A DNA stretch of 64,000 bases from an uncultured Bacteroides sp. (GTDB lineage: Bacteria > Bacteroidota > Bacteroidia > Bacteroidales > GCA-2748055): contig CAZRPW010000004.1 in the NCBI GenBank assembly GCA_964601975.1, forward strand, positions 18,050 to 82,049, read 5' to 3'. Position numbers and translations under genes: made by a program. Positions within the stretch are counted from its first letter, which is position 1. Every line of letters starts with the position of its first letter. The notes under the pieces were generated by a model that saw only the letters and a program-made list of their open reading frames with translations, was not told the DNA's origin and ran no database searches. Shown here piece after piece: positions 1 to 64,000 of this stretch.

Positions 1-328
1 CAATGGGAGTGAAGTTGTTGATAAGGCTGTCATTGAACAATCCGCCCTGGATGACTTCAATCTTTACCTTGTTTTGCGGCTGGTTGTCCATTCTGACAAC
101 CCTGTAGAAGACAGCATTCGTATAAACACCCTGGTCCACGAGGGCAAGAAAATTGGAGGCTGTGACAGGTGCTTTATCCGGATAAATCTCCAGGGTTATA
201 TCTCCCATCTCCGTCCTCATCAGTACCTTCTCCATAGCCGGGTGGTCACAGGAGACCACCACGGCTGCGAGAAGAACAAAAATCAGAAGTCTTTGCCTAG
301 CTAATATGCTTCTTTTTAAGAAATTCAT
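1..328 (-). CDS. Cyclophilin-type peptidyl-prolyl cis-trans isomerase, lipoprotein (runs off the left edge)
   Basis: Not in the ORF track. Manual minus-strand translation from ATG at 328: MNFLKRSILARQRLLIFVLLAAVVVSC-DHPAMEKVLMRTEMGDITLEIYPDKAPVTASNFLALVDQGVYTNAVFYRVVRMDNQPQNKVKIEVIQGG. This has the cyclophilin pattern (G.I.LE.YPDKAP.T..NF, FYRV, IQGG) and a lipobox VVSC. Confidence 0.88.
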   Translation of the reverse strand, partial: MNFLKRSILARQRLLIFVLLAAVVVSCDHPAMEKVLMRTEMGDITLEIYPDKAPVTASNFLALVDQGVYTNAVFYRVVRMDNQPQNKVKIEVIQGGLFNDSLINNFTPI

Positions 329-1637
329 TGATGACTCCTTCAAGGTTCGGTTCGCCTATCTCCTGGAGATCATAATAGACCCGGGTGAAAGGTTTTTTAA
401 TGGTGATGATTCTGCTAAGGTCGATGGGTGTGCCAATCACTACTGAATCACAATCGCAATTGTTAATTGTAGTTTCCAGGTCTTTTAGCTGCTGTTCACC
501 ATAGCCCATGGCAGGCAGCAAGACGCCAATATTCGGGTAGATTTCAAAGGTCTCGCTCAACTTGCCCACTGTAAAGGGTCTGGGGTCAACCAGTTCTGAG
601 GCTCCAAATTTTTTGGCCGCCACAACACCCGCGCCGATTTTCATTTCTCCATGAGTAAGGGTTGGGCCATCTTCAACCACAAGTACTCGTTTCCCCTTGA
701 TTACCTCCGGATTGTCGACACGGATGGGAGAGGCTCCATCGATCACAATGGCATCGGGGTTCACTTTTTCAATGCTCTCTCTCACCATCTGTATGCCTTC
801 CGGTGCTGCACTGTCAATCTTGTTGATGACCACTACATCGGATGTTCTGAGTACAACCTCGCCTGGGTAGTACGATAGTTCATGGCCTGGTCTGTGGGGG
901 TCGACTACCCCGATTGTAAGGTCGGGCTTATAAAAAGAAAAATCGTTGTTGCCCCCGTCCCAGATAATAATATCGCAGCCATCAGGATCATTTTCGGCTG
1001 CCCTGACAATGGCCTCGTAATCGACTCCGGCATAGATAACGTTTCCCCTGACAACATGGGGCTCATATTCTTCCATTTCTTCAACAGTGCACTTATGTTT
1101 TTGAAGATCTTCCACCTTTGCAAAACGTTGAACCTTTTGGGCCACCAGGTCACCATAGGGCATGGGGTGTCTTATGGCAACAACCTTTAAGCCCTTTTCC
1201 ATAAGGATCTCAATCACGCGCCTGGATGTCTGGCTTTTACCGCATCCTGTTCTTACCGCACAGACCGAAATAACAGGTTTAGTGCTTTTAATCATGGTGT
1301 CATTGGTCCCAAGAAGGGCGAAATTCGCTCCTGCTGCATTTACCATTGCGCTTTTTTCCATCACACGCTGGTAGGGCAGGTCGCTGTATGAAAAAACAAC
1401 AGTCTTAATGCCAAGTTCTTTAATAAGACGGGAGGCTTCCTCCTCTGCATATATGGGAATCCCCTTGGGATACAATTTTCCGGCAAGCTCGGCCGGGTAT
1501 TTTCGTCCGTCAATGTCTGGGATCTGTGCAGCCGTAAAGGCCAGCACATTGTACTCTTCCCGATCCCTGAAATAGGTGTTGAAGTTATGAAAGTCCCTTC
1601 CGGCAGCTCCCATAATCAAAATGTTTTTCCTGGTCAT
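297..1637 (-). CDS. Cyclic 2,3-diphosphoglycerate synthetase-like P-loop ligase (COG2403-type); probable arginine synthetase (ArcE-like)
   Basis: N-terminal IMGAAGRDFHNFN, P-loop-like AVRTGCGKSQTSR, IRHPMPYG, WDGGNND and VEDGPTLTHG motifs. The family call is firm; the substrate is inferred. Confidence 0.75.
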   Translation of the reverse strand: MTRKNILIMGAAGRDFHNFNTYFRDREEYNVLAFTAAQIPDIDGRKYPAELAGKLYPKGIPIYAEEEASRLIKELGIKTVVFSYSDLPYQRVMEKSAMVNAAGANFALLGTNDTMIKSTKPVISVCAVRTGCGKSQTSRRVIEILMEKGLKVVAIRHPMPYGDLVAQKVQRFAKVEDLQKHKCTVEEMEEYEPHVVRGNVIYAGVDYEAIVRAAENDPDGCDIIIWDGGNNDFSFYKPDLTIGVVDPHRPGHELSYYPGEVVLRTSDVVVINKIDSAAPEGIQMVRESIEKVNPDAIVIDGASPIRVDNPEVIKGKRVLVVEDGPTLTHGEMKIGAGVVAAKKFGASELVDPRPFTVGKLSETFEIYPNIGVLLPAMGYGEQQLKDLETTINNCDCDSVVIGTPIDLSRIITIKKPFTRVYYDLQEIGEPNLEGVINEFLKKKHIS

Positions 1638-1665
1638 AAAATTGTGTTTTTTTAATTGGAGTACT

Positions 1666-1673
1666 CAAATTTA
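1666..1673 (-). promoter_or_regulatory. Bacteroidota sigma-70 -7 box (TAAATTTG) for the 297..1637 gene
   Basis: Exact TAnnTTTG match on the minus strand, 28 nt upstream of the ATG. Confidence 0.6.
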
Positions 1674-1759
1674 TACGAATATGCGCTCAGTGTTACCGAA
1701 TATGCTGTATAATAGCTGTGCGTGAAAACATTTTTATAACTTCAACGTATTACTTAAGA

Positions 1760-2377
1760 ATGAATTTTTTAGCACATACCTATTTGTCTGGATGCAGTGA
1801 GGAAATTATTGTAGGGAATTTCATGGGTGACTATGTAAAAGGACGGAATTACCTGCAGTTCCCGGAACAGATTAAGAAAGGAATCCTGATTCACCGTGAC
1901 ATCGATTATTTCACCGATATGCACCTGATTACAAAGCGTAACAAGCAGCGTGTCGCCCCCAGGTATCATAAATATGCAGGGATCATCATAGATATCTTTT
2001 ACGATCACTTCCTGGCCTGTCAGTGGGATCAGTTCTCAGATATATCCCTTCAGGACTTTGTGAGTAGAACCTACGATTTGCTGAAGCGCAATTACAAGGT
2101 ATTGCCCGAGGCAATAAAAAGGTGGTTTCCTACTTTTTTGGAAAATAACTGGATGATGGCATACCGCACGGTGGATGGAATCGAACTGGTCCTTGAACGT
2201 ATGTCGGATAATACTTCTCTTCCCAATCATGCCAGCTATGCCGTGGAAGTGCTCAGGGACCAGTACGCTGTGTTCGAGGAGGATTTCCTTGAATTTTTCC
2301 CTCTGATTATCGCTTTCCTTGAGGAAAAGTACCAGATAACCATTGATGAAAAAAGGGCTGGCTACCCCAATTGTTGA
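1760..2377 (+). CDS. acpH: Acyl carrier protein phosphodiesterase (AcpH/DUF479 family)
   Basis: Starts MNFLAH..LS; has GNFMGDYVKG, GILIHRDIDYFTD and IIDIFYDHFLA. Start moved to ATG 1760. Confidence 0.85.
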   Translation: MNFLAHTYLSGCSEEIIVGNFMGDYVKGRNYLQFPEQIKKGILIHRDIDYFTDMHLITKRNKQRVAPRYHKYAGIIIDIFYDHFLACQWDQFSDISLQDFVSRTYDLLKRNYKVLPEAIKRWFPTFLENNWMMAYRTVDGIELVLERMSDNTSLPNHASYAVEVLRDQYAVFEEDFLEFFPLIIAFLEEKYQITIDEKRAGYPNC

Positions 2378-2382
2378 CAGGC

Positions 2383-3735
2383 TTAAGCGTACTGCTTATT
2401 TTCTGTGTTCAGCTTGTGACCGGGGAGTGTATCTACCTTGAGCAGTTTTCTGTACTCCTTTTCAAAGAAAAATTCTTTTTCCCCGAATGCCGGCTCAAGG
2501 TCATCTAGCCATAGTGCCTGCGGGTCGTATTTTGCAAAAAACGGTTTGCCCACCCAGTCGGGGTTTCTGCCCTGGAGAAATTCCAGCACAAAAACTTTCT
2601 CTTCCCTGACTTCGGTTATTCCAACAATTCTCACCTTCCCGGGACCGGCCGACATGCTGGGTCCGCGAACGGTTCTGCATATTCCGCTTACCTTTTTATA
2701 TGCCTCATTGAAGATGTGGAATGCCTCTTCCAGGTTTACTCCAAAATAGGTTTGGGCACCTGTGTCGCGCGCAACAAACATATAGTAAGGTATAATGCCC
2801 ATATTAACCTGGCTTTTCCACATATCGGCCCAGATATTCGCTTCGTTATTGATGTGATTGAGCAAAGGAGACTGTGTGCGTATCTGGGCGCCTGTTTCCC
2901 GGATTCTTTTTACCGCTTCCTTCACTGCATCTGTTTCGAGTTCTCTCGGGTGATTCACATGGGCCATAAATGCTACGTTCAGGCCACGGTCCGATATCTT
3001 ACGAAAAATATCCAGCATCTGTCCGGAATCGGGATCTGATATATACCTGTATGGCCAGAATGAAAGGGACTTGGTTCCAATCCTGATGGTCTTCAGGTGG
3101 GGAAGGTCGGCCGCCATAATGGCATCAAGGTATTTTTCAAGGACTGAGGCCTTCATGGTCATGGGATCCCCTCCGGTTATCAGAATATCTGTCAGTGACG
3201 GATGCTCCTTCAGGTAAGCACTTACCAGCGCAGGTTGTTTCATTGCAAATTTCAGCTCGCTGAGACCGGTGAACTGAGGCCACCTGAAACAGAAGGTACA
3301 GTAAGCATGGCAGGTTTGTCCCTGGCTGGGAAAGAAAAGCATGGTTTCACGGTACTTGTGCTGTATGCCAGTGAGTTTTTCGCCGTTGAGCGTGGGGACG
3401 TTATGTTCGAGTTGACCGGCAGGATGAGGGTTCATTGTATGCCTGATCTCGTTAACATACCTTGCCACATCCGGTTTACTAGCCCCGCTATTCAACATCT
3501 TTGAAAGGGTGTTGAACTGAGGTGATTTGAGCATCGCTTCCTGTGGAAAATTAAGAATATACATGGGGTCCGTTTCATAATTATCCCAGTCGATCAGCTC
3601 ATTGACTACATAGTTGTTGGTTTTGAATGGCAATACTTCAGAAACAATATTGATGGCATGAACCTGCTCTGGGCTTAGCTTCCCGAAAGCGGGCATTTTT
3701 AGGAAATTATGTCGTGTATATGCTTTATACTTCAT
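2383..3735 (-). CDS. KamA-family (lysine 2,3-aminomutase-like) radical SAM protein
   Basis: CxxxCxxC (TCHAYCTFCFRW), DILITGGDP, IRIGTK, AHVNHPREL, QSPLL..IN, PYYMF. Start at 3735 is supported by a TACCTTTG box at 3760..3767; the longer track start overlaps rodA. Confidence 0.85.
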   Translation of the reverse strand: MKYKAYTRHNFLKMPAFGKLSPEQVHAINIVSEVLPFKTNNYVVNELIDWDNYETDPMYILNFPQEAMLKSPQFNTLSKMLNSGASKPDVARYVNEIRHTMNPHPAGQLEHNVPTLNGEKLTGIQHKYRETMLFFPSQGQTCHAYCTFCFRWPQFTGLSELKFAMKQPALVSAYLKEHPSLTDILITGGDPMTMKASVLEKYLDAIMAADLPHLKTIRIGTKSLSFWPYRYISDPDSGQMLDIFRKISDRGLNVAFMAHVNHPRELETDAVKEAVKRIRETGAQIRTQSPLLNHINNEANIWADMWKSQVNMGIIPYYMFVARDTGAQTYFGVNLEEAFHIFNEAYKKVSGICRTVRGPSMSAGPGKVRIVGITEVREEKVFVLEFLQGRNPDWVGKPFFAKYDPQALWLDDLEPAFGEKEFFFEKEYRKLLKVDTLPGHKLNTENKQYA

Positions 3736-3759
3736 AAAGGAGAGAATTTTTGCGGACTG

Positions 3760-3767
3760 CAAAGGTA
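3760..3767 (-). promoter_or_regulatory. -7 box (TACCTTTG) for the KamA-like gene
   Basis: Exact TAnnTTTG match 24 nt upstream of ATG 3735. Confidence 0.6.
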
Positions 3768-3802
3768 CGAAAAAACAGGGACTTTTGAAAGAATGGCCCT
3801 GC

Positions 3803-5227
3803 TTAGCTAAGCATTTCAAGCCGGCTGGCATCCAGCCTGAGAAATATAAAAAGGAAGAGGGAAAATGCCCAGAGCGAAGATCCTCCATAGCTGAAAAAGG
3901 GAAGGGGAATGCCAATTACAGGCAGAATTCCGATTGTCATACCTATGTTAATTGCAAAATGGATGAATAGCACCGATACAAAGCCGTATCCGAAAATTCG
4001 ACTGAATGCAGAACGCTGCCTTTCCGCCAGCATAATCATTCTAAGCATAAGAAAAACATAAAGAAGGATGACAAAGCTGGTCCCCAGGAATCCCCATTCT
4101 TCTCCAACGGTACAAAAAATGAAGTCAGTGCTTTGTTCTGGCACAAAATGGAGTTTGGTCTGGGTGCCATTCAGGTATCCTTTGCCTTTAAAACCGCCAG
4201 AGCCAATCGCAATCTTGGATTGATTAACATTGTATCCTACTCCCTGGGGGTCATCTTCTATCCCGAGGGTTACATAGATCCTGTGTTGCTGGTGAGGTTT
4301 CAGGATCTTATTCATTGAAAAGTCCACCGTGATGGTGAAGAGGATTGCTATAATGACCCCGGCAAAAATTTTCATGGGGCCATAACTTCTTGTGCTAATC
4401 CCTTTTATAAGGAAATAAACAGACATGGGAAAGATGGTCAGAAGTCCGATCAGAAAAAGGGATGTCTCAATCTTCAGCAGTCGGCTTAATCCGAATAACA
4501 GGCCAAAGATTGCTGCAATCCAGAACCCAAATATGGCCGCCCTTTTTGAGGCCCTGGATCCAATGGCATAGATCAGTAGGCCCACCAATACCAGGAAAAG
4601 CAGGATGATCGCCTTGTCAACTAGTAAGGTGGCAAAGAAGAGGAACATCAGGGCAATTAGCATTAACATAACGTTGACTGAAAAACCCTCTCTGAAAAGC
4701 ACAAAAATAAAAGCAACATATACAAGTGTGGAACCCAGGTCGGGCTGAAGCATGATCAGAGCCGGGGGCATGGCAATTATAATAAGAGCTTTTATCAGGT
4801 CTGTAAATCTTTTAAGTTCAAAGTTGTGCGAAGTAAGCAATCTCGCCAGTGCCAGAGCAGTGAGAGGTTTTGCAAATTCCGAGGGCTGAAATTGAAAGCC
4901 CCCAATTACAAACCAGCTTTTCGCCCCATTCACTTCTGTTCCAAATACCAGGACAGCCATCAGAATCAGTACCAGGATGAAATAAAGTATATATGAGAAA
5001 TAGATGTAAAATTTTGCATCCAGGATAAACAGCAATATGGCAAGGGCTATGGATGCTCCTATCCATATCATCTGCTTACCGAATCTTTGTGAGAGGTCGA
5101 ACATTCCCGAATCGGCTTCCATGATATTGGCCGAATAAATATTCATCCAGCCAAATAACACAATCATAAGCCATAACAGTATGGAAAGCCAGTCGATGTT
5201 TGCATAGATGTTGTTTCTCCGATCCAT
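3803..5227 (-). CDS. rodA: Rod shape-determining SEDS glycosyltransferase RodA
   Basis: GAKSWF, FQPSEFAK, LQPDLGS, QSKIAIGSGG, PEQSTDFIF, PFFSYGGSS; lies downstream of mrdA. Confidence 0.95.
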   Translation of the reverse strand: MDRRNNIYANIDWLSILLWLMIVLFGWMNIYSANIMEADSGMFDLSQRFGKQMIWIGASIALAILLFILDAKFYIYFSYILYFILVLILMAVLVFGTEVNGAKSWFVIGGFQFQPSEFAKPLTALALARLLTSHNFELKRFTDLIKALIIIAMPPALIMLQPDLGSTLVYVAFIFVLFREGFSVNVMLMLIALMFLFFATLLVDKAIILLFLVLVGLLIYAIGSRASKRAAIFGFWIAAIFGLLFGLSRLLKIETSLFLIGLLTIFPMSVYFLIKGISTRSYGPMKIFAGVIIAILFTITVDFSMNKILKPHQQHRIYVTLGIEDDPQGVGYNVNQSKIAIGSGGFKGKGYLNGTQTKLHFVPEQSTDFIFCTVGEEWGFLGTSFVILLYVFLMLRMIMLAERQRSAFSRIFGYGFVSVLFIHFAINIGMTIGILPVIGIPLPFFSYGGSSLWAFSLFLFIFLRLDASRLEMLS

Positions 5228-5231
5228 CCTT

Positions 5232-7115
5232 CTAATGCTTTTGTCCGCTTGTATCCGTATCAGCTTCGCTCGTATCGGCAGGCTGACTTTTCTTTCTTAC
5301 AACCACCTGGTCTCTTTGCATGACCCAGTTTTCATACCAGCTGCGTTTGACTTCGCCAGTCAGGTACTTTTCAATCATCAGGCTGGCAATGGGTGCAGCA
5401 TAGGTGGTTCCGAATCCCTGGTTCTCCACGTAAACAGCAATGGCAATTTTAGGATTGTCCTTGGGGGCAAAAGCAATGAATATGGAGTGATCATTGCCAT
5501 GCGGATTCTCAGCAGTTCCGGTCTTGCCACAAACAGTTATTCCGGGGATTTTTGCATTTCTCGCCGTGGACCCCGGTCCGCCGTTAATCACCAGGTCCAT
5601 TCCGTTTACAATGGGCGTAAAATTTGCGGTGTCGATGGAGGTGTAGTGCCTGGTGGTGTATGAAGGGTCTATCTGGGCCTCACCCTCAATTTCTTTAACC
5701 AGGTGAGGTGTCAGGTAATATCCGCGGTTGGCGATGGCAGCAGTCATGTTAGCCATCTGAATGGGTGTGATGAGCAATTCACCCTGTCCGATGCCCAGGG
5801 AGCGAACTGTCAGGTAGTTCCAGTGATTTTCTCCATAAAGCCGGTTGAAATATCCTGATTCGGGAATGTTACCGTTCAGCTCATTGGTTAATTCGATGCC
5901 AAGGGGCTTTGTTAAGCCAAAGGAGAGCAGGTGGTTTCTCCAATTGGTGTATGCGTCGGCAGTTGACTTGAATTTTACATCCTGGAGAATGCTTTTAAGG
6001 GTTTGAATGAAATAGGTATTGCAGGAATGTTGAACTGCTTCCACCAGGTTCAGGGGCGTTTCATGAAGGTGGCATCCTGTATGGATGCTTCCAACATAGA
6101 ATCCATAATAACAGTGATGTTCAGTTGATTCAGAAATAACCTTCTCCTGCAGTCCGATCAGGCCCATCATTGTTTTGAAAGTAGAACCGGGAGGATATTG
6201 GGCCATCAGAGCGCGGTTGAAAAGGGGATTCAGGGTATCGGTGGAGAGTTGCTTGAAACTGGTCCCAAGATTTCTTCCAACAAGCAGATCCGGAGGGAAG
6301 GAAGGTGCGCTTACAAGGGCCAGAACTTCACCTGTGGCTGGCTCAATGGCTACCACACTGCCAATATAGGGTTTCATCAGCTGTTCCCCATACTCCTGGA
6401 GCGTAGCATCCAGTGTGCTTACAAGATTGAGTCCTACTTCAACCGTTTTATCCAGTTTTCCTTCCTGGTAGGATTCAATGGTCTGGTTATGCACATCCTT
6501 GAGGAAGACGTTTTTGCCTTTTTCACCCCTGAGGTAAGGTTCGTAGGCTTTTTCAATTCCGGAAACACCAATGTAGTCTCCCAGCTGATAATATGAATCC
6601 TGGTCCAGGGTTTGCTGGTCTGCTTCTCCCACATAACCCAGTGCGTGTGAGGCAATGGGCCTTGTGTATTTCCTCAGGGTTCGGGTCTGTACATAAAAGC
6701 CCGGGTACTGGTATAGTTTCTCCTGTAAGAGTGCAGCGTTCTCATAACTTACCTGTTTCATGAATACTGAGGGAACGCGGTAGGAATATGAACGGGCCGA
6801 CTGCAGTCTTTCTTTCATGCTTTCCCGGGTGATCTTAAGTATGCTACATATTTCGGTGGTGTCGAAGGGTTCGAGCTGTCGGGGGATTACCATAACATCG
6901 TAGGCCGCCTGGTTGTAGACCATAATTTCCCCGTTGCGATCATAGATCAGGCCCCTGGCGGGATAGATAACCCTGACGCTCTGAGCATTGCTCAAAGCAA
7001 ATTTTTCGTAGGATTTATCAAGTACCTGGATGTGGAATAACCTGATGATGTAGACCAGGCCAACCAGAATAATGATCACAGCGAAAACATACCTTCTGTC
7101 AGAAAACTGGTTCAT
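5232..7115 (-). CDS. mrdA: Penicillin-binding protein 2
   Basis: N-terminal TM anchor, PARGLIYDRNG, SxxK (PGSTFK), SxN (HSCN), KTG (GKTGTAE). Confidence 0.95.
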   Translation of the reverse strand: MNQFSDRRYVFAVIIILVGLVYIIRLFHIQVLDKSYEKFALSNAQSVRVIYPARGLIYDRNGEIMVYNQAAYDVMVIPRQLEPFDTTEICSILKITRESMKERLQSARSYSYRVPSVFMKQVSYENAALLQEKLYQYPGFYVQTRTLRKYTRPIASHALGYVGEADQQTLDQDSYYQLGDYIGVSGIEKAYEPYLRGEKGKNVFLKDVHNQTIESYQEGKLDKTVEVGLNLVSTLDATLQEYGEQLMKPYIGSVVAIEPATGEVLALVSAPSFPPDLLVGRNLGTSFKQLSTDTLNPLFNRALMAQYPPGSTFKTMMGLIGLQEKVISESTEHHCYYGFYVGSIHTGCHLHETPLNLVEAVQHSCNTYFIQTLKSILQDVKFKSTADAYTNWRNHLLSFGLTKPLGIELTNELNGNIPESGYFNRLYGENHWNYLTVRSLGIGQGELLITPIQMANMTAAIANRGYYLTPHLVKEIEGEAQIDPSYTTRHYTSIDTANFTPIVNGMDLVINGGPGSTARNAKIPGITVCGKTGTAENPHGNDHSIFIAFAPKDNPKIAIAVYVENQGFGTTYAAPIASLMIEKYLTGEVKRSWYENWVMQRDQVVVRKKSQPADTSEADTDTSGQKH

Positions 7116-7619
7116 CTATTTCCGGAATACAAAATACTGGCTCAGCACAATGCATGAAGTGGAGAGGGCTGCACTGAGGATCACCCGGAGCAAGGTACTT
7201 AAAAAATTCTGCAACTGGAATACTTCCAGGTAGAAGAGCGCAAGGTGATGCACCAGTACCACTAGCAGGGTATACTTCAGGAACCAGGCGAAGCCATAGT
7301 AGTGGATTCGGGGAAAGGTCTCCGGTTCATAGCCATCGCGTGGGGACAGAAGGTTGAGGACATAGGGGCGTACAAATGCAATCAGGACGGTGGCTGCAGT
7401 GTGTATTCCCGGGGTGTGCTCAAAAAGGTCTATTCCCAGACCCAGGAAAAAGCCCGAAAGAAGTACAATCCATCTGGGCGTTTCAAAGGGCATCAGCAGG
7501 ATGAAAAGGAGGTACACATATGGAACCATGTACCCGCTGATCATCACATTGTCCATGACCAGGACCTGGAAGACGATTAATACTGCGAAGCGGACTATAT
7601 TTCTTGATATGATATACAT
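7116..7619 (-). CDS. mreD: Rod shape-determining protein MreD
   Basis: Hydrophobic 167-aa protein between mreC and mrdA; LGIDLF...G motif. Confidence 0.9.
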   Translation of the reverse strand: MYIISRNIVRFAVLIVFQVLVMDNVMISGYMVPYVYLLFILLMPFETPRWIVLLSGFFLGLGIDLFEHTPGIHTAATVLIAFVRPYVLNLLSPRDGYEPETFPRIHYYGFAWFLKYTLLVVLVHHLALFYLEVFQLQNFLSTLLRVILSAALSTSCIVLSQYFVFRK

Positions 7620-8437
7620 TAGCTTGCCCGATCCTCCAGGTTTAACTGTTCTTCCTTTTGATAATTCCGGATGACATTCACATGAAACAGGCTCTGGAAA
7701 TCTGTGAAGAGCCTGACCTTGATTTCGTAAAAATTACCCTTTTCGAGGGAGTATGATTCAATGGTTCCCACATTGATACCTTCGGGGAAGATGGAGGAAA
7801 AGCCACTGGTAATGATGGTGTCATTTTCAACCATTTCCAGGTGAAACGGGATTTCATTTAATTCAGCGAACAGGGGTGTTTTGCCATGCCACTGGAGGAT
7901 TCCAGCATAATTGTTAGACTTCAGCTTTACACTGAGTCGAAAGTCGAGGTTGATGACAGGGATTACAGTGGCGAAGTTGTCGGAAGTTTCAAGAACAATT
8001 CCTACTACTCCCTGGTCGGAGATCACCCCCATATCCTTGAATACCCCATTTTTCTCCCCCTGGTTGATGGTGAGGTAGTTATACTGCTTATATACACTGT
8101 TGTGAATAACCCTGGCTGGTACAAAGTGGTACTGGTAAGCTTCCCTTGATTCTGTATAAACCACCGAGCTGTCCATGAGCTGTTCCATTTGCCCGAGCCT
8201 GTTTCTCAAAGCGGTATTCTCGAGCGACAGGATGCTGTTCGCTTCTTTCAGCGAAAGGTATTCCCGTGTACCGTTCACTTTATTGTACATCAGTCCTGAA
8301 ACCTGCCTGTTGAGCCCTACGATTTTCGAACGCTGGAATTCGCTGCCCTGTGCCATGAGGATGATAGCCACTGTTTCAAGAATCAGAAACAATAGAAAGT
8401 CGGAATACTTCTGAATAAACCTGAGTAGTGTCCTCAT
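7619..8437 (-). CDS. mreC: Rod shape-determining protein MreC
   Basis: TM plus coiled coil, TINQGEKNGV..DMGV, GVVG, IITSGFSSIFPEGI; follows mreB. Confidence 0.93.
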   Translation of the reverse strand: MRTLLRFIQKYSDFLLFLILETVAIILMAQGSEFQRSKIVGLNRQVSGLMYNKVNGTREYLSLKEANSILSLENTALRNRLGQMEQLMDSSVVYTESREAYQYHFVPARVIHNSVYKQYNYLTINQGEKNGVFKDMGVISDQGVVGIVLETSDNFATVIPVINLDFRLSVKLKSNNYAGILQWHGKTPLFAELNEIPFHLEMVENDTIITSGFSSIFPEGINVGTIESYSLEKGNFYEIKVRLFTDFQSLFHVNVIRNYQKEEQLNLEDRAS

Positions 8438-8459
8438 ATATTTTTTCCAGGACCCTTCC

Positions 8460-9479
8460 CTAACGCATCAGGAAAGGGAATTTATCTACATTCCTCAGGG
8501 CAATCCCGGTTCCGCGGGCAACCGCCTGCAGGGGGTCCTCTGCAATATGGAAGGGAATGGATATTTTCTCAGCAAGCCTTTTATCCAGCCCTCGGAGCAG
8601 TGCTCCGCCACCTGCCAGGTAAATGCCCTTGGTTACAATATCTGCATAAAGTTCGGGGGGAGTCTGTTCCAGTACTGAAAGGATGGATGTTTCAATCTTT
8701 GAGATTGATTTATCCAGGCAGTGACCAATTTCCTGGTAGGAGATAGGTATTTCAATGGGGAGTGCTGTCATCAGATTTGGCCCCCTTACGTAAAAGTCCT
8801 GTGGTGGTTCGTCCAGTTCCGGGAGTGCTGAACCCACGTGAATCTTAATTTCTTCTGCGGTACGTTCCCCAATTTTAATGTTGTGCTGGTGACGCATGTA
8901 GGTCTGGATATCACTTGTGAATCCATCCCCTGCTACCCGGATCGACTGATTGCACACAATTCCGCCCAGTGCAATTACCGCAATTTCGGTGGTTCCTCCC
9001 CCGATGTCAACAACCATGCATCCTTCAGGTGCTTCCACATCCAGTCCTATCCCAATGGCTGCGGCCATAGGCTCAAAAATCATATAGACATCGCGTCCAC
9101 CTGCATGTTCCGAGGAGTCGCGCACTGCCCGCCGTTCCACTTCTGTGCTCCCCGAAGGAATACAGACCACCATTTTCAGGGAAGGAGAGAAGAGGCGTTT
9201 TTTGGTATTTATCATTTTGATCATGCCCCTGATCATGAGTTCTGCTGCCTGGAAATCGGCAATAACCCCGTCTCGCAATGGTCTTATCGTTTTGATATCC
9301 TCATGGGTCTTCCCGTGCATTTGGCGAGCTTTCTCTCCGATCGCTATTAACTTTCCTGTGTGTTGATCAATGGCAACGATGGATGGTTCGTTGACCACAA
9401 CTTTGTCATTGTAAATGATGATTGTATTGGCCGTGCCCAGGTCAATGGCTAACTCCTGTTGAAAAGAAAACAATCCCAT
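8460..9479 (-). CDS. mreB: Actin-like rod shape protein MreB
   Basis: IDLGTANT, RPLRDGVIADF, EPMAAAIG, VDIGGGTTE, LAGGGALL. Confidence 0.98.
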   Translation of the reverse strand: MGLFSFQQELAIDLGTANTIIIYNDKVVVNEPSIVAIDQHTGKLIAIGEKARQMHGKTHEDIKTIRPLRDGVIADFQAAELMIRGMIKMINTKKRLFSPSLKMVVCIPSGSTEVERRAVRDSSEHAGGRDVYMIFEPMAAAIGIGLDVEAPEGCMVVDIGGGTTEIAVIALGGIVCNQSIRVAGDGFTSDIQTYMRHQHNIKIGERTAEEIKIHVGSALPELDEPPQDFYVRGPNLMTALPIEIPISYQEIGHCLDKSISKIETSILSVLEQTPPELYADIVTKGIYLAGGGALLRGLDKRLAEKISIPFHIAEDPLQAVARGTGIALRNVDKFPFLMR

Positions 9480-9496
9480 ATGATTTATTCTTTATT

Positions 9497-11020
9497 TTAA
9501 TGTTTAAAATGTCTGATTCCTGTAAAAACCATGGCTATACCGTTGTCATTGCAATAGTCAATTGACTCCTGGTCGCGCACCGACCCTCCGGGTTGTACCA
9601 CTGCTTTAATTCCTGCTTTCCCGGCAATTTCCACACTGTCTGCAAAGGGGAAAAATGCGTCGGAAGCCATCACAGCTCCATGTATATCGAGGTTGAAGTG
9701 CTCTGCCTTACTGATGCTCTGCTTAAGCGCATCGATGCGGGAAGTCTGGCCGACTCCCGAGGCTAGCAATTGTTTGTTTTTTGCCAGCACAATGGCGTTG
9801 GATTTGCTATGTTTCACAATTTTGTTTGCAAATACCAGGTCCTCCAACTGTGCTGCACTCGGAATATTGGAGCTGGCAGGCTTCATGTCTTTGCTGCTTT
9901 CAACAGCTGTGTCCCTGTCCTGAAGCATCACACCGTTCAGAATGGTCCTTATAGTTTTCCCGGGCAGTACAGTTTCCTTTTGAACAAGGATAATGCGGTT
10001 CTTCTTTTGCTTCAGAATTTTAAGGGCTTCTTCATCATAATCCGGTGCGATTACCACCTCAAAAAAGATCTTATGCATTTCTTCGGCAGTCGCTGCATCA
10101 ATGGTTTTGTTGGTTATAAGAACTCCTCCAAAGGCTGAAACCGGGTCGCCTGCCAGTGCATCATTCCATGCATCCACCAACTTATCCCTGGATGCCAGTC
10201 CGCATGCATTGTTATGTTTCATGATGGCGAATGTAGTATCCTCAAAATCGCTTATCAGCCCCACGGCTGCATCAATGTCCAGCAGGTTATTATAGGAGAT
10301 TTCCTTACCATGCAATTGTTCAAGAAGATCGTCCAGGTCGCCGTAAAATATACCCTCCTGATGTGGATTTTCACCATATCTGAGGGCCCTGGAGCTGGCG
10401 ATACTCACCTTTAGCGCAGATCCCCTGTCCTGGTCAAAATAATTGAAGATTGCAGTGTCGTAGTGACTGGATACGTTGAATGCTTCAGCGGCAAAGGCTC
10501 TTCGTTCCTGGGGTGTAGTGGTTCCGCCGCCGGTCTCAAGCAACGTAAGCAGTGGCTCATACTGTTCCATGGAGGCCACCACCAGAACATCCTTGTGGTT
10601 TTTTGCTGCAGCCCGGATCAGGGAAATTCCCCCGATATCAATTTTTTCAATGATATCCTGGTCTCCTGCTCCCGAAGCGACTGTGTCCTCAAAAGGATAG
10701 AGGTCCACAATGACAAGGTCAATTTCGGGAATCTCATATTCAGCTAGTTGATCCAGGTCGCTTTCAACTTCTCTCCGCCCCAGAATTCCTCCAAATATTT
10801 TTGGGTGAAGGGTTTTTACCCTGCCACCCAGGATGGATGGATAGGAAGTAAGCTCTTCAACAGCAGTGACCGGGATATGAAGCGCCTCAATAAAGCTATA
10901 GGTACCTCCTGTGGAATAGAGCTTTACGCCCAATGTGTGAAGTTTTTTTACAATTTCGTCAAGACCATCTTTTGAGTATACCGAGATAAGCGCACTGGAA
11001 ATCTGTTTAAGGGAAGCCAT
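9497..11020 (-). CDS. purH: Bifunctional AICAR transformylase/IMP cyclohydrolase
   Basis: GGRVKTLHP, IDIGG, RYGENPHQ, KHNNACG, SDAFFPF, QPGGS.RD. Confidence 0.97.
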   Translation of the reverse strand: MASLKQISSALISVYSKDGLDEIVKKLHTLGVKLYSTGGTYSFIEALHIPVTAVEELTSYPSILGGRVKTLHPKIFGGILGRREVESDLDQLAEYEIPEIDLVIVDLYPFEDTVASGAGDQDIIEKIDIGGISLIRAAAKNHKDVLVVASMEQYEPLLTLLETGGGTTTPQERRAFAAEAFNVSSHYDTAIFNYFDQDRGSALKVSIASSRALRYGENPHQEGIFYGDLDDLLEQLHGKEISYNNLLDIDAAVGLISDFEDTTFAIMKHNNACGLASRDKLVDAWNDALAGDPVSAFGGVLITNKTIDAATAEEMHKIFFEVVIAPDYDEEALKILKQKKNRIILVQKETVLPGKTIRTILNGVMLQDRDTAVESSKDMKPASSNIPSAAQLEDLVFANKIVKHSKSNAIVLAKNKQLLASGVGQTSRIDALKQSISKAEHFNLDIHGAVMASDAFFPFADSVEIAGKAGIKAVVQPGGSVRDQESIDYCNDNGIAMVFTGIRHFKH

Positions 11021-11044
11021 GGTGTGGAATTAAAACTATCTTAC

Positions 11045-11052
11045 TAACTTTG
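11045..11052 (+). promoter_or_regulatory. -7 box (TAACTTTG) upstream of the ABC permease
   Basis: Exact TAnnTTTG match in the purH/permease divergent intergenic region. Confidence 0.5.
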
Positions 11053-11123
11053 ATATTCAATGCAAATGAAAGAGTTTCCGCTGACATTATAAAGCAGAAC
11101 AGCAACATTTTATTAATAAAGCG

Positions 11124-12380
11124 ATGCAAATTATTCGTCTGGTCTGGGAAAGCCTGATTATGGCCGTTCAGGCGGTCACCACAAACCGCTTGCGAGCTTC
11201 CCTCTCTTTGTTGGGAATTACCATTGGAATATTTGCGATTATTGCCGTGTATACGGTGGTGGATTCGCTGGAGATAAACATACGCGAGAGTGTAAACAGC
11301 CTGGGAAGCGATGTGATTTATATTGAGAAGTGGCCGTGGACAGCTGAAGAAGGCAATGAGTATCCATGGTGGAAGTATATGAACCGGCCACTGGCCACCT
11401 ATGAAGAGTATGAATTTATACAGGCGAAGAGTAAAAGTACCGAGCATTCATGTTTTCTTTCGGCTGTAGGGAGAAGGATTGAGTATAAGAACAACAACAT
11501 TGAAAGGGCTGATATTTTCGGGGTATCCAACGGGTTTCAGGATATCCGTTCCTTTGAATTAAGCAGGGGGAGATATTTCAATCACATCGAAGCTAAAACG
11601 GGGAGAAATGTCGTGGTTCTCGGTAGTAAAATTGCTTCCGAACTTTTTGAAGGTGCTGACCCCATTGGAAAATATATTGAGTTGATGGGGAGGAAAGTGC
11701 TTGTTGTGGGTGTCCTGGAAAAGGAAGGGAAGGGAACTTTTGATGCTTTCATCCTTGATGAGGTGGCCATATTGCCACTGGAATATTACATGAGTTTTGT
11801 GGATGTCCGGCGTGAATGGGCCAATCCCCAGATCTGGGTTCAGGCTAAAAGGAATGTTTCGGTGGAGGAACTCACTTTTGAAATTCGGCAGATACTAAGA
11901 GCGTACCGAAGATTGAAACCCTCTGAAGAGGATAGTTTTGCACTCAACCAGACCAGTTTGATCAATAACCAGTTGGATCAGCTTTTTGCAGTCCTGAAAA
12001 TAGCAGGAACGCTGATTGGACTTTTCTCCATCATTGTGGGAGGCTTCGGTATCGCTAACATCATGTTTGTTTCTGTGAAAGAACGAACCCACATTATCGG
12101 GGTTCAGAAGGCCCTGGGGGCAAAGAAGTACTTCATTCTTCTCCAGTTTCTTTTTGAATCCCTTATGCTTTCCCTGGCAGGAGGCATCATAGGTTTATTA
12201 ATTGTTTTTTTGGGTGCTGCAGCGATTTCGCTCTCCAGCGACTTTGCCATCAGCCTGACCCTCCAGAACATCATGGTGGGGATCGTGATTTCCAGTGCCA
12301 TTGGACTGATAAGTGGCATCTTTCCTGCCTGGCAGGGCGCCAGGATGAACCCGGTCGTGGCCATCAATACCACCTTTTGA
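11124..12380 (+). CDS. MacB/FtsX-type ABC transporter permease (4 TM plus periplasmic domain)
   Basis: RASLSLLGITIGIFAII, GRYF..IE, GGFGIANIMFVSVKERT..IG..KALGA, GIFPAWQGARMNPV. Confidence 0.9.
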   Translation: MQIIRLVWESLIMAVQAVTTNRLRASLSLLGITIGIFAIIAVYTVVDSLEINIRESVNSLGSDVIYIEKWPWTAEEGNEYPWWKYMNRPLATYEEYEFIQAKSKSTEHSCFLSAVGRRIEYKNNNIERADIFGVSNGFQDIRSFELSRGRYFNHIEAKTGRNVVVLGSKIASELFEGADPIGKYIELMGRKVLVVGVLEKEGKGTFDAFILDEVAILPLEYYMSFVDVRREWANPQIWVQAKRNVSVEELTFEIRQILRAYRRLKPSEEDSFALNQTSLINNQLDQLFAVLKIAGTLIGLFSIIVGGFGIANIMFVSVKERTHIIGVQKALGAKKYFILLQFLFESLMLSLAGGIIGLLIVFLGAAAISLSSDFAISLTLQNIMVGIVISSAIGLISGIFPAWQGARMNPVVAINTTF

Positions 12381-12386
12381 TCCTGT

Positions 12387-13748
12387 TCAAATAAATATTC
12401 CGTAAAGGATTCTTCCCATCAGGAAGTAAATGAACAATCCCATGATGTCATTCATGGTAGTAATGAAAGGTCCTGTGGCCAGTGCAGGATCAATCTTTAC
12501 TCTGTTCAGTAAAAGGGGAATCAGGGTGCCAAACAGAGCAGCGAATATGATGACTACGAAAAGGGAAGAGCTTACCGTGAAGGTGAGTGCCAGATTCTTG
12601 CTTACGAAAAAGTTATAGAGAAATAGAATTCCGGAAAGGATGAATCCATTGAGCAGAGCCACAAGCAGCTCTTTCATCAGTTTACGACCCGTGCTTTCCA
12701 AGCCCAGGCTATTGCTGGCGATACCTTGAACGATGATGGCAGAGGATTGGATACCCACATTTCCGGCCATGGCCGCAATCAGGGGGATGAAAAATGCCAT
12801 CTCCGGATTAATCTGAATGTCCTGCTCGAAGTGGCCGATGACTGCTGCCACAACAATTCCTCCCAGCAAGCCTATGATCAGCCATGGCAGCCTGGCCCTT
12901 GAGAGCCTGGCCGGCGAGTCGGTGGTCTCCACATCGGCCGATATACCCGATGCCATCTGGTAGTCTTTTTCTGCCTCATCCCGGATTACATCCACTACAT
13001 CATCGATGGTAATCCTTCCCATCAGCCTCCCGATGGAATCGGTTACAGGCAGTACAATCAGGTCATATTTTTCCATAATCCTGGCAACCTCTTCAGAGTC
13101 GGTATCGGTTCTAACCGCTCTGACTTCAGCATTGTAGATGTCCTTAACCTTTGTGGTAGCGCTTGCCAGCAGTAATGCTTTGAGAGAAAGTATCCCGAGC
13201 AATACATTTTCATCACTGACCACGTAGATGTAATAGAACTCATCCAGGTCTTCGGCCTGCTTTCGCATTTCCCTGATGCAGGTTGCTACGCCCCAATTTT
13301 CATTCACAAGGATCAGCTCCTTGGCCATCAGTCCGCCGGCAGTATCCACGTCGTAGCTTAAAAGGTCGACGATGTCTCCGGCTTGTTCCAGATCGTCGAT
13401 GTGCAGGAGGACCTCCTGTTTTTTCTCTTCGGTCAGATCGCCGATCACATCGGCAGCATCATCCGAATCCATATTGTCAATAAACTGGCTTGCGATCACG
13501 TCCGACGGAAGCGATTTCAGGAATGCTTCCCGGTCATACTCCTCCAGTTCTACCAGCACATCCGAAGCCTTCTGGGGATCGAGCAGCAGGTACAGGTAAG
13601 TGGCCTCTTCAACAGAAAGGTCATCATAGATCTCCGCAATATCGGCGGGGTGCAGATCTTCCATCATCAATAATGCAGCAGCATCATCTTTAATTTCGAT
13701 GAACTTTCGTAGTTCATCCAGGTGTTTGCGAGTCAGTTCTGTGTTCAT
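12387..13748 (-). CDS. mgtE: Magnesium transporter MgtE
   Basis: LHPADIAE N-domain, CBS pair (TAGGLM, GRITIDD), RLPWL, AMAGNVGIQSS, DPALATGPFITT.ND. Confidence 0.96.
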   Translation of the reverse strand: MNTELTRKHLDELRKFIEIKDDAAALLMMEDLHPADIAEIYDDLSVEEATYLYLLLDPQKASDVLVELEEYDREAFLKSLPSDVIASQFIDNMDSDDAADVIGDLTEEKKQEVLLHIDDLEQAGDIVDLLSYDVDTAGGLMAKELILVNENWGVATCIREMRKQAEDLDEFYYIYVVSDENVLLGILSLKALLLASATTKVKDIYNAEVRAVRTDTDSEEVARIMEKYDLIVLPVTDSIGRLMGRITIDDVVDVIRDEAEKDYQMASGISADVETTDSPARLSRARLPWLIIGLLGGIVVAAVIGHFEQDIQINPEMAFFIPLIAAMAGNVGIQSSAIIVQGIASNSLGLESTGRKLMKELLVALLNGFILSGILFLYNFFVSKNLALTFTVSSSLFVVIIFAALFGTLIPLLLNRVKIDPALATGPFITTMNDIMGLFIYFLMGRILYGIFI

Positions 13749-14539
13749 GACTTTGCCGGTTTTTGAAGATCGTTGCTAAGGGAGGGCTGTTTTTCAACCC
13801 AGCTGGTGAGATCGATAAATTGCTGTACACTAAGCTGTTCAGGCCTGAGAGAAAGAAATTCGTGATCGCTCTCTAAATTTAGTAAAATAGATTGGATGGA
13901 GTTCCGGATCATTTTTCTTCGCTGGTTGAAGACGGTTTTAACAACCCGGTGAAATAGCACTTCGTCACAGGGCATGGCAGAGCGCTCATTTCTTTTTAGG
14001 CGGATGACTCCGGAAATTACTTTAGGTGGCGGATGAAAGGAGCCAGGTTTAACCGAGAACAGATAGCTGATGTCGTAGTAAGTCTGCAGAAGGACGCTTA
14101 ATATGCCGTAGGTTTTTGAACCGTGTGGAGCTGCGATTCTCTGGGCCACCTCTTTTTGAAGCATACAAACCACCGAGTCGACCCGCTGCCTGTTCTCCAG
14201 GACTTTAAAAAAAATCTGGCTTGAAATGTTGTAAGGGAAATTGCCGATTATGTGTATCTTGCCCGAGGGAAAGCTTTCCATGTCCAGTTTCAAAAAATCC
14301 CCTTCCACCAACTTTAGTTCGGGCCATTTATTCTTCAGGTAATCGACCGATTCTTTATCAATCTCCACGGGGAAGAGTTGAATTTCTTTTTCCAGTAAGC
14401 AGCTGGTTAATATACCAGTACCCGGGCCTACTTCTATAACCACATCCTCAGGGGGAGAATCCAGGGCATTGACAATGCGCTGTGCGATGGCCGGGTCTGT
14501 CAGGAAATGCTGGCCGAGATGTTTTTTTGGTCTTACCAT
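13745..14539 (-). CDS. rsmA: 16S rRNA adenine dimethyltransferase
   Basis: KKHLGQHFL, IEVGPGTG, IGNFPYNISS, MLQKEVA.R, FHPPPKV.SG. Confidence 0.97.
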   Translation of the reverse strand: MVRPKKHLGQHFLTDPAIAQRIVNALDSPPEDVVIEVGPGTGILTSCLLEKEIQLFPVEIDKESVDYLKNKWPELKLVEGDFLKLDMESFPSGKIHIIGNFPYNISSQIFFKVLENRQRVDSVVCMLQKEVAQRIAAPHGSKTYGILSVLLQTYYDISYLFSVKPGSFHPPPKVISGVIRLKRNERSAMPCDEVLFHRVVKTVFNQRRKMIRNSIQSILLNLESDHEFLSLRPEQLSVQQFIDLTSWVEKQPSLSNDLQKPAKS

Positions 14540-14547
14540 GGGCTAGC

Positions 14548-14555
14548 CAAAGTTA
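14548..14555 (-). promoter_or_regulatory. -7 box (TAACTTTG) for rsmA-mgtE
   Basis: Exact TAnnTTTG match only 8 nt upstream of the ATG, implying a very short leader. Confidence 0.5.
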
Positions 14556-14584
14556 AAAAGGTTTTAGGTATTTTTGGAGGAATT

Positions 14585-15067
14585 ATGGATAATGAGATGA
14601 GAAGATTAAAGAATCCTTATGCCAGCGAAGAAGGGTATAACTGTTTTGGCTGTAGTCCGGGTAATTCCATCGGATTAAAAATGGAATTTTTTGAAGATGG
14701 GGATGAAATCATTTGCAAGTGGGTGCCCGGAAAAAATTATGCCGGGTTTCATGACATCCTTCATGGAGGGATCCAGGCTACCATGCTTGACGAAATCGCA
14801 AGCTGGGTTGTCCTTGTAAAGATGGATACATCAGGAGTAACCTCGCGATTGAATATTCGTTACAGGAATCCTGTCCGTATTTCAAAGGGTGAAGTGTTCC
14901 TCAGGGCCAGGCTTCTTGAGCAGCGGAGAAGCATTGCCAGCATTGAAATGAAGTTGCTGGATGGGGATGGTGAGATCTGCTCTGAGGGGACTGCCGATTA
15001 TTTTATTTTTCCCAGGGAACGTGCAAAAAGCGAATTTCATTATCCGGGAAAGGACGCATTTTACTAA
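14585..15067 (+). CDS. PaaI-family hotdog-fold thioesterase
   Basis: NCFGCSP.N..GL and HGGIQATMLDE motifs; start moved to ATG 14585. Confidence 0.88.
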   Translation: MDNEMRRLKNPYASEEGYNCFGCSPGNSIGLKMEFFEDGDEIICKWVPGKNYAGFHDILHGGIQATMLDEIASWVVLVKMDTSGVTSRLNIRYRNPVRISKGEVFLRARLLEQRRSIASIEMKLLDGDGEICSEGTADYFIFPRERAKSEFHYPGKDAFY

Positions 15068-15075
15068 TACATATT

Positions 15076-16251
15076 TTGATGCAATACGATTTTGACAAGT
15101 ATATAGAAAGAAGGGGTACCGACAGTGTTAAATATGACCTGAACGGTGTTATTTTTGGAAAAAAAGATCTGCTCCCTATGTGGGTGGCGGATATGGATTT
15201 TGAGGTTCCCGATTTTATCCGGGAGGCAATCATGCAGCGGGCTTCTCACCCGGTATATGGATATACCTATCGACCACGCAGGTTTTTCGAGGCTGCTGCT
15301 GCCTGGATGAGTCGCCGGCATGGATGGGAAGTGAGTCCGGATGCCTTCAGCTTTAGTCCGGGGATCGTCCCGGCCCTGAATATGCTCATTCTGGAGTTTA
15401 CATCACCTGGTGATCGGGTGCTGGTGCAGCCGCCTGTCTATTTTCCTTTTTTCAGTGCTGTGACCAATCATCAAAGAGAACTGGTGTACAACCAGCTGGT
15501 GGAGAAAGATGGCTTATATACGATCGATTTTGATCAGCTCGAACAAGCGTTTAAAAGGGGGGTAAAGATGTTCTTCCTTTGTAATCCACATAATCCAACT
15601 GGAAGGGTTTGGACCGAGCAGGAGCTTAAGAAACTTGCCGCCCTGGTGGTTCAATACAAGGTGCTGGTTGTCAGTGATGAAATCCACTCGGATCTCATTT
15701 TATTCGGAAATAAGCACATCCCCTTTGCGTCTCTGGGGAAGGAGGTGGCTGAGCTTTGCTTTACCTGTGTAGCTCCAAGCAAGACCTTTAACCTGGCAGG
15801 TTTGTATACTTCCGCGGTTATCACTGAAAACCCTGAATTAAAGAAAGGTTATGAGCGTGTTTTGGATGCGGTACATGTGGGGGGTGGGAGCCTGTTCGGA
15901 CAGGTGGCCTTTGAAGCAGCCTATACACAGGGTGACAGCTGGCTCGAACAACTAATCACCTACCTGGAAGGAAATTATCAAATGCTTACTGAATTTGTAA
16001 GTACTGCAATTCCGGGAATTGTAATATCCCCGCTTGAGGCTACCTACCTGGTGTGGATGGATCTATCATTCCTGGACATGGATCAGGAAACCCTAAAGCA
16101 GTTTGTAATTGAGAAGGCGGGACTGGGATTGAATGATGGTCCGATGTTCGGTCCGGGAGGTGCAGATCACCAGCGTATGAATATTGCGACCACCAGGGAG
16201 GTGTTGAGAAGAGGGCTTGAGCAATTGGCTGATGCGGTTGCCCGGAGCTGA
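15076..16251 (+). CDS. MalY/PatB-family PLP-dependent C-S lyase
   Basis: LPMWVADMDF, LCNPHNPTGRVW, SDEIHSD, APSKTFNLAG (PLP lysine), ATYLVW.D. Confidence 0.93.
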   Translation: MMQYDFDKYIERRGTDSVKYDLNGVIFGKKDLLPMWVADMDFEVPDFIREAIMQRASHPVYGYTYRPRRFFEAAAAWMSRRHGWEVSPDAFSFSPGIVPALNMLILEFTSPGDRVLVQPPVYFPFFSAVTNHQRELVYNQLVEKDGLYTIDFDQLEQAFKRGVKMFFLCNPHNPTGRVWTEQELKKLAALVVQYKVLVVSDEIHSDLILFGNKHIPFASLGKEVAELCFTCVAPSKTFNLAGLYTSAVITENPELKKGYERVLDAVHVGGGSLFGQVAFEAAYTQGDSWLEQLITYLEGNYQMLTEFVSTAIPGIVISPLEATYLVWMDLSFLDMDQETLKQFVIEKAGLGLNDGPMFGPGGADHQRMNIATTREVLRRGLEQLADAVARS

Positions 16252-16303
16252 GCATTTTGATTTCGTCAGAAGAAAAAAGTATATTTAAGAAAGCAAAGAA
16301 TCC

Positions 16304-17401
16304 ATGAAATTCAGGTTTTCATTCTCATTGAAGATCCTTCTGCCCTACCTGTTCATTGCCGCATTGTTTTTTGTGATTTTTATAAGTGAGCGCAATAGCG
16401 GGCATATGCTGGTAAGCCTGCTTTCGGCATCTGGTATGGTGGTCAGCATACTCGCGGGGGTGTTACACGTTTACTGGATAAGGCGTCCGCTTCACAGGAT
16501 CAGGGATATTGTTATTCAGCTTTCCCGGGGGAAGATGCCTGCTTTCACGGCCTCGCCTTCGAACGACGAGATCGGAGAGGTGGAGAAGGAGCTGGGAAAA
16601 CTCGTTGAAAATCTGAATGCGCTTACCAGTTTTGCAGGATCCATGGCTAAGGGGGATTTTTCTGGCAGATATGAAAAACGGGGCGCCGACGATGATATTG
16701 GTGAAGCACTCCTATCATTGAAAGTGAGTTTGATGGATTCCTTGAAGGAGAGTGAGAGTAGACGGCGTGAGGAAGAGATTCGAACATGGATAGCCAATGG
16801 CCTGGCAAAATTCTCTAAGCTTTTCAGGGAAGCCGAAGATGATCTGCAGAAGCTGTCCGGAGAGTTGATGAGGGAGCTCGTGGCTTATACCGAAGCTGAT
16901 GTGGGGGCGCTTTTTATAAGTGATGAAAAGGATGGACAAAAGCCCGAGCTGGTGCTAAGTGGTAGTTATGCATTTGACAGGGAAAAATTCACCCGGCAGA
17001 CCTATGAGTTTGGAGAGGGGCTTGTGGGCAGGGCTGCCCTGGAAAAGGACCTCATCTATATTACCGAACTTCCTCCGGATTATATGAAAATTCGTTCCGG
17101 ATTAGGTGAGGATATGCCCTCCAGTCTACTGCTTGTTCCGGTAATTTTAGATAATAAGGTGCTCGGGGTAATCGAAATGGCCTCCCTGGGAGAGATTCCA
17201 GCTTACCAGGCGGGATTTATGCAACAGTTAGCCGATGCCCTGGCTTCGACCCTTACAAAAGTCAAGGCAAATCTTCAGAACAGGGCCCTTTTTGAACAGT
17301 CCATGAAACAGGCAGAAGCCCTTGCGTCCCAGGAGCAGGAATATATCCGCAGAGAGGAAGGCCTGCAAAAGGAGATCGATCGTTTAAAGAAGAAAAGCTG
17401 A
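16304..17401 (+). CDS. Membrane-anchored HAMP + GAF domain protein with no output domain
   Basis: Two N-terminal TMs, HAMP-like RPLHRI...NDEIGEV, GAF (GEGLVGRAALEK...LLLVPV...VLGVIEMAS), short terminal coiled coil. Confidence 0.8.
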   Translation: MKFRFSFSLKILLPYLFIAALFFVIFISERNSGHMLVSLLSASGMVVSILAGVLHVYWIRRPLHRIRDIVIQLSRGKMPAFTASPSNDEIGEVEKELGKLVENLNALTSFAGSMAKGDFSGRYEKRGADDDIGEALLSLKVSLMDSLKESESRRREEEIRTWIANGLAKFSKLFREAEDDLQKLSGELMRELVAYTEADVGALFISDEKDGQKPELVLSGSYAFDREKFTRQTYEFGEGLVGRAALEKDLIYITELPPDYMKIRSGLGEDMPSSLLLVPVILDNKVLGVIEMASLGEIPAYQAGFMQQLADALASTLTKVKANLQNRALFEQSMKQAEALASQEQEYIRREEGLQKEIDRLKKKS

Positions 17402-17430
17402 TACCTTTTGTCATGTATTTTTTCCTGTAA

Positions 17431-17474
17431 TGTCAAAATGACACCCTAATTTAGCTAATTATGCCATAATGACA
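17431..17474. promoter_or_regulatory. Two palindromic TGYCA-N3-TGACA boxes upstream of hsp20 (putative operator)
   Basis: TGTCA-AAA-TGACA at 17431..17443 (perfect inverted repeat) and TGCCA-TAA-TGACA at 17462..17474; starts are 31 bp apart. Confidence 0.55.
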
Positions 17475-17555
17475 GTCTTTTTCGATTGGCATAAGCTTTG
17501 ACCTATGGAGGTCGAAGTTTAAAAACATTATGAACTAAAATAGGAGGAAATTAAA

Positions 17556-17990
17556 ATGTTAGCAAGAATCAACAAACCTTATGTACCCGCTTACTGGGAC
17601 GATTTTTTCAATGACAGTTTTTTCAATGGAACTTCACCTGCAGGCAGCAAAAATAATTCACCTGCCGTGAATATTACTGAAGATCAAAACTTGTTCCTTA
17701 TAGAGGTCGCCGCTCCTGGTATTAGCAGGGAGGATTTCGCTATTAATCTTGAGAATGATATTCTTACAATTTCGTCGGAACAGAAGGAAGAAAATGAAGA
17801 AAAGGGGCGCAAATATATGCGTCGGGAATTTAGATTCTCTGCCTTTAAGAGGAGTTTTCAGCTACCTGAGACCGTAGATGCTGAGCATATCAAGGCCAAT
17901 TATAATGCCGGTATTTTGAGTGTTGAGCTCCCTAAAAAAGAGGAGGCACTTCCCAAGGCTCCAAGACAGATAGAAGTCGCAAGTCAATAG
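17556..17990 (+). CDS. Small heat-shock protein (Hsp20/alpha-crystallin family)
   Basis: PAVNITED, IEVAAPGISREDF.I.L, RREF.FS.F.RSF.LP, A.YNAGILSVELPK. Confidence 0.95.
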   Translation: MLARINKPYVPAYWDDFFNDSFFNGTSPAGSKNNSPAVNITEDQNLFLIEVAAPGISREDFAINLENDILTISSEQKEENEEKGRKYMRREFRFSAFKRSFQLPETVDAEHIKANYNAGILSVELPKKEEALPKAPRQIEVASQ

Positions 17991-18097
17991 TAAAAAGTAA
18001 AAAGAGGCAAATGGTAATTGGCAAATAGTAATTGGCAAATGGCAATTAGCAAATGGCAATTAGTAATTAGCAAATGGTAATTAGTTAGTGTTTAGTG
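17981..18097. repeat. Degenerate 7-bp tandem repeat array
   Basis: AAGTCAA TAGTAAA AAGTAAA (17981..18001), then 11 units of G(C/T)AA(A/T)T(G/A) at 18007..18083, then GTTAGTG TTTAGTG. Confidence 0.9.
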
Positions 18098-18104
18098 TGT
18101 TTGA

Positions 18105-18135
18105 GGCAGGGATCGGTTCAGGTTCCTGCCTTTTT
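18105..18135 (+). terminator. Putative intrinsic terminator after hsp20
   Basis: GGCAGGGA/TTCCTGCC stem (one G-U pair) followed by TTTTT; overlaps the stop codon of the convergent EamA gene. Confidence 0.45.
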
Positions 18136-19041
18136 CTTTTGCCTCATTTTACCCCAGGTCATAATGATTACCCCGATAATGGTGATCACTCCACCGATTA
18201 ACTGTAGCATCTGGGGAAGAATTGACAGGTAGATCATGGAGCCAACCAACACAAATAGGCTCCTGGTAGATTGGATGATCATGGTGCGGGAGGCTTCAAT
18301 ATATTTAAGAGCTGAATATTGCGCAAAACCTGTGAGGAAAGGACCAAGCAGGGATCCGATGGCCATATTTATGGCTGCCTTTCCCGGGATGGCCAGGCTT
18401 TCCTGCCGAATGATAATAGCCATCAGGGCAAAAATGAAAATGAAAGCCACCCTGTTCAGGGTAAGTATTCCGGGGTGGATATCCCGGATGCGGCTCTTGG
18501 CGGTAATGATGCTGACTGATGAGAAAATGGATGAAACCAGGATCCACCCGGAACCCTTGCCAAAGAACTCACTGATGGAGGTATCGCGGGTATAGGAAAT
18601 CAGGATTACACCTCCAATGGTAAGCACGATTCCAATGGCTTCAATTGCATTAAAACGTTCGCCCAGGAATCTTATTCCCAGCATGGTGACAAAGATGGGG
18701 GTGAGGTTGGAGAGAAAGGAGATGGTGGTGGGGTTCTCGGAAAGCTGAATGGCCAGGAAGAGCAGCGAAGCCGCTCCCAGTTCGAGCAGGCCAATGATGA
18801 TCAGGGTAAACCTGGAGGAGCGGCTTAAATGTGGGATTTTCCTGATTAGTCCGGAGATATACAGGAAAGGCAGAATCCAGATCAGGGCAAAGCCGAACCA
18901 GTAAAACTGGAACTGGAAGTAGTTCACTTCCAGCAAAGCCGCTTTAGAAAACACATATACATTCGCCATTCCCAGGGTTGCCAGGAATGCAAGGCTGATC
19001 CCTTTAACGGTGGGGTTGATCCGAGAAAAATAATCCTTCAT
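18118..19041 (-). CDS. DMT/EamA-family transporter
   Basis: About 10 TMs in two EamA repeats; SNLTPIF...G..FLGERF and ALKYIEASR motifs. Confidence 0.88.
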   Translation of the reverse strand: MKDYFSRINPTVKGISLAFLATLGMANVYVFSKAALLEVNYFQFQFYWFGFALIWILPFLYISGLIRKIPHLSRSSRFTLIIIGLLELGAASLLFLAIQLSENPTTISFLSNLTPIFVTMLGIRFLGERFNAIEAIGIVLTIGGVILISYTRDTSISEFFGKGSGWILVSSIFSSVSIITAKSRIRDIHPGILTLNRVAFIFIFALMAIIIRQESLAIPGKAAINMAIGSLLGPFLTGFAQYSALKYIEASRTMIIQSTRSLFVLVGSMIYLSILPQMLQLIGGVITIIGVIIMTWGKMRQKKKAGT

Positions 19042-19052
19042 CTAGTCAAAGC

Positions 19053-19080
19053 AAAAAAAAACCGGGGAAGATCCCCGGTT
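19053..19080 (-). terminator. Intrinsic terminator after pgi
   Basis: Perfect AACCGGGGA/TCCCCGGTT stem with a 3-nt loop, followed on the minus strand by a T-run (A-run at 19053..19061). Confidence 0.8.
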
Positions 19081-19106
19081 CTTTAACATCCATTTATAGG
19101 TTTTGT

Positions 19107-20441
19107 TTAGATCCTCGCCTTAATGCTGGCTGTTTCTTCTTCAAAGCCAGGTTTTTCAAGCAGGGCAAACATATTTTTCTTGTATGCTTCCACTCCAGGC
19201 TGATTGAAGGGATTAATTCCCAGCATATAACCACTGATGCCGCAGGCATTTTCGAAAAAGTAGAGGAGCTGGCCCAGGTGGTATTCCTTTAGGCTGGGAA
19301 TGGAGATCCGCATATTTGGAACCCCGCCATCGAGGTGCGCCAGTGCAGTTCCCAATTCAGCCATTTTGTTGACATGATCAATTTTTTTCCCTTTCAGGTA
19401 GTTGAGGGTATCCAGGTTTGCCGGATCTTCAGGAACCAGAACCTGGTGCTCACTCTCCTCCACGCTAAGAACCGTTTCAAACAGACTTCGCTCTCCTTCC
19501 TGAATATACTGTCCCATGGAGTGAAGATCCGATGAGTTGTCCACCGATGACGGATAAATACCCTTCCCGTCTTTTCCTTCACTTTCTCCATAGAGCTGTT
19601 TCCACCACTCGGATACATAGTGAAGTTTGTTATTATAATTTACAAGGATTTCAATTTTCTTCCCTGAGCGGTAAAGGGCATTACGTGTGGCAGCATAGAT
19701 CGCTGCAGGATTCTCCTTAAAAGGAATATCTGGTCCGCACTGCTTACTCATCTCCCTTGCGCCTTCCACCAACTGGCGGACATCTACACCACAAATGGCC
19801 AGCGGGATCAGTCCCACAGGGGTTAGCACAGAAAACCTTCCTCCTACATTGTCGGGGATTACGAAGCTGCGGTAGCCTTTTTCGTCGGCAAGCTGCCTTA
19901 AAGCACCCCTGCTCTGGTCGGTTACGGCAATGATTCTTTTGCCTGCTTCCTCCTGGCCAACCTTGGTTTCAAGATGATTCTTAAGCAGCCTGAAAGCAAG
20001 GGCTGGCTCTGTGGTGGTTCCTGACTTGGATATAACCACGATGGAGTAGCTTTTTTCATCCAGTAATTCCAGCAATTCGTGCATGTAATCCTCGCCTATG
20101 TTGTGGCCTGCAAAAAGCATGTGAGGGGTATTGCTGTTTTTTTTCAGATGTGCGAAATTATCAGACAGGGCATCATTAACTGCCCTGGCACCCAGGTAGG
20201 AGCCTCCGATACCCACCACCACAAGTACTTCGCTATTCTCGCGCAGGCTGGAAGCAGCCTCTTCAATCTTATCAAGTTCAGATTCGGTGATTTCATTAGG
20301 CAGGTTCAGCCAGCCCAGGTAATCATTACCTGCTCCTGTTCCTCCGTATAGCACCCTCAGGGCTTCGGTGGTCTCTTTTTCCATTTCCCCGATCTTATCA
20401 GGGGAGATAAAGTCATATACACGTGAAATATCAAGTTTCAT
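19107..20441 (-). CDS. pgi: Glucose-6-phosphate isomerase
   Basis: [44 protein letters not shown]. Start at 20441 is supported by a TACTTTTG box at 20475..20482. Confidence 0.96.
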
Positions 20442-20474
20442 ATCTATGTTCTTTTCCAAAAAATTTGTTCGCCG

Positions 20475-20482
20475 CAAAAGTA
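20475..20482 (-). promoter_or_regulatory. -7 box (TACTTTTG) for pgi
   Basis: Exact TAnnTTTG match. Confidence 0.55.
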
Positions 20483-20561
20483 AAGATATAATCCCTATAT
20501 TCGCAAGATTCAGGCGCATTTTTCTGGCCTTTGTATATGAGAATAAAGCAAGTTATACCCC

Positions 20562-22196
20562 ATGAAAACAAAGCAGTTTAACACGATTATAGTATTCCTG
20601 ACCATCGCCCTGATCCCTTTGTCAGGGCAGAAAAAAGGGCTTGAAACGATTAATACCCACGATCTGAAGATGCACATGCAGTTTCTTGCTTCTGATGAAC
20701 TGGAGGGAAGGGATACCGGCGAACCCGGCTTGCTTGTTGCAGCGCGTTACCTGGGCGTTCAGGCCAGCCAGCTGGGGCTGACAGCCATGGATTCGGAGAA
20801 TGGATTTTTTCAGTACTATATCATTGAAGAAAAGGCGATTGACAGGGAGCATAGCCAGATAAGCATTCGCAGTGAGGGGAAGGAGATGATTAATCATGAT
20901 CCCTTTTACCTGATGTCGGGTATGAGTGAGGATCAAATAAGCCTGGAAGGTGAAGTGGTTTTTGGTGGCTACGGAATTGTGGATGAAGATCGTCATTATA
21001 ACGACCTGGAGAATGTGGATATTGCCGGGAAGATTGTGCTGGTTATGAATGGGGCACCAACGAATGAGGATGGTAGTGAATATCTTTTTGGAGAGAATCA
21101 ATATACGGGGATCAATGGCTTGCAGGCAAAGATGGCCGGTCTGTTTAAGTACCAGCCAAAGGCAGTCCTGCTTGTCCAGGATCCCAAATCCGGTTTTTCC
21201 TCCATCGACGAAGCTTTTCCGGGAATAGCCAACTTCCTGGGAAAATCCAGGAATCTGAAAGGAGCATCGAAAGATATGCGAGGTATGGGCGCCGGAGCAA
21301 ACCTGGCTTTTATTCACAGGAGTGTTGCTGATCAGTTGCTGGAGTCCTCGGGGAAAACCCTGGTTGATCTGCAGCTGGAGATCGATCGCTCTCTTGAATC
21401 AAGGTCTTTTGAGCTGGACAGTGTAACCTTCGCTTTAGAGATGTCCATGTCGATAAAGGATGTGGTGGTTTCAAATATATTTGGCATGATTGAAGGGAGT
21501 GACCCTGTTTTGAAGGACGAATTTATAATCTATGTGGCCCATTACGATCATGTGGGAACAGATGGCAAAGGTGGTGTATTCAACGGTGCAGATGACAATG
21601 CTTCAGGGACTGTTGCCCTGATCGAAATAGCTGAGGCCTTTATGAAGGAGAAGAAGCGTCCCGCAAGGAGCATCGGGATACTCTGGGTATCTGCAGAGGA
21701 GATTGGATTATTTGGGTCAAAATATTTTTCTGAGCATCCCTTGGTCCCCTCAGATAAAATTGCTGCAGTCATCAACCTGGATATGGTGGGACGTACCCGG
21801 ACCATTGAGGATGACCAGAGTGAACGGAGTGGTCTGACGATTGTTGGTGGGGATAGTGTGAAGGTGATTGGCGGATTGCAGAGCAGGGTTCTTATGGACA
21901 TCAATAAGAAGAGCCTGGAGGAGATGGGAATGATCGGAAACTATGAATTTAACGATCTGACTAAGCCGGGACGGTATTTCTATCGCAGCGACCATATTAA
22001 TTTTGCACGGAAAGATATACCGGTTTTGTTCTATTCAACCGGCACCCACAAGGATTACCACCTTGTAACAGATGAGGAGAAGTTGATCGATTATGACAAA
22101 TTTCTGAAAATGACGCGCTTCTCCTATAAGGCGGGTTATAATGTGGCGAATTATAAGGGACCCATTGAGGTGGACAAGCCCATGTCTACCTGGTAA
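20562..22196 (+). CDS. Exported M28-family metallopeptidase with PA domain
   Basis: Signal peptide, LEGR.TG, AHYDH, GADDNASG, SAEEIGLFGS, NLDMVG, RSDH, YH zinc-ligand motifs. Confidence 0.92.
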   Translation: MKTKQFNTIIVFLTIALIPLSGQKKGLETINTHDLKMHMQFLASDELEGRDTGEPGLLVAARYLGVQASQLGLTAMDSENGFFQYYIIEEKAIDREHSQISIRSEGKEMINHDPFYLMSGMSEDQISLEGEVVFGGYGIVDEDRHYNDLENVDIAGKIVLVMNGAPTNEDGSEYLFGENQYTGINGLQAKMAGLFKYQPKAVLLVQDPKSGFSSIDEAFPGIANFLGKSRNLKGASKDMRGMGAGANLAFIHRSVADQLLESSGKTLVDLQLEIDRSLESRSFELDSVTFALEMSMSIKDVVVSNIFGMIEGSDPVLKDEFIIYVAHYDHVGTDGKGGVFNGADDNASGTVALIEIAEAFMKEKKRPARSIGILWVSAEEIGLFGSKYFSEHPLVPSDKIAAVINLDMVGRTRTIEDDQSERSGLTIVGGDSVKVIGGLQSRVLMDINKKSLEEMGMIGNYEFNDLTKPGRYFYRSDHINFARKDIPVLFYSTGTHKDYHLVTDEEKLIDYDKFLKMTRFSYKAGYNVANYKGPIEVDKPMSTW

Positions 22197-22205
22197 GTCT
22201 TCGGT

Positions 22206-22859
22206 TTATAGCTTTTCCAGGTATATATTCCTGAATTGCATAGCTGAACCCTCCGATTGAATGAGGATGTTTCCCTCCCTGAGAGTCATCGCACTTCCTG
22301 AATTCTGAAGCACACCATTTACAATCACTTCCAGCATACCATCTTTGGAAGTGATGTCATAACTGTTCCATTCTCCAGCAGGTTTTTCACTAACTTCTTC
22401 CAATTTAGGAATGATAGTATACCTGTTTTCTTCGGAGCTTACCAGGTAAGTAGAGTCTTTAATTGTGATGCCAGATCCTTTTCCAATGAGGACCACATCC
22501 CCGGCATGATCTGCCATAAGCTGGCATTCAAGGGCCAGTGGCCAGATCATGTCTTTCCCCTGAACATTGAGCAGTACACCACTGTTTGTGGGTTCAGCTG
22601 TCCACCTCCACTCCACGTGAAGTTTATAATTGCTGTAGCTTTCCTTGCTTCGGATATAGCCATGCGGTTTGCCGCTGGTGTTTATAAGGCCTTCCTCCAC
22701 CCAGAACAAATCTTCTGCTTCCACATCGGGCGAACTTACAAAGATATTCCAGTTATCCAGGTTTTCTCCGTTAAATAAGACCAGCTTATTATCTGGTTTG
22801 CAGGCAAACAGGCAGGTGGTGAGAAAAAGAAAGGTGGCGGTTCTGAGGATAGGTTTCAT
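22206..22859 (-). CDS. DUF1080 (3-keto-disaccharide hydrolase-like) lipoprotein
   Basis: Lipobox LFAC, LFNGENLDNW, NYKLHVEWRW, NSGVL, GEWNSYDI, LQSEG..MQFRNI. Confidence 0.88.
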   Translation of the reverse strand: MKPILRTATFLFLTTCLFACKPDNKLVLFNGENLDNWNIFVSSPDVEAEDLFWVEEGLINTSGKPHGYIRSKESYSNYKLHVEWRWTAEPTNSGVLLNVQGKDMIWPLALECQLMADHAGDVVLIGKGSGITIKDSTYLVSSEENRYTIIPKLEEVSEKPAGEWNSYDITSKDGMLEVIVNGVLQNSGSAMTLREGNILIQSEGSAMQFRNIYLEKL

Positions 22860-22893
22860 ACAAATAGAGTTTTTAGTGTGATGGATTTCAATT

Positions 22894-23676
22894 TTAATAT
22901 TTTTCAGGGACAAATGTCTGGTCCGACATGGGTGGCCTTACATAGCCCTCCATGCTGATGGGCGGTAGCTCAATCTTTTTATGCTTTATCTCCTTATAAG
23001 GAACCAGGCTCAGCAAATGCCTGATGCAGTTGAGTCTTGCTTTTCTTTTGTTATCGGCATTGACAACGAACCAGGGGGAAAGCTTTGTGTCGGTGTGTGT
23101 GAACATCTCATCCTTAGCCTTACTGTATTCGATCCACCTGCTTCTCGATTCAAGGTCCATATCGCTGAATTTCCATCTTTTAAGCGGGTCGGTAATGCGC
23201 TCCCTGAACCGGTTCTCCTGTTCTTCGTCACTCACCGAGAACCAGTATTTAACCAGGATGATTCCCGAATGGATCAGCATTTCTTCGAATCGCGGACAGG
23301 AGCGGAGAAATTCCCAGTATTCATCATCGCTGCAAAAGCCCATCACTCTTTCGACGCCTGCCCGGTTGTACCAGCTGCGGTCAAACAGGACAATCTCTCC
23401 ATTGGCCGGGAGATGAGCAACATAGCGCTGGAAATACCACTGGGATTTTTCTCTTTCGGTGGGAACACCCAGGGCTACCACCCTGGCTATCCTTGGATTC
23501 AGCCGCTGAGTGATCCTTTTAATGACTCCACCCTTCCCGGCAGCATCTCTTCCCTCAAACAGGACAACTACCCGAAGTCCTTCAGCCTTCACCCATTCAT
23601 GCATTTTAACCAGCTCAAGTTGTAAGCGCTCAAGTTCTTTGAAGTAAAGCTTCTTATCAATATTTTGTTTGCTCAT
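22894..23676 (-). CDS. ppk2: Polyphosphate kinase 2
   Basis: Walker A FEGRDAAGKGG, Walker B LFDRSWYNRAGVERVMGF, PLKRWKFS.MD. Confidence 0.96.
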   Translation of the reverse strand: MSKQNIDKKLYFKELERLQLELVKMHEWVKAEGLRVVVLFEGRDAAGKGGVIKRITQRLNPRIARVVALGVPTEREKSQWYFQRYVAHLPANGEIVLFDRSWYNRAGVERVMGFCSDDEYWEFLRSCPRFEEMLIHSGIILVKYWFSVSDEEQENRFRERITDPLKRWKFSDMDLESRSRWIEYSKAKDEMFTHTDTKLSPWFVVNADNKRKARLNCIRHLLSLVPYKEIKHKKIELPPISMEGYVRPPMSDQTFVPEKY

Positions 23677-23685
23677 GAGTCCTTG

Positions 23686-24306
23686 CTATTTCGTTCCGAA
23701 GAGCCTGTCGCCTGCGTCTCCCAGACCAGGCATTATATAGCCCAGTTCGTTAAGGCCATCATCAAGGGATGCCAGGTAAATATCCACGTCGGGATGATCG
23801 CTTTCAATTCTGCGAACACCTTCCGGTGATCCGACGATGCAAACCAGTTTGATAAACTTAGCTCCTTCTTTTTTAAGGGTATGGATGGCCGAACTTGCAG
23901 TTCCGCCTGTGGCAAGCATTGGATCAAGAACCATCACCACGGCTTCACCTACGTTTCCCGGAAATTTGGCGTAATAATGCATCGGCTCAAGGGTCTTGTG
24001 GTTCCGGTATAATCCCACGTGACCAACCTTTGCAGTGGGAATCAGGTTTGTAATTCCATCCACCATACCAAGACCAGCCCTCAGGACAGGTACAAGGACA
24101 ATCTCCCGGGCCAGTTCCCAGGTGGTGCATCGTTGGAGAGGGGTTTCAATTTCGATCTCACGGACTGGAATATCCCGGGTGATCTCATAGGCCATTAAGC
24201 CGGCAATTTCATCAAGGTTTTCCCGGAAATCTTTTGTGCCGGTTTCCTTTTTACGAATCAGGGTAAGTTTGTGCTGGATCAGAGGGTGTTCGACAATTTT
24301 TAGCAT
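23686..24306 (-). CDS. upp: Uracil phosphoribosyltransferase
   Basis: [47 protein letters not shown]. Confidence 0.97.
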
Positions 24307-24317
24307 ATTATTTGTAC

Positions 24318-25874
24318 CTATCTTTTAAATACGGAGGGGTCTGTTTCCCGCTCATTGCCTCTGAATGCTGCCACAAAGGCCTGGTTATATCCTGAGGATT
24401 TGCACTTTGTTCTGAAAGCCAGGGCTTCCTGAAGGTTGAGGAATTCACCCACAGTGACCCGATAGGCTCCCTTGTAGTAATATTCCCAGGTGGATTGAGT
24501 AGATCCTGAGATCGTAACTGTGGGTTGACTATTGGCTTTTGAATTGGACAGAATTTGAACCCTGAATACAACCTGGTTGGGATCTACTGCAGCTACAGGT
24601 TCTGATTCCGGTTCCGCAAGCACAGGGATGGGTTTTGGCTCGGGCTTTTCTTTCTCTATGACGGGTATTACAGCGGGAGGAACAACGGTAGTCATCGCTT
24701 CGGGTTCTTCTTTAGGCTTCCGCCTTGGTTCTGGTTCCGGTTCTGGTTCTGGTTCCGGTTCCGGTTCCGGTTCCGGTTCCGGTTCCGGAGCAGCTTCACT
24801 GAGCAGGGGCAGGGCAGTCAGACTGAAGCCTGCTTCAATCTCTTCCTCAGATGCTGCTCCATAGGTGGCAGAAGTGTACCCCGAAGTGATCATGTCTTCA
24901 AGAAGAAGCGACATATCCTGGTTTTTCTGGTCAATGCCGGCGATTATAAAGGCGCTGTTGTTCAGCCCGATCTTGTGAACCTCACTACTTTGTTCCTCCT
25001 TGCCATTTGAAGAATATACAGCAAGTTTTCTGCTGGGGTGGATGGAAAAGCCTATCTCATCTTTATCGGTATTTACAAAATCAGTAAGATTCTGAGGTTT
25101 ATCCCAGCCATCTCCGTTGAAGGGACAGATGAAAATGTCATAGCCACCGTATCCCATATGACCCGATGATGAAAAGAAGAGATTGTTATGCTGGTCCAGG
25201 AAGGGATAAAACTCATGGCCACTGGTATTGATTTCCGAGCCAAGCGAGATCGGGGTCATCCAACCACTTTTCCCTTTTCTTGAAATGAAAAGATCCAGTC
25301 CTCCTTCTGTGGGTGTCAGGTCGGAGGCCATGATCATAAAATCTCCATTGGCCGAAATGGCAGGATGCATAAACCTTGTAGGTCCTGCAGTAAAGGGCAG
25401 CTGGTTGAAGGTGGTGACTTCCCCGTTAATAATGTTGGCCTCAAATATTTTTTCGCGTGTTCTGTTACCCGGAATTTCCACCTCTTTGGTAAAATATACG
25501 GTTTGATAGTTCCTTGTAAAGGCGGTCCCGGCAGGGGAGTAAGGAAAAGGATCATTGCTGAAGAGCGGCCTGCTGCTTTCCAGCGCAATATATTCCATCG
25601 GGACAAAATAGGAGGTAACCTGTCCGAATGCAATATGGTCGGGAATCATGTTCTGGTGGAATTTTGTATTCGAGAGAAATACCATTCCATTGAGGTAGAA
25701 GGATACGTCATTGGAAGGGCCATTGATCTCAAGGGCAATGGTATCTATAACCAGAAGCTCTGATACCGGAATGGAATCATTCTGTGCTGTGATGGGTGCT
25801 GCCTGGATTAGGAGCACACATACCAGGGGTGTCAGATAAATCAATTTTGCCATATGTGACCTGATCAACTTCAT
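24318..25874 (-). CDS. Exported protein: PD40/WD40-like beta-propeller, Pro-Glu linker, C-terminal SPOR domain
   Basis: Signal peptide; repeats [47 protein letters not shown]; (PE)n linker; C-terminal FRVQI...[14 protein letters not shown]......GY..AFVAA. Start could be 25874 or 25853. Confidence 0.8.
24727..24786. repeat. In-frame hexamer tandem repeat (GGTTCY)x10 encoding a Pro-Glu linker
   Basis: Ten consecutive GGTTCT/GGTTCC units inside the SPOR gene. Confidence 0.95.
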
Positions 25875-25884
25875 AAAAAACCTA

Positions 25885-26841
25885 TTACCAATGCCTGTAG
25901 TGCATAAAGAAGGGATCACTTTCCCCCAGATTAAAGCCCACAGAGACTTCAAAAATAATATTGTCATCATTCAGGTATCCGACCCTCGGGAACTCAAGGA
26001 AGACACCGGTGTAAAATTTTGGAAACTGATATTGGAAGAAGAGGGCAAAGATGTCCAGATCTTTCAAATAAGTTCCCAGGTAAAAATTTTTAAGATATAC
26101 TTTCAGGTAAGGCACCAGTTCCCTGAAGGGATCATGAATGGTTTCATCGTTTAGCGTAAGCAGGAGTGATGGTTCTATTACAATCCCCAATTCCTTGCTA
26201 ATTAAAAATTTATAAGCGGCAAAGGCGTGATATTGCCTTTTGAAGTTAGCATAGTTCAGGGTGCTGTCACCATCCTTAGTTCCAAAAAGGGTTGTTGATG
26301 ATATGCCTGCGTATGCATGGGGACCATAATAATATACTCCGATGTCCACATTGGGCCTGAATTTCGTTGAGAGTGTGTCAGAGACTGATTCGGCCGATTT
26401 TTTTGGTGTTGCAAAAATTCCCTTCAAAGTAACACCCGCTGAAATGTTTTGCAGATTTTGATTGTCCAGGGAATGATGATAGGCCCCGGAAACTGCCAGT
26501 CCTGAATTCCAGGAGAGATCGAACTGTTCCTGGAAAATATATGCTCCCACGCCAAGGTGTGAGTAATTCCCTTCCGATCCGGCTAATCGCTTATGTGCAT
26601 TAAGGATCTGGCTATCGGGCGATTTAGATGCTTTTGTGGTCAGACTTATATTTGTGAAATCCTTGCTGCCGACATAGCCGGGATTTAAGGTCATGGGATG
26701 GTAAATGGGAGCAGAAAGCAAGCCGGGCAGAGCGCTTTGCCCCTGAAGCGAAACTCCTGCAATGACGCTGATTACCAGGGCCAGAAAGGTCGTATTTACC
26801 TGGCGTTTTTTGCTATAATTTAGATTCCATTCCATATGCAA
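25885..26841 (-). CDS. PorP/SprF-family type IX secretion membrane beta-barrel protein (divergent)
   Basis: Signal peptide, TLNPGYVG (NPAYAG-like), GAYIF.E, S.GVTLK, D.G.YYY...YAGIS, EPSLLL, FEVSVGFNL. Confidence 0.75.
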   Translation of the reverse strand: MHMEWNLNYSKKRQVNTTFLALVISVIAGVSLQGQSALPGLLSAPIYHPMTLNPGYVGSKDFTNISLTTKASKSPDSQILNAHKRLAGSEGNYSHLGVGAYIFQEQFDLSWNSGLAVSGAYHHSLDNQNLQNISAGVTLKGIFATPKKSAESVSDTLSTKFRPNVDIGVYYYGPHAYAGISSTTLFGTKDGDSTLNYANFKRQYHAFAAYKFLISKELGIVIEPSLLLTLNDETIHDPFRELVPYLKVYLKNFYLGTYLKDLDIFALFFQYQFPKFYTGVFLEFPRVGYLNDDNIIFEVSVGFNLGESDPFFMHYRHW

Positions 26842-26885
26842 AAGGAAAGGTAATACAAAAATAACAAAATGTCATAAAAATGGGT

Positions 26886-27353
26886 TCAGTTGACCAGGTC
26901 TGAAATGATAAACTGGGTTTCCTGGTAGAAATCGCCTTCGGATATCAGTTTGTTGTTCGAACTGCTGCCATCATTCCCGATATCTGCATAAGCTTTGATA
27001 CTTCCGGCAACGATCACTATGAAGCGTTCATGTCCTGTGGTGTCGGCCGATACAGAGTACACCTGGGAAAGCCCGCCCCCACTGAAAGCGCTCACATCAA
27101 TAATGGTTCCGTTCAGGGTATTCCAGATGGCCAGATCTCCGGTAAATTCATAGACCACAGGTATATTTCCTACGGTGAGCATCTGGGGGTTTGCGGAGAT
27201 CAGGGCTGTTGCATGAATTTTCTGATTCTTTATATGTGCACTGATTTCGGCAGTGGGGTTGATCATTAGAATGGGTTCTTCTTCAAGATTCAGGCAACTG
27301 CCCAGGGGCAGCAAAAAGAAAAACAAAATGGCAGCTGGTATTCCTATTTTCAT
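26886..27353 (-). CDS. Hypothetical lipoprotein
   Basis: Lipobox LGSC; beta-rich mature part; 12-bp gap to the upstream gene. Confidence 0.7.
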   Translation of the reverse strand: MKIGIPAAILFFFLLPLGSCLNLEEEPILMINPTAEISAHIKNQKIHATALISANPQMLTVGNIPVVYEFTGDLAIWNTLNGTIIDVSAFSGGGLSQVYSVSADTTGHERFIVIVAGSIKAYADIGNDGSSSNNKLISEGDFYQETQFIISDLVN

Positions 27354-27365
27354 TTACACTTTCAT

Positions 27366-27851
27366 TTACATTTGCAATTTAACCTTTTTATTTGGATAGT
27401 TTTTGTATTGGATCAGTATGCCCACGCAACCAATATTTTCTTTGATTTCCTCTTCGGTCGATTCCCTTGCAAGTGCTTCTACCCTTATGATCAGCGATTT
27501 TGTGACATCAAATCCAAGGCCCAGTGATTCCAGGTAGCGATCCTCCTCATTATCATATAGCACCTGGTTGGTTTGTTTGTCGATGAGGACAAAGTGAATG
27601 GGGTACATTTTTTTGTGCGTACAGAACGAGAGGATGTAATCTTTCTGACCATAGAAAACAGCGTTCACTTCAAGGGTGTCAAGGGGGGCTAAGCTGGCTG
27701 AATGGGACTGACTGTACATTTTATATCCTTTCTGAATATCGTACCGGCAATCTCCGTCAAGGTGATGCATCTCGCAATTTTGCGAAATAAGCTTAAATGG
27801 CACAAGCAGCAGTAGTACTACGAAAATCTGAATATATCCTTTTTGTCTCAT
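27366..27851 (-). CDS. Hypothetical exported protein (beta-sandwich-like, 4 Cys)
   Basis: Signal peptide; mature part starts QNC..., contains VFYGQKDYILSFC, YDN, and ends CVGILIQYK; tightly packed in the operon. Confidence 0.75.
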   Translation of the reverse strand: MRQKGYIQIFVVLLLLVPFKLISQNCEMHHLDGDCRYDIQKGYKMYSQSHSASLAPLDTLEVNAVFYGQKDYILSFCTHKKMYPIHFVLIDKQTNQVLYDNEEDRYLESLGLGFDVTKSLIIRVEALARESTEEEIKENIGCVGILIQYKNYPNKKVKLQM

Positions 27852-27861
27852 AATTATTGGT

Positions 27862-28809
27862 TTATTGATTTCCCTGAACCATGCTGTTTCTTAACTCAAC
27901 GACAGTGGCCTTTAACTCGATAAAATCAGCTTCTGATAAACTGGGCTGACTTTGTTCGTCCGCCCCCCCTATTTGCAATTTTTTGGGCTGTTTTTCATCA
28001 GAACTACTTGAAGTTTTGATGGTTACTTTCCCGGTGCCAGTCTCAATCCTGTCATAGATGGCTTTAATTTTTTCAAGATCACGTATTGTGGATTCCACCC
28101 CCGGATCGCTACTGTTAATGTTTCGCGCGAACATCATAAAATTGTCAATGGTGTACTTCTGATCAGCCAGGTGCTGAAGCAACTGGCCTGCGCTTGCGTA
28201 ATCTTTAATCATGTTAACTGCAAGAAAAAGGCTTTCAGTAAAGGCTCCTGCAGAAAGCATTACCACCGTGTTTGGCCTTTCATTTCTTTCGCAGTAACTG
28301 AGGATATTCATGAAGGCTTCGTTGGAGATTATATAGAGCGAATCCAGGTATTCTACATTGTTCCGTGCTTTTTCAATCATCTTTTCATCCACCGCTTCGG
28401 TAATGCTGATCTCTTCGGACAGGGATTTCACCGTTTCCAGATAATCCAGCGTTTCCTCATGACGGCCGAAAAGGGCCACATAGGCCAGGTCGGTCATGTA
28501 AAGCCCAAGCGCATAAGTCTTCGCTTTTGAATCAATATACATGTCTGCATTTTTTGCAGGATTCAGGAGTAATGAGTTATAGCTAATATTGTCAAAGTTA
28601 ATGACGCCCAGCATCTCCGCCGGAGATGGATAGAGGTGATAAATCTGGTTGAATGATTCAATCCCCCCTTGTGATTCGGTATTATCCATATCCTGGACCA
28701 GAACAGGGGATCCCTTTTGTCCCGACTGACATGCCCCTGCTAGTAACATGGCAGCAATGATCGCCATGGGGATAAAACTGTTTCCTGTAAATTTCATATT
28801 TTTTTTCAT
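27862..28809 (-). CDS. Hypothetical all-helical lipoprotein
   Basis: Lipobox AGAC; YPSPAEM, LLNP...Y.....K..ALGLY.TDLAY..LF, MLSAGAFTESLFLA; helical composition. Confidence 0.8.
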   Translation of the reverse strand: MKKNMKFTGNSFIPMAIIAAMLLAGACQSGQKGSPVLVQDMDNTESQGGIESFNQIYHLYPSPAEMLGVINFDNISYNSLLLNPAKNADMYIDSKAKTYALGLYMTDLAYVALFGRHEETLDYLETVKSLSEEISITEAVDEKMIEKARNNVEYLDSLYIISNEAFMNILSYCERNERPNTVVMLSAGAFTESLFLAVNMIKDYASAGQLLQHLADQKYTIDNFMMFARNINSSDPGVESTIRDLEKIKAIYDRIETGTGKVTIKTSSSSDEKQPKKLQIGGADEQSQPSLSEADFIELKATVVELRNSMVQGNQ

Positions 28810-28845
28810 ATTAAAAGCGCTTCAATTTAAGATAAATAAATCAAA

Positions 28846-31800
28846 TTAACTCCTGGCAGACCTGCTTCTCCTTAGATTGCCGCTATATTCAATCGCCCTG
28901 TACAATGCGCGGTATCTTAAAAGCGCATAGAGAACCAGGATCATGGCCCATATGGCTAGAAGGTTAAAGGTGCGTGTGGGAATGTATGTTCCCCCGAGGC
29001 GTTTGACAGATGCATAAAAATGGGCCCGACCATTCTTCTTTGTGGGATAGGTGTATACCGGATCCATCTTCCGGATCAGGAGGCCATCTCTTTTTATAAG
29101 CTTATGAAGTTCATTTCTGTTCAGCACAAGCTGGGCCAGCTGTTCATTATGGTATTCCCTTTTCATTTGCACATAGGCCCCCTTACCACCAGCCTCTCTC
29201 ATCAGCGAATCAATAAGCATATCCTTCTTTCTTGAAAGCTTATCCCTGTGATCACGTAGTGCAGATTGATAGTTTTGCAGCCAGCGTATGGCCTCTTTCC
29301 CATTACTCGCTGAGAACTGGTCCGGAACCAGGCTTTGAGCATTGGGGTAAGGGGTGCTAAGGGTAATGGAGGCGAAGGCGTTTTCTATGGTCCGAAGACT
29401 TGCAGAAAGTTCCTTTTCCCGATTCTCCTCCAGAAAAGAAAGGGCATCCTCTATCTCCTGGGTGATAGCAGGGACGAGAAATTGCATGTCATAGTTTATG
29501 TTGCTCTCAAGCATCTCTGTAGAAAACAACGGTTTCTGGTAAGCATTGTTCTCAAACTGGTTCACTGCAAGGGCTTCGTAGGCCCAGCGACTTGCCATAA
29601 AGTCGCCCGAAAAGGGAACCACAAGATCAGATGCAAGTTTGTAGTGTAGTTTGTCGAACTTTACAATTACTCCGGCCAGGAGGATTTGGGGTACAAGCAG
29701 AAAGGGGACTATTACATAAATTGCAACTACCGATTTCAGGCCGTCGGATAAGAGCAGTCCCAGCACATTGGCAAAGCAGGCTGTCGAAAACAGGATCAGC
29801 CAGTATGAGAATGTAAGCCCTCTAATCTCCATAATCAGGTTGCCAATTAAAACAAACATAAGCATCTGTATGCCTGATAAAATAAACAGCAGGGAGATTT
29901 TGGAGAAGAGGTAGGCGCTTCGGCTCAGGTTGAGGAAGGACTCTCTTTCATGGATTTTACGGTCTCTGTGGATCTCTTCTGCTGCAATTATAAGCCCGAG
30001 AAAAAGCGCCACAACCACACACATAAACAGGTATGAAGGGAGGTTCTCGTTCTGACTGAAAAGGTAGGTGTGAGGGTCGGTGTCATCGCCGGAAACATAT
30101 TTGGAAAAGAATCCAAGGATGAAGGCCAGGAGCGGAGCCACAAGAAGTGCAATGGACATGAACTGGCGGTCTGCCAGTTTTGAAAGCAGGTTTCTTTTGA
30201 AGAAGATCTGAAATTGCCTGAATGCTCCCGGAACCTGGAACTTATGAGAGGGTATAGGGCTTTTTTCAGAAGAGAATTCCATCTTCGCCTCAATCTTCTC
30301 CCGGTAAAGCGAGTACCACTCGGCCGGCGTGGATTTTCGTTTCGCTGTGAAGGTGCCGGATTCATCCACGTCTCTTGCCTCTATGACATTAAGAATATCG
30401 TCGGGATTGACATGTCCGCATGCCTGACATTCACTCTCTGAGGCGTCTACCCTGTCGGCCAGTTTTTTAAAATAGGTGATTGCTTCAATGGGATTACCTG
30501 AATAAACCGCGTAGCCGCCCCTGTCAAGGACGATCAGGTGATCGAACTGTTTAAAGAGTTCGGACGAGGGCTGGTGAATGGTTGAGAGAACCAATTTCCC
30601 TTTAAGAGTCTGTTCTTTTAGCAGTGCGATTACGTTTTCAGAATCGGTGGATGATAATCCGGATGTGGGTTCATCCACAAAAAGTAAATGGGGTTCACGA
30701 ATCAGTTCGAGGGCTATATTCAGCCTTTTCCGTTGTCCCCCGCTAATGAATTTATTAAGCGGTGATCCAACTTTCAGGTCTTTCGCATCGAATAGATCAA
30801 GTTCGGTAAGCAGGTTATTGACAGATTCATCTACCTCCTGGCTTGTGTGCCCATCCAGGCAAAGACGGGCATTGAAAAGCAGGTTTTGCCTGACAGTAAG
30901 CTCCTCCATCAACAGGTCGTCCTGGGGAATATATCCGATCATTCCTTCCAGCTCCTTGTGATTGCTATGCAGATTAAGTCCATTTATAAGGATTTCACCC
31001 GACACCGGCTTTAGTCCGCCGTTCAGTACCTTAAGGAGGGTGGACTTGCCTGCCCCACTTCCACCAATGATTCCAACCAGCTGACCTGATTTGCCCTGGA
31101 AACTGAATTTCCTGATTCCGTGGGATGAGTTTCTGAAGCGATATTCTATCTCCCTTGCACAGAACCTGACCGCCTGATTGTTAGTATCCAGTATATATCC
31201 AGATACTATATCCGAGTAGTAGAGAGGGCTAATGCCTGGGCCCCTGATTGCCCCACCCCGGGGAAAGATGTAAACATGCCTGGGGAAAATATATTTTCCT
31301 TTGCTTTCCAGTTTTGCTCTCCCCACATACTGGAACAGGTAAATGTTTGCCCGTTTAATCCTTAGGATGAAGATTTGTCCGGGAAGGCCGTCTTTCTGCA
31401 GATGCCCCATTTCTCCTTCCATGAATCCAGGGTCATCACTGACGATAAGGACCTTATCTTTTCCTGGAATCTGGTAGAATTTGTCATTTATAAATGTTGA
31501 GCAATTCTCATATTCCTCGCGGGTAATCAGAAGCCCCTCAGCAACCGTTTGAACTGCGTCGGAGATGGTGCCTGAAAACCCGGCGCTGGCCATCCCTGCA
31601 TCTGAAAAGAATCTGGTAAACCTGATTAAACTGAGGAGGATCATGAACCTTTGGGTGATATTCAGTTCCTCCACAATCTGGTAACATATTTTCAGGATTT
31701 TTACAGACCATACAGAGATTTTCTTTTCTCTTTGTCCCTTCCCTACTAAATCGAACTCCCTGACATATTCTTCAAATACAAGTAAGTACTTATCGGCCAG

Positions 31801-31929
31801 AGACTTGCTAAACTGTTCCGTGAGATAGGATTCGACAAAGTTTCTCGCAAGCAGATGCATGGCTCCCCTGTCGATGCTTACCATAATGGCAAACAAACGC
31901 ATTAAGGAGTTTAGCATGGATTCATTCAT
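28846..31929 (-). CDS. Large fused ABC transporter, ABCG/ABC-2 topology (N-terminal extension - NBD - TMD)
   Basis: Walker A GGSGAGKST, GYIPQDD, signature ISGGQRKRLNIALEL, Walker B/D-loop LFVDEPTSGLS, H-loop TIHQPS; six C-terminal TMs with EEIHRDRKIHERE and SRWAYEAL. Confidence 0.9.
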   Translation of the reverse strand: MNESMLNSLMRLFAIMVSIDRGAMHLLARNFVESYLTEQFSKSLADKYLLVFEEYVREFDLVGKGQREKKISVWSVKILKICYQIVEELNITQRFMILLSLIRFTRFFSDAGMASAGFSGTISDAVQTVAEGLLITREEYENCSTFINDKFYQIPGKDKVLIVSDDPGFMEGEMGHLQKDGLPGQIFILRIKRANIYLFQYVGRAKLESKGKYIFPRHVYIFPRGGAIRGPGISPLYYSDIVSGYILDTNNQAVRFCAREIEYRFRNSSHGIRKFSFQGKSGQLVGIIGGSGAGKSTLLKVLNGGLKPVSGEILINGLNLHSNHKELEGMIGYIPQDDLLMEELTVRQNLLFNARLCLDGHTSQEVDESVNNLLTELDLFDAKDLKVGSPLNKFISGGQRKRLNIALELIREPHLLFVDEPTSGLSSTDSENVIALLKEQTLKGKLVLSTIHQPSSELFKQFDHLIVLDRGGYAVYSGNPIEAITYFKKLADRVDASESECQACGHVNPDDILNVIEARDVDESGTFTAKRKSTPAEWYSLYREKIEAKMEFSSEKSPIPSHKFQVPGAFRQFQIFFKRNLLSKLADRQFMSIALLVAPLLAFILGFFSKYVSGDDTDPHTYLFSQNENLPSYLFMCVVVALFLGLIIAAEEIHRDRKIHERESFLNLSRSAYLFSKISLLFILSGIQMLMFVLIGNLIMEIRGLTFSYWLILFSTACFANVLGLLLSDGLKSVVAIYVIVPFLLVPQILLAGVIVKFDKLHYKLASDLVVPFSGDFMASRWAYEALAVNQFENNAYQKPLFSTEMLESNINYDMQFLVPAITQEIEDALSFLEENREKELSASLRTIENAFASITLSTPYPNAQSLVPDQFSASNGKEAIRWLQNYQSALRDHRDKLSRKKDMLIDSLMREAGGKGAYVQMKREYHNEQLAQLVLNRNELHKLIKRDGLLIRKMDPVYTYPTKKNGRAHFYASVKRLGGTYIPTRTFNLLAIWAMILVLYALLRYRALYRAIEYSGNLRRSRSARS

Positions 31930-33031
31930 GGGGAAAAACCATTTTCATCTTTCCTTTTTCATCTTTCGTTTTCTCAAAGACCAGGTGTCCGCCATGGGCT
32001 TCCATAATCATTCGGGAGACCGCCAGGCCAATTCCCATGTTCAGATTCAGGGGGCTATCGTTTGTTGAGAAATGATTGCTCAGAAAATCAAACAGGGAAT
32101 CTGAATAATTGTCTCCCTGGTCTTCCACCTGGCACTCCACTTTTTCATCCTTCTCGATGCTTGTGATCAGGATTTCTCCACCTTTACCTGTATGTTCTTC
32201 CGCAAAACGGATCAGGTTTACCAGACAACTCACAAGCAGGCCCGAATCACCTTTGACCGTATAGTTGGCCGATCCCGAAACATTTTTTAAACTGATTCCC
32301 AGTTCCTTTTGTTCCTCACTGGTTTCAATGGCGCCATACTGGATTACCTGTGAAATGGATACCTGCTCCTTATTCAGGGAAAATCCGGGTGATTTTAATA
32401 CGGATATTTGCCTGGCAAGTACAGAGAACTGTTCCAGTTTAAATACAGAATTGTCGAGGATATTTACAACCTCGGTGAGTTCGTCGCCTTTAATTTTTGT
32501 TTTAAGCATGTGCAGTGTCCCCATAATCTGGTTCAGGGGGGTGCTGATCTCATTGCTGATGGAGTTAATAATCTCCGATTTCAGGCCGTCCAGGTTGAGC
32601 AATTCCACATTCGCTTTTTCCAGCTCTTCCAGGATTTGCCTGTTCTTTTTCTTCAGGTGGTAGACTTCCAGGGAACTGTTGATGGATGCCCTGACTTCAT
32701 CGGCCTGCATGGGTTTCTTAATGTACCCATGAACACGGCCTACGTTAACAGCTTCAATCACTGTTTCAGTGTCTGTAAAGGCAGTAAGCAGGTAGCGGCG
32801 AATATCAGGGTGTTTTTCAGCCACGATTTCCAGCAGTTCGGTACCCATCATCTTGGGCATTCGTTGGTCTGAGACGAGTACCTGAACCTCTTTTTCCTCC
32901 AGGATTTTCAGAACCTCTTCCGGTGAATCGGATAGGATAAGGTCATAGTCATCTCTGAAAGTTGCTTCAAAAAGCTTCAGATTCATTGGTAAATCATCAA
33001 CATATAGCACTGTAGGCTTATTCTGGTCCAT
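31922..33031 (-). CDS. Receiver domain fused to a degenerate histidine-kinase module (probable pseudokinase)
   Basis: Intact REC (YVDD, SDQRMP, LTA, KKP). The H-box reads SNEISTPL instead of SHE.RTPL, the N-box NLIRFA instead of NL..NA, and G1 DQGDN; G2 GIGLAVSR is kept. Confidence 0.8.
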   Translation of the reverse strand: MDQNKPTVLYVDDLPMNLKLFEATFRDDYDLILSDSPEEVLKILEEKEVQVLVSDQRMPKMMGTELLEIVAEKHPDIRRYLLTAFTDTETVIEAVNVGRVHGYIKKPMQADEVRASINSSLEVYHLKKKNRQILEELEKANVELLNLDGLKSEIINSISNEISTPLNQIMGTLHMLKTKIKGDELTEVVNILDNSVFKLEQFSVLARQISVLKSPGFSLNKEQVSISQVIQYGAIETSEEQKELGISLKNVSGSANYTVKGDSGLLVSCLVNLIRFAEEHTGKGGEILITSIEKDEKVECQVEDQGDNYSDSLFDFLSNHFSTNDSPLNLNMGIGLAVSRMIMEAHGGHLVFEKTKDEKGKMKMVFPHE

Positions 33032-33063
33032 GGCAAAAATTTAAAAAAGGTATACGAGCATAT

Positions 33064-33071
33064 CAAATATA
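33064..33071 (-). promoter_or_regulatory. -7 box (TATATTTG) for the pseudokinase-ABC operon
   Basis: Exact TAnnTTTG match 32 nt upstream of ATG 33031. Confidence 0.55.
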
Positions 33072-33178
33072 AGTCATTTTTACAAGCCTTCAACAGATCT
33101 TATTCTTCCAGTATGTTGAAAACTATGTCCGGATTTCCTAACTTACCTGTCCTCATTTAAAATTTAAAACTCAGAATT

Positions 33179-33559
33179 ATGAAAAAATCAAGCCTTTTGC
33201 TCCTTCCTGCAACAATACTGTTTCTGGTGTTTCAGTCCTTCATTTTCAATTTTACTACAGGGTCTGAATTCCCTGCCGATGTGAAGGAAATATTAAAGAC
33301 CTCATGTTATGATTGTCATTCAAAGGATGCTTCCAATAAAAAGGGAACCCTTGCCCTGAACTTCGATAAATGGGATGATTACAAAATTACCAAAAGAATT
33401 TCTAAGCTTGACGCAATTGCGGAAGTGATCGAAGAGGGTAAAATGCCACCTGCAAAATATCTCAAAAATAATGCGGATAAGGCCCTCTCTGACGATCAGG
33501 AAGAATTGGTCCTTAACTGGGTTGAAGAGGAGGCAGAAAAACTGATGGGAGAGAATTGA
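33179..33559 (+). CDS. Exported monoheme c-type cytochrome, Haem_bd-like domain
   Basis: Signal/TM, ILKTSCYDCHS (CXXCH), LNF..W, GKMPP (candidate axial Met). Confidence 0.85.
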   Translation: MKKSSLLLLPATILFLVFQSFIFNFTTGSEFPADVKEILKTSCYDCHSKDASNKKGTLALNFDKWDDYKITKRISKLDAIAEVIEEGKMPPAKYLKNNADKALSDDQEELVLNWVEEEAEKLMGEN

Positions 33560-34035
33560 TGCGAAGGCAAATAAAGCTTACAGGCCTGATCCTTTTGGGT
33601 CTGCTGATAGCCATTCAGTTTATTCAGCCCGAGCGAAACCTTTCTGAGGATGTGAAGGAGAATGATATGCTGAATTCCATGGCTGTGCCCGCTGAGGTGG
33701 CTGAACTCCTGCAAAATTCCTGCTATGATTGTCATTCTGAATATACCCGCTATCCCTGGTACAGTAAAATCTCGCCCGTATCATGGTTCCTGAACCGGCA
33801 TATTGAGCAGGGAAAAGAGGACCTTAATTTCAATGAATACGCAGGGCTTAAGGAGCGGAAGAAGATTGGAGTCCTGACATCTGTTTGCGAGGTCCTTGAA
33901 TCGGGGGCCATGCCTTTGCCTGGCTACCTGTTTATTCACCAGAGCGCAGTTTTGGATGATGAAGAAATTGCAGAGATCTGTGACTGGGCCGAATCTGAAG
34001 CGCTGAAAATCATGCAGTCAGACGATACTCCCTGA
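33559..34035 (+). CDS. Haem_bd-domain monoheme c-type cytochrome
   Basis: IQFIQPERN, NSCYDCHSEYTRYPWYSKISPVSW, GKEDLNF.E, AMPL..Y..IH; TGATG stop/start overlap with the upstream paralog. Confidence 0.9.
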   Translation: MRRQIKLTGLILLGLLIAIQFIQPERNLSEDVKENDMLNSMAVPAEVAELLQNSCYDCHSEYTRYPWYSKISPVSWFLNRHIEQGKEDLNFNEYAGLKERKKIGVLTSVCEVLESGAMPLPGYLFIHQSAVLDDEEIAEICDWAESEALKIMQSDDTP

Positions 34036-34075
34036 GCTTTTGTTAAAAGTGTGAAATTTTGACAAAAGCCTTTAA
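34036..34075 (+). terminator. Inverted repeat directly after the heme-protein pair (terminator or operator)
   Basis: GCTTTTGTTAAAA / TTTTGACAAAAGC 13-bp arms with one G-U pair and an 8-nt spacer. Confidence 0.45.
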
Positions 34076-34190
34076 TTTCATGGTATTTTTAATTTACAGG
34101 GCGAAATTCCTCCTGTCACCAATATCAAACAATTGGTAAAAATCAAATGCTTAAAATGGAGCGAGAGCTTGTTGTGGAAGCATTTATGGC

Positions 34191-34198
34191 TAAATTTG
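34191..34198 (+). promoter_or_regulatory. -7 box (TAAATTTG) for the 34236 lipoprotein
   Basis: Exact TAnnTTTG match. Confidence 0.5.
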
Positions 34199-34235
34199 GA
34201 TGTAAGACTTTAAAAGGAAATAAACCATAGAAATT

Positions 34236-34775
34236 ATGAAACAGATTAAACAACTTGCATTTTTGATGATCGTCGTCCTGGCAACAGCCTCTTGTAACAT
34301 GTTGAATGTCGATGTGGACACGACCATGAGTGGAGTCCTTAGCATCGATGTTGATGAGCCCATGGTAAAGGCGGCCGTAGCCAGCTATCCCTTTGACGCA
34401 AGTAAGATCCTGGATCCTCAAGAAGATGAAGATGTTAAAAAATATGCTTCCAATATTGTTGAGGTTGGTGTCGGGAATATAACGGCTGAAGTGATCTCTG
34501 TGAGTAAGGATGATGTGGCTATACTGCAGGGCGCAGTTGTTACTATCTCTGATGAGGCAAATTCTACTACCTGGGTTCTTCCGGAAGACTGGCCAATTGA
34601 AGTAGGTAATACCTATCAGCTAAATGACCAGGATGGATTTTACGAAGAGATTTCTGCCATCCTCGAGGATGTGGAAAAATTTACAATTAGCATGGCTGGT
34701 AACAGCACTGTATCCGGGGTTAGAATTGAACTGAAATTCAGTATTGATGCTACTGCAACAGGCAGCGTCTTTTAA
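34236..34775 (+). CDS. Hypothetical acidic lipoprotein
   Basis: MKQIKQ... signal with lipobox TASC; beta-rich, acidic mature domain. Confidence 0.75.
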   Translation: MKQIKQLAFLMIVVLATASCNMLNVDVDTTMSGVLSIDVDEPMVKAAVASYPFDASKILDPQEDEDVKKYASNIVEVGVGNITAEVISVSKDDVAILQGAVVTISDEANSTTWVLPEDWPIEVGNTYQLNDQDGFYEEISAILEDVEKFTISMAGNSTVSGVRIELKFSIDATATGSVF

Positions 34776-34799
34776 TTCTGCAGGAAAAAGGAGTTTTAG

Positions 34800-34872
34800 A
34801 GCCACTCAGGGGACTCGAACCCCCGACCTGTTCATTACGAATGAACTGCTCTACCAGCTGAGCTAAAGTGGC
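34800..34872 (-). tRNA. tRNA-Thr (anticodon CGT)
   Basis: Reverse complement GCCACTT TA GCTC AGCTGGTA GAGC A GTTCA TT CGT AA TGAAC AGGTC GGGGG TTCGAGT CCCCT GAGTGGC T folds as a cloverleaf; CCA is not encoded. Confidence 0.97.
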
Positions 34873-34889
34873 GTATCATTTCAAGGGCT

Positions 34890-34897
34890 CAAAGGTA
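34890..34897 (-). promoter_or_regulatory. -7 box (TACCTTTG) for tRNA-Thr
   Basis: Exact TAnnTTTG match 17 nt upstream of the tRNA 5' end. Confidence 0.65.
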
Positions 34898-34977
34898 AAA
34901 CTTATTAAGAAAATTCAATAACTGATTTTCAGATTATATATCTTGCAGATTGCCAGGTAATCTTTCAAGATCAGATT

Positions 34978-37437
34978 ATGAATGTTCCCAACAAAGTTTT
35001 ATCGTGCTTCCTGTTTTTTATATTCCTCATTTTTCCGGGCTCCTGTGCGAATACGGTCCTGCCCGAATACTATCGCCAGGCGGATTTCAATGCCGGTTGG
35101 AGCTATTACATCGGGGACATTGAGCATATAAGGGGTCCAGGTCTGAACGACCTGGTGTGGAAACCTGTTCATCTGCCCCACGACTGGAGTATTGAAGATT
35201 ATGAAATCCAGGATTCTCTTCACCAGGGGCCTTTTTTCAAAGACCTGGCCGGGGGAAGTGATGTGGGCTATCTGAGAAATGGGATTGCATGGTACCGCAA
35301 GGAATTTATAAGTCCGAAAGGTCTTGGCGGAAAGCGCCTTGTGTTGAATTTTGACGGAGTTCAGACACAGATGGAGCTATGGATTAATGGCGTGAAAACC
35401 GGAGAACATGTCTATGGCTACACCCCCTTTAAATTTGATATCACTTCAGCGTTAAAGGGTGAAGGGGAGATGAATACGATTGCGGTTAAGACCATCAATA
35501 CGGGAGAGAATTCAAGGTGGTTTGCAGGTGCCGGAATCTACAGGCCGGTTTCAATTTCCCTGCTTAACGATGTAGCCATTACCCCCTGGGGAGTACAAAT
35601 CACCACTTCCGGTCATAAGGCAGCATCGGCCGAAATCAGTATTGGGATAGATGTTGAAAATCTAAAGCACGAGCCTGCAGAGACGGAGCTCCGGGTGGAA
35701 TTGATTGCTCCGGATGGCGAACGAACAAGGCTTGAACCCTATTCCATGATCCTTGCCGGGGAGTCCCAATCCCGGATTGAACTTTCCACCATGATTGAGA
35801 ATCCCAGTCTCTGGGGTGTCTGTCACCCCGAGCTTTACAGGGCTATTGTGAGGCTTTATTGCAATGGCAGAGAAGCAGACTCATACGAAAGCACTTTTGG
35901 GATCAGGACCATTTCTTACAACGCAGGGGAGGGTTTTATGCTGAATGGAGAGAAGATCCTGATGAAAGGGGGATGTATGCATCATGACAATGGTTTATTG
36001 GGTGCAGCAGCTTTTCCTGATGCGGAATACAGGCGGGTGAAGATCATGAAGGAAAATGGCTTTAATGCCATCCGCACCAGTCACAATCCTCCCTCGGCTT
36101 CCTTTCTGGATGCCTGTGATAAACTCGGGATGCTGGTAATCGACGAGGCATTTGACCACTGGGTAAAACCCAAACGCCGCAATGACTATTCGAACTACTT
36201 CGGGAAGTGGTACAAGTCTGATGTACAGGCAATGGTATACAGGGACCGGAATCATCCCAGTGTGGTGATGTGGAGTTTTGGAAATGAGGTGCAGGAAAGA
36301 GCGGATCCCGAAGGTATAGAGATAGGGAAGAAGCTGATTGCTGCCATCAGGGAGGTGGATGATACCAGGCCGATTACCCAGGCTGTGTGTGAGTTCTGGG
36401 ACAATCCAGGGCGGGAGTGGGACTACTCGGAAGGGGCCTTCGAGATTCAGGATATCGGGGGGTACAATTACCAGTATAAAAATTACGAGGGAGACCATTT
36501 GAAATATCCTGATCGCCTTATGTATGGATCGGAGACCTTTCCGCTTCAAGCCTGGGAAAACTGGGAGATGGTGAAGCAGCACCCCTATGTGATTGGCGAC
36601 TTCGTCTGGACAGGAATGGATTACCTGGGCGAGTCTGGCATCGGGCACATTCGCTATATAAGTGAAGGTGATACGGAAGAAGGGTTCCACCAGGCCTGGC
36701 CCTGGTATAATGCCTGGTGTGGAGATATCGATATTATTGGAAATAAAAAGCCGCAATCCTATTACAGGGACTTGGTGTGGGGGGAAAGCAAGCTGGAGAT
36801 AGCGGTTGTTAACCCGGTTCCCCCCGGAAAAACCGCCCGTATGTCTAACTGGGCTTGGTATGATGAACTGAACAGCTGGAACCGGGAGGGAGACGAAGGC
36901 AAGGTGGTGAAAGTGAAGGTGTACTCGTCCTACCCCGAAGTCAGGCTGGAGCTTAACGGGGAGCTGATCGGCACTAAGATAATTGGGCCGGCGGACAGGT
37001 TTACTGCCGAATTTGAGGTAAAATACAGTCCGGGAGTACTGAAGGCTAGCGGAACCAATGGGGAACAGACCGAAACCATAAGCCTCACAACTGCAAAAGA
37101 GGCAGCTAAACTGCTTCTCATTCCTGAACAAGAAATGCTGTGTGTGCATAGGAATTCACTAGTATATATTCAGGTGGAGGCAAGGGATGAAGATGGGGTC
37201 CTTGCCATTCAAGAAGATACTGAGGTGGTGGTAGAAGTATCGGGAGCGGCTGAATTGATGGCAGCGGGAAATGCCAGTCCCCTTCACGAAGGGAGTTTTA
37301 CCGACGGGGTATTTAAATTGTTCAGGGGTAAAGGATTGATCATTATCAGGTCTGCGGGCTCTCCCGGGGAGATAAGCGTCAGAGCGAAGTCAGAAAATTT
37401 GCTCATAGACGAGCTTAGACTGGAGGCTCATAATTAG
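34978..37437 (+). CDS. Glycoside hydrolase family 2 (beta-galactosidase-like)
   Basis: LPHDWSI, FDGVQ, HVYGYTPF, SRWFAGAGIYR, GFNAIRTSHNPP, WSFGNE (acid/base), GSET (nucleophile region), C-terminal Ig-like domains. Confidence 0.93.
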   Translation: MNVPNKVLSCFLFFIFLIFPGSCANTVLPEYYRQADFNAGWSYYIGDIEHIRGPGLNDLVWKPVHLPHDWSIEDYEIQDSLHQGPFFKDLAGGSDVGYLRNGIAWYRKEFISPKGLGGKRLVLNFDGVQTQMELWINGVKTGEHVYGYTPFKFDITSALKGEGEMNTIAVKTINTGENSRWFAGAGIYRPVSISLLNDVAITPWGVQITTSGHKAASAEISIGIDVENLKHEPAETELRVELIAPDGERTRLEPYSMILAGESQSRIELSTMIENPSLWGVCHPELYRAIVRLYCNGREADSYESTFGIRTISYNAGEGFMLNGEKILMKGGCMHHDNGLLGAAAFPDAEYRRVKIMKENGFNAIRTSHNPPSASFLDACDKLGMLVIDEAFDHWVKPKRRNDYSNYFGKWYKSDVQAMVYRDRNHPSVVMWSFGNEVQERADPEGIEIGKKLIAAIREVDDTRPITQAVCEFWDNPGREWDYSEGAFEIQDIGGYNYQYKNYEGDHLKYPDRLMYGSETFPLQAWENWEMVKQHPYVIGDFVWTGMDYLGESGIGHIRYISEGDTEEGFHQAWPWYNAWCGDIDIIGNKKPQSYYRDLVWGESKLEIAVVNPVPPGKTARMSNWAWYDELNSWNREGDEGKVVKVKVYSSYPEVRLELNGELIGTKIIGPADRFTAEFEVKYSPGVLKASGTNGEQTETISLTTAKEAAKLLLIPEQEMLCVHRNSLVYIQVEARDEDGVLAIQEDTEVVVEVSGAAELMAAGNASPLHEGSFTDGVFKLFRGKGLIIIRSAGSPGEISVRAKSENLLIDELRLEAHN

Positions 37438-37503
37438 GCCATACAGCTAAATGGCAGCTTTGAAATTCCTTTAAAGTGTTTATTTTTACAAAAATAGCCT
37501 TCG

Positions 37504-38868
37504 ATGAAAAAAGTGACTAAAAGAGTATTGTGGATCCTGTTGGTAGTAATCTTCATAGGGATAAGCTGGTTTGTTTGGCCCAGGCTGCCCATTATTACAG
37601 CCTTTGCTGCAAAGGGAATGTGTTCAAGTGTATTCCTTGCGGATAAGACACCCGAAAGAGTGATGGCCGAAGACCTGTCTTTCTTTCCCATCAGCGTTGC
37701 AAAATGCAAGGTCGACTATGAGGAAAAGTCGGTCACAGCAACGGCACTTGGACTGGCAAAAAGGAAGGCTGTTTACAGGGAAGGCCTGGGGGCTGTGCTG
37801 GTACTGGATCAGCCCGAGGAAGAGTTAAGGGCCCGGTCTTTTATAATTCCTGATCCCGGCTATAGTCAGGATACGGTTCCCTGGCCCCTGGGCGATGTGA
37901 TGCCAACATCTGCAATCGCCGGAGTGGATTATTCGAAACTGGAAAGTATATTAGAGGGCGCTGTGGATGCCCCGGGTACCGAGCCCCTGAAGAAAACCCT
38001 GGGTGTGGCTGTGGTCTATGACAACCAGCTCATTGCTGAGCGCTACCTGGATGGTTATGATGCGTGGACCAGGTTTCATGGCTGGTCTATGACCAAAACA
38101 GTTACGGGAGCCATGGCAGGAGCCCTGGTGAATGAAGGAAGGCTGGATATGAAAGCCACTGCAGATATCCCGGAGTGGGCAGGCGACGAGCGTAAAAATA
38201 TTACGGTAGAGAATATCTTTCACATGAGTAGCGGACTCGATTGGCTGGAGAACTATTTTACAATTTCAGAGGCGACTGTGATGCTGATGCAGAGCGATGA
38301 TATGTTTTCGTCGGTAGTCACCTGTGATCTGGCCCATGAGCCCGGATCTTTCTGGAACTACTCTTCAGGCGATGCCAATCTTTTATCGGGACTGATTCGG
38401 AAAGCAATTGGCGATGAGGATGAGTATGTGGGTTATGCCTATACCAGGCTCTTTCACCGGATAGGGATGCTGAATACGCTTGTGGAGACCGACGCAAGCG
38501 GCCTCTTTGTGGCATCGTCTTATAGCTACGGATCGACCCGTGATTGGGCCAGGTTCGGAATGCTCTTTCTGAACAACGGAATCTTCGAAGGTGATACAGT
38601 TCTGAGACCTGAGTGGGTGGAGTATATGAAATCTCCGGCCCCGGCATCAGATGGCCATTATGCAGGCACATTCTGGTTACAGGAACCCAACCCGGAGAAT
38701 GCGCTGACAGATGTGCCGGATGATATCTTTTTTGCGGACGGCTTTCTTGGGCAGCGGGTTTACATAATTCCCTCCAAAAAGCTGGTTGTTGTGCGCATGG
38801 GATACAGTTTGGCCGATATCAGCATGAATGACCTGCTGCGAGAGATCATTGCCACCCTGCCGGCGTAG
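37504..38868 (+). CDS. Serine hydrolase, class C beta-lactamase/AmpC-like family
   Basis: N-terminal TM; SxxK (WSMTKT), HMSSGL, WNYSSG, DWARFG, ADGFLGQRVYIIP. Confidence 0.88.
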   Translation: MKKVTKRVLWILLVVIFIGISWFVWPRLPIITAFAAKGMCSSVFLADKTPERVMAEDLSFFPISVAKCKVDYEEKSVTATALGLAKRKAVYREGLGAVLVLDQPEEELRARSFIIPDPGYSQDTVPWPLGDVMPTSAIAGVDYSKLESILEGAVDAPGTEPLKKTLGVAVVYDNQLIAERYLDGYDAWTRFHGWSMTKTVTGAMAGALVNEGRLDMKATADIPEWAGDERKNITVENIFHMSSGLDWLENYFTISEATVMLMQSDDMFSSVVTCDLAHEPGSFWNYSSGDANLLSGLIRKAIGDEDEYVGYAYTRLFHRIGMLNTLVETDASGLFVASSYSYGSTRDWARFGMLFLNNGIFEGDTVLRPEWVEYMKSPAPASDGHYAGTFWLQEPNPENALTDVPDDIFFADGFLGQRVYIIPSKKLVVVRMGYSLADISMNDLLREIIATLPA

Positions 38869-38911
38869 ATTTCAAAATATTCATTATTTTGCCCGTGGAA
38901 ATTTATTGTTA

Positions 38912-40684
38912 ATGAAAAAGGTACCCCCTATAAGCATTGCTGGTTTTTCCGGATTAGCCCTTGTGTTGTCATTCCTTTTCTATTATTTAAAGCAGGTTGA
39001 TATCTCCCTGATTTACTACTGGCAGCAGACCATTCCTTTGTCTGTTAGTGAATCTTTGAGAACTCCGGGAGGAATATCAGAACTACTGGCAGACAAAGTC
39101 CTGGAACATATTTCCCTGCCTTTTACGGGTTTCTTGCTTGTGTCCCTTCTTGTGCTTATTGTCTTTTTCTCGCTGAGAGGGATTTTCAGGGATGTAAAGA
39201 GCAACCCGCTTTTTTATCCCCTCCTGCTTGCAGCCCTGGTGCCTTTCATTGTGTTATTTGCACACCTCAGGCTGCCTTTCGAGCTGGTTACAAGTTTAAC
39301 ATTGGGGCTTTTGCTGGCATGGGCTCACAGCTATTATGTTCCCCGCAAGCTGATGGTCAGGTTTCCTGTCAATTTCATCTCGGCTATCATTGTATATCTT
39401 ATTTCCGGAATTCCGGGACTCTTGATATTTGTACAGGTTCTTTTCATCAGGTATGTATTTGCCCGGAAGTATCTGGACCTGCTTTCTATACTTCCGCTGC
39501 TGCTCATCCCATTGCTCTATCTTCCTCTTAACCTTTCTGTCACTTTAAGGCAGGCCTACCTCGGTACATTAATTGTTCCGGGATATGGTGAAATTCCCAC
39601 GGTTTTTTATCTGAGCATGCTTTCACCCTTATGCTTGTTCCTGGTACATTTAGCGACGTCCCCTGTTTTCTCGAAATTTCCGCTGAAGCGATCCGTTTTG
39701 ATTTCGGCAGGCGGCATTTTTATTGTACTGGGCGCTTTGTTCTATTCATCCAGGGCCAGTTATGATGAGAAAGTTGTGAGTCAATATCAAACCCTTGTGG
39801 CAAGTTTCAACAAAGACTGGGATAAGGTAATTCAACTATCTAAGGAGGCAGGTACTATCAATAACCTTGTGCAGACTAAAGTGAACCAGGCTCTTTATGG
39901 GCAGGAGCGCTTACTGGACGACATGTTCATATATCCCCAGCAATTTGGGGTGAATGGTATTTTTCTGGATGGGATGTTTTCAAGTCTTGTGGCCATTCAC
40001 AACGCAGATTTTTATTATAATCTTGGATATGCACTCGAAACCAGGCACTGGGCTACTGAGGCCCAAATGACCCTGTTCAGGCATCCCATAGTGCTGAAAC
40101 AACTGGTGATGTCCTATATAGCCATCGGGCAGGAAGAGGCTGCTCTGAAGTATTTGCGGGTATTGGCAGGCTCGAGGAAGTACAGGGAGTGGTGTGATCA
40201 CGTATATGCTATGCTGGAGGCCGATCGGGCAGGGGACGATCCGGATATAAAATTCTTCAGGAGTAATAATCCTGAAGTTGATTTTTTTGCCGAAACCAAA
40301 GATCCTGTTCGGAAACTCTCACGCTTTTATAGCAGTAACCACGATAACAAGATGGCTTTTGAATTCCTTGTGGCAGGTCATTTATTGAAACACAATGTGG
40401 GTGCTTTGATAAAACTACTTCCTGATTTTAAAAGCCATGGATATGACAAATTTCCAAGGGCCGTTGAAGAAGCGCTGATGATCTACGTGGCAAGAACGGG
40501 AGACCCGGATAAGTTTCTGAGTGCCTATACAATTAGTTCAGGGACCCTGGAAAGGTTTAAAGACTTCAGCTCGCTGATATCAAATGTTGAAAGCAGGTCG
40601 GAGCGAATGAGAAAAGTATCCAAATACAAGGACACCTATTGGTATTATATATTATTCAGCAGCCCTTATGCTACAAAAAAATAG
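38912..40684 (+). CDS. DUF6057-like protein: N-terminal multi-TM region plus C-terminal helical/TPR-like domain
   Basis: About 8-9 TMs including TPGGISELLA, then a soluble domain (LLDDMF.YPQ, YL..LAGS.KYREW, MAFEFLVAG.LL, YKDTYWYY). Start moved to ATG 38912; family name is from recall. Confidence 0.7.
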   Translation: MKKVPPISIAGFSGLALVLSFLFYYLKQVDISLIYYWQQTIPLSVSESLRTPGGISELLADKVLEHISLPFTGFLLVSLLVLIVFFSLRGIFRDVKSNPLFYPLLLAALVPFIVLFAHLRLPFELVTSLTLGLLLAWAHSYYVPRKLMVRFPVNFISAIIVYLISGIPGLLIFVQVLFIRYVFARKYLDLLSILPLLLIPLLYLPLNLSVTLRQAYLGTLIVPGYGEIPTVFYLSMLSPLCLFLVHLATSPVFSKFPLKRSVLISAGGIFIVLGALFYSSRASYDEKVVSQYQTLVASFNKDWDKVIQLSKEAGTINNLVQTKVNQALYGQERLLDDMFIYPQQFGVNGIFLDGMFSSLVAIHNADFYYNLGYALETRHWATEAQMTLFRHPIVLKQLVMSYIAIGQEEAALKYLRVLAGSRKYREWCDHVYAMLEADRAGDDPDIKFFRSNNPEVDFFAETKDPVRKLSRFYSSNHDNKMAFEFLVAGHLLKHNVGALIKLLPDFKSHGYDKFPRAVEEALMIYVARTGDPDKFLSAYTISSGTLERFKDFSSLISNVESRSERMRKVSKYKDTYWYYILFSSPYATKK

Positions 40685-42206
40685 CCTGATATTACTTTCC
40701 CTGCTCTCACTGATGGTGGCTTGTAAGCCCACTCCGGGTGATTTTATGCAGGCTGACGAAGCTCTGGAAATCTATCCGGATTATACTTCTGTCATCGTTC
40801 CGCCAAACATTGCACCTCTGAATTTCCAGATTTTAAATACAGGGGATCTCTTTGTTGCAGAAATCATAAACAGCCAGGGCAGTCGCTTATCTGTTAAAAG
40901 CCAGGACGGGAGCATTGTTTTCCCTTTGAAAAGATGGAAAAGGCTGCTGGCAGAGGACAGGGGAGGCGTCCTTACGCTTTCTGTTTACAGAAAAAGCAAA
41001 GAGGCAGATTGGGAGGCTTTGCCTGCAGTCGAGAACAGGATCTCAGAAGAAGAGATTGATCCCTATATAGCATTCAGGAAAATTCCCCCTGCAAATATTG
41101 TATGGGCAGAGTTGGGAATTTATCAACGCTGCCTGGAAAGCTTTGAAGTAAAGCCGATTATGGTAAATGCCGTGACTGAAAATAACTGCATGAATTGCCA
41201 CACTTTTAATGCAGGTGACCCCGAACAAATGTTATTTCATATGCGTGGCCCCTACGGGGGAACCTTGATAAGCAATGGGGACGAAGTTTCTTTTGTGGAT
41301 ACAAAAAGCGATCATACCCGGGGGGCAGGTGCTTATGCCTCCTGGCACCCCGATGGTGACTTGATTGCCTTTTCGGTGAACAGTATCAGTCAGTCTTTCC
41401 ACTCCAGGATTGGGAAGCTCTGCTACGTGGTGGATAAGTATTCGGATATTGTGCTACTTGATCTGAAAAACAACCGCATTACCAGGCCGGCTGAACTGGC
41501 CACGGATAAACTTGAAAACCTTCCTTCCTGGTCTGTGGATGGGAAAAGTATGTATTATATCCTTGCCGACAAAGGGGATGATGCCAGGCCCTACTTTGAA
41601 AAGCTTTATAACCTGATGCAAATTGATTTTGATGTAGACACCCGAAGCTTTGGTTCGTCGGATACCTTGATCAGTGCAAGTGAATTCGGGAAGAGCATCT
41701 CTCACCCGAGAGAGTCTCCCACGAAAGAACTCATATCTTTCATCGGAGTGGATTATGGATACTTCTCAATTTATAACAAGGAGGCAGATGTCTTTCTATT
41801 CAACAAAAAAACCAGGGAAATTACAAAGCCCGGGATAAATTCCGAATTCACCGAAAGTTATCCAAGCTGGTCAACCAATGGTTCCTGGCTTATGTTTGTG
41901 AGTAAGCGTGACGACGGGCTTTTCTCTGAGGTCTGGTTCAGCCATATTGATGCTGATGGTCAGGCTGGCAAACCTTTTGTGATGCCCCAAAAGGACCCGT
42001 GTTTCTACAAGGACTACCTCTACAACTACAACCGACCCGAGTTTATTTCCGGGGAAGTGGACTGGAATCCCAGAAAGGTGTTGTCTGTTGCCAAAACAGG
42101 GGCCGAACCCAGCTCTTTCAACAAGGAGGCAAGTGTGAGTGTTAGCACCGGAGCCACCACTTTGGCTGATCCTGGGGCTGAGGGAGCGCATTATCATCAC
42201 GATTAA
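40668..42206 (+). CDS. TolB-like/PD40 beta-propeller lipoprotein with a CXXCH motif
   Basis: Lipobox MVAC; IYPDYT.V.VPPNIAPLNF; NCMNCHTF; repeats YASWHPDG, LPSWS.DG, SYPSWS.NG.WLMF.SKR.DG; overlaps the upstream gene by 17 bp. Confidence 0.82.
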   Translation: MLQKNSLILLSLLSLMVACKPTPGDFMQADEALEIYPDYTSVIVPPNIAPLNFQILNTGDLFVAEIINSQGSRLSVKSQDGSIVFPLKRWKRLLAEDRGGVLTLSVYRKSKEADWEALPAVENRISEEEIDPYIAFRKIPPANIVWAELGIYQRCLESFEVKPIMVNAVTENNCMNCHTFNAGDPEQMLFHMRGPYGGTLISNGDEVSFVDTKSDHTRGAGAYASWHPDGDLIAFSVNSISQSFHSRIGKLCYVVDKYSDIVLLDLKNNRITRPAELATDKLENLPSWSVDGKSMYYILADKGDDARPYFEKLYNLMQIDFDVDTRSFGSSDTLISASEFGKSISHPRESPTKELISFIGVDYGYFSIYNKEADVFLFNKKTREITKPGINSEFTESYPSWSTNGSWLMFVSKRDDGLFSEVWFSHIDADGQAGKPFVMPQKDPCFYKDYLYNYNRPEFISGEVDWNPRKVLSVAKTGAEPSSFNKEASVSVSTGATTLADPGAEGAHYHHD

Positions 42207-42254
42207 TACAAGCGTTTTAATATTCTGTTAAGATATTTGGTGGCCAAATAGGTC

Positions 42255-42262
42255 TAAGTTTG
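42255..42262 (+). promoter_or_regulatory. -7 box (TAAGTTTG) in front of the gene remnant
   Basis: Exact TAnnTTTG match 22 nt upstream of ATG 42285. Confidence 0.45.
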
Positions 42263-42284
42263 ATTTTTATAAATCCATTGACCT

Positions 42285-42505
42285 ATGCAATTTTCATTCA
42301 GAGGTATAAATCCCAAAATACTCCTGTTTCTGACAATCATTGGCTTGAGTGGGTTTTCAGCTAAGCTAAGCTCTCCAGCCACCAGAGCCATACTGTAAGC
42401 CGGGATTGCAGAAATGTAAATGGCGATCTAGTCCAGGATGGCACATACATATTACAGGTAGAGAGCGAATCAAAATCATCCCGCACGATGATTATCAGGG
42501 AGTAG
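42285..42505 (+). pseudogene. Doubly deleted, frameshifted remnant of a DUF2271-PKD-T9SS gene (paralog of 54413..55414)
   Basis: Frame A from ATG 42285 gives MQFSFRGINPKILLFLTIIGLSGFSAK. Frame B from 42365 gives AKLSSHQSHTVSRDCRNVNGDLVQDG (20/26 identical to ATLSSHQTHSVTWDCRNVNGDLVPDG), then TYILQVESESKSSRTMIIRE* (12/20 identical to the paralog's last 20 aa). Confidence 0.85.
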
Positions 42506-42530
42506 TACTTCCGGGCTTCCGGTAAAAAAG

Positions 42531-42538
42531 TACCTTTG
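42531..42538 (+). promoter_or_regulatory. -7 box (TACCTTTG) for the flavoprotein gene
   Basis: Exact TAnnTTTG match 6 nt before ATG 42545. Confidence 0.5.
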
Positions 42539-42544
42539 CCTGGC

Positions 42545-43774
42545 ATGGAAGAATTTGATGTTATAGTCGTGGGTGCGGGTCCGGCCGGTCTTCTTGCCGC
42601 GGGAAGTGCTGCGGAAAGCGGAAGCCGGGTACTTGTCCTGGAAAAGATGCGACAGGAAGGAAGGAAACTGCTGATTACCGGAAAGGGTCGCTGCAATGTT
42701 ACCAATGCTGCAGACGTGGGTGAATTTATTAAACATGTCTATCCCAATGGCCGTTTTCTTCGCAGTGCTTTCGGGCATTTCTTTTCTGATGAAATACTTC
42801 AGCTTCTTCGGCGCTATGGAGTGGAAACCACCTGCGAAAGGGGTGGCCGCTATTTCCCCGCCAGCAATAAATCGGCCGATGTCTTATCCGCCCTTTTAAA
42901 ATGGCTAAAGGAGTTGAATGTTGAGATTCGCTGTGGAGAGCGTGTGGAAAAATTACTTATCGAAGCGCAAAGTATAAAGGGGGTACAGTCCAACGGGAAG
43001 TCGATCCGTACCCCAAAGGTTATCCTGGCCACCGGGGGTAAATCCTATCCGGCCACCGGATCCAACGGGGAAGGCTACGAATTGGCCCGAACGGCCGGGC
43101 ATAGCATAGTGCATGTGAGGCCTTCACTTGTCCCCCTGGAAACCGGGGGGAGGGTAGCCCAGAGCCTCCAGGGCCTCAACCTTAAAAATGTGCAGGCCAC
43201 TGTGTGGGTGGATGGGAAAAAGAAAGGAGAGGATTTTGGAGAAATGATCTTCACCCATTTTGGTTTGTCAGGCCCCATTATTCTTACCCTCAGCAGGTTG
43301 GTGGTGGATGCCATGCATCAGAAGAGCAAGGTTGAAGTTTCAATTGACCTGAAGCCTGCCCTTGATGAACAGAAACTGGATGCGAGGTTGCTGCGGGATT
43401 TGGATGAAGCAGGGAAGAAGCAAATTGTCAACTTGTTTAAGAACTGGCTGCCCGCTTCCATGATCCCGGTTTTCCTGGAGGTCTTAAAAATTGACCCGGA
43501 GAAAGAGGGTCACCAGGTATCGGCCAAAGAGCGCAGGAAAATCAGGAACCTCATGAAAGATTTTCGTTTTACAATCACTGCGCATCGCTCCTTTAAAGAA
43601 GCCATCATCACAGCAGGAGGGGTCTCAACTTCTGAGATCTCACCAAAAACCATGGAATCCAAACTGATGCCTGGATTGTTCTTTGCAGGAGAGATAATCG
43701 ACGTAGATGCCGAAACGGGTGGCTATAACCTCCAGATCGCCTATTCCACAGGCTGGCTTGCCGGGAAAGCTTAG
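42545..43774 (+). CDS. HI0933/BaiN-family FAD-dependent oxidoreductase
   Basis: VVGAGPAGL, GRKLLITGKGRCNVTN, LATGGKSYP.TGSNGEG, FTHFGLSGP, TAGGV, TGGYNLQIAYSTG. Confidence 0.93.
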   Translation: MEEFDVIVVGAGPAGLLAAGSAAESGSRVLVLEKMRQEGRKLLITGKGRCNVTNAADVGEFIKHVYPNGRFLRSAFGHFFSDEILQLLRRYGVETTCERGGRYFPASNKSADVLSALLKWLKELNVEIRCGERVEKLLIEAQSIKGVQSNGKSIRTPKVILATGGKSYPATGSNGEGYELARTAGHSIVHVRPSLVPLETGGRVAQSLQGLNLKNVQATVWVDGKKKGEDFGEMIFTHFGLSGPIILTLSRLVVDAMHQKSKVEVSIDLKPALDEQKLDARLLRDLDEAGKKQIVNLFKNWLPASMIPVFLEVLKIDPEKEGHQVSAKERRKIRNLMKDFRFTITAHRSFKEAIITAGGVSTSEISPKTMESKLMPGLFFAGEIIDVDAETGGYNLQIAYSTGWLAGKA

Positions 43775-43851
43775 GTTTCTCAGTTTTTGTGATATTTCTA
43801 ATTCTTTATTCCATAGCTTGCTTCCCTAAACGATTTTTCAATCAGTTTTTT

Positions 43852-44697
43852 ATGGGTAAAATATCCAGATTATCGTCTCATGTCAGTTCCGGAGCTTCAA
43901 CCGGGAAATACTACAGCTCAATGAACAATGCACTGTTGAGGCTGAATAATGAATATACCATGTTGCATTATCCGCTCTATGGATCGGATAAAGATAGCTT
44001 CCTGGACTCGCAGATGAATCTGACCGATTATTGCATGTCTTTGTTGCCTTCTGTCAAGAATAAATCCTTGCTTGAAGTGGGATGTGGGAACGGAGTTCAG
44101 GCTATATATATCCTTGAGAAATATGCTCCAGGTTCTTTCAAGGCCATAGACCTGAACCAGGGCAACATTGATATTGCAAAGAAAGAGTCAGAAAAGATGG
44201 GTGATAAGCGTTTGAATTTCGCTGTCGATGATGCACATCATCTTTCCACAATTGAAGAAAACTCCCTTGATTTTGTAATCGCTATTGAAAGTGCTTTTCA
44301 TTACCCGGATAAATCCTCCTTTATAAAGCAGGTAAACCGTGTGCTGAAGCCTGGAGGGTCTTTCCTGATTGCGGATATCCTGACTACAAGTAGTGGCGGG
44401 AACAGCTTGAAAAATTCATGGAAGAGAAAAATGTCTTTCTTTCACTGGCCTTTAAAAAGCTATGAAGCCGAGCTTCAGTCGGCAAATTTCAAGTCACTTA
44501 AGATCACAGATATCACGCCGGATGTCATACGGGGTTTCAGAGCCTACAGACGATGGCTAAAAGATATGAAGAAGCAGCATTTCCTGGAGGATCTGAGCCT
44601 GAAATTATACTATACAATTCATGTAAGGATCAATATCTATTTATTAAAAACAAGACGTCAATACTGTGTTTTTGTTGGCAGCAAAGCAGAATTTTAA
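43852..44697 (+). CDS. Class I SAM-dependent methyltransferase (small-molecule type)
   Basis: LLEVGCGNG, IDLN, VDDAH.L, DFVIAIESAFHYPD, RVLKPGG.FLIAD; start moved to ATG 43852. Confidence 0.88.
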   Translation: MGKISRLSSHVSSGASTGKYYSSMNNALLRLNNEYTMLHYPLYGSDKDSFLDSQMNLTDYCMSLLPSVKNKSLLEVGCGNGVQAIYILEKYAPGSFKAIDLNQGNIDIAKKESEKMGDKRLNFAVDDAHHLSTIEENSLDFVIAIESAFHYPDKSSFIKQVNRVLKPGGSFLIADILTTSSGGNSLKNSWKRKMSFFHWPLKSYEAELQSANFKSLKITDITPDVIRGFRAYRRWLKDMKKQHFLEDLSLKLYYTIHVRINIYLLKTRRQYCVFVGSKAEF

Positions 44698-44710
44698 TTC
44701 CATACGGAAT

Positions 44711-45148
44711 CTATGCGCTCAGTAAAAAGATAATCATGGCTGCAGTGAATATTAGCATGAAGCTAATAATCATGATACCCAGTGTTTTTGAATAACCCTT
44801 AGGAGTTATCTGGCCCTGTCTGTCGAGGGCTCTGATCGCCGGGTGTAATCTCCAGAAGTAGGTAAGGATGGTAAGAATCAGCGCGATCACACTGTACAGC
44901 TTCGTGGTATTGTCACCGGTGATCAGGATCACAATCAGCAGTGCAATGAAGATAATCTTTGTCCCCGCAACCCAGTTAATCAGGTATCTAAGCAGTGCGT
45001 GTACCTCGGGGTCTTTCTTCGATTTTTCATAGGCATCAAAGACTCCCATCCCGTTTCCCATGCGGGTACCCGGAGTGAAATAGAGCATTATAACATTTGA
45101 GGTTTCCAAAACCAGGAATACGATAATTGCAATTGACAGGATATTCAT
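44711..45148 (-). CDS. Hypothetical 4-TM membrane protein
   Basis: Four hydrophobic segments; start at ATG 45148 because the longer track ORF would overlap glnA. Confidence 0.7.
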   Translation of the reverse strand: MNILSIAIIVFLVLETSNVIMLYFTPGTRMGNGMGVFDAYEKSKKDPEVHALLRYLINWVAGTKIIFIALLIVILITGDNTTKLYSVIALILTILTYFWRLHPAIRALDRQGQITPKGYSKTLGIMIISFMLIFTAAMIIFLLSA

Positions 45149-45274
45149 AAAGCCAAAGTTGCAAAAAAAAACAGGGATTGGAAATGATGTTGGGAAGCAG
45201 ATACTGCAGTGATATTCTTTGTTCGAATAATATCTAATTTCACAGGCACTTAAATAAACAAGGAGGGCATTACA

Positions 45275-46780
45275 ATGAGAGATTTGGAAGTGTTGATGAA
45301 TCCGAACACGATGGTAAAACATCTTCAGAAACCGGCTAATGAGTTTACTAAATACGATATTATCAAATTCATTGATGATCATCAAATTGAAATGCTCAAC
45401 TTCCGTTATGTGGGTGAGGATGGAAAGTTGAAAACGCTCAATTTTGTTATTACCAGTAAGGATTATCTGGAGTCCATCCTGTCGACAGGAGAGCGTGTCG
45501 ACGGATCAAGCCTGTTTTCCCATATCGAAGCGGAATCCAGCGATTTGTATGTTATTCCCAGGTTTCGGACTGCATTTGTAAATCCTTTTACCGAGCAGCC
45601 AAGCCTGGATATCCTATGCTCCTTTTACACAAAAGACGGAAAAGCCCTTGAGAGTGCTCCTGAGTATATCCTTAGAAAAGCATCCAGAGTGTTTTCAGCA
45701 GAAACAGGTTATATTTTCAAGGCGATGGGTGAATTAGAGTATTATATAATCAGTGATAAAAAGGATCTGTATCCTGCAAAGGATCAGAGAGGATATCACA
45801 CCTCAGCTCCTTTTGCCAATTGGGAATGCCTGAGATTAGAGGCCCTGCAGATTATTGCACAGTGTGGCGGGAAGGTGAAGTATGGCCATTCTGAAGTTGG
45901 AAACTTCACTACTGAGACTCAAATGTTCGAGCAGCACGAGATAGAGTTTAATCCGGTAGATGCAGAAGAAGCGGTTGAGCAACTTATAATTGCAAAATGG
46001 ATATTGAGAATGCTCGGGAAGAAGTATGGCGTAACCATCAGTTTTGCTCCAAAAATCACAGTCGGGAAGGCGGGCAGTGGCCTACATATACACTTCCTTG
46101 CTGAGAAGGATGGAAGGAATCTGATGGCTGATGATCTGGGTCTTACTGATATTGCGAAAAAAATGATAGCAGGTATTTTAGATAAGGCCCAGTCATTAAC
46201 CGCTTTTGGAAATACGATACCCACTTCCTACCTGAGGCTGGTTCCGCACCAGGAGGCACCTACCATGGTGTGCTGGGGCGACAGCAACCGATCTGTCCTG
46301 GTTCGTGTTCCCTTGGGATGGATAGCCAAGACCAATATGATTAAGGATGCAAATCCCCAGGAAAGAGGATATGTCCCGTATATCCCGGGAAAGCAGACTG
46401 TCGAATTCAGGGTACCCGATGGTTCGGCCGATATATATCACCTGATGGCCGCCATGATTCTGGCTGCAAAAGAGGGCCTGCTTTCTAAGAATTCTTTGCT
46501 CAGGGCCGATGAATTATATACAAGTGTCAATATTTTTAATCCTCAACACAAAGATGTTCTGGATCGCTTGAGTGCCTTGCCTGCCTCTTGTGCTGCTTCT
46601 GCTGAATACCTTAAAAAGGATGCCGGTTTTTATATGCGGGACGGAGTGTTTCCACAAGGTACCATTGAAAGCATCATAAGCAAGTTGAGCGCTTATGACG
46701 ATCAGTCCTTAAGCGAGCGATTATTTAATAAGACGGATGAAACAGAAAAGCTGGTTGAGCAGTATATTCATTGTATGTAA
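45275..46780 (+). CDS. glnA: Glutamine synthetase family protein (type I-like)
   Basis: DGSSL, GELEYY, GHSEV...QHEIE, GSGLHIHF, WGDSNRS.LVRVP, VEFRVPD. Confidence 0.85.
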   Translation: MRDLEVLMNPNTMVKHLQKPANEFTKYDIIKFIDDHQIEMLNFRYVGEDGKLKTLNFVITSKDYLESILSTGERVDGSSLFSHIEAESSDLYVIPRFRTAFVNPFTEQPSLDILCSFYTKDGKALESAPEYILRKASRVFSAETGYIFKAMGELEYYIISDKKDLYPAKDQRGYHTSAPFANWECLRLEALQIIAQCGGKVKYGHSEVGNFTTETQMFEQHEIEFNPVDAEEAVEQLIIAKWILRMLGKKYGVTISFAPKITVGKAGSGLHIHFLAEKDGRNLMADDLGLTDIAKKMIAGILDKAQSLTAFGNTIPTSYLRLVPHQEAPTMVCWGDSNRSVLVRVPLGWIAKTNMIKDANPQERGYVPYIPGKQTVEFRVPDGSADIYHLMAAMILAAKEGLLSKNSLLRADELYTSVNIFNPQHKDVLDRLSALPASCAASAEYLKKDAGFYMRDGVFPQGTIESIISKLSAYDDQSLSERLFNKTDETEKLVEQYIHCM

Positions 46781-46859
46781 AAGGATGATGAGGGCTTTAG
46801 GAAATTGCTAACTTGCATTAGTTTCACAAATTCTAACATTGTTTATTAAGTATACTTCC

Positions 46860-47552
46860 ATGAAATCCAGACTATTTATTTTATTGATTGCTTTATCATT
46901 TTATGCCTGTAATCATTCAGAGCAGAAAGCCCTGAGCCTTTTCAACGGATCAGATTTATCCGGCTGGCATGTGGATGTTCCGGCGATGGATGCGAATCCG
47001 GATACGCTTAATCCTTTCATCGTACGCGACGGTATGCTGGTTAGCCTGGGAACCCCGGGGGGGCATATAATAACGGACAAGGAGTTTCAGAATTACAGAC
47101 TTTTAGTCGAATATCGTTTTGCAGGAGAACCTGGTAATTGCGGTGTATTGGTTCATGCAAGTACGCCTCGTGCACTGTATGGTATGTTCCCAAAATCCAT
47201 GGAGGTTCAGATGGAGCACAAAAATGCCGGTGATTTTTGGTGTATTGTTGAGGATATTTCGGTGCCCGATATGGAAAGCAGACGCGGACCGAAAGAAAAC
47301 TGGGGAATCACAGAAGGGAAGGCCCGGAACGTGAAAAACCTGACAGATGACTCCGAGAAGCCGGTGGGCGAATGGAATACCATGCAGATAGAAGCCGTGG
47401 GAAGTGAGGTAAAGGTTTGGGTAAACGGAGTACTGGTTAATCATGGCTTTGATTGTACCGCCGATAAGGGCCGGATTGCCCTGCAGGCTGAGGGCTCCGA
47501 AGTGGAGTTCAGAAAGCTTGAATTAAAAGCAATCGACAAGATTTCAGATTAG
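46860..47552 (+). CDS. DUF1080 (3-keto-disaccharide hydrolase-like) lipoprotein
   Basis: Lipobox FYAC, LFNGSDLSGW, NYRLLVEYRF, GNCGVL, GEWNTM.I, IALQAEGSEVEFR. Confidence 0.9.
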   Translation: MKSRLFILLIALSFYACNHSEQKALSLFNGSDLSGWHVDVPAMDANPDTLNPFIVRDGMLVSLGTPGGHIITDKEFQNYRLLVEYRFAGEPGNCGVLVHASTPRALYGMFPKSMEVQMEHKNAGDFWCIVEDISVPDMESRRGPKENWGITEGKARNVKNLTDDSEKPVGEWNTMQIEAVGSEVKVWVNGVLVNHGFDCTADKGRIALQAEGSEVEFRKLELKAIDKISD

Positions 47553-48742
47553 TAGACTTTCACCACCACTGCTCCATGGGGAGGAACAGAACTGCCAAAG
47601 GAGCCCTGGAATTTGCCCATGTCTTTTTTCTGCCAGAGATCCCGCACCTGCATCTTTAGATTTTGCGGAAGCCCCACTTCATGCCAGCCGAAACTTATGT
47701 TCTGAATAATTTCTGAACGGTTGAACAGTAACACTGCCCGGCTCCCATCCTGAAGTTCTTTGCTCCAGACCTCAAGGTCGCCATCGTCCCTGACTTTCTT
47801 ACCCTGCCTTCCAAGAGGATCCTGGTTGATTGCAATAAGTTCTTTATTGGTAATGATCTCAAGCACCTCGTCAGACATATTCCTGATATCATTTCCAAGC
47901 ATAAGTGGCGCGGCCAGAATGCACCACAGGCTGAAGTGAGACAGGTTCTCATCATAACTCAGTTCACCATTTCCCACCTCCAGCATGTCAGGATCATTCC
48001 AGTGCCCCGGTCCGGCATAGGCTTCCAGTCCCACCTGAAGATCCAGGATCTTGGTGAAACCCATGAAGTTTTCAATCTGAACTCCGCGGGAATGAGCTTT
48101 TGTTCCGCAATCCCAGCAGGGTCTTATGTCAAAGGTGGTGCGCCACAGGTTTCCCACCTCGGGAGCCCAGGTCCAGGGTTGGCTTGTTCCCCACTCACAG
48201 ATGCTGAACACAATGGGTCTGCCAGCTTTCATCAGGGCATCCTTCATCAGTTTGTAGCTGTCGGGGGCATGTTGCATCCCGGTATTGCACCAATCGTATT
48301 TCAGGTAATCAACCCCCCAGGATGCGTAGGTTCTGGCATCCTGGTATTCATAGCCAAGACTGCCAGGGAAGCCACCACAGGTCATATAGCCGGCATCGGA
48401 ATAGATGCCAAATTTCAGCCCTTTTGAATGGACATAATCTGAAAGGGCCTTAATACCCTTGGGGAATTTCTCCTGGTTAACCATGATATATCCTTCTGCA
48501 TCCCTGTCAATCTGCCACCCATCATCAATCACAATGAATTCATATCCGGCTTCTTTCAGGCCTTTTTCCTCGAAAATGTCGGCCACCTCCCTCACCAGGT
48601 CCTCATGAATATTCAGGCGAAAGGTGTTCCAGCTGTTCCAGCCCATGGGTGGGGTGAGGGCTAATTCGTCAAATCCGGACTGAGCCTGCAGATTACACAA
48701 AGCTATTGCAATGCAGGCAGAGAGAAGGAGTGCTTTATTCAT
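47549..48742 (-). CDS. Glycoside hydrolase family 27 alpha-galactosidase, exported
   Basis: LTPPMGWNSWN, IDDGWQ, KFGIYSDAG, YLKYDWC, WRTTFDI, DPDMLEVGN, APLMLGND; start at ATG 48742 gives a clean signal peptide. Confidence 0.93.
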   Translation of the reverse strand: MNKALLLSACIAIALCNLQAQSGFDELALTPPMGWNSWNTFRLNIHEDLVREVADIFEEKGLKEAGYEFIVIDDGWQIDRDAEGYIMVNQEKFPKGIKALSDYVHSKGLKFGIYSDAGYMTCGGFPGSLGYEYQDARTYASWGVDYLKYDWCNTGMQHAPDSYKLMKDALMKAGRPIVFSICEWGTSQPWTWAPEVGNLWRTTFDIRPCWDCGTKAHSRGVQIENFMGFTKILDLQVGLEAYAGPGHWNDPDMLEVGNGELSYDENLSHFSLWCILAAPLMLGNDIRNMSDEVLEIITNKELIAINQDPLGRQGKKVRDDGDLEVWSKELQDGSRAVLLFNRSEIIQNISFGWHEVGLPQNLKMQVRDLWQKKDMGKFQGSFGSSVPPHGAVVVKVY

Positions 48743-48794
48743 GATTGTTTTTTTATGCATGTGATCTGGGAAATAGCTCACGTTCATCTTTATA

Positions 48795-48834
48795 GAAAAC
48801 CGGTAGTTCAAATTTAGAATTCGAACTACCGGTT
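48795..48834 (-). terminator. Intrinsic terminator after trpB
   Basis: Perfect 12-bp arms AACCGGTAGTTC/GAACTACCGGTT, extendable to 17 bp with one G-U pair and a 3-nt loop, followed by a T-run on the minus strand. Confidence 0.75.
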
Positions 48835-48868
48835 CAGGCTTAGAATCTTATCAGTGGTGAAAATGGTT

Positions 48869-50068
48869 TTACTCGGGTAAGCCATAGGTGTCGACCACAA
48901 AATCGAGGTCTTTGTCACCCCTTCCGCTTAAATTTACAAGTATGGATTTTTGGGGCTGCTCCTTGGCTACTTTCATAGCGTAAGCCACAGCGTGTGCGCT
49001 TTCAAGAGCAGGGATAATCCCTTCTAAACGACTTAATTCGTAAAAGGCATCGACGGCCTCCTGGTCATTAATCATATCGTAGTTAACGGCTTTGATGTCT
49101 TTCAACATGCTGTGCTCGGGGCCCACACCCGGATAATCCAATCCACTTGCACAAGAGTATACCGGAGCAGGTTCTCCTTTTTCATCCTGCAGTGTGTAAC
49201 ATTTAAAACCATGAATCATTCCGGGTTTCCCAAAGCTCATGGTGGCGGCATGATCTCCCAGCTCCAGAGACCGGCCTGCTGGTTCCACACCATGAAGCTT
49301 GCATTCTTCATCACCCAAAAAAGCTGAGAAAATGCCCATGGCATTACTTCCACCGCCTACACAGGCTATCACATTATCGGGCAATTCGCCGGTCATGTCG
49401 AAAAACTGTTCCCGAGCTTCAATTCCAACGATACGCTGGAAATCCCGAACCATCATGGGGAAGGGATGAGGTCCTACCACAGAGCCAATACAGTATATCG
49501 TATTCACCGGATCTTCGAGGTAAGCATTAAAGGCCGAATCAACCGCCTCTTTCAGCGTTTTTAACCCATGAGTAACCGGAACAACTTCAGCGCCCAGGAT
49601 TTTCATCCGTAACACATTGGGGTGCTCTTTGGCAATGTCAACTTCGCCCATATGAATTTCGCACTCAAGTCCAAAATATGCAGCAGCTGTAGCCAGGGCA
49701 ACTCCATGCTGACCAGCGCCGGTTTCTGCAATTAGTTTTTTCTTGCCCAGATGCTTGGCCAGTAGGGCTTCACCCATACAATGGTTAAGCTTATGCGCTC
49801 CTGTATGATTCAGATCTTCACGTTTTAAATAGATACGCCCTCCGTATTTTTCGGACAAACGTGCACAATAGTATACCGGAGTAGGCCGACCCTGGTAATG
49901 CTTGCGTATACTTCTTAATTCCTGAATGAAATTGTGAGACTTACTGATGGTGTGATAGGCATCGGTAATTTTTTTCATCTCAACTTCCAGCTGTGGCGGA
50001 ATAAACGCACCACCATATTCTTTGAAGAAACCGTCTTTATTGGGATATTCTTTAAAATAATTTGTCAT
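48869..50068 (-). CDS. trpB: Tryptophan synthase beta chain (stand-alone)
   Basis: [16 protein letters not shown] (PLP lysine), [50 protein letters not shown]. Confidence 0.95.
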
Positions 50069-50171
50069 CTCAAATGGGATAAGGATTAATAATAAGCTTA
50101 GAGCATTGCATTTTCACAAAGCCGAAATTAATGATTACTTAGCAAACTCCAAGTTTTGATAAATGAAAATA

Positions 50172-50549
50172 TTACTCGGTCAACCATTTCAAAGCCGCAG
50201 GTTCGGTTGAGAATAGTTTTACCTTGAATCCTATCTCCTTATATACTCTATCTCTAAAAATGATGGATCCTGCAACTGAATACGGATGGCTCACAATGAG
50301 AGCCTGTTTCCTTCCTTTAACAACACCCTCAATTTCTCGCATGAATTCAATCATTTTTGACAAATGACTAATAGGAATTTTGAACTTCCCATCTCTATAA
50401 TCGGAAAGGAGGTTGTACCCGTTTTGAGTGAAATCCTTGATTTTAAGGAATTCACCCCAGGCTTCTTCAATTTCTTCTGCATGAATGATTCCAGAATGCT
50501 TGTACCTGATGATTCTCCATTCGTGGTCAATTTCGATTGAATATTTCAT
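50172..50549 (-). CDS. Small hypothetical protein, STAS/SEC14-like
   Basis: 125 aa alpha/beta pattern (IIRYKHSG.I..EE, LLSDYRD, KQALIV, F.TE.AALKWL); the fold call is tentative. Confidence 0.65.
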   Translation of the reverse strand: MKYSIEIDHEWRIIRYKHSGIIHAEEIEEAWGEFLKIKDFTQNGYNLLSDYRDGKFKIPISHLSKMIEFMREIEGVVKGRKQALIVSHPYSVAGSIIFRDRVYKEIGFKVKLFSTEPAALKWLTE

Positions 50550-50677
50550 GGGGTTTATTTCTTAAACATTTCAAAAATTAGAAAATCCATTATGTATTTC
50601 AATCATAAACAACCGAACCGCGAATATTGTTAAAACAGGGTTTTGCTTTAAATATGTATTTTCATCAGATTTCTTTA

Positions 50678-50801
50678 GACATTCTGGAAAATTCTGATTA
50701 GCAATGCCATCAAGTATTCCCAGCCCAAAACTCAGGTGGAAATCTATAGCGAGCTTTTATCCGACCAACTTAAGATGCTTGTCCAGTATCAGGGAATGGG
50801 T
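50678..50801 (+). pseudogene. Fragment of a histidine-kinase ATPase (HATPase_c) domain
   Basis: DILEN, then a +1 frameshift at 50693, then LISNAIKYSQPKTQVEIYSELLSDQLKMLVQYQGMG: an N-box followed by a decayed G1 box. No start codon and no rest of the gene. Confidence 0.65.
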
Positions 50802-50806
50802 CAGTA

Positions 50807-51637
50807 TTAATACTTAATCACTTTAAATGACTTTCTGGCCTGTGATCCCACTTGAATAAAGTACATCCCTTTTTCCAGTTGCCTGATGTCAACTTGGGTA
50901 ATCGTGGAGCTTATCTTTCCTTTAAGTACTTGTTTGCCAGCTTGATCTATTATATAATAGGATGAACCAAGGATGCTGTTGTCTGCATCAATTGTGACAA
51001 AGTCACTGGCCGGATTTGGATAAAGGGATACTTTTAATCCACCAGCAGAAATATCGGGTATGCTGGTTATAAACTCTTTTATGCTTAAGATTGAAACCAT
51101 AATCGTATCGCCGCTTGTTCTGCCATCGCCATTGGCAATGTTAAATGCACCGTAAAAATTAGTCTCCCCCGAACCTTCAGCAGGTGCTGTCCAATCAAAT
51201 GTCCAGGATACAGAATCGCTGCCTGTCGCACCTGCAGCAGACTGGGTAATGTAATTTGGATCTGAAGTTAGTTTTGTATTTGATCCGGTATTGACCAATG
51301 TTCCCAAAAAGTTCCCTAAAGTATCCTGGGGGGAAACCTGAAAGCCAAATTTTGTATGGCCTGTTCCTTTTGCCGTGGCGGTTATGGTGTAGGTCGACCC
51401 CGGGAGATATCCTTCGGTCGGAATGTTAGAGGTGATCCACCCGGTTTGGCTTTGAACTTCCGGGCCGCTATGGCAGCTCGAACAGTCCCTGAGATCATTT
51501 GCCGGATCTCCGCTGTATCCTGCAGGTGGTCCTGATGCATACAAAACCGAATAGTTGTTTTTATCCCCGTCAAATGTAAATGCCATTATACCAATTGCAA
51601 TGAAAATTACTGTCAGAAAAAGGGCTGTCGTTTTCAT
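50807..51637 (-). CDS. Reeler-like (choice-of-anchor V type) protein with CXXCH and a T9SS C-terminal domain
   Basis: Signal peptide, SGPPAGYSGDP...DCSSCHSG, FGFQV, W.FDWTAP...G...FY, then SLYPNPASDF...DQAGKQVL...LEKGMYF.QV. Confidence 0.82.
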   Translation of the reverse strand: MKTTALFLTVIFIAIGIMAFTFDGDKNNYSVLYASGPPAGYSGDPANDLRDCSSCHSGPEVQSQTGWITSNIPTEGYLPGSTYTITATAKGTGHTKFGFQVSPQDTLGNFLGTLVNTGSNTKLTSDPNYITQSAAGATGSDSVSWTFDWTAPAEGSGETNFYGAFNIANGDGRTSGDTIMVSILSIKEFITSIPDISAGGLKVSLYPNPASDFVTIDADNSILGSSYYIIDQAGKQVLKGKISSTITQVDIRQLEKGMYFIQVGSQARKSFKVIKY

Positions 51638-51938
51638 TAGGGTTCATTTTATGGTTAGAATAAAACTTTTCTTATGTATTGTTTTATGGATGAGTTGCCA
51701 TTGGATGAGGTCTGATAAAACATCTCAATCTGAACATGTATATAGCAAGGTATGAAAAAATCCATTTGAAATCTTCAGCAGATCAGGATTTAACAGTCAC
51801 GATCAGGGTGAAAAAGAGCCCCATCCGCTGAGGTGGTTGAGGCCGGATTTTTTGATCAAAGAGCCTGGTTAGATTTCTGAATTGGACACTCTGGATTTAT
51901 TTTTTTGTAGCTTTAATAAAAATCAAAGCTTACGGTCT

Positions 51939-52661
51939 ATGGTTCGATATATTGCACTTCTTTTTTTCGGGGCAATGGTTTACATGAATTACCTTGCCAA
52001 TTCGCTGCCAATGAATGGCAAAACAACCGGGCAGCTTTCAGATGTCTATCCCAACCTTTTTGTTCCTTCAGGTATCACATTCACGATTTGGGGAATAATA
52101 TATTTATTGCTTGCTGTTTATTGTGTGGTGCAATATTTACCTGCATCAAAAGAAATGGCCATTAAAATAGGATGGTTATTTATTATATCCTGTTTGTTTA
52201 ATGGTTTATGGATTGTTGCATGGCATTACCAGAAACTCCCAATATCATTATTGATAATGATGGGCCTGCTGATATCGCTTATTCTTATAAATCTTCAACT
52301 CAGGGATTTGCCCATGGGAGTGTTGAAAGCAGCATTTGGCATATACCTGGGTTGGATCTGTATCGCCACAATAGCCAATGTAACGGCCTTATTAGTGAAT
52401 ACCGGCTGGGGAGGAATGGGGTTTTCGCAAGAGGCATGGACCATTATCATGATTGCCGTAGGTACATTGATTGTTTCGCTAACAGTCATGAGAATCGACA
52501 ATCCTTTTATCGGTCTTTCAGTGGTATGGGCTTTTACCGGCATAATTTTAAAACGCTCGGTAGATTATAGAAGTATTGTTATCGCTGCAGCCATAGGGAT
52601 ATTGCTTGTAGGTATGGTCACCATCATGGGCTTTCTCGGGAAAAGGATACACCTCTTATAG
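51939..52661 (+). CDS. TspO/MBR-related tryptophan-rich membrane protein
   Basis: NYLAN.LP.NG.TTGQLSD.YPNLFVPSG.TF.IWGIIY, FGIYLGWI.IATIAN; about 8 TMs; start at ATG 51939. Confidence 0.8.
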   Translation: MVRYIALLFFGAMVYMNYLANSLPMNGKTTGQLSDVYPNLFVPSGITFTIWGIIYLLLAVYCVVQYLPASKEMAIKIGWLFIISCLFNGLWIVAWHYQKLPISLLIMMGLLISLILINLQLRDLPMGVLKAAFGIYLGWICIATIANVTALLVNTGWGGMGFSQEAWTIIMIAVGTLIVSLTVMRIDNPFIGLSVVWAFTGIILKRSVDYRSIVIAAAIGILLVGMVTIMGFLGKRIHLL

Positions 52662-52870
52662 AGCAGCACCTCGGTGATAATTACTGAAAATGATTTACAA
52701 TCGAAGTTTATTGGCCTAAATAATTGATTGCGTATTCCAATTGAATATCCAGTGGCATCTCCTTATCATTGGAACAACCAGGGTACAAAAGCCTTTTGCT
52801 TCTTGAAATTTGTTTTGTTTTCATTATTACTTATATTCAAGGTAGCGATTACCTGAAAATAGCGATATAT

Positions 52871-54091
52871 ATGGAAGATAACCGTCACCGAGCCCGCCAC
52901 TGTTTTATCTTGTTCTTAAGTCTATTTCTGCTTTCAGCCTGTAATAAGGAGGGTCCCGATGCGAATATCCTTTATACTGGAACATTCTTAATCGGCAGTA
53001 AGGGTGAAGATGATGCCCGGCGTGGTCTCTATACCGTAAAGGCTGGTTCAGCACCCGTTTTTGTGACAGAAATTATTCCCTACAATTTTTCATGCTGGTA
53101 CATGCACATAAACAATGATGTATTAGCTTACAGGGTATCTTCAACACAGAAGCTGAATACCTCCGGCATTGCATATGCCAGGACCGACGACCTTTCCAAT
53201 GTTCTTTTTGCACCCATCCCTGGTGCTCCTGAGGGTTACTATTATTCTGTTGCAACCCAGCCCCCGAGGGTGCTATCCGATGGACGTATTGCTTATCTGG
53301 TGGCTCTGGAGACAGACAGTCCGTACGATAATTGGTTTGCAGGACAGATTGCCATTTTTAATCCGGAGAGCGGGGATATCGAATTGTCGGGTGATCCCAG
53401 TGAATTTGTGCGCAATCAGCCCGAAATCGGGGTTGATACGGAAGATGGAACCATGAAGAGCGGTTTTGCGGTTTCTCCGGATGACCGTTATATCTATTGT
53501 GAGGCTTATGGGTATGGGACAGATTTTGGTGAAGTGCACAGGGATTATTCCTTCATTGTGCGCTATACAATCGGATCCCCGGGATCCTATGAACGGGTGT
53601 ACCAGATGGCTGGTTTACCCCTTGGAGAAACACCTGGTGGAGAGGAGCTGATTGTAACCAGTGATTCAAAACTATATCAGATTGACCTGACAACAAAAGC
53701 TGTGACTGAATTGGCCGAATATGCCTACTTTCCTCTTCCAGGACAAATGTCCAGCAAATCTCAGAAAATGATTCGTTCCTGGGGCTCTACCAATTCGCAC
53801 AGTGCAGGGATCAGCGAATTGAACCATACACAGATACCCATGTCCGAAACACAAATCATTGATGACGAACAGATGGAAGTCCCCCGTTACCGGATTGTCA
53901 GCCTGAAGTGGGGTGGAGTCTACGATGCGAGTGAGTCAGGGATTTACCTGGGATTGTCCCGCAGACTGAACAATGAAAATTTCTATAATATTGCCCACGC
54001 TCCTTTAGGCGATTTATCTGAGAATCCTGATAGCATTACCTCTTTCCCAACCGACTATGATATGGGGGTGTTTATCTACCTGGGGGAATAA
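52871..54091 (+). CDS. Hypothetical lipoprotein, probable beta-propeller
   Basis: Lipobox LSAC; repeated beta motifs (VLSDGRIAY, IAIFNP, AVSPDDRYIY, LYQIDL); start at ATG 52871. Confidence 0.7.
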   Translation: MEDNRHRARHCFILFLSLFLLSACNKEGPDANILYTGTFLIGSKGEDDARRGLYTVKAGSAPVFVTEIIPYNFSCWYMHINNDVLAYRVSSTQKLNTSGIAYARTDDLSNVLFAPIPGAPEGYYYSVATQPPRVLSDGRIAYLVALETDSPYDNWFAGQIAIFNPESGDIELSGDPSEFVRNQPEIGVDTEDGTMKSGFAVSPDDRYIYCEAYGYGTDFGEVHRDYSFIVRYTIGSPGSYERVYQMAGLPLGETPGGEELIVTSDSKLYQIDLTTKAVTELAEYAYFPLPGQMSSKSQKMIRSWGSTNSHSAGISELNHTQIPMSETQIIDDEQMEVPRYRIVSLKWGGVYDASESGIYLGLSRRLNNENFYNIAHAPLGDLSENPDSITSFPTDYDMGVFIYLGE

Positions 54092-54205
54092 TTGCACTGG
54101 GATTGCGCTGCTCCTAAGTGATCGTGCCAATTTTTAGAGTAAATCTAACTAGCCTTCATCGCTCAGATTAAGGACCTTTGCCTGTTGAGTTCAGACTTTT
54201 CATTT

Positions 54206-54232
54206 GCAGATGCGACCCGAGGTCGTATCTGT
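54206..54232 (+). other. Intergenic REP-like hairpin
   Basis: GCAGATGCGACC-CGA-GGTCGTATCTGT: 12-bp stem with two G-U pairs and no downstream U-tract. Confidence 0.4.
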
Positions 54233-54412
54233 GGGAAACATGAGACGACAAGGTGTCTGCTGGTTTTTATTGTAAATACCGGGCAAAATATTATTCTTCA
54301 TCATCATTAATTCCTGGATTATGGGTCATTTAACATTTTTTTGGGATTATGGTTACAGATTTAATGATACTTTTCAAAAGTTCAAATACTGAGAGATCTG
54401 ATAACTCTGTTT

Positions 54413-55414
54413 ATGAGAAAAATACAATTGAAGTCTTTTCTTCTAACCATGATTGTTTGTTTTACCGGCTTTGCCAGTGACCTGAAATCACAGAGCCCAA
54501 CAGATGGTGAAATGACCTTTTCTGTGAGAACAGTTACAGCGAATGGGGATTTCTCTCCAAAACATGTGCTGGCTATTTGGGTAGAGGACCAGGCAGGATT
54601 TGTATTGACAAGAAAGTTAGGGGGGGATAGGCGCAAGGAATATCTCTACACCTGGAATAGTAATTCTGGCGGTAATGTTGTCGATGCCACAACGGGAGCT
54701 ACACTTTCCAGTCACCAAACCCATTCTGTAACATGGGACTGCAGGAATGTGAACGGGGACCTTGTGCCGGATGGGGAATACACAGTATTCGTTGAGTTTA
54801 CTGAAGAACATGCACAGGGCCCACTTAGATTGGTCACCTTTACCAAGGGTTCAGAAATGGTATCTATGGCTCCTGCAGATGATGCAAATTTCAAGGACAT
54901 AGAGTTAGTATTTGAGCCCAATGTTGCTTTAACAGCAGCTTATACATACAGTGTGGAAGATTTGACAGTGACCTTCACCAATATTTCAAGCGGTGCAGAA
55001 TCCTACTCATGGGATTTTGGAGATGGGAGTTCAAGCACAGCAGAGAACCCGGTGCATACTTTTGCAGCTGCCGGAACCTATACGGTTGTATTAACTGCGG
55101 TGGCAGGTATGGAAAGTGTGACAGATGAAGTATTAATTGCTATTTCCTCTCCTACTGGTCTCGAAAATTCCCACTTTGATGATATACAAATTTATCCCAA
55201 TCCCACGCATGGAATTGTGATCATAAATTTAAAGGACCTTACTGGAGATACCTCAATTAAGATTTTCGATCTGAAAGGAAGCCTGGTTTATTCCGGGGAT
55301 ATGCGCAACCCAGGAATCTATTTTATCAATATCTCGGAATATAGGAATGGCACCTATGTTATACAGACGGAACGAGAACATCATTCATCCCGCCAGATGA
55401 TCATTAAAGAATAA
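54413..55414 (+). CDS. DUF2271-like domain + PKD domain + T9SS C-terminal domain protein
   Basis: Signal peptide; KHVLAIWVED...DATTGAT...VTWDC.N..G..VPDGEY; PKD (VTFTNIS...SYSWDFGDG..ST.ENPVHTF...GTYTV.L); CTD IYPNPTHG...IFDLKG.LV...GTYV. Confidence 0.85.
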   Translation: MRKIQLKSFLLTMIVCFTGFASDLKSQSPTDGEMTFSVRTVTANGDFSPKHVLAIWVEDQAGFVLTRKLGGDRRKEYLYTWNSNSGGNVVDATTGATLSSHQTHSVTWDCRNVNGDLVPDGEYTVFVEFTEEHAQGPLRLVTFTKGSEMVSMAPADDANFKDIELVFEPNVALTAAYTYSVEDLTVTFTNISSGAESYSWDFGDGSSSTAENPVHTFAAAGTYTVVLTAVAGMESVTDEVLIAISSPTGLENSHFDDIQIYPNPTHGIVIINLKDLTGDTSIKIFDLKGSLVYSGDMRNPGIYFINISEYRNGTYVIQTEREHHSSRQMIIKE

Positions 55415-55425
55415 AAGCCCCAACT

Positions 55426-57174
55426 CTACACCAGCGAAACAAACAGGCCGGTATCGGTTTTTTCCACCCTTGCAAGATTGTTTTTGGTAAGTCCTTTGAT
55501 GGCTTTATCCCACTTCTTGTTGCTGAGCCCGGTTTGTCCCTTTAAATCATTCAGGTCCATGGGTGAGCTGGCTTTGAGAAGGTTCATTACCACTTCTTCA
55601 TCGCTCAGCTCAACATCTTCTTCCTTTTGACTTTTGACTTTTGACTTTTCACTTTCCGCCACGGCGGACTCGGGTCGCATCTGCGGGAAGAACAGGACTT
55701 CCTGGATGGAGGACTGGTTGGTCATGAGCATCACAAGGCGGTCCATTCCCATGCCCATGCCCGAGGTGGGGGGCATGCCGTATTCAAGGGCGCGGACAAA
55801 GTCCATGTCGATGAACATGGCTTCATCATCTCCTTTTTCGGAGAGCTTTAGCTGATCCTGGAAACGTTCCAGCTGGTCGATGGGATCGTTCAGTTCGGTG
55901 TAGGCATTGCAGAGCTCTTTACCGTTGACCATCAGTTCGAATCTTTCCGTGAGTTCGGGGTTGTCACGGTGCTTTTTGCATAGGGGCGACATTTCTACCG
56001 GGTAGTCGGTTATAAAGGTAGGTTGGATCATTTTTGCTTCGGCGGTTTCACCGAAAATCTCATCGATGATTTTGCCCTTGCCCATGGAGTCATCCAGCTC
56101 TACGTTCAGTTCTTTGGCCACCTTCCTCAGTCCGGCTTCATCCATCCCGGCTATGTTGTGACCTGTATTTTCCTGAATGGCGTCAATCATTGAGATTCGC
56201 TTGAAGGGACGCTTGAAATCAATCTCCTGCTTGCCAACCATCACTTTGGTGGTGCCATGCAGTTCAAGAGCAACCTTTTCGATCATTTCCTCTGTGAAAT
56301 CCATCATCCAGTGGTAATCCTTGTAAGCCACATAAATCTCCATGACCGTGAATTCCGGGTTGTGGGTCCGGTCCATTCCCTCGTTTCTGAAATCCTTGGA
56401 GAATTCATAAACTCCATCGTATCCACCCACGATCAGTCTTTTAAGGTAGAGTTCGTTGGCAATCCTGAGATAGAGGGGGATGTCGAGGGAATTGTGGTGT
56501 GTAATGAAAGGCCTGGCAGCAGCTCCGCCGGGGATGGGCTGGAGAATAGGTGTTTCCACCTCCAGGTAGCCCTGTTCATTGAAGAAATTCCTCAATGTAG
56601 TATAGACCTGGGTACGTTTTCTGAACAGCTTCCGGGATTCGGGATTAACGATCAGATCCACATAGCGCTGGCGATAGCGGAATTCTGCATCGGTGACTGC
56701 ATCATATACTTTCCCGTCCGCTTCCTTCACAATGGGGAGGGGCCTGATTGATTTACTCAGTATGGTAAGCTTCTGGACATGGATTGAGATTTCACCTACC
56801 TGGGTGCGGAAGGCCTTACCCTTAATTCCGATAATATCTCCAATATCGAGCAGCTTCTTGAAGATGGTATTGTACAGGGTCTTGTCTTCGCCCGGACAAA
56901 GCTCATCTCTGTTCAGGTAGATCTGGATCCGTCCCGAGGAGTCCTGGATCTCTGCGAAGGAAGCTTTTCCCATGATCCGGCGACTCATGATTCTTCCTGC
57001 CAAGGAGATTTCCTGCAGCTGATCTTCATGCGCATCGAAAAGCGTTTTAATTTCTGCTGCTTTATGACTAATGGAATATAATTCAGGAGGATATGGGTTG
57101 TATCCAAGTTTCCTTATCTCATCAAGGGAATTTCTCCTGATTTGTTCCTGTTCGCTAAGTTCGGGATGATGCAT
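55426..57174 (-). CDS. lysS: Lysine--tRNA ligase (class II) with a C-terminal extension
   Basis: [81 protein letters not shown]. Confidence 0.98.
55624..55668. repeat. 45-bp in-frame palindrome plus heptamer cassette inside lysS
   Basis: CTTTTGA x3 + CTTTTCA + CTTT (55624..55655) adjoining the palindrome TCCGCC-AC-GGCGGA (55655..55668); encodes [15 protein letters not shown]. Confidence 0.85.
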
Positions 57175-57196
57175 TTCTGGTTTTTTTTTCTGCCTG

Positions 57197-57204
57197 CAAA
57201 CCTA
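57197..57204 (-). promoter_or_regulatory. -7 box (TAGGTTTG) for lysS
   Basis: Exact TAnnTTTG match followed by an A-rich leader. Confidence 0.55.
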
Positions 57205-57283
57205 CATAATGTTTATTATGAAAACAATACGAGGATTCGCTGAAATGAAAGTTTTATAAAGGAAAGGTATAAAAAGATTATGC

Positions 57284-57291
57284 TAATTTTG
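57284..57291 (+). promoter_or_regulatory. -7 box (TAATTTTG) for recJ
   Basis: Exact TAnnTTTG match. Confidence 0.55.
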
Positions 57292-57326
57292 CAGGCTGGA
57301 GACAAGCCTCCAAACTTTCTTGCATC

Positions 57327-59042
57327 ATGGAAAAAAACTGGATAATAAAAGAACAGGGCGAAGAGGAACTGATCGCCTCATTATCCAGTGAGCTCGGGAT
57401 TGAAAAACCCCTGACCCAGTTACTTATTCAGCGCGGCATTAGAACTTTTGATGAGGCGAAGGCCTTTTTCCGGCCCGATCTTGCCAACCTGCATGATCCT
57501 TTTCTGATGAAGAATATGGATGTTGCCATACAGCGGATCAATGATGCAATTCAGTCGGGCGAGAAAGTGATGATTTACGGCGATTACGATGTCGATGGTA
57601 CCACCGCAGTTTCACTTGTGTATTCTTTTTTCAAGGATTACTTTAAAACGATCGACTATTATATACCCGACCGCTATGCGGAGGGCTATGGAATTTCCCT
57701 GAAGGGAATAGACCTGGCTGCACAGGAGGGATTTACTTTGATCATTGCACTGGATTGTGGAATCAAAGCCATAGAAAAGATCGAATATGCCCGGGGAAAG
57801 GGTGTGGAATTTATTATTTGCGATCATCATAATCCGGGTGAAACTGTCCCCGATGCTGCAGCGGTTCTGGACCCGAAGCAAGCAGGCTGCTCTTATCCCT
57901 TCAAAGAACTTTCAGGTTGTGGTGTGGGGTTAAAATTGATTCAGGCCTTTGGTATTCATGCCGGACTTCCCAAAGAACAGGTCTATGATTATCTCGATCT
58001 TGTGGTGGTCAGTATCGCTTCTGATATTGTTCCAATTACCGGTGAAAACAGAATCCTGGCTCACTTTGGTTTGAAAAAGCTGAATGAAAGACCCTCCATT
58101 GGTCTGCGTGCCATTTGTGATGTGGCAGGCATTGGATCAAGTGGGATCGACATTGAAGATATTGTCTTTAAGATTGGTCCCAGGATTAATGCAGCAGGCC
58201 GGATGGAGTCGGGAAAGAAATCCGTGGAACTACTGGTTTGTGAGAAGCGTAAGGAGGCCAAAATTTTAAGCCAGAGGATTAATAGTTTTAATGTGGATCG
58301 AAGGAGCATCGATACTGAAATCACCAAACAGGCCATAGAGATGATCCAGGGCAATGTGAGCTTGCAGGAGAAAAACTCTACCGTCCTCTATAATCCCGAG
58401 TGGCATAAAGGGGTGATAGGTATTGTAGCTTCCAGGCTCATGGATCACTATTACAAGCCTACGATTATTCTTACACAATCCAATGGATTTGCCACAGGTT
58501 CGGCAAGGTCGGTTAATGGATTTGATCTTTACCAGGCGGTAGAGGCATGCAGCGATTTGCTTGAAAATTTCGGCGGACATAAGTATGCGGCAGGCTTGAC
58601 CATGAAGGTGAGCAAGGTTCCGGAATTCACCGAGCGATTTGAGAAGATTGTAGAGGAAACTATTGATCCTGAAAAGTTGATACCCGTTGTTGAAATTGAC
58701 ACTGAACTGAAGTTGAGTCAGATCGATGATAAATTTTTTCGGATCCTCAAGCAGTTTCAGCCCTTCGGCCCCGAGAACAGCAGTCCGATCTTTCTTTCCG
58801 AAAATGTGGTGGACAATGGATATGGCAGAACAGTGGGCGCTAATAACGAACATCTGAAACTTACATTGATCCAGGAGGAGAATCCCTTCCAGGTGTTTTC
58901 GGGTATCGCTTTTCATATGGGACATCGGATAAATCAGGTCAGTAAGGGAGCTCCCTTTGATATATGCTACCAGCTGATGGAGAATGAGTTTCGCGGCAGG
59001 GTAAATCTTCAGATCCATATTCTGGATATGAAATTTGATTAA
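57327..59042 (+). CDS. recJ: Single-stranded DNA exonuclease RecJ
   Basis: YGDYDVDG, YIPDRYAEGYG, LDCG, ICDHH, GPRINAAGRM, GVIGIVAS, GSARS, FGGHKYAAG. Confidence 0.97.
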   Translation: MEKNWIIKEQGEEELIASLSSELGIEKPLTQLLIQRGIRTFDEAKAFFRPDLANLHDPFLMKNMDVAIQRINDAIQSGEKVMIYGDYDVDGTTAVSLVYSFFKDYFKTIDYYIPDRYAEGYGISLKGIDLAAQEGFTLIIALDCGIKAIEKIEYARGKGVEFIICDHHNPGETVPDAAAVLDPKQAGCSYPFKELSGCGVGLKLIQAFGIHAGLPKEQVYDYLDLVVVSIASDIVPITGENRILAHFGLKKLNERPSIGLRAICDVAGIGSSGIDIEDIVFKIGPRINAAGRMESGKKSVELLVCEKRKEAKILSQRINSFNVDRRSIDTEITKQAIEMIQGNVSLQEKNSTVLYNPEWHKGVIGIVASRLMDHYYKPTIILTQSNGFATGSARSVNGFDLYQAVEACSDLLENFGGHKYAAGLTMKVSKVPEFTERFEKIVEETIDPEKLIPVVEIDTELKLSQIDDKFFRILKQFQPFGPENSSPIFLSENVVDNGYGRTVGANNEHLKLTLIQEENPFQVFSGIAFHMGHRINQVSKGAPFDICYQLMENEFRGRVNLQIHILDMKFD

Positions 59043-61000
59043 ATATTCAGGCGAAGCTGGAAGCCGGCTTCCCAAATCCCAACCCCATTTTTTTTAATGA
59101 TTGAGCACTTTCCTTCAAGGCTAAGTCCCTTCGTGGCTTTCATTAAGGTCACCAAGGTAAATCTGTTACCTGTGCCGCTATATACCGGGAACCTGAATTG
59201 TTGATACAGGCCAGGTTCGTAAAGGCATATTCTGTTGTCCCAGGAAGGAACATTAAATATCACAAGTTGAACAGTGCACTTTAGCCTTTTTGTAAGCTGA
59301 AGTCTTGCCTGCTGAAGGGCTGCATGTCCTAATTCTGAAGCCTTCCCGGGGCTATAGGAGATCACAAGCCTCGATTGCCAGGTGAAACGATCAATGGGAC
59401 TTAAAGAAATCCTGCCATCGATTCTGCTATTTTGCATGCTTTTCAGAGGGCGGATTCCGGACAGATTGACCGAAGGGGTTTGCTGCCTGCTGGTTTTTAT
59501 AAGCACAAATTTCCACTGTAGTTTTTCAAATACGCCGTTGTGAAGGGCGAGTTTGTAACGGAATCCTGATGAGGGTACCAGGGCCTGAGAGCAGGGAGCG
59601 GGATAATTGTAAATCTGAATGGACAGATCGGCCCGGATTTCTCTGAAAGGCTCGCTCTGCATAAGCAGCAGGAGACCATTTTCATTGGCGATTTGGCTTC
59701 CCCATGCGTACGCAGATGCGAAGGCCTCCTGGTGCCTTAATCCATATTTGTGAAATTGAAGGGTTCCGGAGAGAAAATCATTTACATGGAAACGACCTCC
59801 ACCTATGAAGGCAGAAGATTGATGGTTGCCAGGGGCAAGCTCCCCGTAAAAATCAAACTTTCTTAGTCTCCAATGCCACTGGATACTGGTGGCCTGATGG
59901 AGTTTAGGTCCTTGAGGGTATTGCAGACTGTCTCTCCCCCTGGCACTCAGGTCGCTGATCCTGGCGATATACTGTGCGCCAAGGCTCAGGGTCCCGAAGT
60001 TCACCGAAGCCTGGATGCCGGCACAGCCCAGGTAGGCCAGGTTCCGTCCTGACTGTTCGGCCGATGTCCGGTGCATTCCTGTCTCCCTGATATAGTTTGT
60101 CCAATCGATGTTTTCACCAGTGCTGTCCAGGTCGTTCAGGGAGAGATCTATATGCTGGAAGGAAGACCACAACAAAAGATTTGCCTTTGCCAGGTTCAGT
60201 TTAAGTGCTGCGCCCTGGTGGATAAGATTTTCTCCAGCTCCGGCATAGGGTTTCAATGAGGAGAGGATGATTGGCCTGGATTGAACAGCTTCCGGGGTAT
60301 GCATGAGACCGGCTCCCTGTATAAGTCCCATCCCGTTATTAATGCGGTAGCTGCCCAGAATCAGTCTATCCACGAGTCGTGCTCCTTTTATATCCAGGTA
60401 GCCCGTTAGGTGTTCGGGGCGATATCCCCACAGGCTTTTTTCTCCCTGATCCTTCTCATATGCGAGTCCGGCCGAAACCTTCGGGCCGATACCGCTTTTT
60501 ATCCGAAGACTGGTTTTCCAGAGGGATCCGGGGTATGTGGACTGGTCATTGGTGCTGTTGAAGCTTTTCCCTGCAAACATCAGGAAGCGGGTTCCGGACT
60601 CTTTTACCTGGCTGTTTCGGGTTGTTTTGCTGACCGTAATGTAAGCCGACTGCTTTGCCAGGCGCTGCTTTCTGAACCCCTCCAGGGATGCCAGTTCATA
60701 AACGGATAGCAGGTCGCCATACTTTTCCCTGTAGCTGAGGATGGAATGTACCTGGAAAACACTGAAAAGTCCACAGGATAGCAGTTGTTCCATGGTGGCC
60801 AGATTAAGGTTGATTGGATAGAGAAGCAATTCCTGATGAGTTTCAAGCGCATCTTCTGAGATTTGAGATTCATCATCAAGGATGAGGGTCTCCTCTGCTT
60901 CCCCTATCCAGGTCTCCACATTCTGAGCCCCGATCGGGAAGCCTATGCAGGCCAAAAGAGCGCTGCACATCATCCAGGCAAGTCTGGCATTACCAAACAT
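59039..61000 (-). CDS. ComEA-like helix-hairpin-helix domain fused to a probable outer-membrane beta-barrel
   Basis: Signal peptide; PINLNLAT.EQL......S......ILSYREKYG...SVYEL..LEGF; then EKDQGE, D..ILG.Y....G.GL, YEP..Y, and a terminal amphipathic strand FQLRLNI. Start at ATG 61000. Confidence 0.75.
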   Translation of the reverse strand: MFGNARLAWMMCSALLACIGFPIGAQNVETWIGEAEETLILDDESQISEDALETHQELLLYPINLNLATMEQLLSCGLFSVFQVHSILSYREKYGDLLSVYELASLEGFRKQRLAKQSAYITVSKTTRNSQVKESGTRFLMFAGKSFNSTNDQSTYPGSLWKTSLRIKSGIGPKVSAGLAYEKDQGEKSLWGYRPEHLTGYLDIKGARLVDRLILGSYRINNGMGLIQGAGLMHTPEAVQSRPIILSSLKPYAGAGENLIHQGAALKLNLAKANLLLWSSFQHIDLSLNDLDSTGENIDWTNYIRETGMHRTSAEQSGRNLAYLGCAGIQASVNFGTLSLGAQYIARISDLSARGRDSLQYPQGPKLHQATSIQWHWRLRKFDFYGELAPGNHQSSAFIGGGRFHVNDFLSGTLQFHKYGLRHQEAFASAYAWGSQIANENGLLLLMQSEPFREIRADLSIQIYNYPAPCSQALVPSSGFRYKLALHNGVFEKLQWKFVLIKTSRQQTPSVNLSGIRPLKSMQNSRIDGRISLSPIDRFTWQSRLVISYSPGKASELGHAALQQARLQLTKRLKCTVQLVIFNVPSWDNRICLYEPGLYQQFRFPVYSGTGNRFTLVTLMKATKGLSLEGKCSIIKKNGVGIWEAGFQLRLNI

Positions 61001-61823
61001 GGGAGAGGGAGGTGGAAGGGCTAATACCGGTATCCATGCTGCATACGGCCGCCAGGGTGATACCCCAGCTTCGGTATTCAAGAGCGAGTCCGGCCGAAAG
61101 AGACCAGGGCATGTTATTCATTCCAAGAAAAATCTGCAGGGATTCTGTAATATCAATTGCAATCCCATTGCACCATTGCACAGGAGATCCGGCAGAAATG
61201 TGGAATTCTGTATAAAAGCTGGCAGTATTAAAGAATGTATAGGAAAGACCCGTGCAAGTCATTAAAAGTGTTTTGCTACTGCCCGGCCCGTCCTTGCTCC
61301 AGGCTGAAGGGTGGTTTACATGAGCGCCCAGGATCAGGTCTTCGCTGAGCATGAATTGTAAACCTATGGCAAAACCTAATGCAGGATGAAAGAGCACTTC
61401 GTCAGGGATACTGGTAAAGTGAAAATGTAATCCTAGCCCGGCATAGAGGCGTGGATGAAGCCTGAGCCCATAGGATATCCAGGCTGAATTTTGTCTCATG
61501 CCTGGGATTCCCATGGAGGTGAGAACCATGCCAGGGGCACCCCGATTCAGAGAGGCCTGGACAGATAAGGAGATTATATCCAGCTGTGGTGTAATAAAAG
61601 GACGAATATGGTGCAGGGAGCTGCTGCTTTCTGCCAATCGTCCAAGTCCGGCCTGGTTCAAAGAGGCAGAGGCCAATCCGGCACTACTTGCATAGCACTG
61701 TCCCAATGCCAGGGTCCTGGCATTGTGCTGGTATAGCTGAGCACCAGCCTGGCACCAGGACAAAAAAAAGACCGGGATCAAAAGTCCCGGTCTCCTAATA
61801 AGCCACTTTCGTGGAAGTATCAT
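60990..61823 (-). CDS. Exported, probable outer-membrane beta-barrel protein (PorV/FadL-like pattern)
   Basis: Signal peptide, ARTLALG......S......NQAGL, alternating-residue strands, C-terminal Trp; overlaps the HhH gene by 11 bp. Confidence 0.65.
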   Translation of the reverse strand: MILPRKWLIRRPGLLIPVFFLSWCQAGAQLYQHNARTLALGQCYASSAGLASASLNQAGLGRLAESSSSLHHIRPFITPQLDIISLSVQASLNRGAPGMVLTSMGIPGMRQNSAWISYGLRLHPRLYAGLGLHFHFTSIPDEVLFHPALGFAIGLQFMLSEDLILGAHVNHPSAWSKDGPGSSKTLLMTCTGLSYTFFNTASFYTEFHISAGSPVQWCNGIAIDITESLQIFLGMNNMPWSLSAGLALEYRSWGITLAAVCSMDTGISPSTSLSHVW

Positions 61824-61830
61824 TTGCTGC

Positions 61831-62343
61831 TCAATTGGTTTTAAATTTATATGAAACCTCCTTCAGCTCCTGGTTCGCCTTTACAATCTTTGTAGCCAGT
61901 TTGGCTTTGAAGTCCTTCATCTTTTCAAGCAGAACTTCATCACCTGTTGCCAGAATCTGAACGGCCAGGATTCCCGCATTCATTGCAGCGTCGAGCCCCA
62001 CCGTTGCCACCGGGATCCCTGGAGGCATTTGCAGGATGCTCAGGATGGAGTCCCATCCGTCGATGGAAATAGAGGCCTTAATGGGCACTCCAATCACAGG
62101 CAGTGGAGTGAGGGCTGCCATGACCCCGGGTAGGTGTGCTGCACCACCAGCTCCTGCTATGATCACCCTGATTCCCCTGTCGGCAGCATTCTTGCCAAAT
62201 TCCGCAGCCTCATCCGGTGTCCGGTGAGCAGATAAAGCATTGATCTCAAACGGAATCTCAAACTCATCCAGCAATTTTGCTGCTTTTTCCATGATGGGAA
62301 GGTCCGATGTGCTTCCCATGATTATACTGACTCTGGGTTTCAT
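61831..62343 (-). CDS. purE: N5-carboxyaminoimidazole ribonucleotide mutase
   Basis: IMGSTSD, SAHRTP, IAGAGGAAHLPG, PVIGVP, SILQMPPGIPVATV. Confidence 0.97.
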   Translation of the reverse strand: MKPRVSIIMGSTSDLPIMEKAAKLLDEFEIPFEINALSAHRTPDEAAEFGKNAADRGIRVIIAGAGGAAHLPGVMAALTPLPVIGVPIKASISIDGWDSILSILQMPPGIPVATVGLDAAMNAGILAVQILATGDEVLLEKMKDFKAKLATKIVKANQELKEVSYKFKTN

Positions 62344-62377
62344 ATGATTGATGTTCTTTGTGGTTAAATATCAGCTA

Positions 62378-62385
62378 CAAAAATA
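62378..62385 (-). promoter_or_regulatory. -7 box (TATTTTTG) for purE
   Basis: Exact TAnnTTTG match. Confidence 0.45.
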
Positions 62386-62437
62386 TAAATATTTTTATTC
62401 TTGTAGATCATTGAGTATTTTGAGAAAAATTAGACAG

Positions 62438-62989
62438 ATGAAGGAAAGAATTGTACAGGTGAGGGATAAGTATTTTGAACCTTTTATCCCGGAAGAGCGT
62501 ATTCAGCAGGAGGTTAGCAGGATTGCCCGGCAGATGAATGAGGAACTTGCAGATAAAGATCCCATCTTCCTGGGGATCCTTAATGGCGCTTTTATGTTTG
62601 CCAGCGACCTGTATAAACAGATTACCTTTCCATGCCAGATCACTTTTCTGAAGCTTACCTCCTACAGTGGGACCAAATCAACGGGAACGGTTAAACAGCT
62701 AATCGGGATTAACTTTGATCTCAAAGACCGGGTAGTGGTGGTGCTGGAGGACATCGTGGACACCGGGATCACACTTGAAACCATTATCAGGCAGCTATCG
62801 GGTTATGAGCCTGCAGAAATTAGGGTGGCCACTTTTTTACATAAGCCCGATGCCACCATCCGTGATGTGAAGTTGGACTATGTGGGTATTGAAATTCCTA
62901 ATGACTTCATCCTGGGCTACGGTCTGGATTATGATGGATATGGCAGGAATTTCAAGGAAATCTACCAATTGGTGGATTCAGGGAAATAA
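62438..62989 (+). CDS. hpt: Hypoxanthine phosphoribosyltransferase
   Basis: ILNGAFMFASDL, SYSGT.STG, VLEDIVDTGITL, FILGYGLDY...GRN; start at ATG 62438. Confidence 0.95.
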   Translation: MKERIVQVRDKYFEPFIPEERIQQEVSRIARQMNEELADKDPIFLGILNGAFMFASDLYKQITFPCQITFLKLTSYSGTKSTGTVKQLIGINFDLKDRVVVVLEDIVDTGITLETIIRQLSGYEPAEIRVATFLHKPDATIRDVKLDYVGIEIPNDFILGYGLDYDGYGRNFKEIYQLVDSGK

Positions 62990-63045
62990 ATCTGTATTTT
63001 GATAGAATCATACTCATAAATCTGCTAAAAGGCAGAATGATTTAT

Positions 63046-63053
63046 TACTTTTG
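63046..63053 (+). promoter_or_regulatory. -7 box (TACTTTTG) for adk-obgE
   Basis: Exact TAnnTTTG match; supports the adk start at ATG 63081. Confidence 0.55.
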
Positions 63054-63080
63054 TCTTCGTTAAAAACCAATAAAAATATC

Positions 63081-63653
63081 ATGCTTAATATTGTATTATT
63101 CGGCCCTCCGGGATCGGGAAAAGGAACACAGGCCTGCAAGATCATTGAGAAGTACAACCTGGTGCATATTTCAACCGGAGACCTTTTGAGGCAAGAGGTT
63201 ACTGCCCAGACTAAACTGGGGATTCAGGCCAAGGAGATTATGGACAAGGGAGAGCTTGTTTCCGATAAGATTGTGATCGGTATGATTCGCAACAAACTGA
63301 AAAAGAATCTGGATGGAAATGGATTTATTTTTGACGGATTCCCAAGAACTGTTGAACAGGCAAGGGAATTACGCAATGCACTCACCAAGCTCGATGAGCG
63401 TGTGAGTGTGATGATTTCACTGGATGTTCCCAAGGAGGAGCTTGTGAAAAGGTTGATTAAAAGGGGAGAAGAGACCGGGCGTTCAGATGATAACCTGGAG
63501 ACCATTAATAACCGCATTGATGTTTATACGCGGCAGACAGTTCCTGTAACCTACTATTATGACAAGATGCATAAGCATGCTGCTATTGATGGTACTGGGA
63601 CCGTGGATAAGATTTTCGAGCGCATTGTTGAGGTGATTGAAAAAGTGAACTGA
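63081..63653 (+). CDS. adk: Adenylate kinase (short-LID type)
   Basis: GPPGSGKGTQA, HISTGDLLR, G.LV.D, FDGFPRT..QA, R.DD. Confidence 0.96.
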   Translation: MLNIVLFGPPGSGKGTQACKIIEKYNLVHISTGDLLRQEVTAQTKLGIQAKEIMDKGELVSDKIVIGMIRNKLKKNLDGNGFIFDGFPRTVEQARELRNALTKLDERVSVMISLDVPKEELVKRLIKRGEETGRSDDNLETINNRIDVYTRQTVPVTYYYDKMHKHAAIDGTGTVDKIFERIVEVIEKVN

Positions 63654-63676
63654 CCTAATTCAACTCTATATTTCCT

Positions 63677-64000
63677 ATGTCAAACACCAACTTCGTCGAC
63701 TATGTGAAGGTCTTCTGCCGATCGGGAAACGGCGGTGGTGGATCGGCACATCTGCGCCGGGATAAGCTCACCAGTAAAGGCGGTCCTGACGGGGGAGATG
63801 GAGGAAGAGGCGGCCATATTATTGTGAAGGGTAATAGCCAGCTATGGACGCTCTTGCATTTGAAATACCGGAGACATGTTTTTGCCACCAATGGGGAATC
63901 GGGTGGGTCTTCTCTAAAGACCGGGTCCGACGGAGAAGATAACTATATTGAAGTTCCCCTGGGTACAGTGGCACGCGATCCGGAGTCCAAAGAGGTGCTT
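63677..64000 (+). CDS. obgE: Obg-family GTPase ObgE (5' part; runs off the right edge)
   Basis: Not in the ORF track. Manual translation: [64 protein letters not shown]...[13 protein letters not shown]. Confidence 0.96.

Follow-up and report, generated by a model that had tools for sequence, protein, structure and literature searches.

A candidate envelope module conserved in Bacteroidota: an ABCG-type ABC transporter with the exported proteins p315 and p161

As judged by comparative gene order, a run of ten minus-strand genes in the window (the whole stretch of 64,000 nucleotides analysed here) comprises two separable blocks. Block A, with genes for a REC-pseudokinase, an ABC transporter, a 315-aa helical lipoprotein (p315) and a 161-aa exported protein (p161) in this order, is one conserved unit, a candidate envelope module, behind a conserved TAnnTTTG box, and its ABC/p315/p161 core recurs across Bacteroidota in the genomes compared. 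Block B, with genes for a PorP-like protein, a PD40/SPOR-like protein, upp, ppk2 and a DUF1080 lipoprotein, and the gene for a 155-aa lipoprotein are lineage-specific neighbours only. The initial annotation had described the ten-gene run as a candidate envelope/export system in which upp, ppk2 and DUF1080 were probably just co-located; the comparative data split the run into the two blocks and an independent 155-aa gene.

Organization of the run in the window and in relatives

All ten ORFs were verified on the minus strand within the window (Table 1), and their coordinates confirm the tight packing initially described, with an 8-bp overlap of the REC-pseudokinase and ABC genes followed by gaps of 36, 10, 12, 44, 10, 11, 9 and 34 bp. 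The run is flanked by a divergent Haem_bd pair on one side and by a convergent M28 peptidase gene on the other. Profile searches support the labels REC-pseudokinase, fused ABC, PorP, PD40, upp, ppk2 and DUF1080 given in the initial annotation, with SPOR falling just below threshold, and its view that the 315-, 161- and 155-aa exported proteins belong to no recognised family was borne out by searches of Pfam and NCBIfam.

Table 1. Coordinates of genes, protein regions and promoter-like boxes in the window
Feature	Position	Strand	Remark
REC-pseudokinase	31922..33031	-	block A, gene 1
ABC transporter, 1027 residues	28846..31929	-	block A, gene 2
p315, 315-aa helical lipoprotein	27862..28809	-	block A, gene 3
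p161, 161-aa exported beta-sandwich protein	27366..27851	-	block A, gene 4
155-aa lipoprotein	26886..27353	-	outside both conserved blocks
PorP/SprF-family outer-membrane protein	25885..26841	-	block B
PD40/SPOR-like exported protein	24318..25874	-	block B; start is the second Met of the ORF
upp	23686..24306	-	block B
ppk2	22894..23676	-	block B
DUF1080/3-keto-disaccharide-hydrolase-like lipoprotein	22206..22859	-	block B
ABC residues 1-258, cytoplasmic	31156..31929	-	TerB-like helical domain, then unclassified segment (~150-258)
ABC residues 259-490, nucleotide-binding domain (NBD)	30460..31155	-	ABC_tran 110 bits
ABC residues 570-760, ABC-2/ABCG-type membrane domain	29650..30222	-	TM1-TM5
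ABC residues 761-986, predicted ~225-residue periplasmic loop	28972..29649	-	TM5 to last TM; expanded ABCG 'ECL3'
ABC residues 987-1027	28846..28971	-	last TM helix, basic cytoplasmic tail, stop codon
p315 residues 256-291, predicted beta-hairpin insert	27937..28044	-	AF2 strands 261-265 and 277-281
TATATTTG box, Bacteroidota -7-type element	33064..33071	-	likely block A promoter
TATTTTTG box	26856..26863	-	in the 44-bp gap 5' of the PorP-like gene

The complete set of ten genes is found in relatives whose ABC is 85% and 78% identical. In L085 (74% ABC identity) only the REC-pseudokinase, ABC, p315 and p161 genes are present in this order, p161 being followed by a convergent gene and not by the 155-aa gene, and in L086 (70%) three genes are inserted between p161 and PorP. 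The inserted genes separate the L086 homologue of the 155-aa lipoprotein (68% identical) from both p161 and PorP, and the order of block B is preserved there without adjacency to block A. The 155-aa lipoprotein, whose lipobox is LPLGSC, found no match in Pfam, NCBIfam, PDB or the 80 distant ABC loci, and from its gene order it is lineage-specific and moves independently of both blocks.

Block B contains a PorP-like protein with a clear match to PF11751 (PorP_SprF; 72.5 bits vs a cutoff of 22.3) and an exported beta-propeller protein with a PD40 match of 34.9 bits and an (EP)n linker. A PorP_SprF barrel followed by a PD40 propeller with a peptidoglycan-binding-type C-terminus is shared, by block B only, with the PorP/SprF and PorE-type components of the type 9 secretion system (T9SS). 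However, both proteins remain under the NCBIfam cutoffs (TIGR03519, 68.6 bits vs 90.55; NF052230 PorE, 98.7 bits vs 600 and over the propeller region only), and the C-terminal 100 residues of the PD40 protein are SPOR-like (20.3 bits vs a cutoff of 21) rather than OmpA-like; by profile comparison the resemblance to PorE is confined to the propeller. The remaining three products, the first with a UPRTase domain, match upp (278 bits vs a cutoff of 208) and PPK2 (380 bits vs 302), both equivalog models, and PF06439 (3keto-disac_hyd; 110 bits). Their genes accompany PorP/PD40 instead of the ABC in L081, L082, L084 and L086, which is consistent with the earlier suggestion of mere co-location and with their being housekeeping neighbours. 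Among the 80 distant loci no PorP match was found beside the ABC, and PD40-SPOR matches were only repeat-level and to non-adjacent genes. In the loci compared, PorP, PD40-SPOR and the 155-aa protein were thus never ABC-linked outside close relatives.

The TAnnTTTG motif occurs in the window at chance level (51 observed vs 44.6 +/- 6.9 expected). The TATATTTG box reported ahead of the run is present, and in the window as well as five relatives (L081, L083, L084, L085 and L086) a TAnnTTTG box precedes the REC-pseudokinase ATG by 40-42 nt, with box conservation restricted to the region upstream of the REC gene; it is likely to be the promoter of block A. A second box, TATTTTTG, which had been suggested as a possible split of the unit before PorP, exists in the sequence but is not conserved, with G replaced by A in L081 and L082 and the box missing in L084 and L086; a possible internal promoter before the PorP-like gene is thus weakly supported.

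The ABC transporter and its exported partners

Co-conservation of the ABC, p315 and p161 genes, on which the initial annotation had made its proposal depend, was found across Bacteroidota, with the gene order varying and with either family as the starting point of the search. In a sample of 80 species-level genomes with distant ABC loci, covering 11 ABC subgroups, p315 adjoins the ABC in 54 genomes and in 10 of the 11 subgroups, and p161 or a divergent form of it is found near the ABC in 39, with the orders ABC>p315>p161, p315>p161>ABC and p315>ABC. The reciprocal search starting from p315 revealed an ABC gene nearby in 41 of 51 loci. Since p315 is absent near the ABC in 26/80 loci and the ABC is absent near the p315-p161 pair in 10/51, the parts can be encoded apart or may work apart.

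The ABC transporter, named in source databases by the generic label 'multidrug transport ATPase' and with full-length relatives across Bacteroidota, is by its predicted domain composition an ABCG-type fusion of an NBD and a membrane domain (TMD) with two additions, a TerB-like N-terminal domain and a ~225-residue periplasmic loop. The catalytic motifs are intact: 16 homologues show no variation in Walker A (GGSGAGKST), the Q-loop, the signature (ISGGQRKR), Walker B (DEPT) or the H-loop His. The membrane domain matches ABC2_membrane (61 bits) and ABC2_membrane_7 (38.9 bits). TerB (PF05099) is matched by the N-termini of 30/40 family members (best E 1e-10); the N-terminus of the window ABC itself has no TerB match below E 0.1, and a PDB sequence search with this region gave no match. 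An FHA domain at this position is not supported, since only 1/40 members matches it (E 0.042) and a PDB match is lacking. Hydropathy places five TM segments between residues 590 and 752 and the last one at 987-1008, followed by the tail RYRALYRAIEYSGNLRRSRSARS, and this topology together with the positively charged C-terminal tail suggests a periplasmic location of the loop, in agreement with the large extracytoplasmic loop initially proposed. All 80 homologues contain the loop at near-constant length; it has no match in Pfam and PDB sequence searches and is not homologous to p315.

Eukaryotic ABCG half-transporters (ABCG1, ABCG2, ABCG5/G8; TIGR00955 'pigment precursor permease' subfamily) share with the window ABC the NBD positioned N-terminal to an ABC-2-type membrane domain and an external loop between TM5 and TM6. 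This loop is short in ABCG proteins, whereas that of the window ABC is far longer with its ~225 residues. The bacterial protein further differs by its extra 258-residue TerB-like N-terminal region, its two dedicated periplasmic partners and a TIGR00955 score far under the cutoff (259 vs 736 bits, over residues 264-807). Alignment with ABCG1 (7fdv, residues 275-761) and with ABCG2 extends over NBD plus TMD.

The commonest neighbour of the ABC, p315, is the founding member of a large unannotated family, with 2274 representative clusters at E<=1e-3 and homologues named 'hypothetical' in source databases. Searches with 61 members gave no Pfam match, and p315 has no match in NCBIfam or to the sequence of any solved protein. 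Its lipobox is LLAGAC, and a lipobox-type Cys after the hydrophobic stretch of the signal peptide is seen by eye in nearly all of 55 members (40 by the strict pattern), two members having an uncleaved signal anchor. In its AF2 model (pLDDT 74, pTM 0.73) the core 52-252 is all-helical, with no Foldseek match to PDB below E 0.6, and the helical bundle contains polar positions (Y, D, E, R, N, Q) that are conserved.

The partner p161 has a signal peptide and four conserved Cys residues. Its family gave no match in Pfam (43 members searched) or NCBIfam, nor to the sequence of any solved protein. The AF2 model (pLDDT 79, pTM 0.72) is all-beta, and its fold matches are weak and of generic beta-sandwich type (PliG, GOLD and the CPE C-terminal domain; E >= 5e-4, TM 0.3-0.56); cluster c21 represents a divergent homologue (hhalign probability 97%). 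In a search started from p315, p161 is located downstream of it in 72/72 metagenome loci with room. An insert of ~30 residues (26-36) is present in 32/33 p315 genes with an adjoining p161, and in 0/16 of those without, all 16 of which have 4-11 residues at this site (Fisher p = 5e-12, phylogeny ignored). By gene neighbourhood p161 is hence an obligate neighbour of insert-bearing p315. Most insert-less p315 come from one clade, so the correlation is partly phylogenetic; the presence of the insert only with the partner nevertheless points to physical contact of p315 and p161, and we propose the predicted beta-hairpin as a docking element for p161.

Signalling genes adjoining the transporter

The REC-pseudokinase matches Response_reg (65.7 bits) and HATPase_c (38.2 bits), with HisKA below threshold (23.9 bits vs 26.9). 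Its H-box reads SNEISTPL, the phospho-acceptor His being replaced by Asn; this residue is Asn, Gln or Thr in all ABC-linked orthologues and His is retained in unlinked paralogues, which bears out the pseudokinase call, and the receiver domain has kept its Asp, Thr and Lys. Gating of the ABC by the receiver protein, as initially suggested, is plausible, since the REC gene ends 8 bp inside the ABC gene, linked orthologues have lost the His with the receiver Asp kept, and signalling genes are found beside the ABC elsewhere. In about half of the loci (33/67) the ABC has a signalling gene no more than 3 kb away, encoding His-less REC-kinases or SiaB/SiaC-like partner-switch pairs.

After p315 and p161, the commonest neighbour families are of signalling type, namely SiaC (26 loci) and DUF6272 (20 loci). 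In other clades SiaB/SiaC-type or REC/PP2C genes adjoin the ABC, and two loci (L076 and L077) have the single-strand order PP2C > DUF6272 > SiaC > ABC > p315 > p161-like. The DUF6272 and SiaC-like proteins match Pseudomonas aeruginosa SiaB and SiaC (PDB 6kko; E 2.7e-13 and 6.6e-16). Many related loci thus share with SiaABCD (PMC8457831) the PP2C (SpoIIE), DUF6272 SiaB-like and PF09345 SiaC-like proteins flanking the ABC; however, an ABC transporter would take the place of the diguanylate cyclase SiaD as output partner, and the window has the REC-pseudokinase in the equivalent position instead of Sia genes. Phosphorylation of SiaC by SiaB is reported to block binding of SiaC to its partner, and DUF1987 proteins have been proposed to modulate adjacent proteins (PMC8457831).

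Proposed function and alternative readings

The best explanation of block A as a unit, to which we assign a probability of about 0.5, is a signal-gated ABCG-type exporter with p315 and p161 as an acceptor pair. The ABC2_membrane and ABC2_membrane_7 matches, the ABCG1/ABCG2 alignment and the invariant catalytic motifs argue for a transporter of this class, presumably a homodimer and, as a type V (ABCG-like) exporter or floppase, driven by ATP. The ~225-residue periplasmic loops of the two subunits may build a platform above the membrane, onto which the membrane-tethered p315 would dock, holding p161 via the beta-hairpin insert, and a hydrophobic or amphipathic envelope molecule could be transferred from the inner membrane through the transporter to this pair. 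Cytoplasmic gating would proceed via the TerB-like domain; the gate would be a SiaB/SiaC-type partner switch in other lineages and, in that of the window, the His-less kinase-like protein with its phosphorylatable receiver. Mycobacterium tuberculosis Rv1747 is a bacterial ABCG-like exporter regulated via N-terminal phospho-binding FHA domains. It shares the ABC-2 NBD-TMD fusion and an N-terminal cytoplasmic regulatory region tied to phospho-signalling; that of the window ABC is, however, TerB-like with an unclassified segment, and Rv1747 is not known to have a periplasmic loop of this kind or such partners.

ATP-driven loop movements might alternatively switch or load p315/p161 without any transmembrane cargo, a mechanotransmission with precedents in FtsEX-EnvC/PcsB and NosDFY-NosL. 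The large periplasmic domain with exported partners of its own, the signalling inputs on the cytoplasmic side and the conserved polar residues of the p315 bundle, which hint at a site for binding or catalysis, speak for such a function. A similar general layout, in which an inner-membrane ABC with a large periplasmic domain cooperates with specific periplasmic proteins or lipoproteins, is known from LolCDE-LolA, MacAB, FtsEX-EnvC, NosDFY-NosL and BceAB-RS, the last also cooperating with a signalling system. Mechanotransmission seems unlikely all the same, since the membrane domain is by family assignment of the ABC-2/ABCG type, whose characterised members mostly export lipids, glycans or drugs, profile searches found no FtsX/MacB-type permease domain, and p315 and p161 revealed no enzyme-like family or fold. 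Block A differs from these systems also by partners from two families absent from Pfam, and family and fold searches detected no LolA, MlaC or NosD/NosL homology in any of its parts. A stress-responsive efflux or detoxification pump for an antimicrobial peptide, a detergent or a metal(loid)-linked species, with p315/p161 as periplasmic shields or sensors and signalling proteins tuning expression or activity, has a precedent in the large-loop ABC and two-component system of Bce. TerB is associated with resistance to tellurite and to stress, signalling genes are frequent beside the ABC, the Sia pathway reacts to environmental stimuli and the generic database label is that of a multidrug transporter; yet block A is conserved by vertical descent throughout the phylum together with unannotated partners of its own, which is unusual for a drug pump, the adjacent regulators have no DNA-binding output and no defence or resistance families were matched, making this reading unlikely.

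Very improbable is a T9SS-tied trans-envelope system of all ten genes, or at least of those from the ABC to PorP/PD40-SPOR. The tight same-strand spacing, the order retained in relatives with 78-85% ABC identity and the envelope nature of the PorP-like and peptidoglycan-binding PD40 proteins would suit it, but synteny already contradicts it: block A stops after p161 in L085, three genes lie between the blocks in L086, block B holds its own order apart from block A, and the distant loci lack PorP and 155-aa matches. The trans-envelope module of the initial annotation is accordingly supported for the co-conserved ABC, p315 and p161, with the insert pointing to contact of p315 and p161, but not for its ten-gene extent and T9SS tie. 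Block A would thus represent an envelope module without previous annotation, bringing with it the p315 and p161 families, both absent from Pfam.

Gene content of the run

The run comprises ten consecutive ORFs on the minus strand of the window, flanked on its upstream side by a divergent Haem_bd gene pair and on the other side by a convergent M28 peptidase gene, with an overlap of 8 bp between genes 1 and 2 and later gaps of 36, 10, 12, 44, 10, 11, 9 and 34 bp when the most plausible starts are used. The labels assigned to the ten genes in the initial annotation were borne out by Pfam and NCBIfam searches. Gene 1 encodes a receiver and a HATPase_c domain with a sub-threshold HisKA match, and gene 2 encodes an ABC_tran/ABC2_membrane fusion of 1027 residues, hereafter the ABC, while the window copies of the exported proteins of 315, 161 and 155 residues (p315, p161 and p155) have no family match in either collection. 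The PorP-like protein scores 72.5 bits with Pfam PF11751 (cutoff 22.3) and 68.6 bits with NCBIfam TIGR03519 (cutoff 90.55). The PD40 protein has a SPOR-like C-terminus at 20.3 bits, just below the threshold of 21, and is not a PorE member, as NF052230 gives 98.7 bits against a cutoff of 600 over the propeller region only and the C-terminus is not of the OmpA type; a long (EP)n low-complexity linker (residues about 390-420) lies between its propeller and its SPOR-like domain. The last three genes are upp, ppk2 and that of a DUF1080 (3-keto-disaccharide-hydrolase) lipoprotein, a second paralogue of which (32% identity) is encoded elsewhere in the window.

The motif TAnnTTTG occurs in the window at chance frequency (51 observed versus 44.6 +/- 6.9 expected). 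In the window, as in five relatives, a box is located 40-42 nt 5' of the ATG of the REC gene; the box before PorP shows no conservation in relatives. Scans for sigma-70 promoters and terminators returned counts at chance level and were uninformative. Rfam and tRNA scans found no RNA gene inside the ten-gene region, and across the whole window Rfam and ARAGORN detected a single RNA gene, a tRNA-Thr with the anticodon CGT.

Coordinates of the features described in the window and in the compared loci
Feature	Sequence	Position	Strand
Ten-gene run	window	22206-33031	-
DUF1080 gene of the run	window	22206-22859	-
(EP)n linker of the PD40-SPOR protein	window	24600-24770	-
TAnnTTTG box before PorP	window	26856-26863
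TAnnTTTG box before the REC gene	window	33064-33071
Haem_bd gene pair	window	33179-34035	+
tRNA-Thr (CGT)	window	34799-34872	-
Second DUF1080 paralogue	window	46881-47534	+
Second p315-p161 pair	L004	1573-2896	-
c29	L015	2130-2633	+
c29	L018	3116-3655	+
c29	L024	9500-9991	+
p315 homologue WP_127342439.1	L046	8588-9517	+
Genes upstream of a p315-less ABC	L059	8134-9915	+
Second ABC of the same family	L085	22510-23087	-

Conserved association of the ABC with p315 and p161

A genome scan limited to one genome per species yielded 80 full-length ABC homologues of 39-72% identity, whose record titles name Bacteroidales, Flavobacteriales, Cytophagales and MAGs labelled Chitinophaga or Sphingobacteriaceae; the genes of the compared loci were called as plain ORFs. 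Searching the flanks with iterated HMMs placed the p315 family next to the ABC in 54/80 loci and the p161 family in 35/80, or 39/80 with the divergent p161 form designated c21 (hhalign probability 97%). The p315-ABC association is present in 10 of the 11 ABC subgroups, with the gene order ABC>p315>p161, p315>p161>ABC, p315>ABC or ABC>p315 depending on the subgroup, and the 26 ABC loci without a nearby p315 may belong to genomes that encode it elsewhere. A reciprocal search of metagenomes with a p315 profile built from a subgroup alignment gave 80 loci, among which p161 was the next gene after p315 in all 72 with room for it and the ABC followed p315 within 1.5 kb in 41/51. Thus, p315 and p161 form the tightest unit, with the ABC as their usual but not obligatory neighbour.

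In a Bacteroidia MAG (L004), REC-pseudokinase > ABC > p315 > p161 has, just upstream, another p315-p161 pair in inverted orientation together with several fragments of receiver domains, which suggests a local duplication. Two paralogous ABCs with different partner arrangements, such as DUF6272>SiaC>ABC>p315>p161-like and p315>p161>ABC<SiaC<DUF6272, occur within single genomes (L056 and L058 in MAG JBFWMB; L008 and L065 in MAG JBDLJL). Upstream of the p315-less ABCs of L059, L053 and L068, genes for Hpt, STAS, a CcmE-like OB-fold protein (a sub-threshold match) and a PepSY_TM-like protein are found on the same strand and may represent an alternative accessory and regulatory set. In three loci, an exported protein of 165-180 aa with conserved Cys (cluster c29) is encoded between p161 and the ABC; it was rejected as a p161 homologue on comparison with p161, and the one copy scanned (L018) had no Pfam match.

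In closer relatives of the window, the ten genes are retained in order at 85% and 78% ABC identity. At 74% identity (contig L085), REC-kinase > ABC > p315 > p161 is followed directly by a convergent gene, and at 70% (contig L086) three genes stand between this four-gene set and PorP > PD40 > upp > ppk2 > DUF1080, in the order inserted HisKA/HATPase gene, p155 homologue with 68% identity to the window copy, and NmrA-type gene. From these synteny breaks it follows that the four-gene block A, from the REC-pseudokinase to p161, and the five-gene block B, from PorP to DUF1080, are separable, with the p155 lipoprotein moving independently of both. The same flank searches of the 80 distant ABC loci gave zero matches for PorP and p155, and for PD40-SPOR only repeat-level matches to non-adjacent genes. 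The proposal of the initial annotation that all ten genes constitute one T9SS-linked envelope system is contradicted by the breaks in L085 and L086 and by the lack of PorP and p155 matches in the 80 loci, and is considered highly improbable. Block B consists of ordinary neighbours, namely housekeeping genes and a pair encoding a PorP-like and a PD40/peptidoglycan-binding protein. Annotation should place upp, ppk2, DUF1080 and the T9SS-like genes outside the ABC system. The Haem_bd pair that diverges from the REC-pseudokinase gene was also considered. The L085 genome encodes a further member of the ABC family (33% identity across the periplasmic loop and the last TM) directly upstream of such a pair; as a general module partner the pair was rejected, since it stands beside this paralogous ABC yet in 0/80 genome loci.

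The transporter and its signalling neighbours

The nucleotide-binding domain of the ABC matches ABC_tran at 110 bits, and 16 homologues show no variation in its Walker A, Q-loop, signature, Walker B and H-loop motifs. The membrane domain follows C-terminally in the same chain (ABC2_membrane 61 bits, cutoff 26.9; ABC2_membrane_7 38.9, cutoff 22.7), and ABCG1 and ABCG2 align with the ABC over both domains. However, the eye-pigment-precursor (ABCG/White) model TIGR00955 gives 259.3 bits against a cutoff of 736.35, marking the ABC as a relative and not a member. On these matches the ABC is assigned to the ABC-2/ABCG (type V) exporter class, outside the curated TIGR00955 subfamily. Hydropathy predicts six TM helices (590-608, 632-650, 678-696, 710-728, 734-752 and 987-1008) and a basic C-terminal tail, a pattern that places residues ~760-986, which connect TM5 with TM6 as the main external loop, in the periplasm. 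The length of this loop hardly varies among the 80 homologues examined, and the loop has neither a family match nor a PDB sequence match; no homology was found between the loop and p315 or between the ABC N-terminal region and p161. Pfam and NCBIfam gave no match above threshold to LolC/E, MacB (FtsX), LolA/B, MlaC/D or LptF/G/C in the ABC membrane part, p315, p161 or p155, and no fold of the Lol, Mla, Lpt or MacB systems was among the listed Foldseek matches of the p315 and p161 models.

The N-terminal 258 residues of the ABC are conserved and have no meaningful sequence match to solved structures. TerB (PF05099) is matched by 30 of 40 aligned homologues (best E 1e-10) and by the window copy not at E<=0.1; for residues about 150-258, Pfam and PDB sequence searches assigned no domain class. 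An FHA-like phospho-binding domain in this second part was rejected, as domain and PDB searches gave it no support. A defence-system reading, prompted by TerB, was also rejected, as the PADLOC matches of the ABC were all to generic ABC-ATPases and the other six proteins scanned had none.

The REC-kinase-like gene overlaps the start of the ABC gene. Its receiver (PF00072, 65.7 bits) is intact, with the DD, D55, T and K positions aligning with homologues. The H-box reads SNEISTPL in the window and is missing the phospho-acceptor His of histidine kinases, which is replaced by N, Q or T in every ABC-linked orthologue, whereas unlinked paralogues retain it. HATPase_c is matched at 38.2 bits (cutoff 26.4), with, by eye, a degenerate G1 box (DQGDN) and a G2 box GIGLA. 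In other clades, a SiaC-family phosphoprotein is encoded beside the ABC in 26 loci and DUF6272 in 20, and two loci (L076, L077) carry PP2C > DUF6272 > SiaC > ABC > p315 > p161-like on one strand. The solved SiaB/SiaC complex of P. aeruginosa (6kko) is matched by DUF6272 at E 2.7e-13 and by the SiaC-like protein at E 6.6e-16; the window contains no SiaC (PF09345), SiaB-like or PP2C gene. Overall, a signalling gene lies within 3 kb of the ABC in 33 of the 67 loci with enough flank. In P. aeruginosa, phosphorylation of SiaC by SiaB prevents SiaC from binding and activating its partner, and it has been suggested that DUF1987 proteins generally modulate the proteins adjacent to them (PMC8457831). 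Given the overlap with the REC gene, the loss of the His, the Sia-type neighbours and the frequency of signalling loci, it is reasonable to infer that the cytoplasmic N-terminal region would be the route of transporter gating.

The exported partners and the proposed function

The p315 family counts 2274 representative clusters at E<=1e-3. Nearly all members are lipoproteins, two Marinifilaceae copies having a signal anchor without Cys; no Pfam match was obtained among 61 members, and the RefSeq name is 'hypothetical'. The UniRef label 'FAS1 domain-containing protein' of the Ancylomarina longa homologue WP_127342439.1, hypothetical in RefSeq, looks like an automatic false positive, a Fasciclin Pfam match being present in 0/61 members. 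p161 has a signal peptide and conserved cysteines. AF2 models were built on shallow alignments of 60-94% identity. That of p315 (pLDDT 74, pTM 0.73) contains a helical core (52-252), a small beta-hairpin (261-281) and a C-terminal helix, without a Foldseek match to the PDB below E 0.6, and that of p161 (pLDDT 79) shows a beta-sandwich, for which Foldseek gave generic matches only. Sequence comparison of p315, p161 and p155 with solved structures gave no meaningful match.

In p315, the hairpin segment (residues 256-291 of the window copy) comprises 26-36 residues in 32 of 33 p315 genes with an adjacent p161 and 4-11 residues in all 16 without one (Fisher p = 5e-12, with kinship ignored and most insert-less copies belonging to one clade). 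Two loci (L050, L071) have insert-less p315 copies that fall outside this clade in the tree. This correlation leads to the reading of the hairpin as a putative p161 docking element.

The existence and composition of the module are much more certain than the predicted transport step. In the favoured model, to which a probability of roughly one half (0.5) is given, the ABC is a putative exporter or floppase of the ABCG type, driven by ATP, and p315 would dock on its periplasmic loops; docked p315 would in turn hold p161, and a hydrophobic envelope molecule would be handed over under phospho-signal control. A mechanotransmission device, working without a transported substrate, is an unlikely alternative to this export model, and a stress-responsive efflux pump is slightly less likely still. 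Equally doubtful is a more far-reaching, Bacteroidota-wide form of trans-periplasmic hand-over, by which the phospho-gated floppase would take a phylum-typical lipid or lipoprotein from the inner membrane and load it onto p315 and p161 for delivery towards the outer membrane.

Full-text literature searches found no paper describing the ABC/p315/p161 module. Its general type, in which an ABC exporter is gated from the cytoplasm and works with accessory proteins in the periplasm, is known and is predicted here; new are the two unannotated protein families and the unusual, predicted TerB-ABCG architecture. The transfer of unusual lipids and of many lipoproteins between the inner membrane of Bacteroidota and their outer membrane is understood only in part. 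A compact phylum-wide module is now defined where RefSeq and UniProt give only the names 'ATP-binding cassette domain-containing protein' and 'hypothetical protein', and both partner families, one with >2,000 representative clusters, are missing from Pfam. Cultivable carriers such as Ancylomarina longa and Labilibaculum spp., the predicted contact between the p315 hairpin and p161 and the predicted regulatory input offer experimental handles. The Sia-type neighbours suggest that partner switches of the SiaB/SiaC type have a new class of output. Should the hand-over reading be true, Lol, Mla or ABCA1-apolipoprotein would have in the module an analogue made of unrelated parts, and SiaC-type partner switches would control a transporter instead of a cyclase.
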